Position numbers and translations under genes: made by a program. This document shows positions 1 to 64,000 of a DNA stretch of 64,000 nucleotides, piece after piece. The notes beneath the pieces were generated by a model. That model made no database searches, had not been told where the DNA came from, and saw only the letters and a program-made list of their open reading frames with translations. The stretch is from Dendrobates tinctorius (lineage: Eukaryota). Location of the stretch: positions 11,904,001-11,968,000 of the forward strand of contig NW_027361773.1 of assembly GCF_039654945.1 (NCBI RefSeq), in the 5' to 3' direction. How positions within the stretch are numbered: position 1 is the stretch's first letter; the number at the start of each line of letters is the position of its first letter.

Positions 1-880
1 CCAGATTTTATCGACTTGAAGTGCTCCCGAAATCGAACATAAAGCGGGCGTATTGTCTTTCCTATATAAAAAAAACCGACATGTACAGAAGATAACATAA
101 ACCACATGATCAGTCTTGCATGTAATAAAGCTGGACACTGTATGTCTAACTGCACCCATTTGCAGTGTACGATCAGTACAATGATACCTGCAATAGGGAC
201 ATTGTCCACATTTATAATTACCTTTAGGTATTCCTTGATTTAACCATGTGTCACGTTGAGTTATTAAACGATTCTGGGCTAAAACGTCCCTAATCCTTGT
301 ACTGCATCTATTGGAAATCAAAGGTCCTCTGGACACTATATCAATCAATTCCCTGTCTTGTTCCAAAACATGCCAATGTTTCCTTATTACGGATCTGATT
401 TGTCTATCCATGGGGCCATAACGAAAACAAAAGGTAAATCTTTTTTCTTTCTTACTTTCTTTACTCTGTTGATTTATTATGCATCTCCTGTTATCATCCC
501 ATTGTGATTTCACTTTTTGAAGTGTAGTATCTAATAAATGGTCAGGGTACCATCGTTGTCTCAATCTCTCATGTAATTCTCTGGAATGTCGTTCCCGACC
601 CTCAACTGTATTATTGACACGAAATATTCGTAAAAATTGCCTATATGGTAATGAATTAACAGTATGTGTGGGGTGATAACTGTCAAACCGCAATACGGAG
701 TTGGTGGCTATAGGTTTCTTAAAAACCGATGTATATATAGTATCATCCTTGATCTCCAAAAGGACATCAAGAAATTCCAAATTATATGTGAATACCATGT
801 TCATGTGGTTCATGTCATTTAAATGGTTAACAAATGTAATTCAGTGTCAATAAACATTCATCATTATCCCGCAGAGTGCA
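1..880 (-). mobile_element. Penelope-like element fragment (RT thumb + GIY-YIG), decayed, continues beyond the window start
   Basis: Manual minus-strand translation gives LEFLDVLLEIKDDTIYTSVFKKPIATNSVLRFDSYHPTHTVNSLPY (about 640-785, PLE RT thumb) and CKTDHVVYVIFCTC..YIGKTIRPLYVRFREHFKS (about 10-120, GIY-YIG); frameshifted. Confidence 0.85.
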
Positions 881-1119
881 ACCTTTTTCTCTTGGAAACA
901 TATATATATGTCTAATAACCGTATTTTTCAGACTATAAGACGTACCGAACCATTAGACGCACCCCAATTTTCAGAAGGAAAATAAGGAAAAAAATAATAA
1001 TGTGTCAAATGGGGGTCCGTCTTAGAGTCCAAATTCAGCTTACCTGGGAAGGGATCCGGCACAGGTGGAGGAGTGGTCACAGGGGTCATTCAGTGGTCCA
1101 GGCTCGTGCGGTGGCGGCT

Positions 1120-1506
1120 CTGTGCTGGGGCAGGTTGGTTGTGCTGGAGCAGCAGGGCTGTACTGGGGCAGCTGGGCTGGGCTGTGCTGGGGCAGGTGGG
1201 TTGTGCTGGGGCAGCTGGGCTGTGCTGGGGCAGCTGGGCTGTGCTGGGGCAGCTGGGCTGGGGCAGCTGTGCTGGGGCTGGGTCAGCTGGGCTGGGGCTG
1301 GGGCAGCTGTGCTGGGGCAGCTGTGCTGGGGCTGGGGCAGCTGTGCTAGGGCTGGGGCAGCTGTGCTGTGCTGGGGCAGCTGTGCTGCACTGGGGCTGGG
1401 GCAGCTGGGCTGTGCTCGACTGGGGCAGCTGGGCTGTGCTGGGGCTGGGGCAGCTGTGCTGTGCTGGGGCAGCTGTGCTGGGGCTGGGGCAGCTGTGCTG
1501 TGCTGG
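1120..1506. repeat. GC-rich low-complexity tandem array (GCTGGGGCAGCTGT-type units) inside the MITE
   Basis: Repeated gctggggcagctgtgct / gctgggct motifs; source of spurious ORFs. Confidence 0.9.
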
Positions 1507-1551
1507 GAGGCCCCCGCACATCCCTAGCTGGCCGCCGCCATGTTGCGGTGC

Positions 1552-1759
1552 CCTCCGGGAACATGGACGCCAGGAAGATGGCCGCCGGTCCGGGGACGGC
1601 GCATGCGCAGGTTCAGATCTTGTCCCGAGATCTCGGGGGACGAGACTCAAATCTCGGCAACGAGATCTCGTCCCCCGAGATCTCGGGACGAGATCTGAAC
1701 CTGCACATGCGCCGTCCCCGGACGGGCGGCCATCTTCCAGACGTCCATTGTCCCGGAGG
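1552..1759. repeat. Long GC-rich inverted repeat (arms about 95 bp, spacer about 13 bp)
   Basis: cctccgggaacatggacg...gggggacgagactc versus gagatctcgtccccc...cgtccattgtcccggagg. Confidence 0.9.
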
Positions 1760-2235
1760 CCGGGCTTGGAGGAAATGCCGGCGGAGCCGCTGCCCCTGCA
1801 CCGGAGCACTGAGAGCCGCTACCCCTGCACCGGAGCACAGCCCGCTGCCACCACCGCACTACAGAGCCCCGCGACACCCGCACCAGCCTCCAGCAATGAT
1901 CACGGAGGTTAGTATATTGCGACCATAAGACGCACCCCCCACTTTCCCCCAAAATTTTTTGGGGAAAAAGTGCGTCTTATGGTCCGAAAAATACGGTATA
2001 TAGTCATTTGTTGCAAATAGTGTTATAATGCTAATACTTGGTCATAGATAGATTGGTGTTGAATTTTCAATATGTTAGTATTTAATTTAAATATTTGGTT
2101 GCATTATTTGTGTGTACAATATGACAGCATTACTTGTTTGTACGTTTTTGTAGTGTCGAAATGTCAGTGTATAATACATGGCAGCATTATTTTTCTGTTC
2201 AGTATATGGTGACATATACATATCACCATACATAT

Positions 2236-3000
2236 TGTGAGGTAGCGCTGTCATTTAGTTGGGTGATTCTCGCTAGGCAGCGAACAAATCACGTCCGGCA
2301 CAGGTTTTCCATCAAAACATAGCAGGTCCATGCGGTTTATTATGCAGCATAAACCATCACAGCAACAGACAGTTCATTTCACCAGCATAGCGTCCATTAC
2401 AGAGTTTCCATCTGTTACCAATGTCCAGCATAAACAGGCTCTTCAGCCTCATCACTATCTCACCCACGTCAGGGTTTCCTCATGGCTGTTGCTCCCCGCT
2501 GCAGACATCCACACTCTCCTCTGGGACTCTCAGATGCTGGCAGCCATTACACACAGCCACTCCACAGGCTGTTAGCCAGGAGACAACTCTACTCATGGGA
2601 CCTTCTGCTCTGGACCAACCAGGTCCCTGCATTCACCCCTTGTGACTCACCCCAGCCACATTATATCGTTCATAGCCACGCCCACTGGGTCACATGACTC
2701 TGACCTCATCACAGGTCCTTCAGGCATTTTCACACTCTTTACAACCGTGCTTTAAACACACCCCCTGGGTGAGTTTGTAGGTAACCAGGCCCCCCAACTC
2801 TCTAGTTACCTGGAGACTTCTCCCTCACATATTAACGCAGCACCTCAGCAATGTCCATGCTGATCACACATACATAAGTCTCCATCTCAAAGCCACCCAC
2901 TTTGAGATACATAACGGTCACTCAACACTCTGCCATTCATCCCTTCTCCTGGGACCTCCACACAGTGCCCCCTAGCGGACACAGTGGTTACTACACCACA
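2236..3000 (-). repeat. 3' LTR (765 bp)
   Basis: Begins TGTGGTGTAGTAACC on minus and ends TCACA; AATAAA on minus at 2336-2341. Confidence 0.85.
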
Positions 3001-3002
3001 TA

Positions 3003-3014
3003 CCTCCCCCCTCT
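3003..3014 (-). promoter_or_regulatory. Polypurine tract
   Basis: AGAGGGGGGAGG-TA immediately before the TG of the 3' LTR on minus. Confidence 0.85.
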
Positions 3015-3393
3015 GTTCAAACTTGTGGGGTTGAACACACAACATTACATCAGGCTCTTGAGACCAGGCACTCATTACACCTTGCCCCACAGGTTGAGAG
3101 AACCTTTTCCATCTGTCACACGGCCTCCTCTCTGCGTTCGGCCTCCCTTGCCCCCAGCAGTCAGAATATCGGTCCTGATCTTTGACCCTCCAGTTACAGT
3201 CTGTCTGCATCATCAAACACTGTCTAGTCACCATCTTCGTCTCTCTATTTGTTCCGTTCCCCGACTAGCTCCCCCGGTTGGTACGGTCATCCGTATTACT
3301 TGAGTCTACTGTCTGGCCTGAGTCTGACCCACTCAGCGTCTCAAAGGAACTAATGTCTCTCAGCCTCGTACGGCCCGTCGAACTGCCACTCAC

Positions 3394-4698
3394 TCACATT
3401 CTTCGGCCACCTGCCCGGTCACTTCTTGGTGGAACCCTTTGGGTCCTTACATGTTGTTGGGTTGGAGGCGGCCGCCACCTGGTATTCCGTACTTCTTCAT
3501 TAATTCGCCGATGGTCCAGCCTCAACTGCTCAATTGCCTGCAGGTACTCCACTCGATACTCCACGAGCATCCGAAAGTCTCTCAGGCTTTCCATGGAGCC
3601 AACCACCATGATGGGAATCCTACCCACTTCCCTGGATATCTGGTCTTCATCATCAGGAGGGATCCTCACCCTCACCACACCGGAGATATTCACAAGGTCC
3701 TGCATTACCTTCCCGGATCTTCCAATGATTCTTTCAATCAGAGCTTTGGGTACCGGAACCACACCTTTCCGCAAACCCAGCTGATCCATAGCCTCCTTCG
3801 CTAACTCTAGGCATCAAGCACCCTTCATATTACTCCACCTGACCAGCTGTTTGGCGTGGAGACATTGTAAATGCATTTCTTTCAGGACAGCCACTCGGTT
3901 TGATGTATCTTCTCTGGCTGATATTACCACCAACTGCCGAGTCTCAGGTGCCCAGTGCACCTCACACGCTTTGACCACCTCTTTGAAAGCCTCATGTACA
4001 CCTTCCTCCGCACAGGCTTCTTGCATGTCTTCGGGTACCTCAATCACAGACTGGAAGGTCGTGATCTTGCTTTCTTCCAGGAGGCTCTGGCTTTACCACG
4101 GACTCTTCCCTCACTACAGTTGCCCCTACTGGGTGACTGTCTTCTTCAGTTCTCCGTTCCTCAACTTCACGAGATCTCATCTCTTCCCGACGTCTGCCAA
4201 GACGGGCACCGGCAGCTCCGTTCCACCACCAGTCGGACCCGGCCTCTGTTCATCACTGTCCAAATTCTTCTCCCGCAGAAGACCACTTACAGTTTCTTTG
4301 AGCTCTAAGACCTCTTTCTCGAGCTTCTCAACCCTGTGCTCGGCTCGATGTCTCTGGACTGTTTCTCGTTTCACATGTTCTTCCATCTCTTCCCTGAGCG
4401 TCTTGTTCACGTTTTGCCACGTTGACAGGTGACCTCTGATCTCAGAGACTTCCTTCCCTAGCCCTTCTGTTCTGTGCTCTCTTTCCCTCTCAGAGCCACA
4501 ATCACCCCCAGAGTCTGAGTCACGCCGATCATCCGAGTCAACCCTCCAGTTGCCCTCTGACCGTGTGTCTACTCCAGTCAACTCATCTCCCAGCCCACCA
4601 TCTGTCTTGTCACGAGGCGTCAGGTCCGTCAGTTGGGCAGATGTATTTCTTCCTCTGTTAGCAAAGTCCAGCATACACAGGCTCTTCAGCCTCATCAT
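3394..4698 (-). pseudogene. Disrupted cargo ORF: coiled coil + FXR1/FMR1-like KH0 + KH2 + post-KH2 helix (KH1 and Agenet/Tudor absent)
   Basis: IEVPEDMQEACAEEGVHEAFKEVVKACEVHWAPETRQLVVISA...LKEMHL resembles FXR1 KH0; VPKALIERIIGRSGKVMQDLVNISGVVRVRI...VVGSMES...EYRVEYLQAIEQLR resembles FXR1 KH2 and the NES helix. The three ORF-track pieces (4177-4710, 3814-4047, 3394-3789) share one frame; a single TGA separates KH0 from KH2. Confidence 0.88.
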
Positions 4699-5234
4699 TA
4701 TCTCACCCACGTCAGGGTTTCCTCATTGCTGTTGCTCCCCGCTGCAGACATCCACTCTCTCCTCTGGGACTCTCAGATGCTGGCAGCCATTACACACAGC
4801 CACTCCACAGGCTGTTAGCCAGGAGACAACTCTACTCATGGGACCTTACGCTCTGGACCAACCTGGTACCTGCATTCACCCCTTGTGACTCACCCTGGCC
4901 ACATTATATCGTTTATAGCCACGCCCACTGGGTCACATGACTCTGACCTCATCACAGGTCCTTCAGGCATTTTCACACTCTTTACAACCGTGCTTTAAAC
5001 CCTGGGAGGGTTTGTAGGTAACCAGGCCCCCCCAACTCTCAAGTTACCTGGAGACTTCTCCCTCACATATTAACGCAGCACCTCAGCAATGTCCTTGCTG
5101 ATCACATATACATAAGTCTCCATCTCAAAGCCACCCACTTTGAGATACATAATGGCCACTCAACACTCATTCATCCCTTCTCCTGGGACCTCCACACAGT
5201 GCCCCCTAGTGGACACAGTGGTTACTACACCACA
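4650..5234 (-). repeat. 5' LTR, lacking its last ~175 bp and a PBS
   Basis: Matches 2410-3000 with scattered substitutions; homology ends near 4650. Confidence 0.85.
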
Positions 5235-5559
5235 ATATATATCCAGTATGACATCACTGTTTCTATAACAAACCGAGCCCCCTCTCTTCTGGTCACCATG
5301 CCCCAGCAGCAGGATTCTGCCTGTTCAGTGACTGAACATGCATCCTTGGATGTTCAGTTAAGATCTATATTGTCATGCGGGCAACAGTTAACAGCCGCCA
5401 GCCAATCACAGGCCGGCGGCTGACGTCAGCGCGCTTGTTGCCAGCGTATGAAATCACTGCCATATGCCGGCACTTCCGCACCTCAGATGCATCAAGGAGA
5501 GGACATCGCTGTACCTCAGCCAGGTAAGGAGAAACTTTTTTTTTTGTAAAGCCGCAGGA

Positions 5560-7480
5560 TGGAGAGACATGGATGCAGTGTGGAGAGACATGGATGCAGT
5601 GTGGAGAGACATGGGGGCAGTGTGGAAAGTGACTTGGGGCCAGGATGGAGAGAGACTTGGAGCCAGGATGGAGAGAGACCTGGGGCCAGGATGTAGAGAG
5701 ACCTGGGGCCAGGATGTGGGACATTATTATTATAGGGGCTAATTAAGGGATATTTTTACTGATGTGATGTATTTTTATTTTTGAGGATACTGGTTTCAGT
5801 GAGGGATGGGGGGTGGGGAAGTTCCTGTGCAGTGTGACACTGCCAATTTTGTTCTTCATCTGGTGTAGTGTAGAAGTTGGGGAAAAATTTGGGAATGTGC
5901 ACTGGATAACTGTGTGATTTTCTGCAGATACGAATCCTGGCTGGAAGAAGTGATGGCCGTCTGTGCTGGATGATGATGAAGGACATCAACAAAAGACATC
6001 ACATGTAAGAAAGTGTATTATCTGTACACTGACACTATACACTATATACTGTATACAGAGATTCTGTGTATAATGTCACTGGTGGTCACTGTATTACCTG
6101 TACACTGACACTATATACAGAGCTCCTTTGTATAATGTCACTGGTGATCACTCTATAACCTGTACACTGACACTATATACAGAGTTCCTGTGTATAATGT
6201 CACTGGTGATCCCTGTATTACCTGCACACTATACTATACACTGTATACTATGTACAGAGCTCCTTTGTATAATGTCACTGGTGATCCCTATATTATCTGT
6301 ACAATGACACTATGTACAGAGCTCCTGTGTATAATGTCACCAGTGATCACTGTATTATGTGTACACTCACAGTATACACTGTGTACTATATACAAAGCTC
6401 CTGTGTATAATGGCACTTAAGGTAATATTGTAGTATTTGGTCACTATGTGGGGTATTTATTCCTTGCATGTGGTATTATTCAGTAACTATGTGGTAGCAA
6501 TATGTGGTCTGGTCAAGGTGTAATATTGTAGTATTTGGTCACTATGTGGGGTATTTATTCCTTACATGTGGTATTATTCAGTAACTATGTGGTAGCAATA
6601 TGTGGTCTGGTCATGGTGTGGTGGTATTTGTCCCTTGTATGTGTCATTATTCTGTCATTATGTGGTGGTAATATGCTGTCTGGTCATGGTGTGGTGGTAT
6701 TTATCCCTTGTATGTAGTATTATTCATATATTATGTGGTGGTGGTATGTGGTCTGGCCATGGTGTAGGAGTATTTGTTCCTTGTATGTGGTAACATATCA
6801 TCTGATCATGGTGTGGTGGTATTTGTTCCTTGTATGTGGTGGTAATATGTGGTCTGGTCATGGTGTGGCGGTATTTGTTCTTTGTATGTGGTGGTAATAT
6901 GTGTTCTGGTCATGGTGTTGTGGTATTTGTTTCTTGTATGTGGTATTATTGGGTCACTATGTGGTGGTAATATGTGGTCTGGTCATGGTGTGGCAGTATT
7001 TGTTCCCTGTATGTGGTACTATTTGGTCATTATGGGGTGCTAATATGTGCTCTGGTTATGGTGTGGCGGTATTTGTCCCTTATATATGTTATTATTGTTC
7101 ATTTTAAAAAATGTATATGACACATTCCCTTAAAGAAACATAAATAAAAATATACCTAAAAAGAGCATAGGATATTTTAACAAATGTTTAATAGGTTAGA
7201 GTAGAGTAGGGCCCGGCGAAAAAGTCTACCTTGTCACGGTGGCAGGCTTAAAAAATCTTTTAGCCAACACAAAATCTGCTGGCTATGTATGTGATATGGT
7301 GTTTGATGGGAACTCTTACTGTGTGATTGGTGAGGACATGGTGCAGAAGTGGAGTTTTGCCAAGAGTGGGTGGTGGTACTGTGGAAGGTTCAAGGGTCGG
7401 AGATGTAGCCTAGGTGGCATCTCAAGGGGGCCCAAAAATTTTGCCAGTATGGGGCCCAGAAATTCCTGGAGGCATCCCTG
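5560..7480. repeat. Minisatellite-rich non-autonomous DNA element (probably hAT-like); arrays at about 5560-5720, 6010-6415 and 6420-7100
   Basis: Units such as actgtattacctgtacactgacactatatacagagctcctgtgtataatgtcactggtgatc and tgtggtggtaatatgtggtctggtcatgg; end ...ggcatccctg. Confidence 0.6.
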
Positions 7481-8744
7481 GCTACATGTACCAAATTAGC
7501 ATAACTTATTTATGAATAATCATAGCATTATTTATATGTATGCAGAAATAAAAGGTGAATAAATGTAACATTAACATACAGCTCTTGAAGAAACATAGCA
7601 GACAATATATGATACACTTTATTGATTCCGAATTGTAGAATATATGGGCCAATGCAATATATAGAATATGTATGGGACAATGCAAGTCAGTGTTACTATT
7701 GGGGAGCAAAATGGTTATTGAAAGTGATTTAAAGAGATAATTGAAAAGTACTTCTGAACAAAATAATTGTACTTGTAAACAGTCACTTTTTAAAAACTTT
7801 ACTGAAGTGCAAGTGAATACACTTATAAAATACAAGACTAGTTATTTTTGTTCCCTGGAGTTTACAATTTTCTATTTCTTCCTACAGCATTTGATTATTG
7901 CATAAATAAATACAGTATCTTTTCTTCCTCATAGTTAAAAGCCTTTGTTTGTTTTCATGATATTCTTTGCCCATTTTTAGAAAATGTTATTTTTTGCTAT
8001 TTTGGTTCACAGAAATAGCTCTGGTCACCTTATCATTTTCCACTGATTTCCAAGCCATAAATGTTAACATCCCAAGGGAGGTTTCATAGGAAATATATTC
8101 TGGTCACTGTCATCATCGCTGCTGCTCATGTCTAGCCAACATATGTTTCTCTAATAAATGTTGCAGATTTTTTTTTTAGAAATGGTATGCATTTTAGAAA
8201 TGTAAACAAATATGAGAAATAGTGATTAAAAAACTCAGGAATCTAAGACATTGCATCCCTATATAGCCTACATAGCCTTTCTGATCATTCATTTTTCTTA
8301 TCTGTAAATAGATTAAAGTATAGATTCAGCTTTGGGAAAGGAATCACAAACTCAGCAATTCCCTGAAAATGCACGTATTACCAGAATTTACAAGTAAGAG
8401 TTCCCAGCTTCCAAGCAGGAAAGCTGTGAGAATTTTCATGTCTCTGCTGATGGATTTACAGGGCAGTTGCTGGGAAATCATGCTGAATATCACATATTTA
8501 TCATACAAAGAGTAATGTCCATAATAAATATACGCCTTTTTACACCTATCCATAAATTCATGGGCAGTATGCAAATATTATTTTTTTTTCTACAAAATGA
8601 AATATAAAACTGACTTCAGCTAACGATGTGGCATCATTGTCTTTTTGCAAAAGAACGCAACTTGCCTTGCATTGCCTGACTGTGATTTTATAAAAGAAGA
8701 ATTTCTGGGAAAATCACGCCAAGTGTTATTCATTAACATAATTG

Positions 8745-10095
8745 ATGAAGAAAAAGTGGAGAAGACTGCTGTATATACAAAGCAACAAAAAAGGAAGCAT
8801 GCAATGGCCCTGTACCCTTTACTGGGTCTTGGGAGAGGGAACTGGACAGACAAATTTCAGAGGATTGTCAAAAAGAATGTACGGTATATTCTTTCACAAA
8901 TTGCCTATTACTTGCTGCACCCAGGAGAAAAACTACAAGATCCTATCTAGATGGTACTGTTGTTCCACTATGCTACACAGAATCATCCGCTCTGTGTTGG
9001 CGGTGTGGCAAAGCAGCCGGGTCTATGTTACATATATGGTGGGAATGTGCACTGGTTTATGGGCTATGGAATTCAATTTTTCTCACTGTACAATAGCTTT
9101 ACTGGTAGCAGAGTCACACCATGTCCCCAAATAGGCCTGCTCTCTATTACTCCATATTCAATCTCAAAAGATATCCTTAAGGGCCTGTCACACTAAGCGA
9201 TATCGCTAGCAATATCGCTATTATTTGTGACGTTATAGCGATATTGCTAGCGATATTGCTATGTCTGATACTTACCTACGACTGGCTCCCCCGCTGGTTA
9301 TCGCTAATCGCGCAAGAACGTCCAGGACTGTTTCTCGTAGTCAGCTTCCAGCGGCGCTTCCTGCTGTGACGACGAGCGACGCGTGGAGCCGGGCGGGAGG
9401 ACGCAGGATCGCCTGGTGTGACAGGTAAGTAGCGACCCCCGTCCCCAGCGATGTCGCTGGTGAGATCTGCCTGTGTGGCAGCTCACTAGCGACCACTTAG
9501 CGATGTACCAGTGATCCTGACCGCGTCATATCACTGGTCGGGATCGCTGGTGCATCGCTAAGTGTGACAGTACCTTTAGGCAAAGCTGTTATGTCAATTA
9601 TTCCACGTCACTAGAAATCCACAAAAACTCCCACTTTGGGTGAATAGGTGGAAGGGGTTAATAATATTATGAAAATGGAAAACATGATTGCACATGATAA
9701 TGTCCTCAGGGCCTTTCATTGCCAATGGACATACTGGAGGGGAATGACCTGGCAATTTGGCTGACAGAAAATAATATTTAAAATAGAATGTTCTGTTAGA
9801 TGTAAACCCCTTTAAAGTGATGGCTTCACTAAGTCGTAGTATTTTTTTTTTTAATTCCTCCCCATTCTTTATCTTTCTAACCTCCTTTTTTCCTTACATT
9901 GCACATACATAGATATTTGGTTTATGTAAAAGAATATATTCATAATTACTCAGACGTGTTATTCTCATATGCTAATGTTTAACGACAACATAATATTAAT
10001 ACTCATCAACTTTTTCATTGTTATTATTGAATGTGATTGGAATGTTCAGTTCCAATGTCGTTAATATTCAACAAAAACTTTTAAAGTAAAAAAAA
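8745..10095 (+). mobile_element. 5'-truncated, decayed L1-clade LINE (ORF2 C-terminus + 3' UTR)
   Basis: QEKNYKILSRWY, WRCGKAAGSMLHIWWEC (CCHC zinc finger), then IIPRH*KSTKTPTLGE after the MITE insertion; A-rich tail near 10090. Confidence 0.75.
9181..9575. mobile_element. PIF/Harbinger-type MITE inserted in the L1
   Basis: TIR ..CTGTCACACTAAGCGAT / ATCGCTAAGTGTGACAG..; TAA/TTA flanks. Confidence 0.75.
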
Positions 10096-12418
10096 GACTG
10101 TTTAGTACATGAGAGCAAATAACCAACACCTTACTTTTCAATCACATTCACCTAATAATTGCATTGTAAATAAATTGATACATGATCTCTCCACTGGATA
10201 ATGTGAAAAAAATTAATTATCGGCAAATGCGGTTGCTGCACCCCACCTATAGTTCAAAAAAATCACATCCATGTGTGGCATATCCTAGGAATACCTATTG
10301 GCTTGTTACAGTTGCATGCACAGTCTCAGAAGTGGACCAAAGGAACCACTATTTATCAGAGGAAGTTTTTTTATGTTTTCTTTGTACATTTGAACAATAT
10401 ACTAAAACAGGCAGCGCACTCATCAAAAAGCAGCCTTATTGCTTATAAATAGCGGAATTTATATAAGCTTTGCAACAAACAGACTCTTGGTGCCTTTTGG
10501 TTTGCAGCTTGCTGTCCTCCTCCTTGTACGTACTAAGCTTCAGATCTGAACATCTTGTTCATAGTGTTAGTTTGCCAGAATTTTAAAGCTAAACTGCAGT
10601 GATATCACTGCTGGCTACAAGATCTGTATGGGGACGTAAATCAAGCAGCGCACGACATGTCGATAGCAAAACTAATTTAGTCTTCTGCATATGTATACTA
10701 GCCTGATGCCATCTTACATCACATTACTGACCATTCAGTTTGGAAATTAAAGGTAACGTAACGAACAATGTTAACATGACAGAAATATATATAATGGGCA
10801 ACACTGCAAACTAAAATGCTGAAGCCTCCATACTATCATAAGCTCACAAGCTAATTAGGTGTCCAAATAACATTTACAATTAGATTTGTATCTGATTACT
10901 TAGCAGATTTCATGCCAAAAAAGTGTACCTCCAGCCAAAAACTAAAACTTGACTGTGCTACCGAATCATAGGCACTTACTAAATCCAGTATTACTTTCTG
11001 TATTTAAAGGACACCTATTAACGCCCTGGAAACTTCATGAGTTACAAGACGACCAAAATATAATCCTTTAAAAAATATTTTTAATGACAAAATATAACAA
11101 ATTCCATCTCTAATTTAGTAAAAAGAAAGCTGTGGTCATTTAAGAGATCTTGACGGCTTTGAGGACTAACTGCTTCTGAGCTGGGAGACACCACAGTGTG
11201 ACAGGAGAATATAAGTTGAATTAATTTTGAATTTTGCGAAAAAAGGTTTCTATTCAGCTAAATCCAAATGAGTTGTGATTTGTTTTATGTGAATACAGCA
11301 AAATTTCAGCTGGCTAGCTGCCATATTACTGGAATGCAGTGGGTTGTGAAAGGAGTCAAAATATATAAAAAAATGGCATCCTCAACATGACCATTCACCT
11401 GTCTCACCATCGCAGCATCCCTTGCTGTCCTCTGCTGGCTTCCACCAGCTCCTCTCTCTTTTTGTCTTCATGGCAGGTGACGTCCTCTCTTACACTCTGT
11501 GTAGGGGCTTCTCGCACTGAGTAGGTCTTGGGCAATGCACATTGTAATGTCCTGACGTTTTGTGCTAGAGATTCTTAGACTTAGAATTTTTTTAAAAAAA
11601 TGGAAAAAATAAAAAGTTAAAAAAATATCCTTTTCAGTCATCTGTGATCAAGCATGCCGTTCTGTGCAGAACACTGACTCAAACTGTTGGTGTGGCTGTT
11701 AGAGGTAACACATCCAGCTGTGAGTGAGACAAGTATTGTGCCAAATGTTCCATAATGCCCTGAGCTTCTTCCCCACTAATATGCTTGCTGGAGGCAAAAG
11801 AGGCCTATTGTAGCCCTCAGTTGGTGGTATTACTGCCTGGATGGCTGGTGCCCATAATGGTGGTGGTGCTTCTGCTGCTGCTGATAGTGACTCCTGTATA
11901 CTAATTTTTTACATTTTATTTTTTATCATATTTTTGTGTTTTTTTATTACAATTATTTTCTTACCCACCCTTAAACTAACCTTAGTCCTAATGCTAGCAT
12001 TATTAGTATCTATAGTCCTAACCCTAATCCTAGTCCCACCCTTATTTTGAGATAGAAGAAATATGTAAAAACTTAAAATTTATTACAAAAAAATTGTTTT
12101 TTTTCAAAGGAGTCAATGTTTTAAACTTGAGCAGCACTCCCAGCAGGTTTCTCTGTCCTATCACAAAATTACTATTGAGAGGAGAGTCACAGAGCGGTGG
12201 GAGAGCCAAATGCAGCTGTTGTAATTTATGTTGCTTTCTATGCAGTGCGCAGCAGTCAAGAATATTTTGTTATCTGCTGCTGTGCTCTACATTGGCGGGG
12301 GCTCAGACTGCAAAGTTCACTACATCATATTGCGAGCAAAGTTACCTTGTGAAGGCTTCTTCATGGGCAATGCTGTGATCCTAGTCCGGGACTATGGTAT
12401 GGGGTAACATGTTGCTAA

Positions 12419-12781
12419 GGCCTCATACCCATTGGCGATTAAAAAAACGGTCCGATTTCTGGACTGGAAAAAAGGGTGGAGTGTTATGCCAGTGTCATGC
12501 GATTTCTATGCCACACCACACCACAGAATGGTGATGTATCCGTTAAAAACGGATGGAAAACGGATGGTCCATTTTTGGTCTGTTTTTTAATCACACCCAT
12601 TGACTTCTATTGGCAAAAACGCTGCAAATCACAGCATGCTGCGATTTTTTTCTCAGACCAATTTTGACTGAGAAAAAAATCGCAAGTGAGATGTCACCCA
12701 TTCACTAACATGGGTCAGAGTGCAATCCGATTAAAAATCAGATTGCAATCATACGATTTTATCGCCAGTGAGCATGATGCC
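12419..12781. mobile_element. PIF/Harbinger-type MITE
   Basis: taa-GGCCTCATACCCATTGGCGAT ... ATCGCCAGTGAGCATGATGCC-tta. Confidence 0.65.
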
Positions 12782-13259
12782 TTAGGCTTGATATGTGAGG
12801 TCTAATTTATCTTGCAGGATAGAAAGGATTGATCATAGAGAAAGTGGAATGGCCATTTCTCCAAAGTGCCCAAGGAGCAATATTTCAACATGACAAAGTC
12901 CGGTTGCATGCTATTCAAGCTACTGTGAGGAGCCTGCTTGGCCTAAACGTGTTACCATGGCCAGTGGCATCTCCAGACTTGTCTTCCATTGAGCAGATCT
13001 GAGATGTCAAGGACTGTATATATATTTCTGTTCAGGATGCTCTGACTCAATACTGAATAAATCGAGATGTTTTAAAATTTTTAATCGATTTTATCATCAT
13101 TTGCATATCATTAATTGATCCTGTGATTTTCATGATTCTACGACTTTCTCTGTTTGCTGTTGAAATTTTAATGTTGAAAAGTGTGTATAATTGTATGTAT
13201 GCCAGTGAACTCAAACCCAATTGATTAAAAAGTATAACATTCCAAATTTGTGCTATATA

Positions 13260-14480
13260 CACTCACTGGCCACTTTATTAGGTACACCATGCTAGTAAGG
13301 GGTTGGACCCCCTTTTGCCTTCAGAACTGCCTCAATTCTTCGTGGCAGAGATTCAACAAGGTGCTGGAAGCATTCCTCAGAGATTTTGGACCATATTGAC
13401 ATGATGGCATCACACAGTTGGCGCAGATTTGTCGGCTGCACATCCCTGATGCGAATCTCCCGTTCCACCACATCCCAAAGATGCTCTATTGGATTGAGAT
13501 CTGGTGACTGAGGAGGCCATTTGAGTACAGTAAACTCATTGTCATGTTCAAGAAACCAATCTGAGATGATTCGAGCTTTATGACATGGCGCATTATCCTG
13601 CTGAAAGTAGCCATCAGATGTTGGGTACATTGTGGTCATAAAGGGATGGACATGGTCAGCAACAATACTCAGGTAGGCTGTGGCGTTGCAACGATGCTCA
13701 ATTGGTACCAAGGGGCCCAAAGAGTGCCCAGAAAAAATTCCCCACACCATGACACCACCACCACCAGCCTGAACCGTTGATACAAGGCAGGATGGATCCA
13801 TGCTTTCATGTTGTTTACGCCAAATTCTGACCCTACCATCCGAATGTCGCAGCAGAAATCGAGACTCATCAGACCAGGCAACGTTTTTCCAATCTTCTAC
13901 TGTCCAATTTCGATGAGCTTGTGCAAATTGTAGCCTCAGTTTCCTGTTCTTAGCTGAGAGGAGTGGTACCCAGTGTGGTCTTCTGCTGCTGTAGCCCATC
14001 TGCCTCAAAGTTCGACGCACTGTGCGTTCAGAGATGCTCTTCTGCCTACCTTGGTTGTAACGGGTGGCAATTTGAGTCACTGTTGCCTTTCTATCAGCTC
14101 GAACCAGTCTGCCCATTCTCCTCTGACCTCTGGCATCAACATGGCATTTCCGGCCACAGAACTGCCGCTCACTGGATTTTTTTTCTTTTTCGGACCATTC
14201 TCTGTAAACCCTAGAGATGGTTGTGCGTGAAAATCCCAGTAGATCAGCAGTTTCTGAAATTCTCAGACCAGCCCTTCTGGCACCAACAATCATGCCACGT
14301 TCAAAGGCACTCAAATCACCTTTCTTCCCCATACTGATGCTCGGTTTGAACTGCAGGAGATTGTCTTGACCATGTCTACATGCCTAAATGCACTGAGTTG
14401 CCGCCATGTGATTGGCTGATTAGAAATTAAGTCTTAACACACAGTTTGACAGGTGTACCTAATAAAGTGGCCAGTGAGTG
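13260..14480 (-). mobile_element. Full-length Tc1 DD36E (Incomer-type) transposon
   Basis: TIR CACTCACTGGCCACTTTATTAGGTACACC at both ends; TA TSD; 1221 bp. Confidence 0.95.
13292..14332 (-). CDS. Intact 346-aa Tc1 transposase, DD36E
   Basis: HTH N-terminus; [18 protein letters not shown] with 36 residues between the second D and E. Confidence 0.95.
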
Positions 14481-14485
14481 TATAA

Positions 14486-14991
14486 TGTGGTAGAGTGGCT
14501 CTCTCAGCAGTACACAAAAATAAAAACAGAACACTGTCTTTTTAAGAACGTCCTTAGTTTAATAAGTGCATCATAAACTAAGAGGGGGAAAAGTAAACAT
14601 GGCCCTCAGGGTAAAATAGCAAAACAAAACAAAACACAGTCCTTCTCCTAGTAGGGATCATCCCGCTCAGAGTTAGCAACGTCCATGGTTCAGGTTCTTT
14701 AATCCAGGCACCAACACTTCCCTGGAGTGTTCCTCTCCAGATACTGAACACTGCTGTCTTTGGAGGCCAGCTACTTAAGTCCCAGACCACACCCTGGGGT
14801 GGAGATAAGGTGGACATCCTCCCACTCGCTCTGTGGATGTGCACTTAAAACTCAGCCCATTATAAAAAATTAGCTTAACCCCTCCAACACTTAGTGTGCT
14901 GAAGGAAAAACTCTGGGTTTTATATCACTGATGTGATCACGTGCAGTGAAACATATCTCCCCTCCAGCACTTTACCAGTGACTTTGTCACA
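14486..14991. mobile_element. Solo LTR (506 bp)
   Basis: TG..CA ends; 4-bp TSD ATAA. Confidence 0.75.
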
Positions 14992-15504
14992 ATAATCATG
15001 TAATTTTCTAGACAAATACTGATTTTATAGTAGTTTTTCTTTTTTTTTTCAAAGCAAAAAACATACAGTACATACTTACATTAATTTATATCATTCATCA
15101 CTGGTGGTGCACCTAATTTAAGCATTATTCAATTACGTATCAGCTACATAATATCTATGGCTCATGATTTGAATCTGAATGGATCATTCACTTGCCGTTA
15201 CTGCTTTATGACTGTTTTCTTATTTCAGAACCTATTATTTTTCCTCAGCAGCACAACACAATGTTTTATGAGGTATAATTATTTTCATTACTTTTACTCA
15301 TCATTCTAGCACTGTCATAATGGAACCTTTGAACACTACATAATAGACTGGTCTTCATCTAGTTTTTTCTTGTCTCTGTCATTATAATGTGCCATGTTTG
15401 AAAGTGTAGCTCAGAGCTCAAATTTGGGGTTATTCAGGTTGGAAAAACGAAGGCTTATTATAATGTACAAATAAATGAAAGGGCAGTACAGATCTTTTTA
15501 ATTA

Positions 15505-16232
15505 GCAGTTTACACCTAGGCCTGTCTAGATGAAAGAAAATTCCCTCCCTAACCAGCCTTGCATAAAGTTATTCAGTGAAAACGAGGTAAAAAAAAGCAT
15601 TTGTAATGTCCCCTTTTCCTATGCTATTGAGGGCTTTGACTAGTCGATGAGATGTTTAGTGTCCCCCAGACTTGTCAGCCCTCTTTCCATGCTATCATGT
15701 CCCTGAGGGCGTGATAACATAATTGCACGAGATGGCATTATTGCTAGCTGATGTAAATCTCGCACATGGGCACTGCCTATTTTGGCAGCGTCACTGCATC
15801 TCTGAAGCTGGGTGTGCGCTTTCCAGCTTCAGAGGTGCGCTATGCATGACAGGAAGCCATCTTCTGAACTTCCAGTCAACCTCAGTGCGCCTCTAAAACC
15901 AGGAAGCGTACACTTGCCTTTAGAGATGAAGTGATGCTGCTGAAACAAGTGGCGTGCATGTACAGGATTTGCATAAGCTGACAATGACGCCTGCTTGTGC
16001 AAATTATGTTATCATGCCCACAGGGGGCGGAAAAAGGGTTGACTTGTTTGAGGAAACTAATGACTAGTCAAAGCCCTCATTAGCACAGGAAAAGGAGACA
16101 TTATATTATAAATGCTTTTTTATACCTCATTTTCATTGAATAACGTTGTACAGGGCTAGTTAAGCAGGGAAATTACTCACACATAGGTGAATGCTGCTGG
16201 ATTGGAAGGCATGGGGGACCTGACAGGTTCCC
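15505..16232. mobile_element. Palindromic TTAA-type (Kolobok/T2-like) MITE, left end eroded
   Basis: Imperfect long inverted arms (gagggctttgactagtc / gactagtcaaagccctc); right end TGACAGGTTCCCT-TTAA. Confidence 0.6.
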
Positions 16233-16261
16233 TTTAATTATAATCACCGATGATGATTATC

Positions 16262-16590
16262 TATTGGCAAAGCAGTGAGACTATGGAAATCGCTGCTATA
16301 CAATGATACAATGTGGTAATGGTTGATTCAGTAAAAAAAAGTTAAAGATGGCCCTGGATGTCTTTCTCCAAAAATATAATATTACAGGTTTTGGGCACTA
16401 GATTTTGTGATATGACGTTCCCTGGAACTAGCCTGATTGCCAAATTTGTAGTTAGGCAATAATTTTTCCCCTTACATGGGGTTATTAGAATCAGCTTCAT
16501 GGGGTTTTCACCTTACTCTGGATCAACATGTTAGGTTATAAGTAGAAGACAATGGATTTATGTCTACCTTCAACCTAAAAAACTATGAAA
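16262..16590 (+). mobile_element. CR1 LINE 3' end fragment
   Basis: Resembles the ORF2 end (AVRLWKSL..LD) with a 3' UTR ending caacctaaaaaactatg. Confidence 0.55.
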
Positions 16591-16951
16591 AGGGTTATAC
16601 CCATCTCACCTGTTCACAACTGAGAAATAACAGCATCCAAACGCCAGCTATAAGAGGATGAGCTCCAAAACAACATAAAAATATAGCTACATTTCTTAAC
16701 TAGTAACAATAAACAATGATTGATAAATTCCTGTTTATGCATGTATACGTAGCAATTTCTGCAAGAGTGGAAGGAGAGAGGCAGAGAAAAATGCTCAATT
16801 AATATATGCACTAAATATAGCGTAGCTATGCTAATGTAACATTTCTACACAATTCTGACAGATGTTAGATGGTTTTTACCTAAATTCCATACTGGCTCTT
16901 TAAAAGCATCAGTCTCACTATTTTGAGAGCCCTTTGATCCTGCTTCTGAGC

Positions 16952-17850
16952 TGTAACACACCACTGTGAGGGGGGAGACTGTGAATGTGCAGCATGTAAC
17001 TGTAAGGCAGCCAGGGTGGCAGTTATGGCAACAAGCTGTAGTGTTCCCACACCCTGACGCCCCACAGATGAAGTGCAAAGTCCTTTCTGCTGCAAGTGCA
17101 GCATGTGCCACAGCACACATACAGGCTCTATCAGAGTCCGCACAGCTGTTGTCATGTCAGCTCCGCCTCCATGAGCTCTACACATCACTTCAGAGACGAG
17201 GTCCAACAGCGCAGTATATTCATCACACGGGTAGCACAGTTCATACAGAGCCACGTACACTGAACTTTCCCTGCCTTCCGGACAGGCTCTATTCTTTTTG
17301 TAATCTCTCTCTTTCCTCCTGGAATTCACTGCCATACCTCTAGTCAAACTCTGTTCTGTCCATGCCTCATTTTTCACCGCCATCTGGGCAGTCTCTTTGG
17401 ACAGTCCATGTCCCATCTGTGCCTTCCACGTCACCAGCTCCCTGTCAGCCCCTCGTCCGGTTCCAATTGGGAAAGGTGACATGAACACCATCTCAACTGC
17501 TCCCACCCTTGTCTTAGATCCCGAATCCTTCTTGGGGATGGTCCTGTTGAGCTGGTGCTCAACTGCACTATTCTCTGCCTGGGGCCTCTTACTGCTGTCA
17601 CAGCTTTATCCCCACGGACAGAAATCCTTCTGGACTTCCTACTGCATGCACCCTGCCCTGTGCAGGGTTGCCTGGGCTTCTGCCTCTAATCAGGAAGTGC
17701 CTGTCCTATATCTCCTTGCTCTGTGACCTCTCCCATTTGCTTAACCCCTATGCTGCCTGATGTAAACTAACACTCCTATCTATTCTCTAATATGCCCCCC
17801 ATTCTAATCTAACCTTGCTGTTAATTAATCCTAACCCTATGCACAGTACA
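16952..17850 (-). mobile_element. Probable decayed LTR-element fragment with gag-like remnant
   Basis: TGTAACAC start; zinc-knuckle-like HFICGASG on minus; no TSD found. Confidence 0.3.
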
Positions 17851-18099
17851 TGTGTTGGAATATGTTTGGTGCAACAACTCCATTCCTGTATATGAGTGTT
17901 TAGTTGCTAAATTTGTATGCTGTTCATAAAGTTAAAAAAAAACCTCCCAGAGGCTCACACAGGGAGAGCATATGACTGTATTACCTGTTTTTCCTGTGTC
18001 TGTGTATGAGAGAAGCAGCCTGCTGTAGATGCTGCACAGATAGAGATTCCTGATTGTTCCTCAATAAAGAAGCTCTGTTGTCACATGCTTGGAGAGTAT

Positions 18100-18607
18100 T
18101 GTTATGGTTCTGCAGCACAGGACTAGGGTAGGAGGGGGAAAACTGACCCTGCACTGCAACTAGGCGATACCCTACGATGGAGTGGGCGACCCATTCCTTG
18201 TGAATAGACCCACCGACGACCCTAAGTTAATCTCAAGCGAAGACCTATAGATAGGAGGAAGGGAGTCCCTGAAAGATCTAAGGACTGGGTACAAAAACGG
18301 GTCACCACCTAATAGAAAACAAAAAGAAGGCTGCAGAAACAAAATTAAAACAGAAACTAATAGTAGCAGAACCAGAGATCCCAGAACTGCACTAATTAAA
18401 CACACAGAAGGCAAAGCAAGGCTCCAAGCCAGACTTCAAGCGGATTAACACTGTTGTCCAGCAAGGCATGGGAGACAGGTGCAGGTTAATAAAGGGTGAT
18501 ACACTCCTCACCTGACCAAAGACAAACCTAGCACCAGGGGAAAAAGACCAGCAGCCAGAACACTACAAGAAAATGGCAGATAGTCACAAACTGAACAGAT
18601 TCTAACA
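18100..18607. mobile_element. Solo LTR (508 bp)
   Basis: TGTTA...TAACA; 5-bp TSD AGTAT. Confidence 0.85.
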
Positions 18608-19683
18608 AGTATCCTGAATAATCTGCTGCCAACAACATAACATCACAATACACAAACATTACATTTCATATTAATAAACAATGAGGTGCTGCTACCTCCT
18701 TACATAACCACAAAGAAGACCATTGCTGCTGTCTTACTACATGTTGGATTTAGCTATATAAGCAGCAATGCAAGATGGACTCCTGTGTATTATGAAGCAG
18801 CAGGTACGTGTGGAGGCTATAAGCAGCAACAGAGGAGGAGGGACTGCTGCTTTCTCTGTGTGTATGCAATAAAATATAATTTTAACGAATACAAATGAGT
18901 TGATTTCCTCTGCTTGCAGTTTATCCTTTACTAGCACCTTAGCCCTCCCCATTTAGCTGAGCTGCATGATATGCAGTGACATTTTTTAAAAAATGATTGA
19001 TAAATAAAAATATGTTGTATGTAGTAAAGTTGAGGCTACTGACAAGAGGTGAGGACAATCATTGATTAATTTGCTGACCAATGAAATGCATTGGAGAATC
19101 TGCCATGTCTGTGATTCTCTTTAGGCAAATTTATTAGAACAATAGATGAATCGGTTATCTTATTGTTCTCTACAGATCAGCGACTAAACAACATTAAAAC
19201 CTAATTGGTCTGAGCAAAACGTTTTTTCTATGATTCAGAAGATGTATAGATGATATATAGAATTAACATTTGTTAGAGAAGATGCTTAGGGCTCGCTCAC
19301 ATCGGTGTAACAAAAATGCTCTGATGTTGATCCAGAAAAGTAGGACGAGTGTCATTCGAGTGTAGTGCGTATTTTATGCAAGTGCAATGTGAATGTGTGA
19401 TTTTTTTTCTCACCTGGCATAAATATGACATCCGTATGCAATGAGTTTTTAACATCTTTTTTACATACTGTACTTCTCTATTTAATTTAAAGCCAGTTTA
19501 GAAAATTAATAAAACAATTTTATATAGAGCTATAGATAGAATAGATGGATGTCCTGTAGATACAGTTGTGCTCAAAAGTTTACATACCCCAGCAGAATTT
19601 TTGCTTTCTTGGCCTTTTTTCAGAGAATATGAATGATAACACCAAAACTTTTTCTGCACTCATGGTTAGTGGTTGGGTGAAGC

Positions 19684-20493
19684 TGTAAAGGAGATACGTT
19701 CGTTGAATGCAGTGGAGAGCCAGAGACAGAGAAGGGGTTAACAGGATTTACTGAACAGGCAATTGAACAAGAAATACTCCACGCAGGGAGTCATGACTAG
19801 TAACAGCAATGACGGGAATCACGAACAAACACAATGCACGAGAGAAAAATATACAAAAAACAAAGTAACCTATCACTTGCAGTTCTTGCAGGGGAAAGGA
19901 TGGAAAATCTCCCAAAGGCGTTGCAGATTATGAACAAAGTCTCTGGCTCTATTACGGAGGAACGAGAAGCACTGCTTCCCGACGGTGATGATGTATCCAG
20001 TTTGGCTTGGCTTGAGTGCGCTGGAATGTGGAAACTGACCCTTGTGTAGATTCCTCAGGAATGGTGTCGGACAAGAATCGTAGGCATGCTTACAGACCAC
20101 GGCAGCAGGCGGTCTTCCGGAATAGTTTGTAGCAATGGAGTGGATAAGCTTATCTGCAACTGCAGGAAGGACAGACCTGTCCAGGAAACATGGTTAGGCG
20201 GTAACTCAGTAGCGTAACAATCAGTCTTGGAGTCAGTACACTGAGGGATGAATGGCGTGGAGTTGTCAGCCAGAGCAGCGGAGAGGGAGTCAACCTTTTC
20301 CTGTCATTTTCCCACCATGTCGGACCCGTTCCCACACTCAGTCCTCTTTATATTCCCCGTGCCCCCTGCTGTCCAGCATGAAGGTCCTTCCCCCAGGAAA
20401 AGCCTCCCCTGGCAGCAGTGGTGACAGTGCCGATAGTTCAGGCCTTAAAAGGCACCATAAACTGCTGACTCTGTCTCGGCTCATCTACTTACA
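19684..20493. mobile_element. Solo LTR (810 bp) inserted in the Tc1 TIR
   Basis: TGTAA...TTACA; TSD AAGC; the TIR rejoins as gggtgaagc|catttattgtc. Confidence 0.88.
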
Positions 20494-22329
20494 AAGCCAT
20501 TTATTGTCAAACTACCATGCTTTCTCTTTTTAAATCATAATGACAACCCAAAACATCCAAATGGCCCTGATCAAAAGTTTACATACCCTGGCGATTTTGG
20601 CCTGATAACATGCACAGAAGTTGACACAAATGGGTTTGAATGGCTACTAAAGGTAACAACCTCACTTGTGACCTATGACAAATGCTACGAAAATTGTTCG
20701 GGATGGAAAGAAAAACCCACAACTAACATCAGCTGAAATACTGGACTCTCTGAAAACTAGTGGTGTGGCTATTTCAAGATGCACAATAAGGAGGCACTTA
20801 AAGAAAAATGGCCTGCATGGTCGAATCGCCAGAAGAAATCCAAATGACCCTGATCAAAAGTTCACATATCCCATTTCTTAATACCGTGTATTGCCCCCTC
20901 TAACATCAATGACAGCTTGAAGTCTTTTGTGGCAGTTGTGGATGAGGTTCTTTATTTTTTCAGATGTTAAAGCTGCCAACTCTTATGGACTGTCTAGCAT
21001 GAACTGCGCGCTTGAGATCTCCCCAGAGTGGCTCAATGATATTGAGGTCAGGAGACTGAGATGGCCACTCCAGAACCTTCACTTTGTTCTGCTGCAGCCA
21101 ATGACAGGTCGACTTGGCCTTGTGTTTTGGATTGTCATGTTGGAACATCCAAGTAAATACCATGTGCAGCTTCCCGGCTGATGATTGCAAATTTGCCTCC
21201 AGTATTTGCTGATAACGCGCTGCATTCAGCTTTCCTTCAACTTTGACCAAGATTCCTGTACCTTTGTAGCTTACACATCTCCAAAACATCCACTTATATG
21301 CTTTACAGTAAGAATGGTGTTCCTTTCATCATAGGCAAGGTTGACCTCTCTCCAAATGTAACATTTATGGTTGTGGCCAAAAAGTACGATTTTGGTCTTA
21401 TCACTCCAAATTACCTTTTTCCAGAAATTTTGAAGCTTGTCTCTGTGCCGTTTTGCATATTGTAGGCAAGATACTTTGTGGCATTTGCGCAGTAATGGCT
21501 TTCTTCTAGCGACTCAACCATGCAGCCCATTTTTCTTCAAGTGCCTACTTTTTGTGCATCTTGAAACAGCCACACCACTAGCTTTCAGAGAGTCCAGTAT
21601 TTCAGCTGATGTTATTTGTGGGTTTTTCTTTGCATCCCAAACAGTTTTCCTGGCATTTGTCACAGGTCACAGGTGAGGTTGTTACCTTTAACCCCTTCAC
21701 CCCTAAGGGTGGTTTGCACGTTCATGACCGGGCCAATTTTTACAATTCTGACCACTGTACCTTTATGAGGTCATAACTCTGGAACGCTTCCATTGATCCC
21801 GGTGATTCTGACATTGTTTTCTCATGACATATTGTACTTCATGTTAGTGGTAAAATTTCATTCAAATAACTTGCGTTTATTTGTGAAAAAATTGGAAATT
21901 TGGCAAAAATTTTGAAAATTTCGCAATTTTCCAACTTTGAATTTTTATGCCCTTAAATCACAGAGATACGGCACACAAAAAACTTGATAAGTAACATTTC
22001 CCACATGTTTACTTTACATCAGCACAATTTTGCAACCAAAATTTTTTTTTGTTAGGAAGTTATAAGGGTTAAAAGTTGACCAGCGATTTCTCATTTTTAC
22101 AACACCATTTTATTTTTAGGACCACATCACATTTGAAGCCACTTTGAGGGGTCTATATGATAGAAAATACCCAAAAGTGACACCATTCTAAAAACTGAAC
22201 CCCTTAAGGTGCTCAAAACCACATTCAAGAAGTTTATTAACCCATTAGGTGCGTCACAGGAATTTTTTTGAATATTTAAAAAGAAATGAACATCTAACTT
22301 TTTTTCACAAAAAAAATACTTCAGGTTCA

Positions 22330-25250
22330 ATTTTTTTTATTTTACCAAGGGTAACAGGAGAAATTGGACTGCAAAAGTTATTGTGCAATTTGTCCTGAGT
22401 ACGCTGATACCTGATTTGTGGGGGGGAACGACTGTTTCGGCGCATGGCAGAGCTCAGAATGGAAGGAGCGCCGTTTGACTTTTCAATGCAAAATTGGCTG
22501 GAATTCAGATCGGACGCCATGTCACGTTTGGAGAGTCCCTGATGTACCTAAACAGTGGAAACCCCCTACAAGTGACCCCATTTTGGAAACTAGACCCCCC
22601 AAGGAACTTATCTAGATATGTGGTGAGAACTTTGAACCCACAAGGGCTTTACAGAAGTTTATAACGTACAGCGGTACAATTAAAAAATCATATTTTTTCC
22701 ACAAAAATGATCTTTTCACCCCAATTTTTATTTTCCCAAGGGTAACAGGACCCTAAAAGTTATTGTGCAATTTGTCCTGAGTACGCTGATACCCCACATG
22801 TGGGGGTAAACCACTATTTGGGCGCATGGCAGAGCTCGGAAGGGAAGCAATGCCATTTGACGTTTTTGGCTGGAATTGAGATCGGACACCATGTCGCGTT
22901 TGGAAAACTCCTGATGTACCAAAACAGTGGAAACCCCCCACAAATGACACCATTTTGGAAACTAGACCCCCTAAGGAACTTATCTAGATGTGTGGTGAGA
23001 ACTTTGAACCCCCATGGGCTTCACAGAAGTTTATAACATACAGCCATACAATTAAAAAATCATATATTTTCCACAAAAATGATCTTTTCACCCTCAATTC
23101 TTATTTTTCCAAGGGTAACAGGACCCTAAAAGTTATTGTGCAATTTGTCCTGAGTACGCTGTTACCCCACATGTGGGGGTAAACCACTATTTGGGCGCAT
23201 GGCAGAGCTCTTAAGGGAAGCAGCGCCATTTGACGTTTTTGGCTGGAATTGAGATCGGACACCATGTCGCGTTTGGAAAACCCCTGATGTACCAAAACAG
23301 TGGAAATCCCCCACAAATGACACCATTTTGGAAACTAGACCCCCTAAGGAACTTATCTAGATGTGTGGTGAGAACTTTGAACCCCCATGGGCTTCACAGA
23401 AGTTTATAACATAAAGCCATACAATTAAAAAATCATATTTTTTCCACAAAAATGATCTTTTCACCCTCAATTCTTATTTTTCCAAGGGTAACAGGACCAT
23501 AAAAGTTATTGTGCAATTTGTTCTGAGTATGCTGATACCCAACATGTGGGGGTAAACCACTATTTGGGCGCATGGCAGAGCTCGGAAGGGAAGCAGCGCC
23601 ATTTGACGTTTTTGGCTGGAATTGAGATCGGACACCATGTCGCGTTTGGAAAACTCCTGATGTACCAAAACAGTGGAAACCCCCCCACAAATGACACCAT
23701 TTTGGAAACTAGACCCCCTAAGGAACTTATCTAGATGTGTGGTGACCACTTTGACCCCCCCAGTGCTTCACAGAAGTTTATAATGCCCGGGCGTGAAAAT
23801 AAATAATTCGTATTTTTTCCACAAACATGATCTTTTAGTCACCATTTTTTTATTTTCCAAAGGGTACCAGGAGAAATTGGACCCCAAAAGTTGTTGTCCA
23901 ATTTGTCCTGAGTATGCTGATACCCCATATGTGGGAGAAAACTACTGTATGGGCACACGTCGGAGCTCGGAAGGGAAGTAATGACGTTTTGGAATGCAGA
24001 CTTTGATGGAATGGTCTGCGGGTGTCATGTTGCCTTTGGAGAGCCCCTAAAGTACCTAAACAGTGGAAACCCCCACAAATGACACCATTTTGTAAACTAG
24101 ACCCCCCAAGGAACTTATCTAGATGTGTGGTGAGCACTTTGAACCCCCCAGTGCTTCACAGAAGTTTATAACGCCCGGGCGTGAAAATAAAAAATTCGTA
24201 TTTTTTCCACAAACATGATCTTTTAGTCACCATTTTTTTATTTTCCCAAGGGTACCAGGAGAAATTGGACCCCAAAAGTTGTTGTCCAATTTGTCCTGAG
24301 TATGCTGATTCCCCATATGTGGGTGAAAACTACTGTATGGGCACACGTCGGGGTTCGGAAGGGAAGTAGTGACGTTTTGGTATGCAGACTTTGATGGAAT
24401 GGTCTGCGAGTGTCATGTTGCCTTTGGAGAGCCCCTAATGTACCTAAACAGTGGAAACCCCCCACAAATGACCCCATTTTGAAAACTAGACCCACTAAGG
24501 AACTTATCTAGATGTGAGGTGAGCACTTTGAACCCCCAAGGGCTTCACAGAAGTTTATAATGCCAGGGCATGAAAATAAAAAAATGGTATTTTTTCCAGA
24601 AACATGATCAATTAGTCCCCAATTTTTTCATTTTCCCAAGGGTAACAGGAGAAATTGGACCCCAAAAGTTGTTGTCCAATTTGGCCTGAGTACGCTGACA
24701 CCCCATATGTGGGAGAAAACTACTGTATGGACACACGTCGGGGCTCGGAAGGGAAGCAGTGACGTTTTGGAATGCAGACTTGGATGGAATGGTCTGCGGG
24801 TGTCATGTGCGTTTGGAGAGCCCCTGATGTACCTAAACTATTGAAACTCCCCACAAGTGACCCCATTTTGGACACTAGACCCCCCACGGAACTTATCTAG
24901 ATGTGTGGTGAGCACTTTGAACCCCCAAGTGCTTCACAGAAGTTTATAACACTCGGACGTGAAAATAAAAAAATCATTTTTTTCCACAAAAATGATATTT
25001 TTGCCCCCAATTTTTTATTTTCCTAAGGGTAACAGGAGAAATTGGACCCCAAAAATTGTTTTGCAATTTGTCCTGAGTAGGCTGATACCCTACATGTGGG
25101 GGTAAAACACTGTTTGGGTGCATGGCAGAGCTTGGAAGGGAAGGAGCACCATTTGACTTTTTCAACTCAGAATTGGCTGGAATTGAGATCAGACGCCATG
25201 TTGCATTTGGAGAGCCCCTGATGTGCCCAAACAGTGGAAACCCCCAATTA
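22330..25250. repeat. Tandem array of ~373-388 bp units
   Basis: Recurrent gaaactagacccccc..aaggaacttatctagatgtgtggtgag; ORF-track offsets of 373 and 388 bp. Confidence 0.95.
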
Positions 25251-25298
25251 TAACTCCAACCCTAACCCCAACACACCCCTAACCCTAATCTGAGCCCT

Positions 25299-25442
25299 NN
25301 NNNNNNNNNNNNNNNNNNNNNNNNNNNNNNNNNNNNNNNNNNNNNNNNNNNNNNNNNNNNNNNNNNNNNNNNNNNNNNNNNNNNNNNNNNNNNNNNNNNN
25401 NNNNNNNNNNNNNNNNNNNNNNNNNNNNNNNNNNNNNNNNNN
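25299..25442. other. Assembly gap (144 N)
   Basis: Run of N. Confidence 1.
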
Positions 25443-25788
25443 ACACGCTGCGGATTTTGCTGCAGTTCCGCAGTGGTTTTGGCTGCTGCGGACCCCAGTA
25501 CCATGATTCCCTATGGGAATCAAAAACCGCAGTGCAGACGGTGCGGAATTTTCCGCGCGGATTATCTGCGGTTTTCAATCCGCAGAAAGAATTGACATGT
25601 CAATTCTTTCTGCGGATTCTCCTGCGGTTTGCCATCTACTCTAATGAGGAGATGAAAAACCGCAGGACAAAACCGCAGAGCAATCTGCAGGTAAAACCGC
25701 AGGTCTTTTGACCTGCGGTTTCACCTGCGGATTTTACAAAATCCGCGCTGATGAATCCGCACCTAATCCGCAGCGTGTGCACACAGCC
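25443..25788. mobile_element. Harbinger-type MITE (right part) inserted in the CCCTAA-like tract
   Basis: ctgcgg/ccgcag palindromic repeats; end GTGTGCACACAGCC-tta. Confidence 0.6.
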
Positions 25789-28700
25789 TTACCCTAACGG
25801 GAAAATGGAGATAGATACTTTTTTTTTTAGTTTTATTATTTTTCCCTAACTAAGGAGGTGATAACGGGGGGTTTGATTTACTATTTATGGCGGTTTTTAT
25901 GTTTGGCGGCTGTCACACGCTAAAAGACGCTTTTTATTGTAAAATAGTTTTTGCATCACCACATTTTGAGAGCTATAATTTTTCCGTATTTTGACCCACT
26001 GAGTCATGTGAGGTCTTATTTTTTGCAGGACGAGTTGACGTTTTTATTGGTACCATTTTCGGGCACGTGACATTTTTTGATCGCTTTTTATTCCTATTTT
26101 TGGGACGCAGAATGAACAAAAACCAGCGTTTCATGAATTTCTTTTGGGGGGGTGCGTTTACACCGTTCCGCGTGCGGTAAAATTGATAAAGCGGTTTTAT
26201 TCTTCGGGTCAGTACGGTTACAGCGATACCTCATTTAGGTCTTTTTTTATGTTTTTGTCGGTTTTATGCAATGAAAACTATTTTATATAAAAAATAATTA
26301 TTTTTGCATCGCTTTATTCTGTGAGCTATAACTTTTTTATTTTTTCGCTGATGATGCTGTGTTGCAGCTCGTTTTTTGCGGGACAAGATGACGTTTTCAG
26401 CGGTACCATGGATATTTATATGCGTCTTTTTGATCGCGCGATATTACACTTTTTGTTTGGCAGTATGATAATAAATCATTATTTTTTGCTTCGTTTTTTA
26501 TTTTTATTTTTTAAGGGGTTCGCTAAAAGGGTTAACTAATGGGACAGTTTTATAGGGCGGGTCATTACGGACGCGGCAATACCTAATATGTGTACTTTTA
26601 TTGTTTTTTTTTTTATTATTTTCAAAAAATGAATTTATTGGGGAATATTTTTTTTTTTTTTTACTAATTTATTTGGCGATTTTTTTTAATTTATTTTTAC
26701 ATTTTTTTTTAATTTTTTTTTACTTTATTACATAGTCCCAGGTGGGACATCACTGTCCTGTGACAGATCGCTGATCTGTCACATCACAGATCACTGTGAC
26801 AGATCAGCAATCTGTCACAGGCATTGAAGCAGACTTCCTCTTGCCTGCGCTTTGCAGGCACTGAGGAAGCCAGCTTCCTCAGGTCCCCGAAGGCCCCTGT
26901 CGCCATCTTGGATCCAGGGGCCTGGAGGATAGGAGCCCCCCGCAGCAGCGCTGCACATTGCGCTGCCGTGGGGGGCTCAGGGAAGCACGGAGGGAGCCCC
27001 CTCCCTGCCGATGCTTCCCTTTAACTCCCGGTACACCGCGATCATGTTTGATCGCGGTGTGCAAGGGGTTAACGTGTCGGGGGCGGTCCGTGACCGCCCC
27101 TGACACATAGTGCCGGGTGTCAGCTGTGATAATCAGCTGACACCCGGCCGCGATCAGCGGCGCTCACCACGTGGGCGCCGCTGATCGCGGTAGACGTACT
27201 ATCCCGTCCACGGTCATACGGGCCTGGGTACCGTGGACGGGATAGTACGTCGGATGTCAGGAAGGGGTTAATAGCCATTCAAACCCATTTGTGTCAACTT
27301 CTGTACATGTTATCAGGCCAAAATCATCAGGGAATGTAAACTTTTGTTCAGGGTCATTTGGATGTTTTGGGTTGTCATTATGATTTAAAAACAAAAGACA
27401 CAGTAGTTTGACAATAAATGGCTTCACCCAACCACTAACCATGAGTGGAGAAAAAGTATTGGTGGTATTATTCATATTCTCTGAAAAAAGACCAAGAAAG
27501 CAAAAATTCTGCTGGGGTATGTAAACTTTTGAACTAGCACATAATTTCAAAAAACATCACAGAAAAAAGAGGCAGCCTTATCTACACCAGGTCAGATTAC
27601 GAATGCACTAGCAGGATGCAGCAGACCCCCATGACAAAGCCAGTGGCAATACAGGTGCAAAATACTAATGCAAACCGCCACTCAGAAACCTACCAACTCA
27701 TGAAGGGAGTGGCTGTGTAGTATTAAACATGCACCCAGATGGAGCTTGGATAGGATGCCAGTCACACTAGTCAAAAGGACAATTTGCATATGAAAAACGG
27801 AGTTTACAAAGGCATTATTTTAAACATGTGGTTAGGCGTTAAATACAATAAGGGGTTGGTTAGGCAGGGTATTTAGCAAGAAATATACAAATGCTGGTAT
27901 GTTGGAGGGCTGGGGGACCTGTCAGGTTCTCTTTTAAATTAGGACAACACAAAAACAAAATGATTGTGTTAGATAGATACTAAATAAAAGTTCACTTTGA
28001 GAACCTTGAGAACCTAATTTTTGTATGTGAGCTGCCAGTTGGCTTGTACTGTGAAAGAAGACATCTCTTTACGGTCCTGAGTATGTAATGGTAAGACTCA
28101 TGCACACAATAGACGTGATATTAGCCGATGCTGGTCCTGTCTGCTCTTGTGTAGGTGTTAGGATACGCTCAGGTGAACTTGGACACTAGTTTCTTTGAAG
28201 TGGTCAATCAACCAACATTTGGAAAACACAACATCTCTCAGGAAAGGCAATGATCTCCGGTAAATTACACCCACGGATGTTTTCATTGGGTGCAATAGTC
28301 AATGTCTTCCTCATGCATCATTTCAAGCTTCTCATCACAGCTGTAATAAAGCAATTGTTAGACCTTTCTAGGTCTACACCCATTATAGTGCTTTCATATG
28401 AATACTCCTACTGTCTGAGTGGTTGCAAAAAGGATGTCATTTTATTATGTATGCTTGCACTCCCGTGAGATTGTTGATCAATGGATGATTGCAGTAGTCG
28501 GGGCACTGCTAATGAATGACATGGTGTATACTCAGTGGAAATCCTCCATTTTTGTTTTTACAAAGGGCTATTGTGTAAAAGTAATGCAAATCAGCTTTCA
28601 AATTATGCCAAGCCGACTGTCTTTATATAATAATGTAGAAATAATTAATAACAGTAGTCACATTAGCATTATAGCTCATGCACACAACACACTGTGTTAC

Positions 28701-29533
28701 AAATTGGTACAAACGTTCTATTCTTTGGGGCTTTACTGTAACTGTTCTTTCTGATGCTGTCAGAAAAAATGGTGTGTTACGCAGATCTTCCTTATGCTGG
28801 GTTCTGATGGTCATATTTGACATACGTGTGCTCTCTGTGTTACAGTCAGTCAGATATAATGCCAACCATGGTTATTGGATAGAGCAGTTAAGATGGGAGT
28901 TTTTTCACATGGGCCGAGTGTCCGTGGGTAAAACAATGCAGCATTTGAGTCTCTTCCATTTTTTGTGATGAGATTTGTCTGCTCAACACTATGGATGAGC
29001 AAGATAAAACTGATAGTATATGGATCATCCCTATAGCATCCATTTTTTACATTTATAATTTTTCAATTATTAATGTAGGAAACTGTATTTAGTGTTACAG
29101 ATATCATATGGAAGTAAAAATCAGCCATACATGGATGACACACGGATGGAATATGAATGTCAATACAGATGAAAATTGTCCCGTTTTGTCATATGCTCAT
29201 CTGAGCTCGCCCTTACTATCACTGCTTTTAAGAGCAAATATATGTGCAATACAGCGCAGTACTAAAGCACTGTATGAGGGACGCAAAGTGCCTATGGCTC
29301 TCTAGTATGGAAAATGGGGAATAGGAAAACAACAATTTTTGATTCAAAGATTCTAATTTCAAATTTATAAAAAACAACTAATACTGTTTTTCTCTTGTTG
29401 AAATATTTATTTTTTTTGTAACCGTTATTTAATGAGTTGACTGACTTTTTGATATTGATGACCTTAGGATAGACAATCAATATCAGGTTAGTGGGGTTCT
29501 GACAGCCTGCACCCCATGAATCAGCTGTTTTAA

Positions 29534-32166
29534 CCCCTTAGTGACAGAGCCAATTTGCAGCTTAATGACTAGGCCAATTTTTACAATTCTAACCACTGTC
29601 ACTTTATGAGGTTATAAATCTGGAACGCTTTAACGCATCCTGCTGATTCTGAGAATGTTTTTTCGTGACTTTTTGTACTTCATGTTAGTCATAAAATTTC
29701 TTCGATATGACTTATTTATGAAAAAAATGGAAATATGGCGAAAATGTTTAAAATTTCACAATTGTCAAACTTTTAATTTTTATCCCCTTAAATCGCAGAG
29801 ATATGTCACACAAAATGGTTAATAAATAACATTTCCCACATGTCAACTTTACATCAGCACAGTTTTGGAAACAAATTTTTTTTGTTAGGAAGTTATAAGG
29901 GTTAAATATTGACAAGCAAAATTTTACAGCAAAATTTACAAAACCATTTTTTTTAGGGACCACCTCACATTTGAAGTCACTTTGTGTGGTGTACATGACA
30001 GAAAATACCCAAAAGTGACACCATTCTAAAAACTGCACCCCTGAAGGTGCTCAAAACCACATTCAAGAAGATAATTAACCCTTTACGTGCTTCACAGGAA
30101 CTGAAGCAATGTGGAATGAAAAAATGAACATTTAACTTTTTTTTCACAAACATTTTACTTCATGACCAATTTTTTATTTTCAAAAATGTAAAATGGGAAA
30201 ATGAACAACAAAATTTGTTGTGCAATTTCTCCTGAATATGTCAATACCTCATATGTGGGTGTAAACCACTGTTTGGGGGCACAGCGGAGCTCGGAAGGGA
30301 AGGAATATCGTTTGACTTTTTCAATGCAGAATTGTCTGGAATTGAGATTGGACACAGTGCTGCGTTTGGAGAGCCCCTGATGTGCCTAAACAGTGGAAAC
30401 CACCCATAAGTGACCTCAGTTTGGAAACTAGACCCCCCCCAAAGAACTTATCTAGATGGTGGTGAGCAAATTGAAGCCCCAAATGCTTTACGGAAGTTTA
30501 TAACATAGAGCCGTGAAAATAAAAAATCATATTTTTTCCACAAAAATGAATTTTTGACCCCAAGTTTTTATTTTCCCAAGGGTAACAGGATTAATTAGAC
30601 CACCAAAGTTGTTGTGCAATGCGTCCTGAAAATTCTGACACTCCATATGTGGGGGTAAACCACTGTTTGGGCGCACAGCAGAGCTTGGAAGGGAAGGAGC
30701 GCTGTTTGACTTTTTCAGTGTAGAATTAGCTGGAATTGAGTTCGGATGCCATGTTGCATTTGGAGAGCCCCTGATGTGCCTAAACATTGGAAACCCCCCA
30801 CTAGTGTCCCCATTTTGGAAACTAGACACCCCAAGGAACTTATCTAGATGTGTTGTGAGAGCTTTGAACCCCCAAGTGTTTCACTAATGTTTATAATGCA
30901 GAGCCGTAAAAATAAAAAATCATTTTTTTCCACAATAATGATTTTTTAGCCTCCAATTTTTTATTTTCACAAAGGTAACAGGAGAAATTGGCCCCCAAAT
31001 GTTGTTGTCCAATTTGTCCTGAGTACGCTGATACCCCATATGTGGGATAAAGCTACTGTTCGGGCCCTTGGGGCTCGTAAGGGAAGTAGTGACATTTTGG
31101 AATGCAGACTTTGATGGAATGGTCTGCGAGCATCATGTTGCGTTTGCAGAGCCCCTGTTGTGCCTAAACAGTGGAAACCCCACACAAGTGACCCCATTTT
31201 GGAATCTAGACCCCCAAAGGAACTTTTCTAGATTTGTTATGGGAACTTTCAACAGCCAAGTGTTTCACAGAAGTTTGTAAGGCACAGCCGTGAAAATCAA
31301 AAATATTTTTTTCCATAAAAATGATTTTTAGCCCAGAATTTTTTTATTTCCACGAGGGTAACAGGAGAAGTTGGACCCCAAAAGTTGTTGTCCAATTTGT
31401 CTTGAGTACGGCGATACCCCATATGTGGGGGTAAACCACTGTTTGGGTGTGCGGCAGAGCTCGGAAGGGAAGGAGCACTGTTTGACTTTTTCAACGCAGA
31501 ATTGGCTGGAATTGAGATCAGGTGCCAGGTCGCATTTGGAGAGCTCCTGATGTTCCTAAACTGTGAAAACCCCCCAATTCTAACTCCAACCTTAATTCCA
31601 ACACACCACTAACCCTAATCACAACCCTAACCTTAACTCTAACCACAACCCTAACCCCAAAACACCTTTAACACTAATCCCAGCCCAAACTACAACCCTA
31701 ACCCCAACACACCCCTAACTCTAATCCCAACCCTAACCATAACCCTAACCACAAACCTAACCCTAATCCAAACCCTAACCCTAATCCCAACCCTAACTTT
31801 AATCTCAACCCTATCCCTAATACTAACCTTACCCGTAATACAAACCCTAACCCTAAATTTAGCCCCAACACTAACCCTAACTTTAGCCCAACTCACTTTA
31901 GCCCAACTATAACCCTATTGGGAAAATGGAGATAAATACTTTTTTATTTTATTATTTTTCCCTAAGGGGGTGATAAAGGGGAGTTTAATTTACTATTTTT
32001 TTTATTTTGATCACTGTGGCAGGTTTCCCCCCGCAGCCGAGACCCCTGAAAAATTCTGGCGCTGGGCGCTATAACCTTAAACCTCAGCGCTGTTAAAAAG
32101 CGGCACTGTGGTTTAAGTACCCTTAACTGCTGCTGTGAAAAGGCGTATTGGTGGTCGTTAAAGGGT
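29534..32166. mobile_element. Second, more diverged copy of the TTAA satellite-carrying transposon
   Basis: TTAA-CCCCTT start; homologous to 21692 onward; four ~385-bp units; degenerate AAGGG-TTAG end. Confidence 0.8.
31578..31916. repeat. Degenerate telomere-like (CCCTAA)n tract
   Basis: aaccctaaccctaatccc variants inside the transposon. Confidence 0.85.
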
Positions 32167-32365
32167 TTAGCAGTGGATGCACGTAAACAGTGAACAAATC
32201 AGAACTGAAATAGCATGGACCTGTTCAATGTGTAGTGGCCATTGCCAAGAATTACGGCACAATTCCAATCTGATAATGAAAACTGAAATGTGTGTGCATT
32301 GTCACGTCTTCATACAGTGGCTGCAGTGGTTACGTGCACGGTATCGGTTATCTTACTGCTGATAC

Positions 32366-32697
32366 CAGGTACGGACTGGGACTGAAATTCAGCCCTGGCA
32401 TTTGAAATTACACAGGCCAATGTTGTCCCTGTCCCCAAAAACCAGATGGGATATATTACTAATATTACCCTGGATGGAGGAAAGGAAGATTTACTACAAG
32501 ACCAATATTTCTAATGATACCCATGGCCTTTTGGGGTAAGTGACAGAGTCAGCGACTTGGTGCTCCATCACAATTCTTAACTGTATTGGTGTCTTGAGAA
32601 CACCTATTCTGTTAGCAACGTAACAGACATGGCGGCCCACAATCAGAAAGGTCCTTCTGGCATTTGCCAGAATTGCCAGATGGCCAGTCCGGCCCTG
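32366..32697. mobile_element. hAT MITE
   Basis: TIR CAGGTACGGACTGG / CCAGTCCGGCCCTG; 8-bp TSD GCTGATAC. Confidence 0.85.
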
Positions 32698-33167
32698 GCT
32701 GATACCTACCAACAAAGACAGGTAGCAGTGACTGAAAGCTAACACTCACAGTTGGACATATCAGGGCCAACTTCCGCTTCCAAAACAGGTGGAAATGTTC
32801 ATTATAATGCTCAATTGGACGGCAAAGGGCATATATATTGTTTTGCCACAGGGGCCCTCTTCTGTCTGTGTCTTATCCTGCTAGTGCTTAGGCCGGTTGC
32901 AGATGTTATTATATTGGGGCTCAGGAACTTGAATTTATGTCTCTGATGACTGAAGACTGCTGATGTTCAACCTAATGTCTTACAGCCACTCCTTGTGCGC
33001 TCCATGAGCATATAACTGTGCATTATACAGATTGACTTTTCAGTTTCCATAGTTTCTATAAAAACTGCAGTATGTGATCACATTTTGCTTTTACAGTTAT
33101 GCATGACATAACTTCTTACAGTAAGTACTAGTGATTCATCTTATCTGATAAAGCTGTCAGTGACTAG

Positions 33168-34564
33168 TAGTGTTGAGCATTCCGATAATGCAAATATTGG
33201 GCATCGTCCAATATTTGCGGTATCGGAATTCCGATACTGAGTTCCGATACTTTTTGCATATCGAATACCGGAATCGGAAGTTCCCATAATGCTATGAGCC
33301 AGTTTGATTTGATTCAGCCAATGAGGAATCCTAAGAAGTGTGGGCACATCCTGTTAGGCATGAAGGCATGTTAACTAATGGCATGGCTGTGATTGGCTGC
33401 GAGCAGAGCACCCAGCTGCTCCTCCCCCAGACACACGATGAACAGTAATCTATGGAAAGTGAAACTAGTGAGGGAGGAGGAAATGACCAGTTCTCATTTC
33501 AATGCCAGAACACCCCCCCTGGACGTTTATCTTAGAAGCAAGAGATGATATCTTGGAAACCATGCAGACTAGCCACAGAAGGTAACTTACTTATTGTCAG
33601 CATTCTGCAGCCTAGATATGCACTGAGATTATGTGAAAAGCCCGGACAACCTGTTCTGTTATGTATTTCCGCCAAGTTGGATCGCCCGCCAGGGCTGGTG
33701 GGGTACTCGGTACCGGGCCCGTTTGTTTCAATGGGAGATGTCACGGTAGCTGTGACCCGGTCCGTGGCCCTGGGCATCCATTGTAAAAGGGAAATGTTGA
33801 ACGTGTGGATGATAATTAAAGTTTATGAGTGAATGATTCGTGACGCCACCTGTGGTGTTCGGCAATGAAGATGTTAAGCCGACGCTGCAGACAGATCCTC
33901 TGGGACAGATGGTGCGGTGCAGCTTTGATGTTGTGGCCCTCCACAGGTAAGGCTGTAGTCCCAGGGCAGTGTAGATGGAGAGGTAGTGAAGAGACGTAGA
34001 TGGTGCAGTGCCAGGCACAGAGATGTAGCAGTGCTGAGTGTGTTGGCGCAGGAATAACTGGAGGACACCAGGGCTTGTAGTTCCAAAGCTTTACTCACAG
34101 TCTGTTGTGCATACAGGTGCCCACATCCATGCTGTGTCCTCCGGGTCAGGGGCTCAGTCAACCTCCAAGCTAGATGAAGCACTCCGTTCCAACACTCCAC
34201 CAACATGTGCCTTTCTGAACGTCTCCCTCTATTGCTACACAACCCCTTTAACATAGTCAATATCTTTGTAACTCCGAACGTCTTAAAAAAAATTAATTCC
34301 TGCTATTCCATTTGATTGGGCTAAACCTCTATGCCTTTAATGTCTCCTCCACCTCCCCCAATACATTCTACATTATTCTTAGTTGTTTTCCTTCATGTAG
34401 AATTAACCTACAAGGAAAGAAAGGGTTTATTTTAATTCCGATATTTCTGTCCCATTGACTTGCATTGGTTTCCGGTATCGGAATCGTCGATATCCAATAT
34501 TTTTTGGGTATCGGTCCGATCCAATCCGATATTTCCCGATATCGGAAGGTATCGCTCAACACTA
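33168..34564. mobile_element. Non-autonomous hAT element containing an LTR-like fragment (about 33680-34240)
   Basis: TIR TAGTGTTGAGC / GCTCAACACTA; 8-bp TSD GTGACTAG; subterminal ccgata repeats. Confidence 0.85.
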
Positions 34565-35357
34565 GTGACTAGTACTCCACATGTTAGTGTATCATATCAC
34601 TGACTTACAATACAGTGGAGTTTAGTACATGATACTTCCATCAAGTAAAAAAAAGGTTGTTGTTCCAGCATCTGGTAAAATGAGTTCTTTCTCTATTTAA
34701 ATCCATTAAAACTTGCAAAATTACAATGGTTGCATAGACAAGGGGGGGGAGAAAGATGGGTTTCGATTGTTCTCTTGCGTTCTTTATCACAGCTTAGCCA
34801 CATAATAAAAATGTTTAACTAAAATACTATAAATGTGCCAATGAAAACAGTTGGAACAAGTCACATGACACAATTATGTCAATGAATACATTCATTAAGC
34901 AACAGGTGTATGAAAACAGTAAATAGTGATACATGGTTTCTCTTTTTAGATTAAAACCTTTAGGGCTTCTTGAATCCAGATTAGAAATCCAATACTTTTT
35001 TTTGTTAATAATTTGCATTTAATATCTCCGCCTCTTGCATTTATTTAAAATAAAGAAATACCTCATTTTACCAGATTGCTGGAACAACAGCCTTTTTTTT
35101 CCTTGAGCACATTATCTGGTGTGGATCCACCTGGTTTCATGCAAACTGGACTTCAAGTACTAGGTCTTTAACTTTAGCCCTTTTAGAGATCATTTCATTT
35201 TCAACTTACTTATTTGTTAACAAGAACAGTAATCTTCCCCAGGGGTGCCCAAACCTTTACATGTCACTTTATGTCAACTATAGTGAAAAAAACTTGGCAC
35301 TTGTTTGGTGTGATAAGCAAGGATATCATTTTTATTGTAGAAAATACAGACGAAAAT

Positions 35358-35396
35358 TAGAGACGTTTCGGTAAAAACATAATCTTCATCAGTCTA
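35358..35396 (-). ncRNA. Candidate minimal type I hammerhead ribozyme (Penelope-type)
   Basis: Minus strand: TAGA CTGATGA AGATTATGTTTTTACC GAAAC GTC TCTA; helix I TAGA/TCTA, canonical core, GUC site. Confidence 0.6.
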
Positions 35397-35764
35397 CTAA
35401 CAGAAAAATATACAAAATATGCAAGTAAATAAAAAGAAAAAATATCAACATATGATTATGTCAAGAATAAAGTTACATCAAGTAGAAAGGCATGCAACTG
35501 ATAAAACTATCAGTCGTGGATAATCCAAGGAATACATCAGCAATTATCTACTATAATATGACCATTAAATTTGGAAGGAGAATGATCAAAGATATAGGCT
35601 TATGAGTGCATTAAAGAGCAGTGTATACTGTAAAATATATATAATGCATCCTGGCAAAAAAATCAAACCAGAAAAAAGACTAAAGCATAGGAAGGGCAGT
35701 AATATATCTGCATAGAGACCTAAAGGTAGATAGAGCCAAGAAAATAGTGGTCAATACATTAAAC

Positions 35765-35912
35765 AATTGCGCATGTTGGTGTATCATCCACAGACTGATG
35801 TTCAAGTGGAAAGATTTAACAAGACCCGTAAATGTATGCTAAAGAAAATGGTCTCCAAAGATGGGAAGGATTGGGATACGTTACAGTCTCATTTATTGTT
35901 TGCTCTCTGAGA
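35765..35912 (+). pseudogene. Isolated Gypsy integrase core fragment
   Basis: VYHPQTDVQVERFNKTRKCMLKKMVSKDGKDWDTLQSHLLFAL. Confidence 0.75.
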
Positions 35913-36900
35913 GAATAAAGTTTGATTTATTTTTGTAAGTTGGCAAAATACATACATTTAAGTTGGACTAACCTGGGTCACTGCCTCTTACGGCACTGTC
36001 GTGTAAGCAGCTGCATTACAGCTTATATAGACATTTTATGAATGGTAAAAAGTGTTTTTCCACAGCGATAACAGATCATCCAAGCGTGTTTGAAAAGATG
36101 GATCAATGGCAATCAGTTGGTGAGACATCCTCTTTAATGCAGCTTTGCTCCAAAGCCATCACCAAATACCCTTAGCTACTCATGAGGCAAATGGGATATA
36201 GGCTACGTTCCTACAATGAGTATATGCTGAGTTTTTGATGTTGCAGATTTTTTGCATCGCTGCACCTCTTAGGTAAATTTGATAACTTGTGTTTTTTTCA
36301 TTGCGTTTTTCAGTGCAATGTTTTACTTCCTTTTTATCGTGTTTTTATTGCTGCCGTTTTTGTTTCTTTTTAGCATATAATATTTTAAATAAAGCTGTTT
36401 TGTTTTTTATACATCCTGGTATTTGGCTTTGATAACATCTTATTGATACTTTCATGTGCAGAATATGTTCATTTTCTGCTCCGGAAAGACAATAAAGACG
36501 CAAATGCATTTTTACCTTAAGATTTTAGTTATCTAACAAAATACTATTGAGAAAATTTGTGCAGAAAACTCATCATGTCCACAAGACAAATTGATAAGTT
36601 GCAACGTTCCTTCCAACACGCAATGCAGGTCAGTTTACATGAGATTTTTTTAAATGCTATTCACTTTGCCGAAGCATACACTGCATTTTTTTTGTGGTGA
36701 AAATACACATGGACACTCTGATGATATACTGATGCAAAACACTGATGACACCAGTACCATTTTTTCACATACGTGTTTAAACATGGAATTAGTGACTAAG
36801 GCCTTAGCTTTATCATTGTATGTAATTTATCATCATGTTTAGCTGCAAGAAAGCATTGTCAACCCAACAAGTTCATTTCTTGTTGTATACAAAACACTTA

Positions 36901-37835
36901 CCGTATATACTCGAGTATAAACCGACCCGAGTATAAGCCGAGGCTCCTAATTTTGCCACGGAAAACTAGGTAAGCTTATTGACTCGAGTATAAGCCGGGT
37001 ACGCCTTTTCCCCTGTCCTGGTGTGCATGGCTCCCCCATCGCTGTCCTGGTATGCGTGGCTCCACGATCCCTGTCATTGTATGCGTGGCTCCCCGGTCCC
37101 TGTCATTGTATGCAAGGCTCCCTGGTCCCTGTTATTGTATTCATGGCTCCCCGGTCCCTGTCATTGTATGCATGGCTCCCCGGTCCATGTCCTGCTATGC
37201 ATGCCTCCCCAGTCCTTGTCCTGCTATGCATGGCTCCCCGGTCCTTGTCCTGCTATGCATGCCTCCCCAGTCCTTGTCCTGCTATGCATAGCTCCCCGGT
37301 CCCTGTCCTGCTATGCATGGCTCCCCAGTCCCTGTCCTGCTATGCATGGCTCCCTCATCCCGTCCTGGTATGCATGGCTCTTTATCCCCTATCCTACTCA
37401 CCCATCAGCGTGCCCTCGCAGCGTCTTGGTGGTCCCGGCATCTTCGCAGCATCTCCATAGTTCCAGCTTCCAGGAGCTCCTCCAGCGCGATCATGTGGCG
37501 CAGCTCATTAAGGTAACGAATATGTGCTCCATGCCTATGGGAGTACCTTAATGATCAGCGCCACATGATCACTTGGCCAGAAATGCTGCTGGCAAAGGAA
37601 CCAACGAAATGCAGTGAGGGCTCACAGGAAGGGGAGTAGGATGTGTTCTGGAAGTCGGCGGCTGTCGCTGCGCTCTCCTATAAGAGAAATTAATATTCAT
37701 TTCTCTATAGAAGCTCCGCCGCTTCCCCTACCTCGCCCGGCTATCTGGACAATTGACTCCTGAATAAGCCGAGGGGGGGCATTTTCAGCACAAAAAATGT
37801 GCTGAAAAAATCGGCTTATATACGAGTATATACGG
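36901..37835. mobile_element. Tc2-like MITE with ~29-bp internal minisatellite (about 37010-37390)
   Basis: TA-CCGTATATACTCGAGTATAA ... TTATATACGAGTATATACGG-TA. Confidence 0.85.
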
Positions 37836-38258
37836 TATGTGTTATCATTCAATATAATTGCTATTATTGCTATTATTCTATTACTCACCTTATTATTAGT
37901 GCTTTCTTTTTGGGTGTATTTTTTTTTTCCTATTTGCTAATTATCATATTGTCCATACCTAATTGGTGAATATATTTTCTGATTTAATTAAAGAATATGT
38001 GTCACCAGATTTCACAATACAAACTGCATACATTATTAAATAAACCTCTGAGACCTGATGTGGCTAGTTTACGTGTGCATTTTATGAGTCCAGTCTTAGC
38101 TAAACTTATAAAATTATAATTTGTATTTCAGGATTACATTGTCATTCCAACATGGGTTTTCAAATTAAGTATACCAGTCTCATTAATCACATATTAACAC
38201 ATACTGACCAAGAAATACCATCATACTGGTTATTAACGAAAACTATAGCAATACAGTA

Positions 38259-39720
38259 ATTATTATTATTATTTATTTCTATAGCACCATTGATTCCATG
38301 GTGCTGCACATGAGAAAGGGATACATACAAATGACAGATATCACTTACAGTAAACAAACTAACAATGACAGACTGGTACACAGGGGAGAGGACCCTGCCC
38401 TTGCAGGCTTACATTCTACAGGATGATGGAGAAGAAGACAGTAGGTTGGGGGGTTGCAGCAGCTCCAGTGTTGGTGAGGCGGTAGCTCTGGTAGTGGTGA
38501 GTAGGCAGTGGGGTCATTGCAGGCTGTAAGCTTGAATAGGTGGGTTTTCAGGTTCCGTCTGAAGGATCTGAATGTGGTTGATAGTCAGATGTATCGGAGC
38601 AGAGAATTTCAGAGGATGGGGGATATTCGGGAGAAATCTTGGAGGCGGTTGGGTGAGAAGCGAATAAGTGTGGAGGAGAGAAGGAGTTCTTGGGTGGACT
38701 GGAGATTACGTGAGGGAAGATATCGGGAGATTATTTCAGAGACATATGGAGGAGAAAGTTTATAGATGGCCTTGTAGGTCAGTATTAGTAATTTGAACTG
38801 GATACGCTGAGGGAATGGGAGCCAGTGAAGAGATTTTCAGAGGGGAGAAGCAGAGGAGTAGCAAGGAGAGAGATGAATTAGTTGAGCAGCAGAGTTAAGG
38901 ATGGACTGGAGAGGTGCGAGGGTGTTAGTAGAGAGGCCACAGAAAAGGATGTTGCAGTAGTCGAGGCAGGAGATGATGAGGGCATGCACAAGCATTTTAG
39001 TAGATTGAGGGTTGAGGAAAGGACGGATTCTGGAAATATTTTTGAGCTGGAGGAGACATGAGGTAGAAAGAGCTTGGATGTGCTGTTTGAAGGACAGGGC
39101 AGAGTTAAGGGTTACTCCGAGGTAGCGGACTTCTGGTACGGGGGAAAGTGTGATGTAGTTAATTGTGATAGATATGTCAGGTAAGAAAGATCTGTGAGAT
39201 GGGGAAAGATGATTTCAGATTTGTCCACATTGAGTTTGAGGAAGCGAGAGGAGAAGAAGGAGGATATGGCTGATAGACACTCAGGGATTCTGAACAGCAG
39301 AGAGGTGACGTCTGGGCCAGAGAACTAGATCTGAGTGTCATCAGCGTAAAGGTGATAATGGAATCAATGGACCTTTATGAGTTGCCCCTGGCCATGTGCA
39401 TAGATTGAAAAGAGTAGGGGTCCTAGAACAGAACCTTGGGGACTCCAACAAAGAGGTTGGGTCGACTATTGGCTTTTTAAGGATAGGCGTGATTGTGGCA
39501 TGTTTGAAAGCAGAAGGGAAGGTACCAGAAGTTAGTGATAGGTGGAAGAGGTGGGTTAGGCATGGGATAAGAGTGGTGGTGAAGTTGGGGAGGAGGTGGG
39601 ATGGGGTCGAGTGCACAGGTTGTGAGGTGTGATTTGGAGAGGAGACAATTAAGTTGCCCTTCAGTGATGTTAGATAGAGAGGTTTTGGGGTTTGGGCATA
39701 TCCAGTGTTTCAGGAAATCA
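38259..39720 (-). mobile_element. 5'-truncated L2-type LINE, decayed
   Basis: (AAT)n tail and conserved 3' end; RT remnants PSAFKHATITPILKKP and LYADDTQI. Confidence 0.85.
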
Positions 39721-41155
39721 GATTGCTTGAAACACTGATGTTCAGCCTAGGATCGGTGCTGTAAGAGCACTGATCATAGACTGGAGCCTAGCAACCTAAC
39801 TCCACAATGATCACTTTGGACTTCCACATTCCAGCTTGGGAAGGTTAAAAAGTGGTCACTGTGCTGATCTGTTGCGCTGTGCTAGGCCTTGTGGTGCCAC
39901 AGACTTTTTGAAGCCTGTGCATCACTGCTGGTGTTCATGCTCTTGCTCCTGCTGCTGCTGCTGAAGAAAGAAAAGTTCCTGATCCCTCCTTGATGCTTGC
40001 CTCATCTTTCCTAATCCACCCCAATCCCCCTTTCTCTCTTCCTTCTATTTCCCCCCTTTTCCCCTTTCTCCCCACCCACCCCTTTGCCGCTGAGCACTGA
40101 TCAGTACTTCATCACTTGATTTTTGACAGTTATTTTCCTTTTTTGTGCATCCTGCAGCCGCTAAGCCCTGATCAGTGACAAGAATCACTGATCAACGTCC
40201 GGGCTTGCTATTTTCCAGGACCACTTCCATGCATGCATCCTGCAGCCACCAACTGCTCATCAGTAACACAAATCACTTCTCCGCACTCACGCTTGCTGTT
40301 TTTCACTGCTTTTTTCACCTAATTATTTTTTCTCCTCCCCATTTGCTCCACTCCATGTGTGCGTCCCACAGCCGCCGAGCAGTAGATAAGACCCACACCA
40401 CTGATTAGCACCTGTACTCACTTTTGGCAAGTACTTTTTCCCTGTCTATTTTTTAGTCACTTTTATGCACCACATACATGCGTGCGTCCTACAGCCGTCA
40501 AGCACTAGTTAGTGACGAACATCACTGACCGGCCTCCGGTTGTTGTTTTTTTTTGTAGAAAAAGAACTGAGTAAAAAATAATTTAGATTAGTTGAAAGAA
40601 GTAGATTAGAGACAGTAAAAATATAATTTTTGTCTATTACAGTATTTTTTACAGAATTGAGTTAGTGTCATACAATATTGATGAGTGAATATTTCAATAT
40701 TCGTTCATCTCACGATCGCCGAATTTCCGCCGATTTAATAGCCAAATATAGCTGAACGCCATACACAGCACAAACGCTGATGTTTTCCATGCTGTGTGAC
40801 AGTGTGGGAAACACCAGCGTAGCGCTTCTGATTGGTAGTAACATTACCACTGGTAGAACGTTACTACCATCAGAGCCCTGCGGAGTCATGCTGTCAGATG
40901 TTGGCATGACCCCACAGAGATGCGGTGACCAGCAGTAAAAAGCTTACCACAAATCAGTGGGCACCGGCTGATGAGAGACTACTCCTCCTATCAGGCTATT
41001 TCTCCTGTCACTGATAACAGTTATAGGAGGAGCCGCTGATGGGAGGAGTAGTCTCTTGTCAGCCAGCACCTGTTACTCACATTAACACTCAATCCCCGAT
41101 GCCCATGTTTCCTGGAAAAAAAATCAAAAATAATAAACCACCTTATACTCACCTG

Positions 41156-44100
41156 TGTTGTGAACACTTTTGACCTGGCTTCTGAGTTTTGGCTCCCTCT
41201 GGTGGTTGGGCTCCCTGATTTCCGATTTATTCTCCAGAGTGAAAGGTGCTAGTTGGTTTACCAAGCTTGTCCTTAGGGGGCATATAATCTTATTCGCATC
41301 AAGCACGGTGATAAATGGAAGATGGCGTTTAATACTCCTGAGGGGCATTTTGAGTACCTAGTGATGCCTTTTGGGCTCACTAATGCCCCTTCCATCTTCC
41401 ACTCTTTCATGAACGATATTTTCCGGGATTTTGTGGACAAGATTTTGATCGTTTATTTGGACGATATTTTGATTTTTTCCAATGATTGGGATTCTCATGT
41501 GGATCATGTTCGGATTGTATTCCGGATTTTGAGAGAAAATGCTCTGTATGTAAAGGGATCGAAATGTCTCTTGGTGTACAAAAAATTTAGTTTTTGGGAT
41601 TCATTTTGTCCCCGTCCGCTATTGAAATGGACCCTGTCAAGGTCCAGGCCGTTTATGATTGGGTTCAGCCCACTTGCTTGAAGGCTCTCCAGAAATTTTT
41701 GGGTTTTGCTAATTTCTACTGTAAATTCATAAGTATTTTTTCTGGTATTGTTAAACCACTTACGGATTTGACCAAAAAGGGCGCTGATGTGGTGAATTGG
41801 TCTCCACAGGCAGTCTCGGCGTTTCAGGAGCTTAAGCGGAGATTCACCTCTGCTCCTGTTATTTCTCTCCCATTTCAGGTGGAGATAGATGCTTCTGAGA
41901 TTGGTGCAGGAGTCGTTTTGTCTCAAAGAGATCCAGTAACCTCTAAGATGAATCCTTGTGCCTTCTTTTCTCAAAAATTTTCCCCATCTGAACGTAATTA
42001 TGATGTGGGGAATCGGGAGTTGTTGGCTATGAAGTGGGCGTTTGAAGAGTGGAGACATTGGATGGAGGGGGCCAGACATTAAGTGGTGGTCCTCACCGAC
42101 CAGAAGAACTTGATCTATCTCGAATCGGCCAAGCGATTGAAACTTAGACAGGCTAGGTGGGCCTTGTTTTTCACGTGTTTTAATTTTGTGGTCTCCTTTC
42201 TTCCGGGCACTAAGAATATTAAGGCGGATGCCCTCTCTAGGAGTCTCCTTGCAGATTCTCTTGGTGTGACTGAGCCTACTACCATTCTAAATGAGGGTGA
42301 GATTCTTTCTGCTATTTCACCCGATTTGAGACTTGCCCTGGAGGAATTTCAGGAGGACAAACCCTTTGCCCTATGGGGAAATTATATGTCCCCGACCAGT
42401 GGAGAAGAGTAATGTCTGAAATTCATTGCTACCCGTTAGCTGGTCATCCTGGTATTTTTGGTACCAGAGATTTGGTGAGTCAGTCTTTTTGGTGGCCTAC
42501 TTTATCTTGTGATGTCAGGAATTTTGTGCACTCCTGTGGGACTTGTTCTCGGTCCAAACCCTGTTCTCGTTCTAGTGGATTGTTAGTGCCACTGCCGGTG
42601 CCCAGGAGGCCATGGACCCATATATCAATGGATTTTATTTCTGACCTCCCTGTCTCTCAGAGAATGACTGTTATCTGGGTGATCTGTGATAGATTTTCCA
42701 AGATTATCCATCTTGTACCACTGCCGAAGTTGCCATCCTCTTCTGAGTTGGTGTCCTTGTTTTTACAGCAGGTGGTTCATTTGCACGGTATTCCAGAGAA
42801 CATTGTGTCTGACAGAGGAGTCCAGTTTGTTTCCAGATTTTGGAGAGCTTTTTGTTCTAAACTGGGAATTCAGTTGTCCTTCTCCTATGCATTTCACCCT
42901 CAGACAAATGGGCAGACTGAGAGAGCAAACCAGACCTTGGAAACCTATTTGAGATGTTTTGTGTCTGCTGATCAAGATGACTGGGTCTCTTTTTTGCCCT
43001 TAGCTGAATTTGCTCTAAATGATAGGGCTAGTTCTGCTACTTTGATGTCTCCTTTTTTCTGCAACTTCGGGTTTCGTCCTCGGTTTTCTTCAGGGCAGGT
43101 GGAGGATTCGGCCTGTCCAGGGGTTGATTCTGTGGTAAAGGGAATGCAGCAGATTTTGGATCAAGTAGTGGATAAGTTGTCTCACTCTCAGGAGAAGGAC
43201 CAATGGTTTGCCAACTGGCATAGGACTGTTGTTCCCCGGTTTAAAGTGGGTGACATGGTTTGGTTGTCCTCAAAAAATATTCCTATGAAAGTTGCGTCTC
43301 CAAAATTTAAGCCAAGGTTCATTGGACCTTATAAGATTTTGGAAATCCTTAATCCCGTTTCTTTCCATTTGGCTCTTCCAGGAACGTTCAAGATTCACAA
43401 CGTCTTTCATAAATCTTTGTTGAAAAGGTTTGTGGAGCCAGTAGTTCCCATGGCTGCACCCCCTGATCCTGTATTGGTTAAGGGTAATCTGGAGTATGAA
43501 GTATAGAAGGTATTGGATTCTCGTCTGGCTAGATGGAGACTCCAATACTTGGTCAAGTGGAAAGGTTATGGTCAGGAGGATAATTCTTGGGTCTTTGCTT
43601 CTGACATTCATGCTGAGAGATTGGTTCTCGTCTTTCTCCGGGCCCATCCTGATCGGCCTGGTGGCGTGGGTGAGGGTTTGGTGACCCCTCCTCAAGGGCG
43701 GGTACTGTTGTGAACACTTTTGACCTGGCTTCTGAGTTTGGGCTCCCACTGGTGGTTGCTGCTGGTAATGGAGCTGGTCTGGCTAACAGAAGTCAATCAC
43801 CTGAGCAGGAAGATTGGAGGTCAGGTGTTACAGACTGAAGTGATTTAAGTGAGCAACCTTCCCTCAGCTCTTGCCGGTGATTTGGTTTTCTTCCTAAGCT
43901 TTTTGGAAGTCTGCTTGCCTCCTGCTTCGTCCTGAATCTTTCAGATAAGTTATTTGTCTGCTTGAACCTTTTTGCATTTCTGCCTTGCTGGTGTTAGTCC
44001 AGCCTGGTTCCCTGCTGGGACCTGTGCTGGACTCTGTTTCATTTGCCTCAGCTTATGTCAGTCTTTGCAGTATTTCTAGTCCCCTGTTATATCAGAGTCT

Positions 44101-44575
44101 TTTGTTTGCGTCCAGTTACACCAGAGTTCTGATTTAGTGGGGGAGAGGTCGTGTGGCCTCAGTATTTTTGCATATCAGACATGTTGGAGTTTTTCTTAGA
44201 GTTTTTTTGCTTGATTGCAGACAGTATCCTTTCCTGTCCTTTTCTATCTAGACAGTTTGGGCCCCATCATTTGCTTACTCTATTTTCTGCCTGTGTTTGT
44301 GCCTCATCTTATCTTACCGGCAATATATGTTCAGGGGCTATCTATTCCTTTGGGGTTCTACTCTGGGGCAGTTAAGCTTTCCCCTTTCTCTCTTTAGGCT
44401 TAGTTAATTCTTTGACTGTGCCGAGGCGTCTAGGGCATCGTAGGTACGTCCCACGGCTAATTCTAGTTGTGTTGTCAGTTTAGGTGTTTGCAATCCGCTA
44501 AGTTACCAACCTCTCTGGTTATCTGGTTGCCTTGCCTATTCCCCTGTTATCCTCCTCAGTTACCTAATCATAACA
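41156..44575 (+). mobile_element. Ty3/Gypsy chromovirus; most of the 5' LTR, PBS, gag and protease deleted
   Basis: First ~52 bp of the LTR at 41156 joined directly to RT; full 3' LTR 43706-44575 (TGTTG...TAACA); CACCTG duplicated at both flanks. Confidence 0.92.
41210..43713 (+). pseudogene. Gypsy pol (RT, RNase H, integrase, chromodomain) with stops and frameshifts
   Basis: [54 protein letters not shown]. Confidence 0.95.
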
Positions 44576-46660
44576 CACCTGTCTGCCATAGTCCACGTAA
44601 TCCCGAGTGTTCCACGGTGATCTCACATGTATAACAGTCACATCGAGACATGTGACTGTTCTAACTGGCCACTGGCGATACACTGACAGGAGGTAATTGC
44701 TCCCACAGTGTAAAGCGCTGAACTGCTGTGAGAGAGGTCACACGAGTTAATGATGAACTCCGGTGAACTTTCTCACACAATGGTGTTGCCGTAAGTGAGA
44801 TCACTGGAGATCATCAGCTGATGAACTCGTGTGACCTCTCTCACGGCAGTTTAGTGCTATAGTCTGCAGGAGTGATTACATCCCACATGTACTTTGCACC
44901 CAAAAACCACAAAAAACAAAGCACTCATGCCAAAAACAGGTTGTTTTCAATGCATCACTTTTACTGTCAAGAGAGTAGGTTTTGATTGCAGAAAAAAGCA
45001 CTGTGTCTGAACATAGCCTAATAATGTCCCCTGAGAGCCCTACAACTAATTAGTACATCCAAGAGATGCAGAAACCTTGCAGAGATTTCTGCTAGCAAAT
45101 ACTCAATGTGCGGACATACCCTAAGGCTGGAGTCATATTAACAATTTTAAAATCTGTCTCCTTTTGTTCCTGCAAAGACGGAAGAGAGTAATGCAAGTGT
45201 CTTGTGTTTTTCATGCAAGTATAATCCCATTTTTAATACCTAGCATCCGATTTACATCCTAAGGCTGGTTTCACATGTCCTGATATTTCTGGTGTCAGAA
45301 AAAAATGGTACCGGAGATGTCAGTGACATATACAATTAATACAGTGTGTGTGCAGCTTACTTTACATGTATTTAATTATTAAAAGATTATTTTTCGGGAA
45401 AAAATGGCGTGAGCTCCCGCATAATTTTCTTATCAGCAGAGGGAAAACCGATGGCTAGGGGCAGAAGCTTATAGCCAGTGAAGGGCGTAATACCCATGAA
45501 GCTTCCCAGGCCATTAATATCAGCTCCCAGCTGTATACTTAGCCTTTACTGGCTATTAAAAAGGGGGGCCCCCCAAAAATGACGTAGGGTCCCCCTATAA
45601 TTATTAACCAGCAAAGGCTAGGCAGACTGCTGTGTGCTAATGTTAATAGCCTAGGAAGGGACCATATATATTGGACCCCAGGCTAAAAACATCAGCTCTC
45701 AGCCACCCCAGAAAAGGTATATCTATAATAGGCACTAATAATGGCACTTAGCCTCGCTCTTCCCACTTGCATTGTAGCGGTGGCGAGTGGGGTGATAGTT
45801 GGAAAGGTTAATGTCACCTCTGTATTTTCAGGTGACATCAAGCCCCGAGGTTAGGAATGGAGAGGCGTCTATAAGACACCCCCATTAAAAAAACCATAGT
45901 CATACTGTATAAAAACAAACAGGGATGTAATAGAGGGATGTAATACATCATATGCTGAGAGAGAAAAGACAGGGTTAAATGAGCCATATCATATAGCCAA
46001 GAGATGGCTTTAAATAAGTAGGTACCTGTAGGTTCCCGGGAGAAAGGGATCCGGGTGAGTAACACCGGGTGTGTATCCCCGGCTGGGGATATCCGAGTGA
46101 GGCTATCTGGTAATTGGAAGGGAAGATCTGGGTGAGAGGAGTCAGGTGCACGGGATTTTTTATATGCATCCCGTATAGCTCGCCTAAGGAAAGCTTCCGG
46201 GTTGCCGCTGGCCGAAGTGAGGCCATAGTGCGCATGTGCATGCCAGAAAAAGACGAAAAAAGCAGACAAGAGCCGGTTACAGTGAACTGGGAGTGCACGT
46301 GCGTCCTGTAGATTTATGTTGGGAGATCAGGTCTCGGATATGTTGGGTGGACTCACCAACATAGCCGAGACACCAGGAGATGGACACCAAGTTCCGAAAT
46401 AGGGGGTATCCTACTCGTATATTGGGCAATAAAACTCAAGAACACAAAGCATCTGTAAGACTTCCTAACACATCTCGTTTGTCTTTCATTAGAACCTTTT
46501 ATCCCTTTAATTACCACATTAACCAGTGTTAATGGTTAATGGGACATTCTTCTGAGTGCTTATCCCCAGGTTCCAGAGTTCAATTCGAGACCTATGATTT
46601 TCAAGAAGAGATGTTTAAATATTAAAAATTATATGGTTAGAACCGATGTAGACCCATCTA

Positions 46661-48190
46661 TTATTATTATTATTATTATTTATTGTTATAGCGCCATTTA
46701 TTCCATGGCGCTTTACATGTAAGGAGGGGTATACATAATAAAAACAAGTACAATAATGTTAAACAGTACAAGTCATAACTGGTACAGGAGGAGAGAGGAC
46801 CCTGCCCGCGAAGGCACACAATCTACAAGGGATGGGTGAGAATACAGTAGGCGAGGGTAGAGCTGGTCATGCAGCGGTTTGGTCGATCGGTGGTTACTGC
46901 AGGTTATAGGCTTGTCGGAAGAGGTGGGTCTTCAGGCTCTTTTTGAAGGTTTCGATGGTAGGTGAGAGTCTGATATGTTGTGGTAAAGAGTTCCAGAGTA
47001 GGGGTGATGCGCGAGAGAAATCTTGTATGCGATTGTGGGAAGTGGAGATAAGAGGGGAGTAGAGAAGGAGATCTTGTGAGGATCGGAGGTTGCGTGCAGG
47101 AAAGTACCAGGAGACGAGGTCACAGGCCTCTTTCACACTTCAGTTTTTTGCATCAGTCAAAATCCGCCAAAAGGACGGATGGCGGATCCGTTTTAGTACT
47201 GATGACAACGGATGGCACCTGTCCGTTTTTTTGACGGATCCGACAAATGAAGAATTTTAAAGGAATCGCAGCCTGGAAAAGAGAGAGAGAGAGAGAGATT
47301 TTTTTTTTGTCCAGCACCCAGAAAGAATTTCGGGTAAAATGAATGTCTGGAGGATCCGCCAGAGAAAAAAACGTTGCAAGCTCCATTTTGAAATCATTGA
47401 GGATGGTGACGGACAGCGACTTTTGGCGGATCCGCAAAAATAACGGATGCAACGGACGGCAATCCGTCACAATCCGCCAATAATGTAAGTCAATGGGGAA
47501 AAAAACGGATCCTCAAAAGAAAATTGCGGATCCGTTTTTTTCAGAACCTGGTGGATTGTGACTGATTGTAAAAAACTGAAGTGTGAAAGAGGCCACAGAT
47601 GTATGGAGGAGACAGGTTGTGGATGGCTTTGTATGTCATGGTTAGGGTTTTGTACTGGAGTCTCTGGGCAATGGGGAGCCAGGGAAGGGATTGACAGAGG
47701 GGAGAAGCTGGGAAATAGCGGGGGAACAGGTGGATTAGTCAGGCAGCAGAGTTTAGAATAGATTGGAGGGGTGCGAGAGTGTTCGAGGGGAGGCCACAGA
47801 GCAAGAGGTTGCAGTAGTCAAGGCGAGAGATTATGAGGGCATGGACTAGGGTGTTTGCAGATTTTTGGCTGAGGAATGAACGGATTCGTGAAATATTTTT
47901 GAGTTAAAGTCGGCAGGAAGTGGAAAGGGCTTGGATATGTGGTTTGAAGGAGAGATCAGTGTCAAGGATTACCCCGAGGCAGTGAGCTTGTGGGACTGGG
48001 GAGGGTGGGCAGCCATTTACTTTAATGGATAGGTCTGTTGCGGGGGTCATGTGAGATGGGGAAAGATGATGAATTCTGTTTTGTCCATGTTAAGTTTCAG
48101 AAATCTAGCGGAGAAGAAGGATGAAATAGTGGACAGACATTGAGGGACTCTGGTTAGTAGGGAGGTGATATCTGGTCCAGAGATGTAGAT
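46661..48190 (-). mobile_element. 5'-truncated L2-type LINE
   Basis: (AAT)n tail; ORF2 end PLLWNSLPQHIRLSPTIETFKKSLKTHLF. Confidence 0.9.
47125..47594. mobile_element. PIF/Harbinger-type MITE inserted in the L2
   Basis: TIR GGCCTCTTTCACACTTCAGTTTTTT; 3-bp TSD ACA. Confidence 0.85.
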
Positions 48191-49905
48191 CTAACAAGGG
48201 TTTTAGACAAAGAGTCTTTGACACCCCCCGCAATGGGATTTTTCCTTGTTTAAGATGCTTACAATGTTCTAAGGTTTGTAAGGGAGAATCTTTCACCCAT
48301 CCTCGCTCAGGTTGTAGGTACCCCATCATGGGACATTTTACATGCAAGTCCACTTATGTTGTCTATTTAATCAAGTATCCTTGCGTTCTCGGCTATGTTG
48401 GTGAGACCACCCAACATATCCGAGACCGCATCTCCCAACAAAAATCTACTATTAGATGCGGACGCACACTTCTTCCTATTACGGCAGATTTCCAACAGAG
48501 CAATCACAATATTGCTCAGCTGAAATATCAAATCATTGATCATGTTCCTGAATCAAGAAGATGAGGAGATAGAGCAAAAAAATGTAAAGAACGTTTTGGA
48601 TCCATACGCTCAAGACTTTCACCCCGTTAGGCCTCAATAGAGAATATGAACTTTCCTATTAAAACATAAATTTAGCAAGGTTCCCCCCTCTCTTTTTTTG
48701 GGGTCGGGGACCCCTCTCTATAGGAGACTGTGCATCACTCCTCCAGTATGGGTTCTATACTATACCTGCTTAGTGCATACCATTATGTTCCAGTATGAAA
48801 CTATCATTATACATGTTTTAGGATGAAATTTATATGTTATTGATATGTTTCTATATGTCCAATGTTCTGCAAATATTTCTCATAATTTCTCTGCATACAT
48901 TTGTATATAGCATTATATGCATTTTCCTTTTTGTATTTTAGTATTATTTATTTATATCTCTTATGTTTATATGTAATTCAGTGTTGGCATTTATCTATTT
49001 TCTCACTGCTTTGGTTTGAGTTAGTACAATATATATTATATATATCATTTATAATCATATTATTTCTCTTCTCATCAGCACGCAGGCACATATTCGAGAT
49101 AGAACGTGTCTTTCCATCACTGCCCAGGATGCATGCGCACTCCCAGTTCACTGTAACTGACTCTTGTTGGCTTTCTTCGTCTTTTTGCGGCATGCACATG
49201 CGCACTATGGCCTCACTTCGGCCAGCGGCAACCCGGAAGCTTTCCTAGGTGAGATACACCAGACGCATATAAAAAAAGCCTTTGCACCTGACTCCTTTCA
49301 CTCGGACCTTCCTTTCCAATCACCAGATAGCCTCACTTGGATATCCCCACCCGGGGACATACACCCGGCGTTACTCTTCGGGATCCCTCTCTCCCGGGAG
49401 CCTACAGGTGCCTACTTATTTAAAGCGATGTCTTGGCTATAGGATATGGCTCATTTAACCCTATCTTTTCTCTCCCAGTATTTGATGTATTACATCCCTC
49501 TTTTTGTTAATTTTTAGTGGGATTGACACCACTTACTCTTAAGATGACTCTCCATACTAGTAATGTATAAATTCTCTATTTTGTCTTACATGTTAACGCT
49601 TGGATATTGAACTATTTTTTCTGATTATATTTTCTGGTATTTGCACTGTATCACAATGCTGTTTCCTTGCTTGTGTTCAGCACAAGGTGTGATTCATTTT
49701 GTAGTGTTTAGTACTGATTGATTTTATGAATCCTCTTTCAGTACATACAATTTTTTCACCGTTCTTATGTTTGTTATGTACGATCTATTATGTACAATGT
49801 ATTTTATTTTCAAATGAATCAGATGATTTGTTATATATTTGTTTGCAATTGCTTCTTATGCACTCGTTTTGAAACTAGTTTTGTTATATTTCACAGAGAC
49901 AGACA

Positions 49906-49941
49906 TCTCTTGAAAAAGGCTTGCCAGCCGAACCGTTGAGA
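49906..49941 (+). ncRNA. Degenerate hammerhead-like motif (U3-A8 variant) at the PLE 3' end
   Basis: TCTC TTGAAAA A GGC-TTGCCA-GCC GAAC CGTT GAGA. Confidence 0.45.
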
Positions 49942-50479
49942 ATTTATGTGTCTGCTATTTTCATTTGAGTCTGCTATGCTAAAAGGAAATAAACTTTAAA
50001 AAATATAAATTTTTTCAGTGCCAGAGTTTATTATCTTATTGATTTCATTTTTTTCTTCTGAGCACCAACTTAATAGCAGTGAGCACCCCTTATCCACATT
50101 TAATGTACTGTATATATATATATATATATATATACATATATATATACACAGTATACAGTATGTATACAGTATATGCATGTGGTGTCGTAAGTAAGATCAC
50201 CGGAGCTTATCAGCTGATGAACTCATGTGACCTCTCTCACGGCAGCTCAGTGATATAGACTGCAGGAGAGATTAACTTCCACATGTAGTCTGCACCCAAA
50301 AAACGCATAAAAAACAAAGCAGAAATGCCAAAATGTAGGCGTTTTCAATGCAGCTTTTCTTTACTGCCAAGAGAGTAGGTTTTGGTTGCAAAAAAAAGCC
50401 CTGCGTCTGAACATAGCTTAATAATGTCCCTTGACAGCTCTAAAACAAATTAGTCCAATTCTTTTGAGAATCACACAGT

Positions 50480-50870
50480 AATACTCTCCCTCTCGGAGCC
50501 TCCACATAGTAAATAGGTAACCTTTATGTTCCCACACTATGACAGTGCCCCCTCAGTGCACAAACATGGAAAAAAGTTTATTCTTCCCCAAATTAATAGT
50601 ACACTTCTGTGCCCATACACAATATAGTGCAACCTATGTGCCTCCACACAGTAATAATGCCCCCATTGTGCTTCCACATAATAAATGTATCCCCTCTGTA
50701 CCCCACACAATAGAAATGCCCGCCTTTGTGCCCACTCACAGTAATAGTGCCCTTATTATGCCTCTAAATAATAATAGGGTCGCCCCAGTATCTCCATACA
50801 GTAACAGTGCACCAGCTGTACCTCCACAAAGTAAAAGTTATCCAATTATTTCTCCACATTGGAATAATGT
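50480..50870. repeat. Diverged ~28-30 bp minisatellite
   Basis: cctccacacagtaataatgcccc-type units. Confidence 0.7.
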
Positions 50871-52036
50871 CATTATTTATTCAATAGTAATCTCTCTTTG
50901 TGTCCCCAAGTGCTCTGGCAATAAAGTCAAATAAACTTCTCCTTCCTTGCCATGTGGCCAACTGCTGGTAATGGCCAATTTCACATTTTTCAGAAATTAC
51001 AGATGGGCAGCCCAAAGCTGCCTGCTAATTATTCTTTCATAGGAAACAGCAACAATCATGGCTTTGGAGCTGTACAAAAATCTCTGCATTTACATTGATT
51101 TCTATAAAAATATTGCTTCACACCATGACTGATGCACTTTGACATCAGTTTGAATCCCATGGGTCATAGTTCATAGGTCATGATCAGGTTTTTTTTTTAA
51201 ATAAAAATACTGCGAGTGTGAACAGAGGCTAAAATAATTATCCTTGTGTAGGGAAGGTGACCTGACGGACGGACGGACTAGTCAGAGTGAAGAAAGATAG
51301 GTTTGCACAGTGTAGGTAGGAGACAGTGATTACAGTGGGGAAACAACTAGAAAAGTGTAGTGGACGTGCAGTACCTTGGGATGACCATTAGATGGCAGGG
51401 TGGAGTGTGAGCAAAGGACTTTACAGCAGCTTAGGGCTTTAGAAACCGTTGGTCATGGGGGGCGTGGTGACAGTTAGTGACAGTTTCAAGGAACCGGGGA
51501 AGTTATAAATTCTGAGGGAGGGTTCCAGAAGATTCCAGTCCCCAGGGGGAGCCCAGGTGACAGGAGGACTTCGCCAGTCTGTGTGCCCTGAGGAGAATCC
51601 GACCAAGGGGACTGAGGAGAGGGAAACGTCAGGGGGTGGTCCTGACAGAAAGATACCGCAGAAGAGACGAGGCAGTGAGTGCCACATACCGTATTTGACA
51701 CGACGACTGACCAGTGAAAGCGCTGTTGGTTATTGGGCCTAGGGCGGCCACAGTGGCGGACCTGGCAGGAGCGTCGAACAAGTGAAGGAGGGACAGTACG
51801 CATATGTACGTCCTTATTGTAAAAGTACGGTGTGTAAACGGCTCTGGAAACGGAGGGCCGATAAGTGAAGAAACGTGCGGTGTGCTGCGGAGGCCGTCAG
51901 GCGGACGGCAAGTAATGAAATAAACTTGGACCTGTTGCACCCAGAATCTGCCTCATCGTGTCTCTGTCATCATCTCTGCGCGGTACAAAAGTAGGACCAC
52001 CCCCCCAGCTCGGCACCCCACCACCGACCCTACATT

Positions 52037-52054
52037 TGGCGTAGTCGGCAGGAT
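52037..52054 (+). promoter_or_regulatory. Primer binding site, tRNA-Ser
   Basis: TGGCGTAGTCGGCAGGAT, complementary to the vertebrate tRNA-Ser 3' end ATCCTGCCGACTACGCCA. Confidence 0.85.
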
Positions 52055-52245
52055 CGCCGCCGCTAATATGCTATCTTCTGCGGCAGGCCTGCAACTGAAG
52101 GACTGAGGAAAACTTGGACTGCTCTATTTCGGATTATAAACACCTGTGGACTAAAAATTACTGACCTGTGGATTACAAATTGGGACGCTGTGTCGGATCT
52201 GTGTTGCTTGCAGAGGATCCAAGGCAGTAGCTGATTCTGCCCAAG

Positions 52246-53373
52246 ATGGCGGTATTACTTCAGCGCAGAGGAGAGGTCCGGGTGTTTGCAGTTGTTCAGA
52301 ATGGACTGGGACCCCCTCCAACGTACCCCAAAAGGAAGCAATATATGCCCGGAGACCGACGTTTCCATATATTGGACCCTGGCAGATGGATGGAAAGGTC
52401 TGCCAACGCCCCACCCAGCAGGAGGAGTGGCACAGAAGAAAAACTTGGCTGCGGCTGTCTGACGCCATTCGAGTGCTGCCCAACGGACGGTATGAGATGC
52501 TGCGGGTGTCGGGGCATCGGCCGCCTAGAGTGGCAATGGCGGCGAGAGATGGAGCTGCACCAGAAGTCATCTTCAGATTTACGGGCAGGCAGCGGGATGC
52601 TGAGCCGGGGAGCGGAGCCTGAGGGGAGTCAGCGAGAACGGCTGCCACCAATACCAGCAGAGGACTTCTCAGCGGAGCCCCCGAGTCTGGAGGGAAGGCC
52701 CGCAGGACAGTGGAGCAAGGAACGGAGGCTGCGGGGGAAACTGCGTGATGATGGAACGGAGGCGGCAGCGCCAGGGAAGGTGAGAGTACCCCCGGCCCTA
52801 CCAGTGCCTCCGCAAGCGGCCCCCACCATTCTGCTGCAGCACGCGGCCCCCTGCGCACCGGAAGGCCTAGTTACCACGGGCCCCGTGGTGTATGCAGAGC
52901 TGAGCGAGGTCCCCGCTCATGTCCCCGAACTACCCCGCCCGGAGTCACCAGTGCAGAGCTCACCCAAAGAAGATGCTGCTGCGCTTTCCCTGCTAATAGC
53001 AGCTGCATTGTTGAAATCGGCCGTTACTCCGACTCCGTTGGAAGTAGTGGATGCGGCCTGTCCTGAGGCCGCGGTTATGCCGCTGCTGGAGTCGGCTGCG
53101 ACCGATTTAGCGGGCCCTGTGATTCCAGCCCCCGAGGACCCGGTTCTCCCCATTTGCCACCTGACCCCAGCGGCTGCTGGGCCGCAGAAATCTTCGGCCG
53201 TTTCTGTCTTGCGGTCTTTTTCAGCGGAGTCCCGCCCACCGGACTCCAGGGCCTGTGCTGTTCCCTCCGTGTGGGAAGCGGAGGTGATCAGGAAGAAAAA
53301 GGCCCGGGAGCAGGAAGTGTGGAACCTGCTCCACACTCAAGGAGAGGCCGTCATGGAAAAGAAGAGGACTTGA
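52246..53373 (+). CDS. Hypothetical 375-aa LTR-element protein (Cys cluster, Pro/Ala/Glu-rich region, basic C-terminal helix)
   Basis: Uninterrupted ORF, strong Kozak context AAGATGG, lies in the gag position after the PBS; no family recognised. Confidence 0.6.
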   Translation: MAVLLQRRGEVRVFAVVQNGLGPPPTYPKRKQYMPGDRRFHILDPGRWMERSANAPPSRRSGTEEKLGCGCLTPFECCPTDGMRCCGCRGIGRLEWQWRREMELHQKSSSDLRAGSGMLSRGAEPEGSQRERLPPIPAEDFSAEPPSLEGRPAGQWSKERRLRGKLRDDGTEAAAPGKVRVPPALPVPPQAAPTILLQHAAPCAPEGLVTTGPVVYAELSEVPAHVPELPRPESPVQSSPKEDAAALSLLIAAALLKSAVTPTPLEVVDAACPEAAVMPLLESAATDLAGPVIPAPEDPVLPICHLTPAAAGPQKSSAVSVLRSFSAESRPPDSRACAVPSVWEAEVIRKKKAREQEVWNLLHTQGEAVMEKKRT

Positions 53374-55595
53374 ATGGACACCCTCAGTATCCCCGTGGAG
53401 CCCTCACCTCTGTCCATTGAGAGTGGTATAGACTGTCAGGAGTTCGATGCACCGTTGTGCAGATTATAAGGAAAGTTGCATTTAGAAAAAAGTTTTGTTG
53501 TTGTTTAACTGATGCAACTATTTTCTCTCTCTCTTTCTTTCTTCTTTCTATGTTCTTTATATACGAAAATATGTTTACCTGACAGAACGGGGATACGGAA
53601 AAGTGGAGGAGTGTCCAGGTCCAAGGAAGGGGGGAGGAGGAAAGAAGACATGCAATGTTATGTTGTTATATGTTGGTTTTAAAATGAGCAAAAGAAAACG
53701 GAAAAAAAAAAAAAAAAATTATAAAAAAAAAAATGGGTACTTGTGCTATTATAAAGTTGTATGATGTATAATATGCAAAGTAAAATGCAACAGGTCCGGG
53801 TAAGGGAAGGTCTGCGGGACCAAAGGAAAGTGTGAGATCCGGTAGGGATCTAAGAGTTGAGGTCTGGGAGACCGGGACGCCGACCATGACATGTAATTGA
53901 AAGAAGGAAAATGAATGGGAAGATGTGAGAAAGACAGCCGTCCTAGGTCAGGTCCCCGACACCACGGACACCCCTGAAGAAGGAAAGGCGGGCGCCGGCA
54001 ATGATCTGGTAGGTGAGTGGCCTCGATCATGGCGTACCGGATAGTGAAAGGTAACAGTAGGGGAGAGTAGGGGAAAGATACACGCCGTAGAGAGAATACG
54101 GGTGTACCTTGCCCAATTTGAAAGACGTTGTCATGTGGCGTGCGCGCTGGTGAGTAGCAGTAGGCTGCTCAGAGCATAGTGCTCCCAGTATGGTTCGGCC
54201 CCCGCAGATAGTGGGTTTGGCTCAACTTCTGGTCCGACAACAGAATGTAGGTGTAGATTCAGAACGACGAAGGCAGGGATGACGATTGTCGAGGACGACA
54301 ATGGACAAAGGAAGGGGGAGTGTAGGGAAGGTGACCTGACGGACGGACGGACTAGTCAGAGTGAAGAAAGATAGGTTTGCACAGTGTAGGTAGGAGACAG
54401 TGATTACAGTGGGGAAACAACTAGAAAAGTGTAGTGGACGTGCAGTACCTTGGGATGACCATTAGATGGCAGGGTGGAGTGTGAGCAAAGGACTTTACAG
54501 CAGCTTAGGGCTTTAGAAACCGTTGGTCATGGGGGGCGTGGTGACAGTTAGTGACAGTTTCAAGGAACCGGGGAAGTTATAAATTCTGAGGGAGGGTTCC
54601 AGAAGATTCCAGTCCCCAGGGGGAGCCCAGGTGACAGGAGGACTTCGCCAGTCTGTGTGCCCTGAGGAGAATCCGACCAAGGGGACTGAGGAGAGGGAAA
54701 CGTCAGGGGGTGGTCCTGACAGAAAGATACCGCAGAAGAGACGAGGCAGTGAGTGCCACATACCGTATTTGACACGACGACTGACCAGTGAAAGCGCTGT
54801 TGGTTATTGGGCCTAGGGCGGCCACAGTGGCGGACCTGGCAGGAGCGTCGAACAAGTGAAGGAGGGACAGTACGCATATGTACGTCCTTATTGTAAAAGT
54901 ACGGTGTGTAAACGGCTCTGGAAACGGAGGGCCGATAAGTGAAGAAACGTGCGGTGTGCTGCGGAGGCCGTCAGGCGGACGGCAAGTAATGAAATAAACT
55001 TGGACCTGTTGCACCCAGAATCTGCCTCATCGTGTCTCTGTCATCATCTCTGCGCGGTACAAAAGTAGGACCACCCCCCCCCAGCTCGGCACCCCACCAC
55101 CGACCCTACACTTGTATAAGGAAATATTATATCTTCTGTAGAGTTTAATCATGAATATAGGAAAAGTGTAAAGCTGGCATCCATATCGTTTTTCATAGAA
55201 ACAAATGTTTTACTAATAAGCTGGCCATATGGCAGCTGCCTTGTGTCATATCAGCTTCCAGCGAAGAATTCAGGTATTATTATCAGCAAACATGATATAC
55301 TCTGAAATTACATTTATAAAATTAATTTCCTAGTTTTTCTTTCAGACCATCACATTTATCTTCAATTATCATAGATCAGATTTCAGTATTCAATATTTTT
55401 ATTGTATTACTTTTATATACAGTATAATATATAGCTCTGGCAAAAATTAAGAGACCACTGCAAAATTTTTAGTTTGATTTTTCTCTTTATAGGTATATTT
55501 TTGAGTAAAATGTAAATTGCTCTTTTATTCTATAAACTAGCGTTGCCCAGGTGTAGTAACTAACTACGGTTAGTTATAACAAATTATAATGATTA

Positions 55596-57279
<1,684 letters not shown>

Positions 57280-57280
<1 letters not shown>

Positions 57281-58402
57281 CAATGGCCCCAGCAGAGATA
57301 TTAGAGAGTATGTTAAGGCAGGGGTTCTAGTGCAAAGATCTTCCCCCTGCGACACCACTTTGTATCCCATTAGGAAAAAAGGACTCAAGGGTTTGCTGAC
57401 ACTTACAGAAAGGTTCATGACTTAAGGGCTATTAATGATGATACAGTGAGTGTGACCTCAATCGTACCTAACACACACACAATACTGTCACAGATCCCAG
57501 TAATGTTAAAATGTTTCACAGTCAGTGATTTAGCAGGTGCATTTTTCTCTGTACCCCTGCACCCTGACTGTCAGTATCTTTTTCCTTTACTCATAAAGGT
57601 GAACAATATTGTTGGACAGTCCTCCCACAAAGGGGGAAAGAAATCCCCTGCCATCTATTCAGCAGCAATGGCAGGGATCCTTGAGTAGTGGCAACCACCT
57701 CATCCACAGATTGTACTATTACAGTACGTGGATGACCTTTTGCTGTTCTGCCTGGACCAGAGATCCTGCAGGGAAGCTACATTTTCCTTGCTATGTTTTT
57801 TTTTATCAGAAAAGGGTTGCAAGGTCTCATGTGAAAAATTACAGTATTGCAAACAAAAGGTGACATTTTTGGGACATTGTATTGCCGAAGGTACCAGACA
57901 CCTGACAGGAAACAGGCAATTCAAAATCTCCCTCTACCCAGGTCACATCAGCATCTATGCTCTTTCCTAGGTTTAGTGACCTACAGTAGGCCTTAGATAA
58001 GGTCTGCTTCACAAATGTTGCAACCACTTTATGACTTCTTGTCATCAGACCCGGGACCTCACACAAAATGCAATTGATTCCTTCCATTCTCTCAAACTGC
58101 TCATTGTGTCTGCACCGGCCTTAGGCATTCCAAATTATGACCAGCCATTTTTCTTGTTTTGCACAGAGCAGGGAGGACATGCTACCGCAGTACTGACACA
58201 ACAACATGGAGGGAAACAGAGACCAATAGCATACTACTCAGCACAATTAGACCCAGTGATCAGAGGGTCACCTACGTGTGTCAGTGCGGTAGGAGCAGCT
58301 GCACTACTACTAGGAAAGGCATGTGCGATCACACTGACGTTTCCTTTGACAATCTATTCCCCACATGACATACATGCCATACTCGTACAAGTTCAACCAA
58401 AA
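57280..58402 (+). pseudogene. ERV (class I, gamma/epsilon-like) pol fragment: RT + connection domain
   Basis: HDLRAIN, DLAGAFFSVPLHPDCQYLF, QYVDDLLL, LGIPNYDQPFFLF, QRPIAYYSAQLDPVIRG; frameshifted, no LTRs. Confidence 0.88.
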
Positions 58403-59336
58403 CCCCTAATATCCCACATCATCCTGTCAGAGCCACGGGACTACTACCCCTAATATCCCACATCGTCCCATCAGCCAGAGCCACCAGACAACTACCACTA
58501 ATATCCCACATCATCCAGTCAGAACCATCGGACTAGTACCACTAATATCTCACATCATCCCGTCAGAGCCACTGGACTACTACCCCTAATATCCCACATC
58601 ATCCCATCAGAGCCACCGGACTACTACCCCATCATCCCATCAGCCTGGGGTCAGAACCAGAGCACTGAGTGGAACGGTCCTAACTTCCATACCGGGGATC
58701 CCTTTAAGAGAGGCCTGGGATCAGAACCAGAGCGCAGAGTAAATATGCCCTGTCTTCCATACCAATGATACCTTTAATAGAAGCCTGGGGTCAGAATAAG
58801 AGCGCTGAGAGATTTGCTCTACCTTCCATACCAGAGATCCCTTTAAGAGAGGCCTGGGGTTATTACCAAAGCGCAGAGTGGATTTGCCCTCACTTCCATG
58901 CTGGGGATCACTTTAAGAGGGGCCTGGGATCATAACGAGAGCGCAGAGTGGATTTGCCCTTACTTCCATACTGGGATCCCTATAAGAGGGGCCTGAGGTC
59001 AGAACCAGAGCACTGAGTGGAATTGCCCTAACTTCCATACCAATGATCCCTTTAAGAGAGCCTGGGGTCAGAACCAGAGTGCTGAGTGGAACAGTCCTAG
59101 CTTCCATACCGGGGATCCCTTTAAGATAGGTCTGGGGTCAGAACCAGAGTGCTGAGTGGATTTGCCCTGACTTCTATACCGGGGATCCCTTTAAGAGAAG
59201 CCTGGGGTCAGAACCAGAACCCAGAGTGGATTTGCCCTCACTTCCATACCAGGGATTCCTTTAAGAGAGGCCTGGGGTCAGAATCAGAGCACTGAGGAAT
59301 TTACCCTCACTTTCATACCGGAGATCCCTTTAAGAG
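58403..59336. repeat. Two adjacent minisatellites (~42-bp unit at 58403-58640; ~70-bp unit at 58640-59336)
   Basis: ccctaatatcccacatcatcccgtcagagccaccggactacta and gcctggggtcagaaccagagc..ccttccataccggggatccctttaagag. Confidence 0.9.
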
Positions 59337-61960
59337 GGAAGATGTGCCTATGGGACTATTGCATGGATGATGTGTGTAATGTGTGATGGCTATATGGGCA
59401 CGGGAGGGGGGATTCATTTCTGTCAAGTGCTCTCTGGTCCTTTCTGGGGGGCAGACAATGGCTAGGAGCTTATGTTCCCGGGGATGCTAGATTTCTCCCA
59501 CCCGGTCAGTGTCTGCTGAGGTGTTGTGTAGTGGGAAACAGCTTTTAAACAGCTTTGGTGAAATGAAAGATGCATAGTGATTTGGTGGATCCATGTGGAG
59601 TGGGCATGGCCGATACACACATACATTCATTTTTATATATACAGTATAGACTACTGACAACATGTATGCGAATTTTGAAGCACTAAATTTTGTATTTATT
59701 TTCAGAAAATGAGAAATGATCAAAATAACCAAAAAATGCAGTGCTTGCAGACCTCAAATCATGCTAAGAAAACATGTTCATATTCATTTAGAAACAACAA
59801 TACTAATATTTTAACTCAGGAAGAGTTCAGAAATCAATATTTTGTGGAATAACCATGATTGTTAATCACAGCTTTCATGCATCTTGGCATGCTTTCCACC
59901 AGTCTTTCACACTCCTTTTGGGTGACCTTATGCCACTCCTGGTACAAAAATTTAATCAGTTCTTTGTTTGATAACTTGTGACTATCCATCTTCCTCTTGA
60001 TTACATTCCAGAGGTTTTCAGTGGGGTTCAGGTCTGGAGATTGGGCTGGCCATGACAGGAATTTGATGTGATGATCCTTCATCCACACATTGATTGACCT
60101 AGCTGTGTGGCATGGCGCATTGCCCTACTGGAAAAACTAGTCCTCATTGCCTGAGCAAAAAGAATCAACTGTTTTCCCAGGATAGCCTTGCATGTGGCTT
60201 AATTCATACGTTACCGCAAAGATTAACCTGTGCAATTCCAGCCTTTTTGAAGCATCCCCAGATTATCACTGATCCTCCACCAAATTTCACAGTGGGTGCA
60301 AGACATTGTGGCTTGTATGCCTCTCCAAGTCTCTGTCTAACCATTAGTCGACCAGGTGTTGGACAAAGCTGAAAATTAGACTCATCAGAGAAGATTACCA
60401 TACTCCAGTCCTCTGTAGTCCAATCCTTATGGCCTTTGGCAAACTTCAGCCTGGCTCTTCTTTGCTTCTCATTGATGAAAGGCTTTTTTCTTCCTTTACA
60501 TGACTTGAGCCCTGCCTCTAGGAGCCTGATCTTGTTGTGCACTTCACCCCAGCTGTCATTTGCCATTCCTTTTGTAGGTCACTTGATGTCATCCTGCAGT
60601 TGCTGAGTGACTTTCGAATAAGATGACGGTCATCCCAGTCAGAGGAGAGTCGTTTTCGCCCTCTGCCGGTCTGTAGCTTTGTTGTCCCCAATATCTGCTG
60701 CTTGACCTTGTTGTAATGGACTCCTGTCTTAGAAATTTTAAGGATGGAAGCAACATGATGCTCACTGTATCCCTCTGCTAGTAAAGCCAGAATTAAGCCC
60801 TTCTTTTCCTCACTCAAGACTTTTCAACGCCTTTGGCATGGTTAAAAGTTATTTTTTCATTCCTATTAAAGTACTTTTGGGATATTACAAGCACTTGTTT
60901 TGCCATCCAGCTTGTCCTATTGCAAGAGGATTGTGAACACCGCAGCAGGGTTTGTTATACTTTCCTTCGCTAAATAAGATTTGGTTCAGGTGATCACCCA
61001 ATCAGAAGCACATTAAGAAGAAAGAGGTTTACTCTGGTTGGAATTCAACTGACACTGAAATGGAATGGCTGGAATTAACTTCTTGTGTTTGTGTCTATCC
61101 ATTTATTTGTTTCTTCTATTCTCTAATTTTACTAATTTACTCATATTCGTCCTGTTTTGATATATGGTCCTGTTCCATCTACCTCCAGATGTCTGGGATC
61201 CACTGATCTGTGTGGGGTTAAAGCTGGAATATGATGAAGATCCTCCCTAATTATATGGAATCTTTTATGGGTATATCTAATTTACTCTGTGTATAGGAAC
61301 AGCTTATAATTATGGAGTCTTTTATAGGAACACCTAATCAATTCTGTATATAGGAATATCTAATTGTTTTTGTTTTTGAATATTCTTTTTGGTTGATAAA
61401 TCTTTATGTATACATTTGATTGACATTGACTTATTATATTGAGATTTTATCTTCCTATGGTGTTCTATGTGTGTATGGTGTGGGGATTTTGCGGGGCATA
61501 GTGATTTATAATACTAATTTGCACACCGGCAGTGTCCCCGCGCCCTACACACATTTGCATCTTATATTTGATACATATCCATTTGATCCCACTATTGGTG
61601 TATTTCATGTCTTATTTAGTCTCTCTAGTACATATTGAAACGACCATAATATACAAGTGTCTTCTGCGCAAGCGCAATAGATCAGTGAGAATGTGTCTGT
61701 TCATTACTAGGCTTCAGTAAAATGGTGATGCGCATGAGCACTGCACCTGAGCTCCCTGCATTTTGTTCAAGGCCTCTGTCAACTGACGGCGGGTGGATGT
61801 AATGTCACGGAGGATTTCCTCCTGGCTTGCCGGAGCTGAGTGCCGGAAACTGATGCACCTGGGACCCGGGGGTGGCGGTGCCATGCGCGACTTGTGATTT
61901 CCCTAGAACTGACTTAGATGGGCTATATAAATGGAACAAGGTAGGAAATGACACACACCT

Positions 61961-61997
61961 CCCCTTGAGAAAGCCGTATGCGAAACACACGTCGGGG
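61961..61997 (+). ncRNA. Candidate minimal hammerhead (U3-A8 variant) in a probable PLE pseudo-LTR remnant (about 61070-62170)
   Basis: CCCC TTGAGAA A GC-CGTAT-GC GAAAC ACAC GTC GGGG. Confidence 0.5.
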
Positions 61998-62352
61998 CGT
62001 TTGTGGCATTGTGGACGGGGGTATACCTATGGGTATGTTTTGAATTTTATATACTATATCTGGCTTGTCTATGTGTTTGCACTATTAAACGTGTCCCCTA
62101 GGATAAAGCAGGATTGTAACAATCAGAAGAAAATTATAATAGAAACACATGCACCACTTGTATATTTTTAACCCACTAATGATTTTGGCATACAAATACT
62201 GATGTAAAATACTAAGCAAATACTGAATGTGTGAACATGGCCTTAGACTGATCATATGTCAATACTGGTGTTTGTTGAGTTTAGTATCATAATTTTTACA
62301 AACTGGATACCTACTAAAAGCACCACCCTAACTAATGACAAAGGAAACATAC

Positions 62353-63037
62353 CCGTATATACTCGAGTATAAGCTGACCCGAGTTTAAGCCGAGGTACCT
62401 AATTTTTCCACGGAAAACTGGGTAAGCTTATTGACTCGAGTATAAGCGGGGTATGCATTGTCCCCTCATCCCTGTCCTGGAATGTGTGGCTTCCCCCGTC
62501 GCTGTCCTGCTATGCGTGGATCCCCCCATGCTGTCGTTGTATGTATGGCTCACCCGGTCCTGTAGTTGTATGCATGGCTCCCCCGGTCTGTTGATGTATG
62601 CATGGCTCCTGCCCCCGATCCCATCGTTGTATGCATGGCTCAACCCCTCCTTTCCTGGTATGCATGTTTCAAAAAAAACCTAAAACATCCTACTCACCCT
62701 CCTTCAGCGTGCCATCGCAGGCGCAGTACCTCGTTCCGGCTTCCAGCAGCGCTTCCTGTGCTGAGCGATCATGTGTCACTGCTCATTAAGGTATTGAATA
62801 TGCGCTCTATGCCTGTGGCAGTGGAGAGCAGTGCATATTCATTACCTTAATGAGCGGAATGAATATTTATTTCACTTTAGCAGTGGCACAGATACAACCG
62901 TAGCCGCCGGCTCCTGCCGCTTCTCCGCTGCTCCCCCACCGGCTTTCTGGACAATGACTGTATGTATAAGCAGAGGGGGGCGTTTTCAACACAAAAAAAT
63001 GTGCTGAAAATCTTGGCTTATACAAGAGTATATACGG
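62353..63037. mobile_element. Tc2-like MITE, same family as 36901-37835
   Basis: CCGTATATACTCGAGTATAAG ... GAGTATATACGG-TA; same minisatellite. Confidence 0.85.
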
Positions 63038-64000
63038 TAGTTACCTGACTACAAGTCAATGGGACTCCGGTTTAAGGGTTTTATATCCATATTGTGTTAT
63101 TGTTGAAGCTTAGTTTATAATGCCATTAATGTAAAATCTGTGATCCAAGGAGTCTAATAAAAGTACAGTGTCTCCTGTAGCTTTAATTATCCTCATAACT
63201 TTTAGAGATCTTTGGCTCTGATTAGCAGAAGAAACGTGTATCGTATAGCTTTACTTAGTGAAGTAAAAGAGTTCTCACATTTGTAAATGATTAACATATA
63301 TAATTCTCTTTATAAAAGATAATCTGAGAGCTAGAACCCACACACAGCTTCTTGCACGTACTAAACTACACGTGAACAAATTCACACATCATATCTATGT
63401 GAAAATTGTACTTTGAACCTTTCATTTTTGCTGGTTGCACGCCAAATTGTAATAATTTACTTAATGAACACTTTCACCTACTTCACTGAAGTGTAGCTAG
63501 TTTTCCCTGGTGCATGATTAATACTAATGTTTGATTAGTTAAATTGAGAACTAGTAGCTCAAAGTTAGCACAAAGTGTTTGAGGGTATCAAAACTGGTGC
63601 CCTTGCACCCTAGCCCACATGTCTGACCATCCTTCTAGGCTGCTTTTCCATACTGCAACTTCATTAGTGCCAGGCAAGGAGCTGCAATATAACGTTGCAA
63701 AATGATTCTACTGCCCAATACACTATCTGCTCCTTAGCGTTACAGGAGCAATAAGTCTTAAAATTATGGTTGACTATGCCTGTCACAAAAGAGGACGTCT
63801 TCATCTCAACTGCTCAGTATTATAGTGCCATAGAGCTTGTTTAAGTTGGGTTGTCTGCTTCCTGACTCTGGTTTAACTACTGGAACTAAACTCCGTGATC
63901 CACATTTCTTAATTATTAAGAGGGTAGTTGAGGAGAATATCTTTTGATATATTATAAAGCACCTGCCTCTGATTTGGGGTTTTCCACTTTAAGAAAGGTG

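Follow-up and report, generated by a model that had tools for sequence, protein, structure and literature searches.

Does the LTR-bounded insert in this stretch of Dendrobates tinctorius DNA carry a host RNA-binding protein, and if so what might a transposon gain from it? The window, by which we mean the whole stretch of 64,000 nucleotides analysed, holds the element at 5234..2236 on the minus strand, with ends TGT...ACA and without reverse transcriptase (RT), integrase or capsid. ATAT borders it on either side (2232-2235 and 5235-5238), a duplication which alone is weak evidence because the insertion site is AT-rich. The element is a dead, 5'-deleted copy of a non-autonomous Gmr1-like Ty3/gypsy family, and its features are as follows.

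2232..2235, no strand: target-site duplication ATAT, left
2236..3000, minus: 3' LTR, complete, 765 nt, TGT...ACA, ~76% to full-copy LTRs
3001..3022, minus: polypurine tract, which also adjoins the LTR in pol-bearing Gmr1-like elements
3007..3033, minus: pol C-terminus remnant QPHKFEQRG, as found 3' of RNase H in pol-bearing relatives
3034..3462, minus: arginine-rich tail, the strongly decayed FXR1 C-terminal region, interrupted by stops (3396, 3267) and under little or no selection
3463..3561, minus: second FXR1 coiled-coil helix, with EYRVEYLQAIEQLR at 3561-3520; host V361 read as I; helix in the model
3562..3777, minus: KH2 domain, GxxG loop GRSG at 3723-3712, Pfam KH_1 E 7.9e-6
3778..3813, minus: KH1-deletion junction (60 FXR1 residues missing), stop 3816-3814 immediately before
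3814..4062, minus: KH0 domain and first coiled-coil helix, Pfam KH_9 E 1.3e-14, EMHLQCL at 3879-3859, host N202 kept
4095..4179, minus: out-of-frame stretch, five stops
4276..4482, minus: coiled coil, origin without match, a 120-residue helix (pLDDT >90) in the P0002 model
4483..4654, minus: linker remaining after the internal 5' deletion
4650..5234, minus: 5' LTR, ~175 nt short, 21 differences in 584 sites against the 3' LTR
5235..5238, no strand: target-site duplication ATAT, right

An earlier note on this DNA had described an LTR-polypurine tract-LTR structure flanked by ATAT. The ends, the duplications and the purine tract stand, but the 5' LTR is incomplete and aligns with the 3' LTR, from which it differs by 3.7%, over only ~584 of 765 nt. 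The 5' deletion took the primer site, the leader, the first ~235 codons, the protease remnant and the gag repeats. The note was right that RT, integrase and gag capsid are lacking. The blocks of the sense-strand ORF it reported are readable, although the frame is interrupted by the out-of-frame stretch and by the stops at 3816, 3396 and 3267. The blocks themselves (KH0, KH2 with GRSG, the EYRVEYLQAIEQLR helix and a coiled coil) were recovered, with Pfam spans at 4092-3814 for FMRP KH0 and 3813-3394 for KH_1, and KH2 of an intact copy matches 2QND at E 8e-17.

Exact matches to the KH0 motif occur at no fewer than 2,430 places in the genome, and the control gave 0. Full copies are ~4.9 kb long with 4-bp target duplications and hold a single frame of 830-900 codons, which reads, in order, gag-linker repeats, protease remnant, coiled coil, FXR1-derived KH0-KH2-helix, basic tail and pol end. 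Since the FXR1 part takes the slot of integrase, RT and RNase H amid remnants of gag, protease and pol, it is not the sole content of the element. The earlier note's "only cargo" is therefore a real FXR1 part but one fused to other retroelement pieces, and the captured FXR gene it proposed is captured, but as a chimera (gag/protease-FXR1-pol end) and not as a free-standing cargo gene.

The family has moved very recently. In the young subfamily all 150 scored copies are 98-100% identical over 203 residues and free of stops. For LTR comparison, 40 stretches were retrieved for long frames or high score, a sample biased towards young copies; both LTRs were measurable in 29, with divergence of 0-0.032 and five identical pairs. 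Exact 4-bp duplications flank 23 of these 29, in 13 different sequences, and all 29 have a primer site of type TGGTGGAGAA or TGGTGACAGA (one reads CGG) 2-3 bases past the 5' LTR. The corresponding tRNA we take to be tRNA-Ala; one pattern search found no tRNA gene matching the site. Two repeats, L202 356-1104 and 7955-8732, appeared LTR-like at first look and are not LTRs. Contigs from four runs that we guessed to be RNA span 30 of 30 bins of one element; in host FXR1, taken as control, exons were uncovered and an intronic repeat was covered, and the contigs are therefore given no weight as a sign of expression. None of the sequence records that contain the family is listed as RNA.

Gmr1-like elements have the pol order protease-integrase-RT-RNase H. 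Our family is homologous to them in its LTR ends (TG...CA), 4-bp duplication, polypurine tract, protease, gag linker and pol end, but lacks capsid, integrase, RT and RNase H and has a host RNA-binding fragment in frame in their place; with these enzymes missing from family copies and the pol order present in relatives L090 and L180, we regard it as a non-autonomous derivative and not as a full member. In 70 pattern matches, against 0 for the control, the pol end motif QPHKFEQRG lies 3' of RNase H. The protease remnant is 49% identical to the protease of a candidate helper over 82 residues (E 5e-18) and its atlas look-alikes are retroviral aspartyl proteases; none of four pieces had a Pfam match, and wherever the triad could be read (20 of 40 copies) it was DSE, DSK, ESE or similar. 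What remains of gag is the linker motif and, in old copies only, a zinc knuckle. A SCAN capsid had no match in five full family frames and is present in L090, L091 and L180; frogs are known to have Gmr1-like elements that contain SCAN domains (available text of PMC4131045 and PMC3424704).

Searches for longer gag-pol relatives of the family, and for a pol-bearing element with its exact LTR start, found none. The first pol-bearing family encountered (the 70 matches) was rejected as helper on its differing LTRs and counts as a sister family. The likely helper, judging from sequence, is a young and intact family of the Gmr1-like type: all eight retrieved copies have a 1433-codon frame with SCAN-like capsid, integrase, RT and RNase H in order, their LTR pairs are 96.5-99.8% identical, and their flanks carry 4-bp duplications as those of the family do. 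The U5 and primer-site region matches the young subfamily at 73-88% over 210-260 nt, and the polypurine tract is shared; the window copy's subfamily has only a 35-nt patch and the polypurine tract in common with this candidate.

We then ask where the cargo came from. It is almost certainly an FXR1-derived part of a Gmr1-like element. In our tree, which long branches may influence, it falls within frog FXR1 (bootstrap 99), separate from FXR2 and FMR1. Host FXR1 introns are absent from it, and homology begins near host residue 113. Identity to vertebrate FXR1 is 41-57% over 197 columns, with ~41% for the window copy's subfamily, close to the 40% estimated in the earlier note. Divergence from the host since capture is dN 0.3-0.4 and dS 1.2-2.2, so that synonymous sites are near saturation and the capture is ancient, as had been suspected. 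KH0 scores above the Pfam KH_9 cut-off, and in the P0002 model lies 1.2-1.4 A rmsd from FMRP KH0 (4QVZ/4OVA); FXMRP1_C_core is above cut-off in P0003 only (one of five models). Domain search gave no Agenet/Tudor match in family proteins, and the tails of two copies, 18% arginine, have 0 RGG against 2 in the host. The cargo thus has KH0, KH2 with GxxG and both coiled coils in common with vertebrate FXR1, a member of the FMRP family, but differs in lacking Tudor/Agenet, KH1, RGG and introns and in being fused to retroelement parts. For the coiled coil upstream, no source was found among the 150 representatives listed.

Such captured fragments could conceivably act as RNA, through element-derived piRNAs that hit host FXR1 mRNA, and captured nxf2, piwi and aub fragments in Drosophila telomeric elements are a precedent (available text of PMC13534243). 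We give this reading almost no credence: the cargo is only 60-68% identical to host FXR1 nucleotides, and in all seven copies compared the longest stretch of exact identity is 8-14 nt, whereas in the Drosophila case targeting is nearly absent at 79-82% identity (same source), and selection in the frog family acts on amino acids.

The alignment to FXR1, thought to be gapless in the earlier note, lacks 60 residues (KH1) between KH0 and KH2. A KH1 search of the genome gave five matches among nine candidates, of which three are host genes and two are old copies of the element. In the main subfamilies KH1 was removed by a 60-codon deletion that is in frame and leaves both flanking domains whole. 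Since older copies and Anomaloglossus models retain KH1, its loss postdates capture, and the KH1 GxxG is already broken in copies that still hold the domain. Exon skipping had seemed an attractive cause, as the gap opens close to the exon 7/8 border and there are FXR1 isoforms that skip exon 8; it was rejected, the gap being 60 codons and the exon 57, and KH1 being still present in older copies that share the backbone. Three named Dendrobatidae species have all retained the folds of KH0 and KH2 together with the GxxG loop; in position-picked copies GxxG is kept in 35 of 40, N202 in 37 of 40, and V361 as I in 32 of 40 (8 unread).

In the lineage that propagates, the FXR1 cargo is very probably under purifying selection at the protein level, judging by several sequence comparisons. 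Between subfamilies dN/dS is 0.28 in KH0, 0.38 in KH2 plus helix and 0.71 in the tail, and a codon model gave omega 0.46 against 0.78 for the tail. Because a first test of private against shared variants (shared meaning present in three or more copies) used score-picked copies, it was repeated on 40 position-picked copies, with weaker results per region: N/S in the FXR part was 191/92 for private and 47/56 for shared variants (p 0.00014), with p 0.003 for the protease remnant, 0.067 for the coiled coil and 0.17 for the tail. KH2 plus helix by itself was non-significant in this unbiased sample in both subfamilies (p 0.28, 0.17). No stops are common to three or more of these copies, and the constraint on the protease remnant equals that on the FXR part. 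Multiple copies that differ in their target duplications, which the earlier note proposed to look for, were found; young copies have unbroken frames, and the family is under purifying selection. Neither a missing FXR hit nor a single copy with dN/dS near 1 was observed; there is an FXR1 match, and at least 2,430 LTR-flanked loci with dN/dS well below 1 also set the family apart from an ordinary processed pseudogene, with its few copies, neutral decay and LINE-type ends.

One could object that the FXR1 piece is along for the ride, with only an open frame mattering (for RNA stability) and the signal of selection arising from mutation bias and a small number of source copies. Broken copies run to thousands, and among the 40 position-picked ones 32 have no frame of 750 codons; a variant that several copies share does not count as several independent events; and LTR-mediated retrocopies are common (available text of PMC5470649). 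This reading is already weakened and we consider it improbable, because amino-acid changes are depleted beyond stops, and more in the folded parts than in the tail, because dN since capture is far below dS, and because the 60-codon deletion preserved frame and domains.

It might also be that the frog has domesticated a handful of copies, perhaps for storing RNA in oocytes, and that these give rise to the remainder. RefSeq indeed holds 'fxr1-like' or 'fragile X ... homolog' gene models in several poison frogs, and the Anomaloglossus models retain more of FXR1. We find this very hard to credit, given young copies with LTRs, primer sites and varied target duplications, and given that the closest pairings of Dendrobates with Ranitomeya models are at 53-57%, unlike a conserved single-copy gene. 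The 'fxr1-like' and 'myosin-9-like' models of poison frogs are element copies, which should serve as a warning to annotators.

The second of these names reflects a sister lineage with a myosin tail in the same cargo slot. At all eight myosin-tail loci LTR, linker and pol end are the same and the FXR part is swapped out. The lineage numbers at least 150 copies, so FXR1 is dispensable for spread, and its presence on the same backbone weakens any FXR-specific reading. A generic scaffold, in which an oligomerising soluble protein hitches to helper Gag-Pol, perhaps by way of its protease-like part, and carries RNA, with FXR1 and myosin as interchangeable coiled-coil fillers, would accommodate this, and also the purifying selection on the protease remnant despite its altered triad. 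We nevertheless think it rather unlikely, since KH folds and GxxG loop persist across species, the protease remnant is modelled only at low confidence (P0002 model), and the very young subfamily found carries FXR1, whereas scored myosin copies are 77-88% to the query.

The account we prefer, though we would put it at a little under an even chance, is of a non-autonomous Gmr1-like family with selected FXR1, copied by a helper, whose chimeric protein attaches to the RNA that encodes it and joins FXR1/FMR1 granules. Capture would have occurred by template switching on spliced FXR1 mRNA, and mobilisation would depend on the intact Gmr1-like helper. The chimeric frame would be translated in germ cells, and KH2 with the basic tail would bind RNA, preferably the RNA that encoded the protein; selection theory calls for this preference, since selection can hardly maintain a product of a non-autonomous element that acts purely in trans. 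Through its two FXR coiled coils the complex may dock into host FXR1/FMR1 germ-cell granules, where the RNA might be shielded from decay or silencing and compete better for helper particles. FXR1 dimerisation and its mRNP network need both coiled coils, N202 and V361, and a KH1 point mutation strongly cuts FXR1 mRNA binding (available text of PMC10635158); with KH1 gone, RNA binding by KH2 only may therefore be weak. Own-RNA binding with granule docking is a tentative proposal that falls somewhat short of probable.

KH0 and the coiled coils make contacts with proteins, which a trans-acting decoy fits equally: a protein without Tudor, KH1 and RGG boxes would enter FXR1/FMR1 assemblies by its two coiled coils, poison the network and weaken germ-cell silencing of transposons, aiding family and helper alike. 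What is retained is the assembly parts (N202, V361 as I) and what is lost the effector parts, KH1 being already broken where it persists; the FXR1 network partners include TOP3B and TDRD3 (PMC10635158, available text), and dFmr1 loss raises transposon RNA in fly ovaries (PMC5454977, available text). We judge the decoy unlikely even so. A benefit common to all copies invites non-coding cheats, which sits less easily with long purifying selection unless each germ cell expresses only a few copies; the KH2 GxxG is kept in most copies; host FXR1 does not look as if it had evolved to escape (Ranitomeya and Anomaloglossus are 98% identical in the cargo region); and a role of frog FXR1 in silencing, which the decoy presumes, is putative.

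Non-autonomous LTR elements normally lose coding sequence, and FMRP-family proteins are tied to fly transposon silencing and targeted by viruses. A stolen protein under amino-acid selection in thousands of copies suggests that the protein aids spread. It is possible, if on balance doubtful, that a spreading parasite made FXR1 its transposition factor, with stripped FXR1 in germline granules shielding or packaging element RNA or blunting silencing, retained throughout poison frogs for tens of millions of years in a swappable cargo slot, and adding to their very large genomes. The family is a candidate for one of the drivers behind the retrotransposon load of poison-frog genomes. It is also a natural structure-function dissection, with assembly helices and KH2 kept and Tudor, KH1 and RGG dropped, and makes an FMRP-family role in vertebrate germline defence testable in frog oocytes.

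In the literature we found no LTR element described as carrying FXR1, and neither FXR1 nor 'fragile' occurs in the main text of four papers examined for these terms; the family may stand in Repbase or Dfam without its cargo noted. Among known systems, the crocodilian CrocERV29 and CrocERV31 (KIT-ligand/nectin3) likewise hold spliced host mRNA in an LTR element, in several copies under purifying selection (available text of PMC4299795). These are 6-9 old retroviral copies, whereas the frog family runs to thousands of copies, some inserted very recently, is without env and pol, and carries a cargo remodelled by domain loss. The Drosophila telomeric elements resemble it in being active and carrying part of a host transposon-control gene, but their fragments are 140-235 bp at 76-95% and act via piRNAs (PMC13534243, in the text available), while the frog cargo is ~200 codons of folded protein at far lower nucleotide identity. 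LTR-mediated retrocopies formed by template switching in maize are, like the family, intronless partial coding sequences between LTRs (PMC5470649, available text); they are usually low-copy and decaying, whereas the frog family is long-lived and radiating, has its chimeric frame under selection and includes a second cargo. Finally, in the known link between SCAN genes and Gmr1-like elements the host gained from the element, and in the FXR1 family the element gained from the host.

The element under study runs on the minus strand from 5234 to 2236, has TGT...ACA ends and is flanked at each end by ATAT. Two of its parts were delimited as follows.

2236-3000, minus strand: complete 3' LTR (LTR comparison)
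3001-3022, minus strand: polypurine tract (sequence inspection)

These ends, purine tract and flanks bear out the earlier note's LTR-tract-LTR structure with an ATAT duplication, and its FXR/FMR1-family match is significant in Pfam (FMRP KH0, E 1.3e-14; KH domain, E 7.9e-6). The LTR pair shows 21 differences over ~584 nt (K2P 0.037), which at 2.5e-9 per site per year, the rate used in bioRxiv 10.1101/2023.11.06.565769, would date the insertion to about 7 million years ago. A deletion has taken out the final ~175 nt of the 5' LTR together with primer site, leader and the frame's first ~235 codons, and what is left of the frame is broken by an out-of-frame stretch (4179-4095) and by stops at 3816, 3396 and 3267. 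This copy is dead. Elsewhere in the window we noted a MITE-like element (908-2007) that is bounded by 38-nt terminal inverted repeats and contains both a GC-rich minisatellite and a 94-nt internal palindrome (1552-1759), a decayed gypsy pol with RT ahead of integrase (41280-43503), and two 363-codon frames (13295-14383 and 55921-57009) that by eye look like Tc1-type transposase.

A search of the genome (G000) for the KH2 part returned 5,588 candidates, of which 150 were scored (82-100% identical). The exact seven-codon KH0 motif occurs at 2,430 places, a lower bound on copies, against none for the control. All 150 scored copies of a second, young subfamily are 98-100% identical over 203 residues and free of stops. 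Forty stretches of 9-10 kb, chosen for long frames or high score, were fetched. Both LTRs were measurable in 29 (length 4.3-6.0 kb; LTR divergence 0-0.032), with exact 4-bp duplications in 23, identical LTR pairs in five of these score- or frame-picked copies, and a primer-site-like motif 3' of the 5' LTR. The multiple LTR-flanked copies that the earlier note asked to look for are present. Frames of 883-1063 codons were found in 18 of 19 young-subfamily copies picked by score or frame, and frames of at least 750 codons in 8 of 40 copies picked by position. The family's named protein models, labelled 'uncharacterized' or 'fxr1-like', belong to Dendrobates tinctorius, Ranitomeya imitator and R. 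variabilis, which marks G000 as a poison-frog genome. At G000:C225:7470849-7484047 four copies stand in tandem, spaced ~4.2 kb.

Several observations point to FXR1 as the source of the cargo. Host FXR1 has introns at positions that the element reads straight through. In a tree of 197 columns, which leaves out KH1 and has long branches, all element proteins group in a single clade (bootstrap 100) within frog FXR1 (99), separate from FXR2 and FMR1. The residue most common among the element proteins agrees with FXR1 rather than FMR1 by 16 to 7 (36 diagnostic sites) and rather than FXR2 by 14 to 4 (27 diagnostic sites). A third host paralogue, FXR2-like (L197-L198, G000:C2:828001-848000), is far more diverged than FXR1 and FMR1. 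Across seven copies, nucleotide identity to host FXR1 is 60-68%, with dN 0.29-0.40 and dS 1.2-2.2; this dS and the nesting in frog FXR1 uphold the ancient, diverged capture proposed at the outset. Targeting of host FXR1 by element piRNAs is unlikely given divergence of this order (compare PMC13534243).

Besides three host genes, the KH1 search of G000 returned two old, decayed copies of the element, L202 (G000:C1:3205400-3215300) and L203 (G000:C153:60800-70700). In both, KH1 survives with a broken loop, as do a zinc knuckle and a longer stretch of the FXR1 C-terminal region, and they represent an intermediate stage. Three Anomaloglossus baeobatrachus models (P0131, P0132, P0297) are diverged and FXR1-like, lack Tudor domains and have a broken KH1 loop. 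Both old copies (L203 only partly aligned) and two of these models join the element clade, so the capture is probably older than the split between Aromobatidae and Dendrobatidae, which lies some tens of millions of years back. The captured piece likely spanned about residues 113 to 590, trimmed later, and the P0131 alignment across the host exon 14/16 junction hints that the source isoform lacked exon 15.

Full-length frames are built, in order, of GVESQKG repeats, a protease remnant, a linker, a coiled coil, KH0, KH2, the helix, a basic tail and QPHKFEQRG, the last continuing into the 3' LTR. The protease has no Pfam match in family frames; its look-alikes in the atlas are retroviral aspartyl proteases. 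One model from Ranitomeya whose DSG triad is intact shares 49% identity (E 5e-18) with the protease of a pol-bearing G000 element whose gag linker holds GAESQKG, and an RNase H end joined to the family purine tract occurs at 70 places (control, 0). In the pol-bearing relatives L090 and L180 the Pfam order is SCAN-like capsid, integrase, RT, RNase H, which is the Gmr1 arrangement. Gmr1 elements with SCAN are described in frogs (PMC4131045). The homologous protease, gag linker and pol end, with this order, indicate that integrase-RT-RNase H gave way to an in-frame FXR1 sequence and that the capsid was lost. In models P0123, P0270 and P0273 two distinct protease remnants stand in tandem, which suggests that lineages have recombined.

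A candidate helper (L178-L185) is a young, intact Gmr1-like family of 5.1 kb with many copies at identical score, a single 1433-codon gag-pol frame in 8/8 fetched copies and LTR pairs 96.5-99.8% identical. It shares the purine tract end with the young subfamily, and the U5 and primer-site region is 73-88% identical; it is likely that subfamily's helper. The window's subfamily has only a 35-nt patch and the purine tract in common with it, and a pol-bearing element whose LTR begins exactly like the family's was not found in G000; here this family is a putative helper.

Between subfamilies (97 copies, pairs not independent), dN/dS is 0.28 in KH0, 0.38 in KH2 plus helix, 0.35 in the coiled coil, 0.51 in the protease remnant and 0.71 in the arginine-rich tail. 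Third codon positions vary most, the tail excepted, and codon-model omega is 0.46 for the FXR part, 0.67 for the protease remnant and 0.78 for the tail. In the window's subfamily, copies picked by score give private versus shared N/S counts of 98/28 versus 50/45 for KH0 and 183/84 versus 106/48 for the tail. Among position-picked copies (n=40), where the test excluded multi-base differences and any variant present in just two copies, the pooled FXR part gives 191/92 versus 47/56 (p 0.00014); p is 0.003 for the protease remnant, 0.067 for the coiled coil and 0.17 for the tail. Single regions frequently fall short of significance. The GxxG loop is kept in 35/40 of these copies, and the host coiled-coil residues N202 in 37/40 and V361, as I, in 32/40 (8 unread). 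In the predicted structure of P0002, a family protein, pLDDT exceeds 90 in KH0, in KH2 and in a coiled coil of 120 residues; confidence is low elsewhere, and one continuous helix spans the KH1 deletion. The best fold matches of this model are FMRP KH1-KH2 and KH0.

In a sister lineage (L204-L211, e.g. G000:C309:2301665-2305054; P0128) the place of the FXR1 part is taken by a fragment of a myosin II tail (Pfam Myosin_tail_1, E 9e-75). Of its 1,026 candidates in G000, 150 were scored, and all eight fetched loci have the family LTR and pol end. This lineage on the same backbone, and constraint on the protease remnant, lend support to a generic scaffold, a reading we consider improbable.

Any benefit of a non-autonomous element's protein would have to return to the RNA encoding it, otherwise there would be no gain. 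In FXR1 both coiled coils are needed for the dimer and mRNP network, partners include FMR1, TOP3B and TDRD3, and KH1 mutation lowers mRNA binding (PMC10635158). Judging from which FXR1 parts are kept, the chimeric protein may dock into FXR granules and, by way of KH2 and the basic tail, hold its own RNA, a reading we put at somewhat short of an even chance; the same parts would suit a decoy acting against host FXR assemblies, which seems rather unlikely. In fly ovaries, transposon RNA rises when dFmr1 is lost (PMC5454977), and FXR proteins are known to be bound by a viral protein (PMC10897489).

No account of FXR1 within a retroelement of frogs turned up in literature searches or in the main texts consulted. 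Capture of host mRNA by LTR elements is already known (PMC5470649, PMC4299795); what is unusual here is that several features come together: copies number in the thousands and some inserted very recently, the cargo is fused in frame to gag/protease remnants, its domains were trimmed step by step, selection acts at the protein level, and there is a second cargo.
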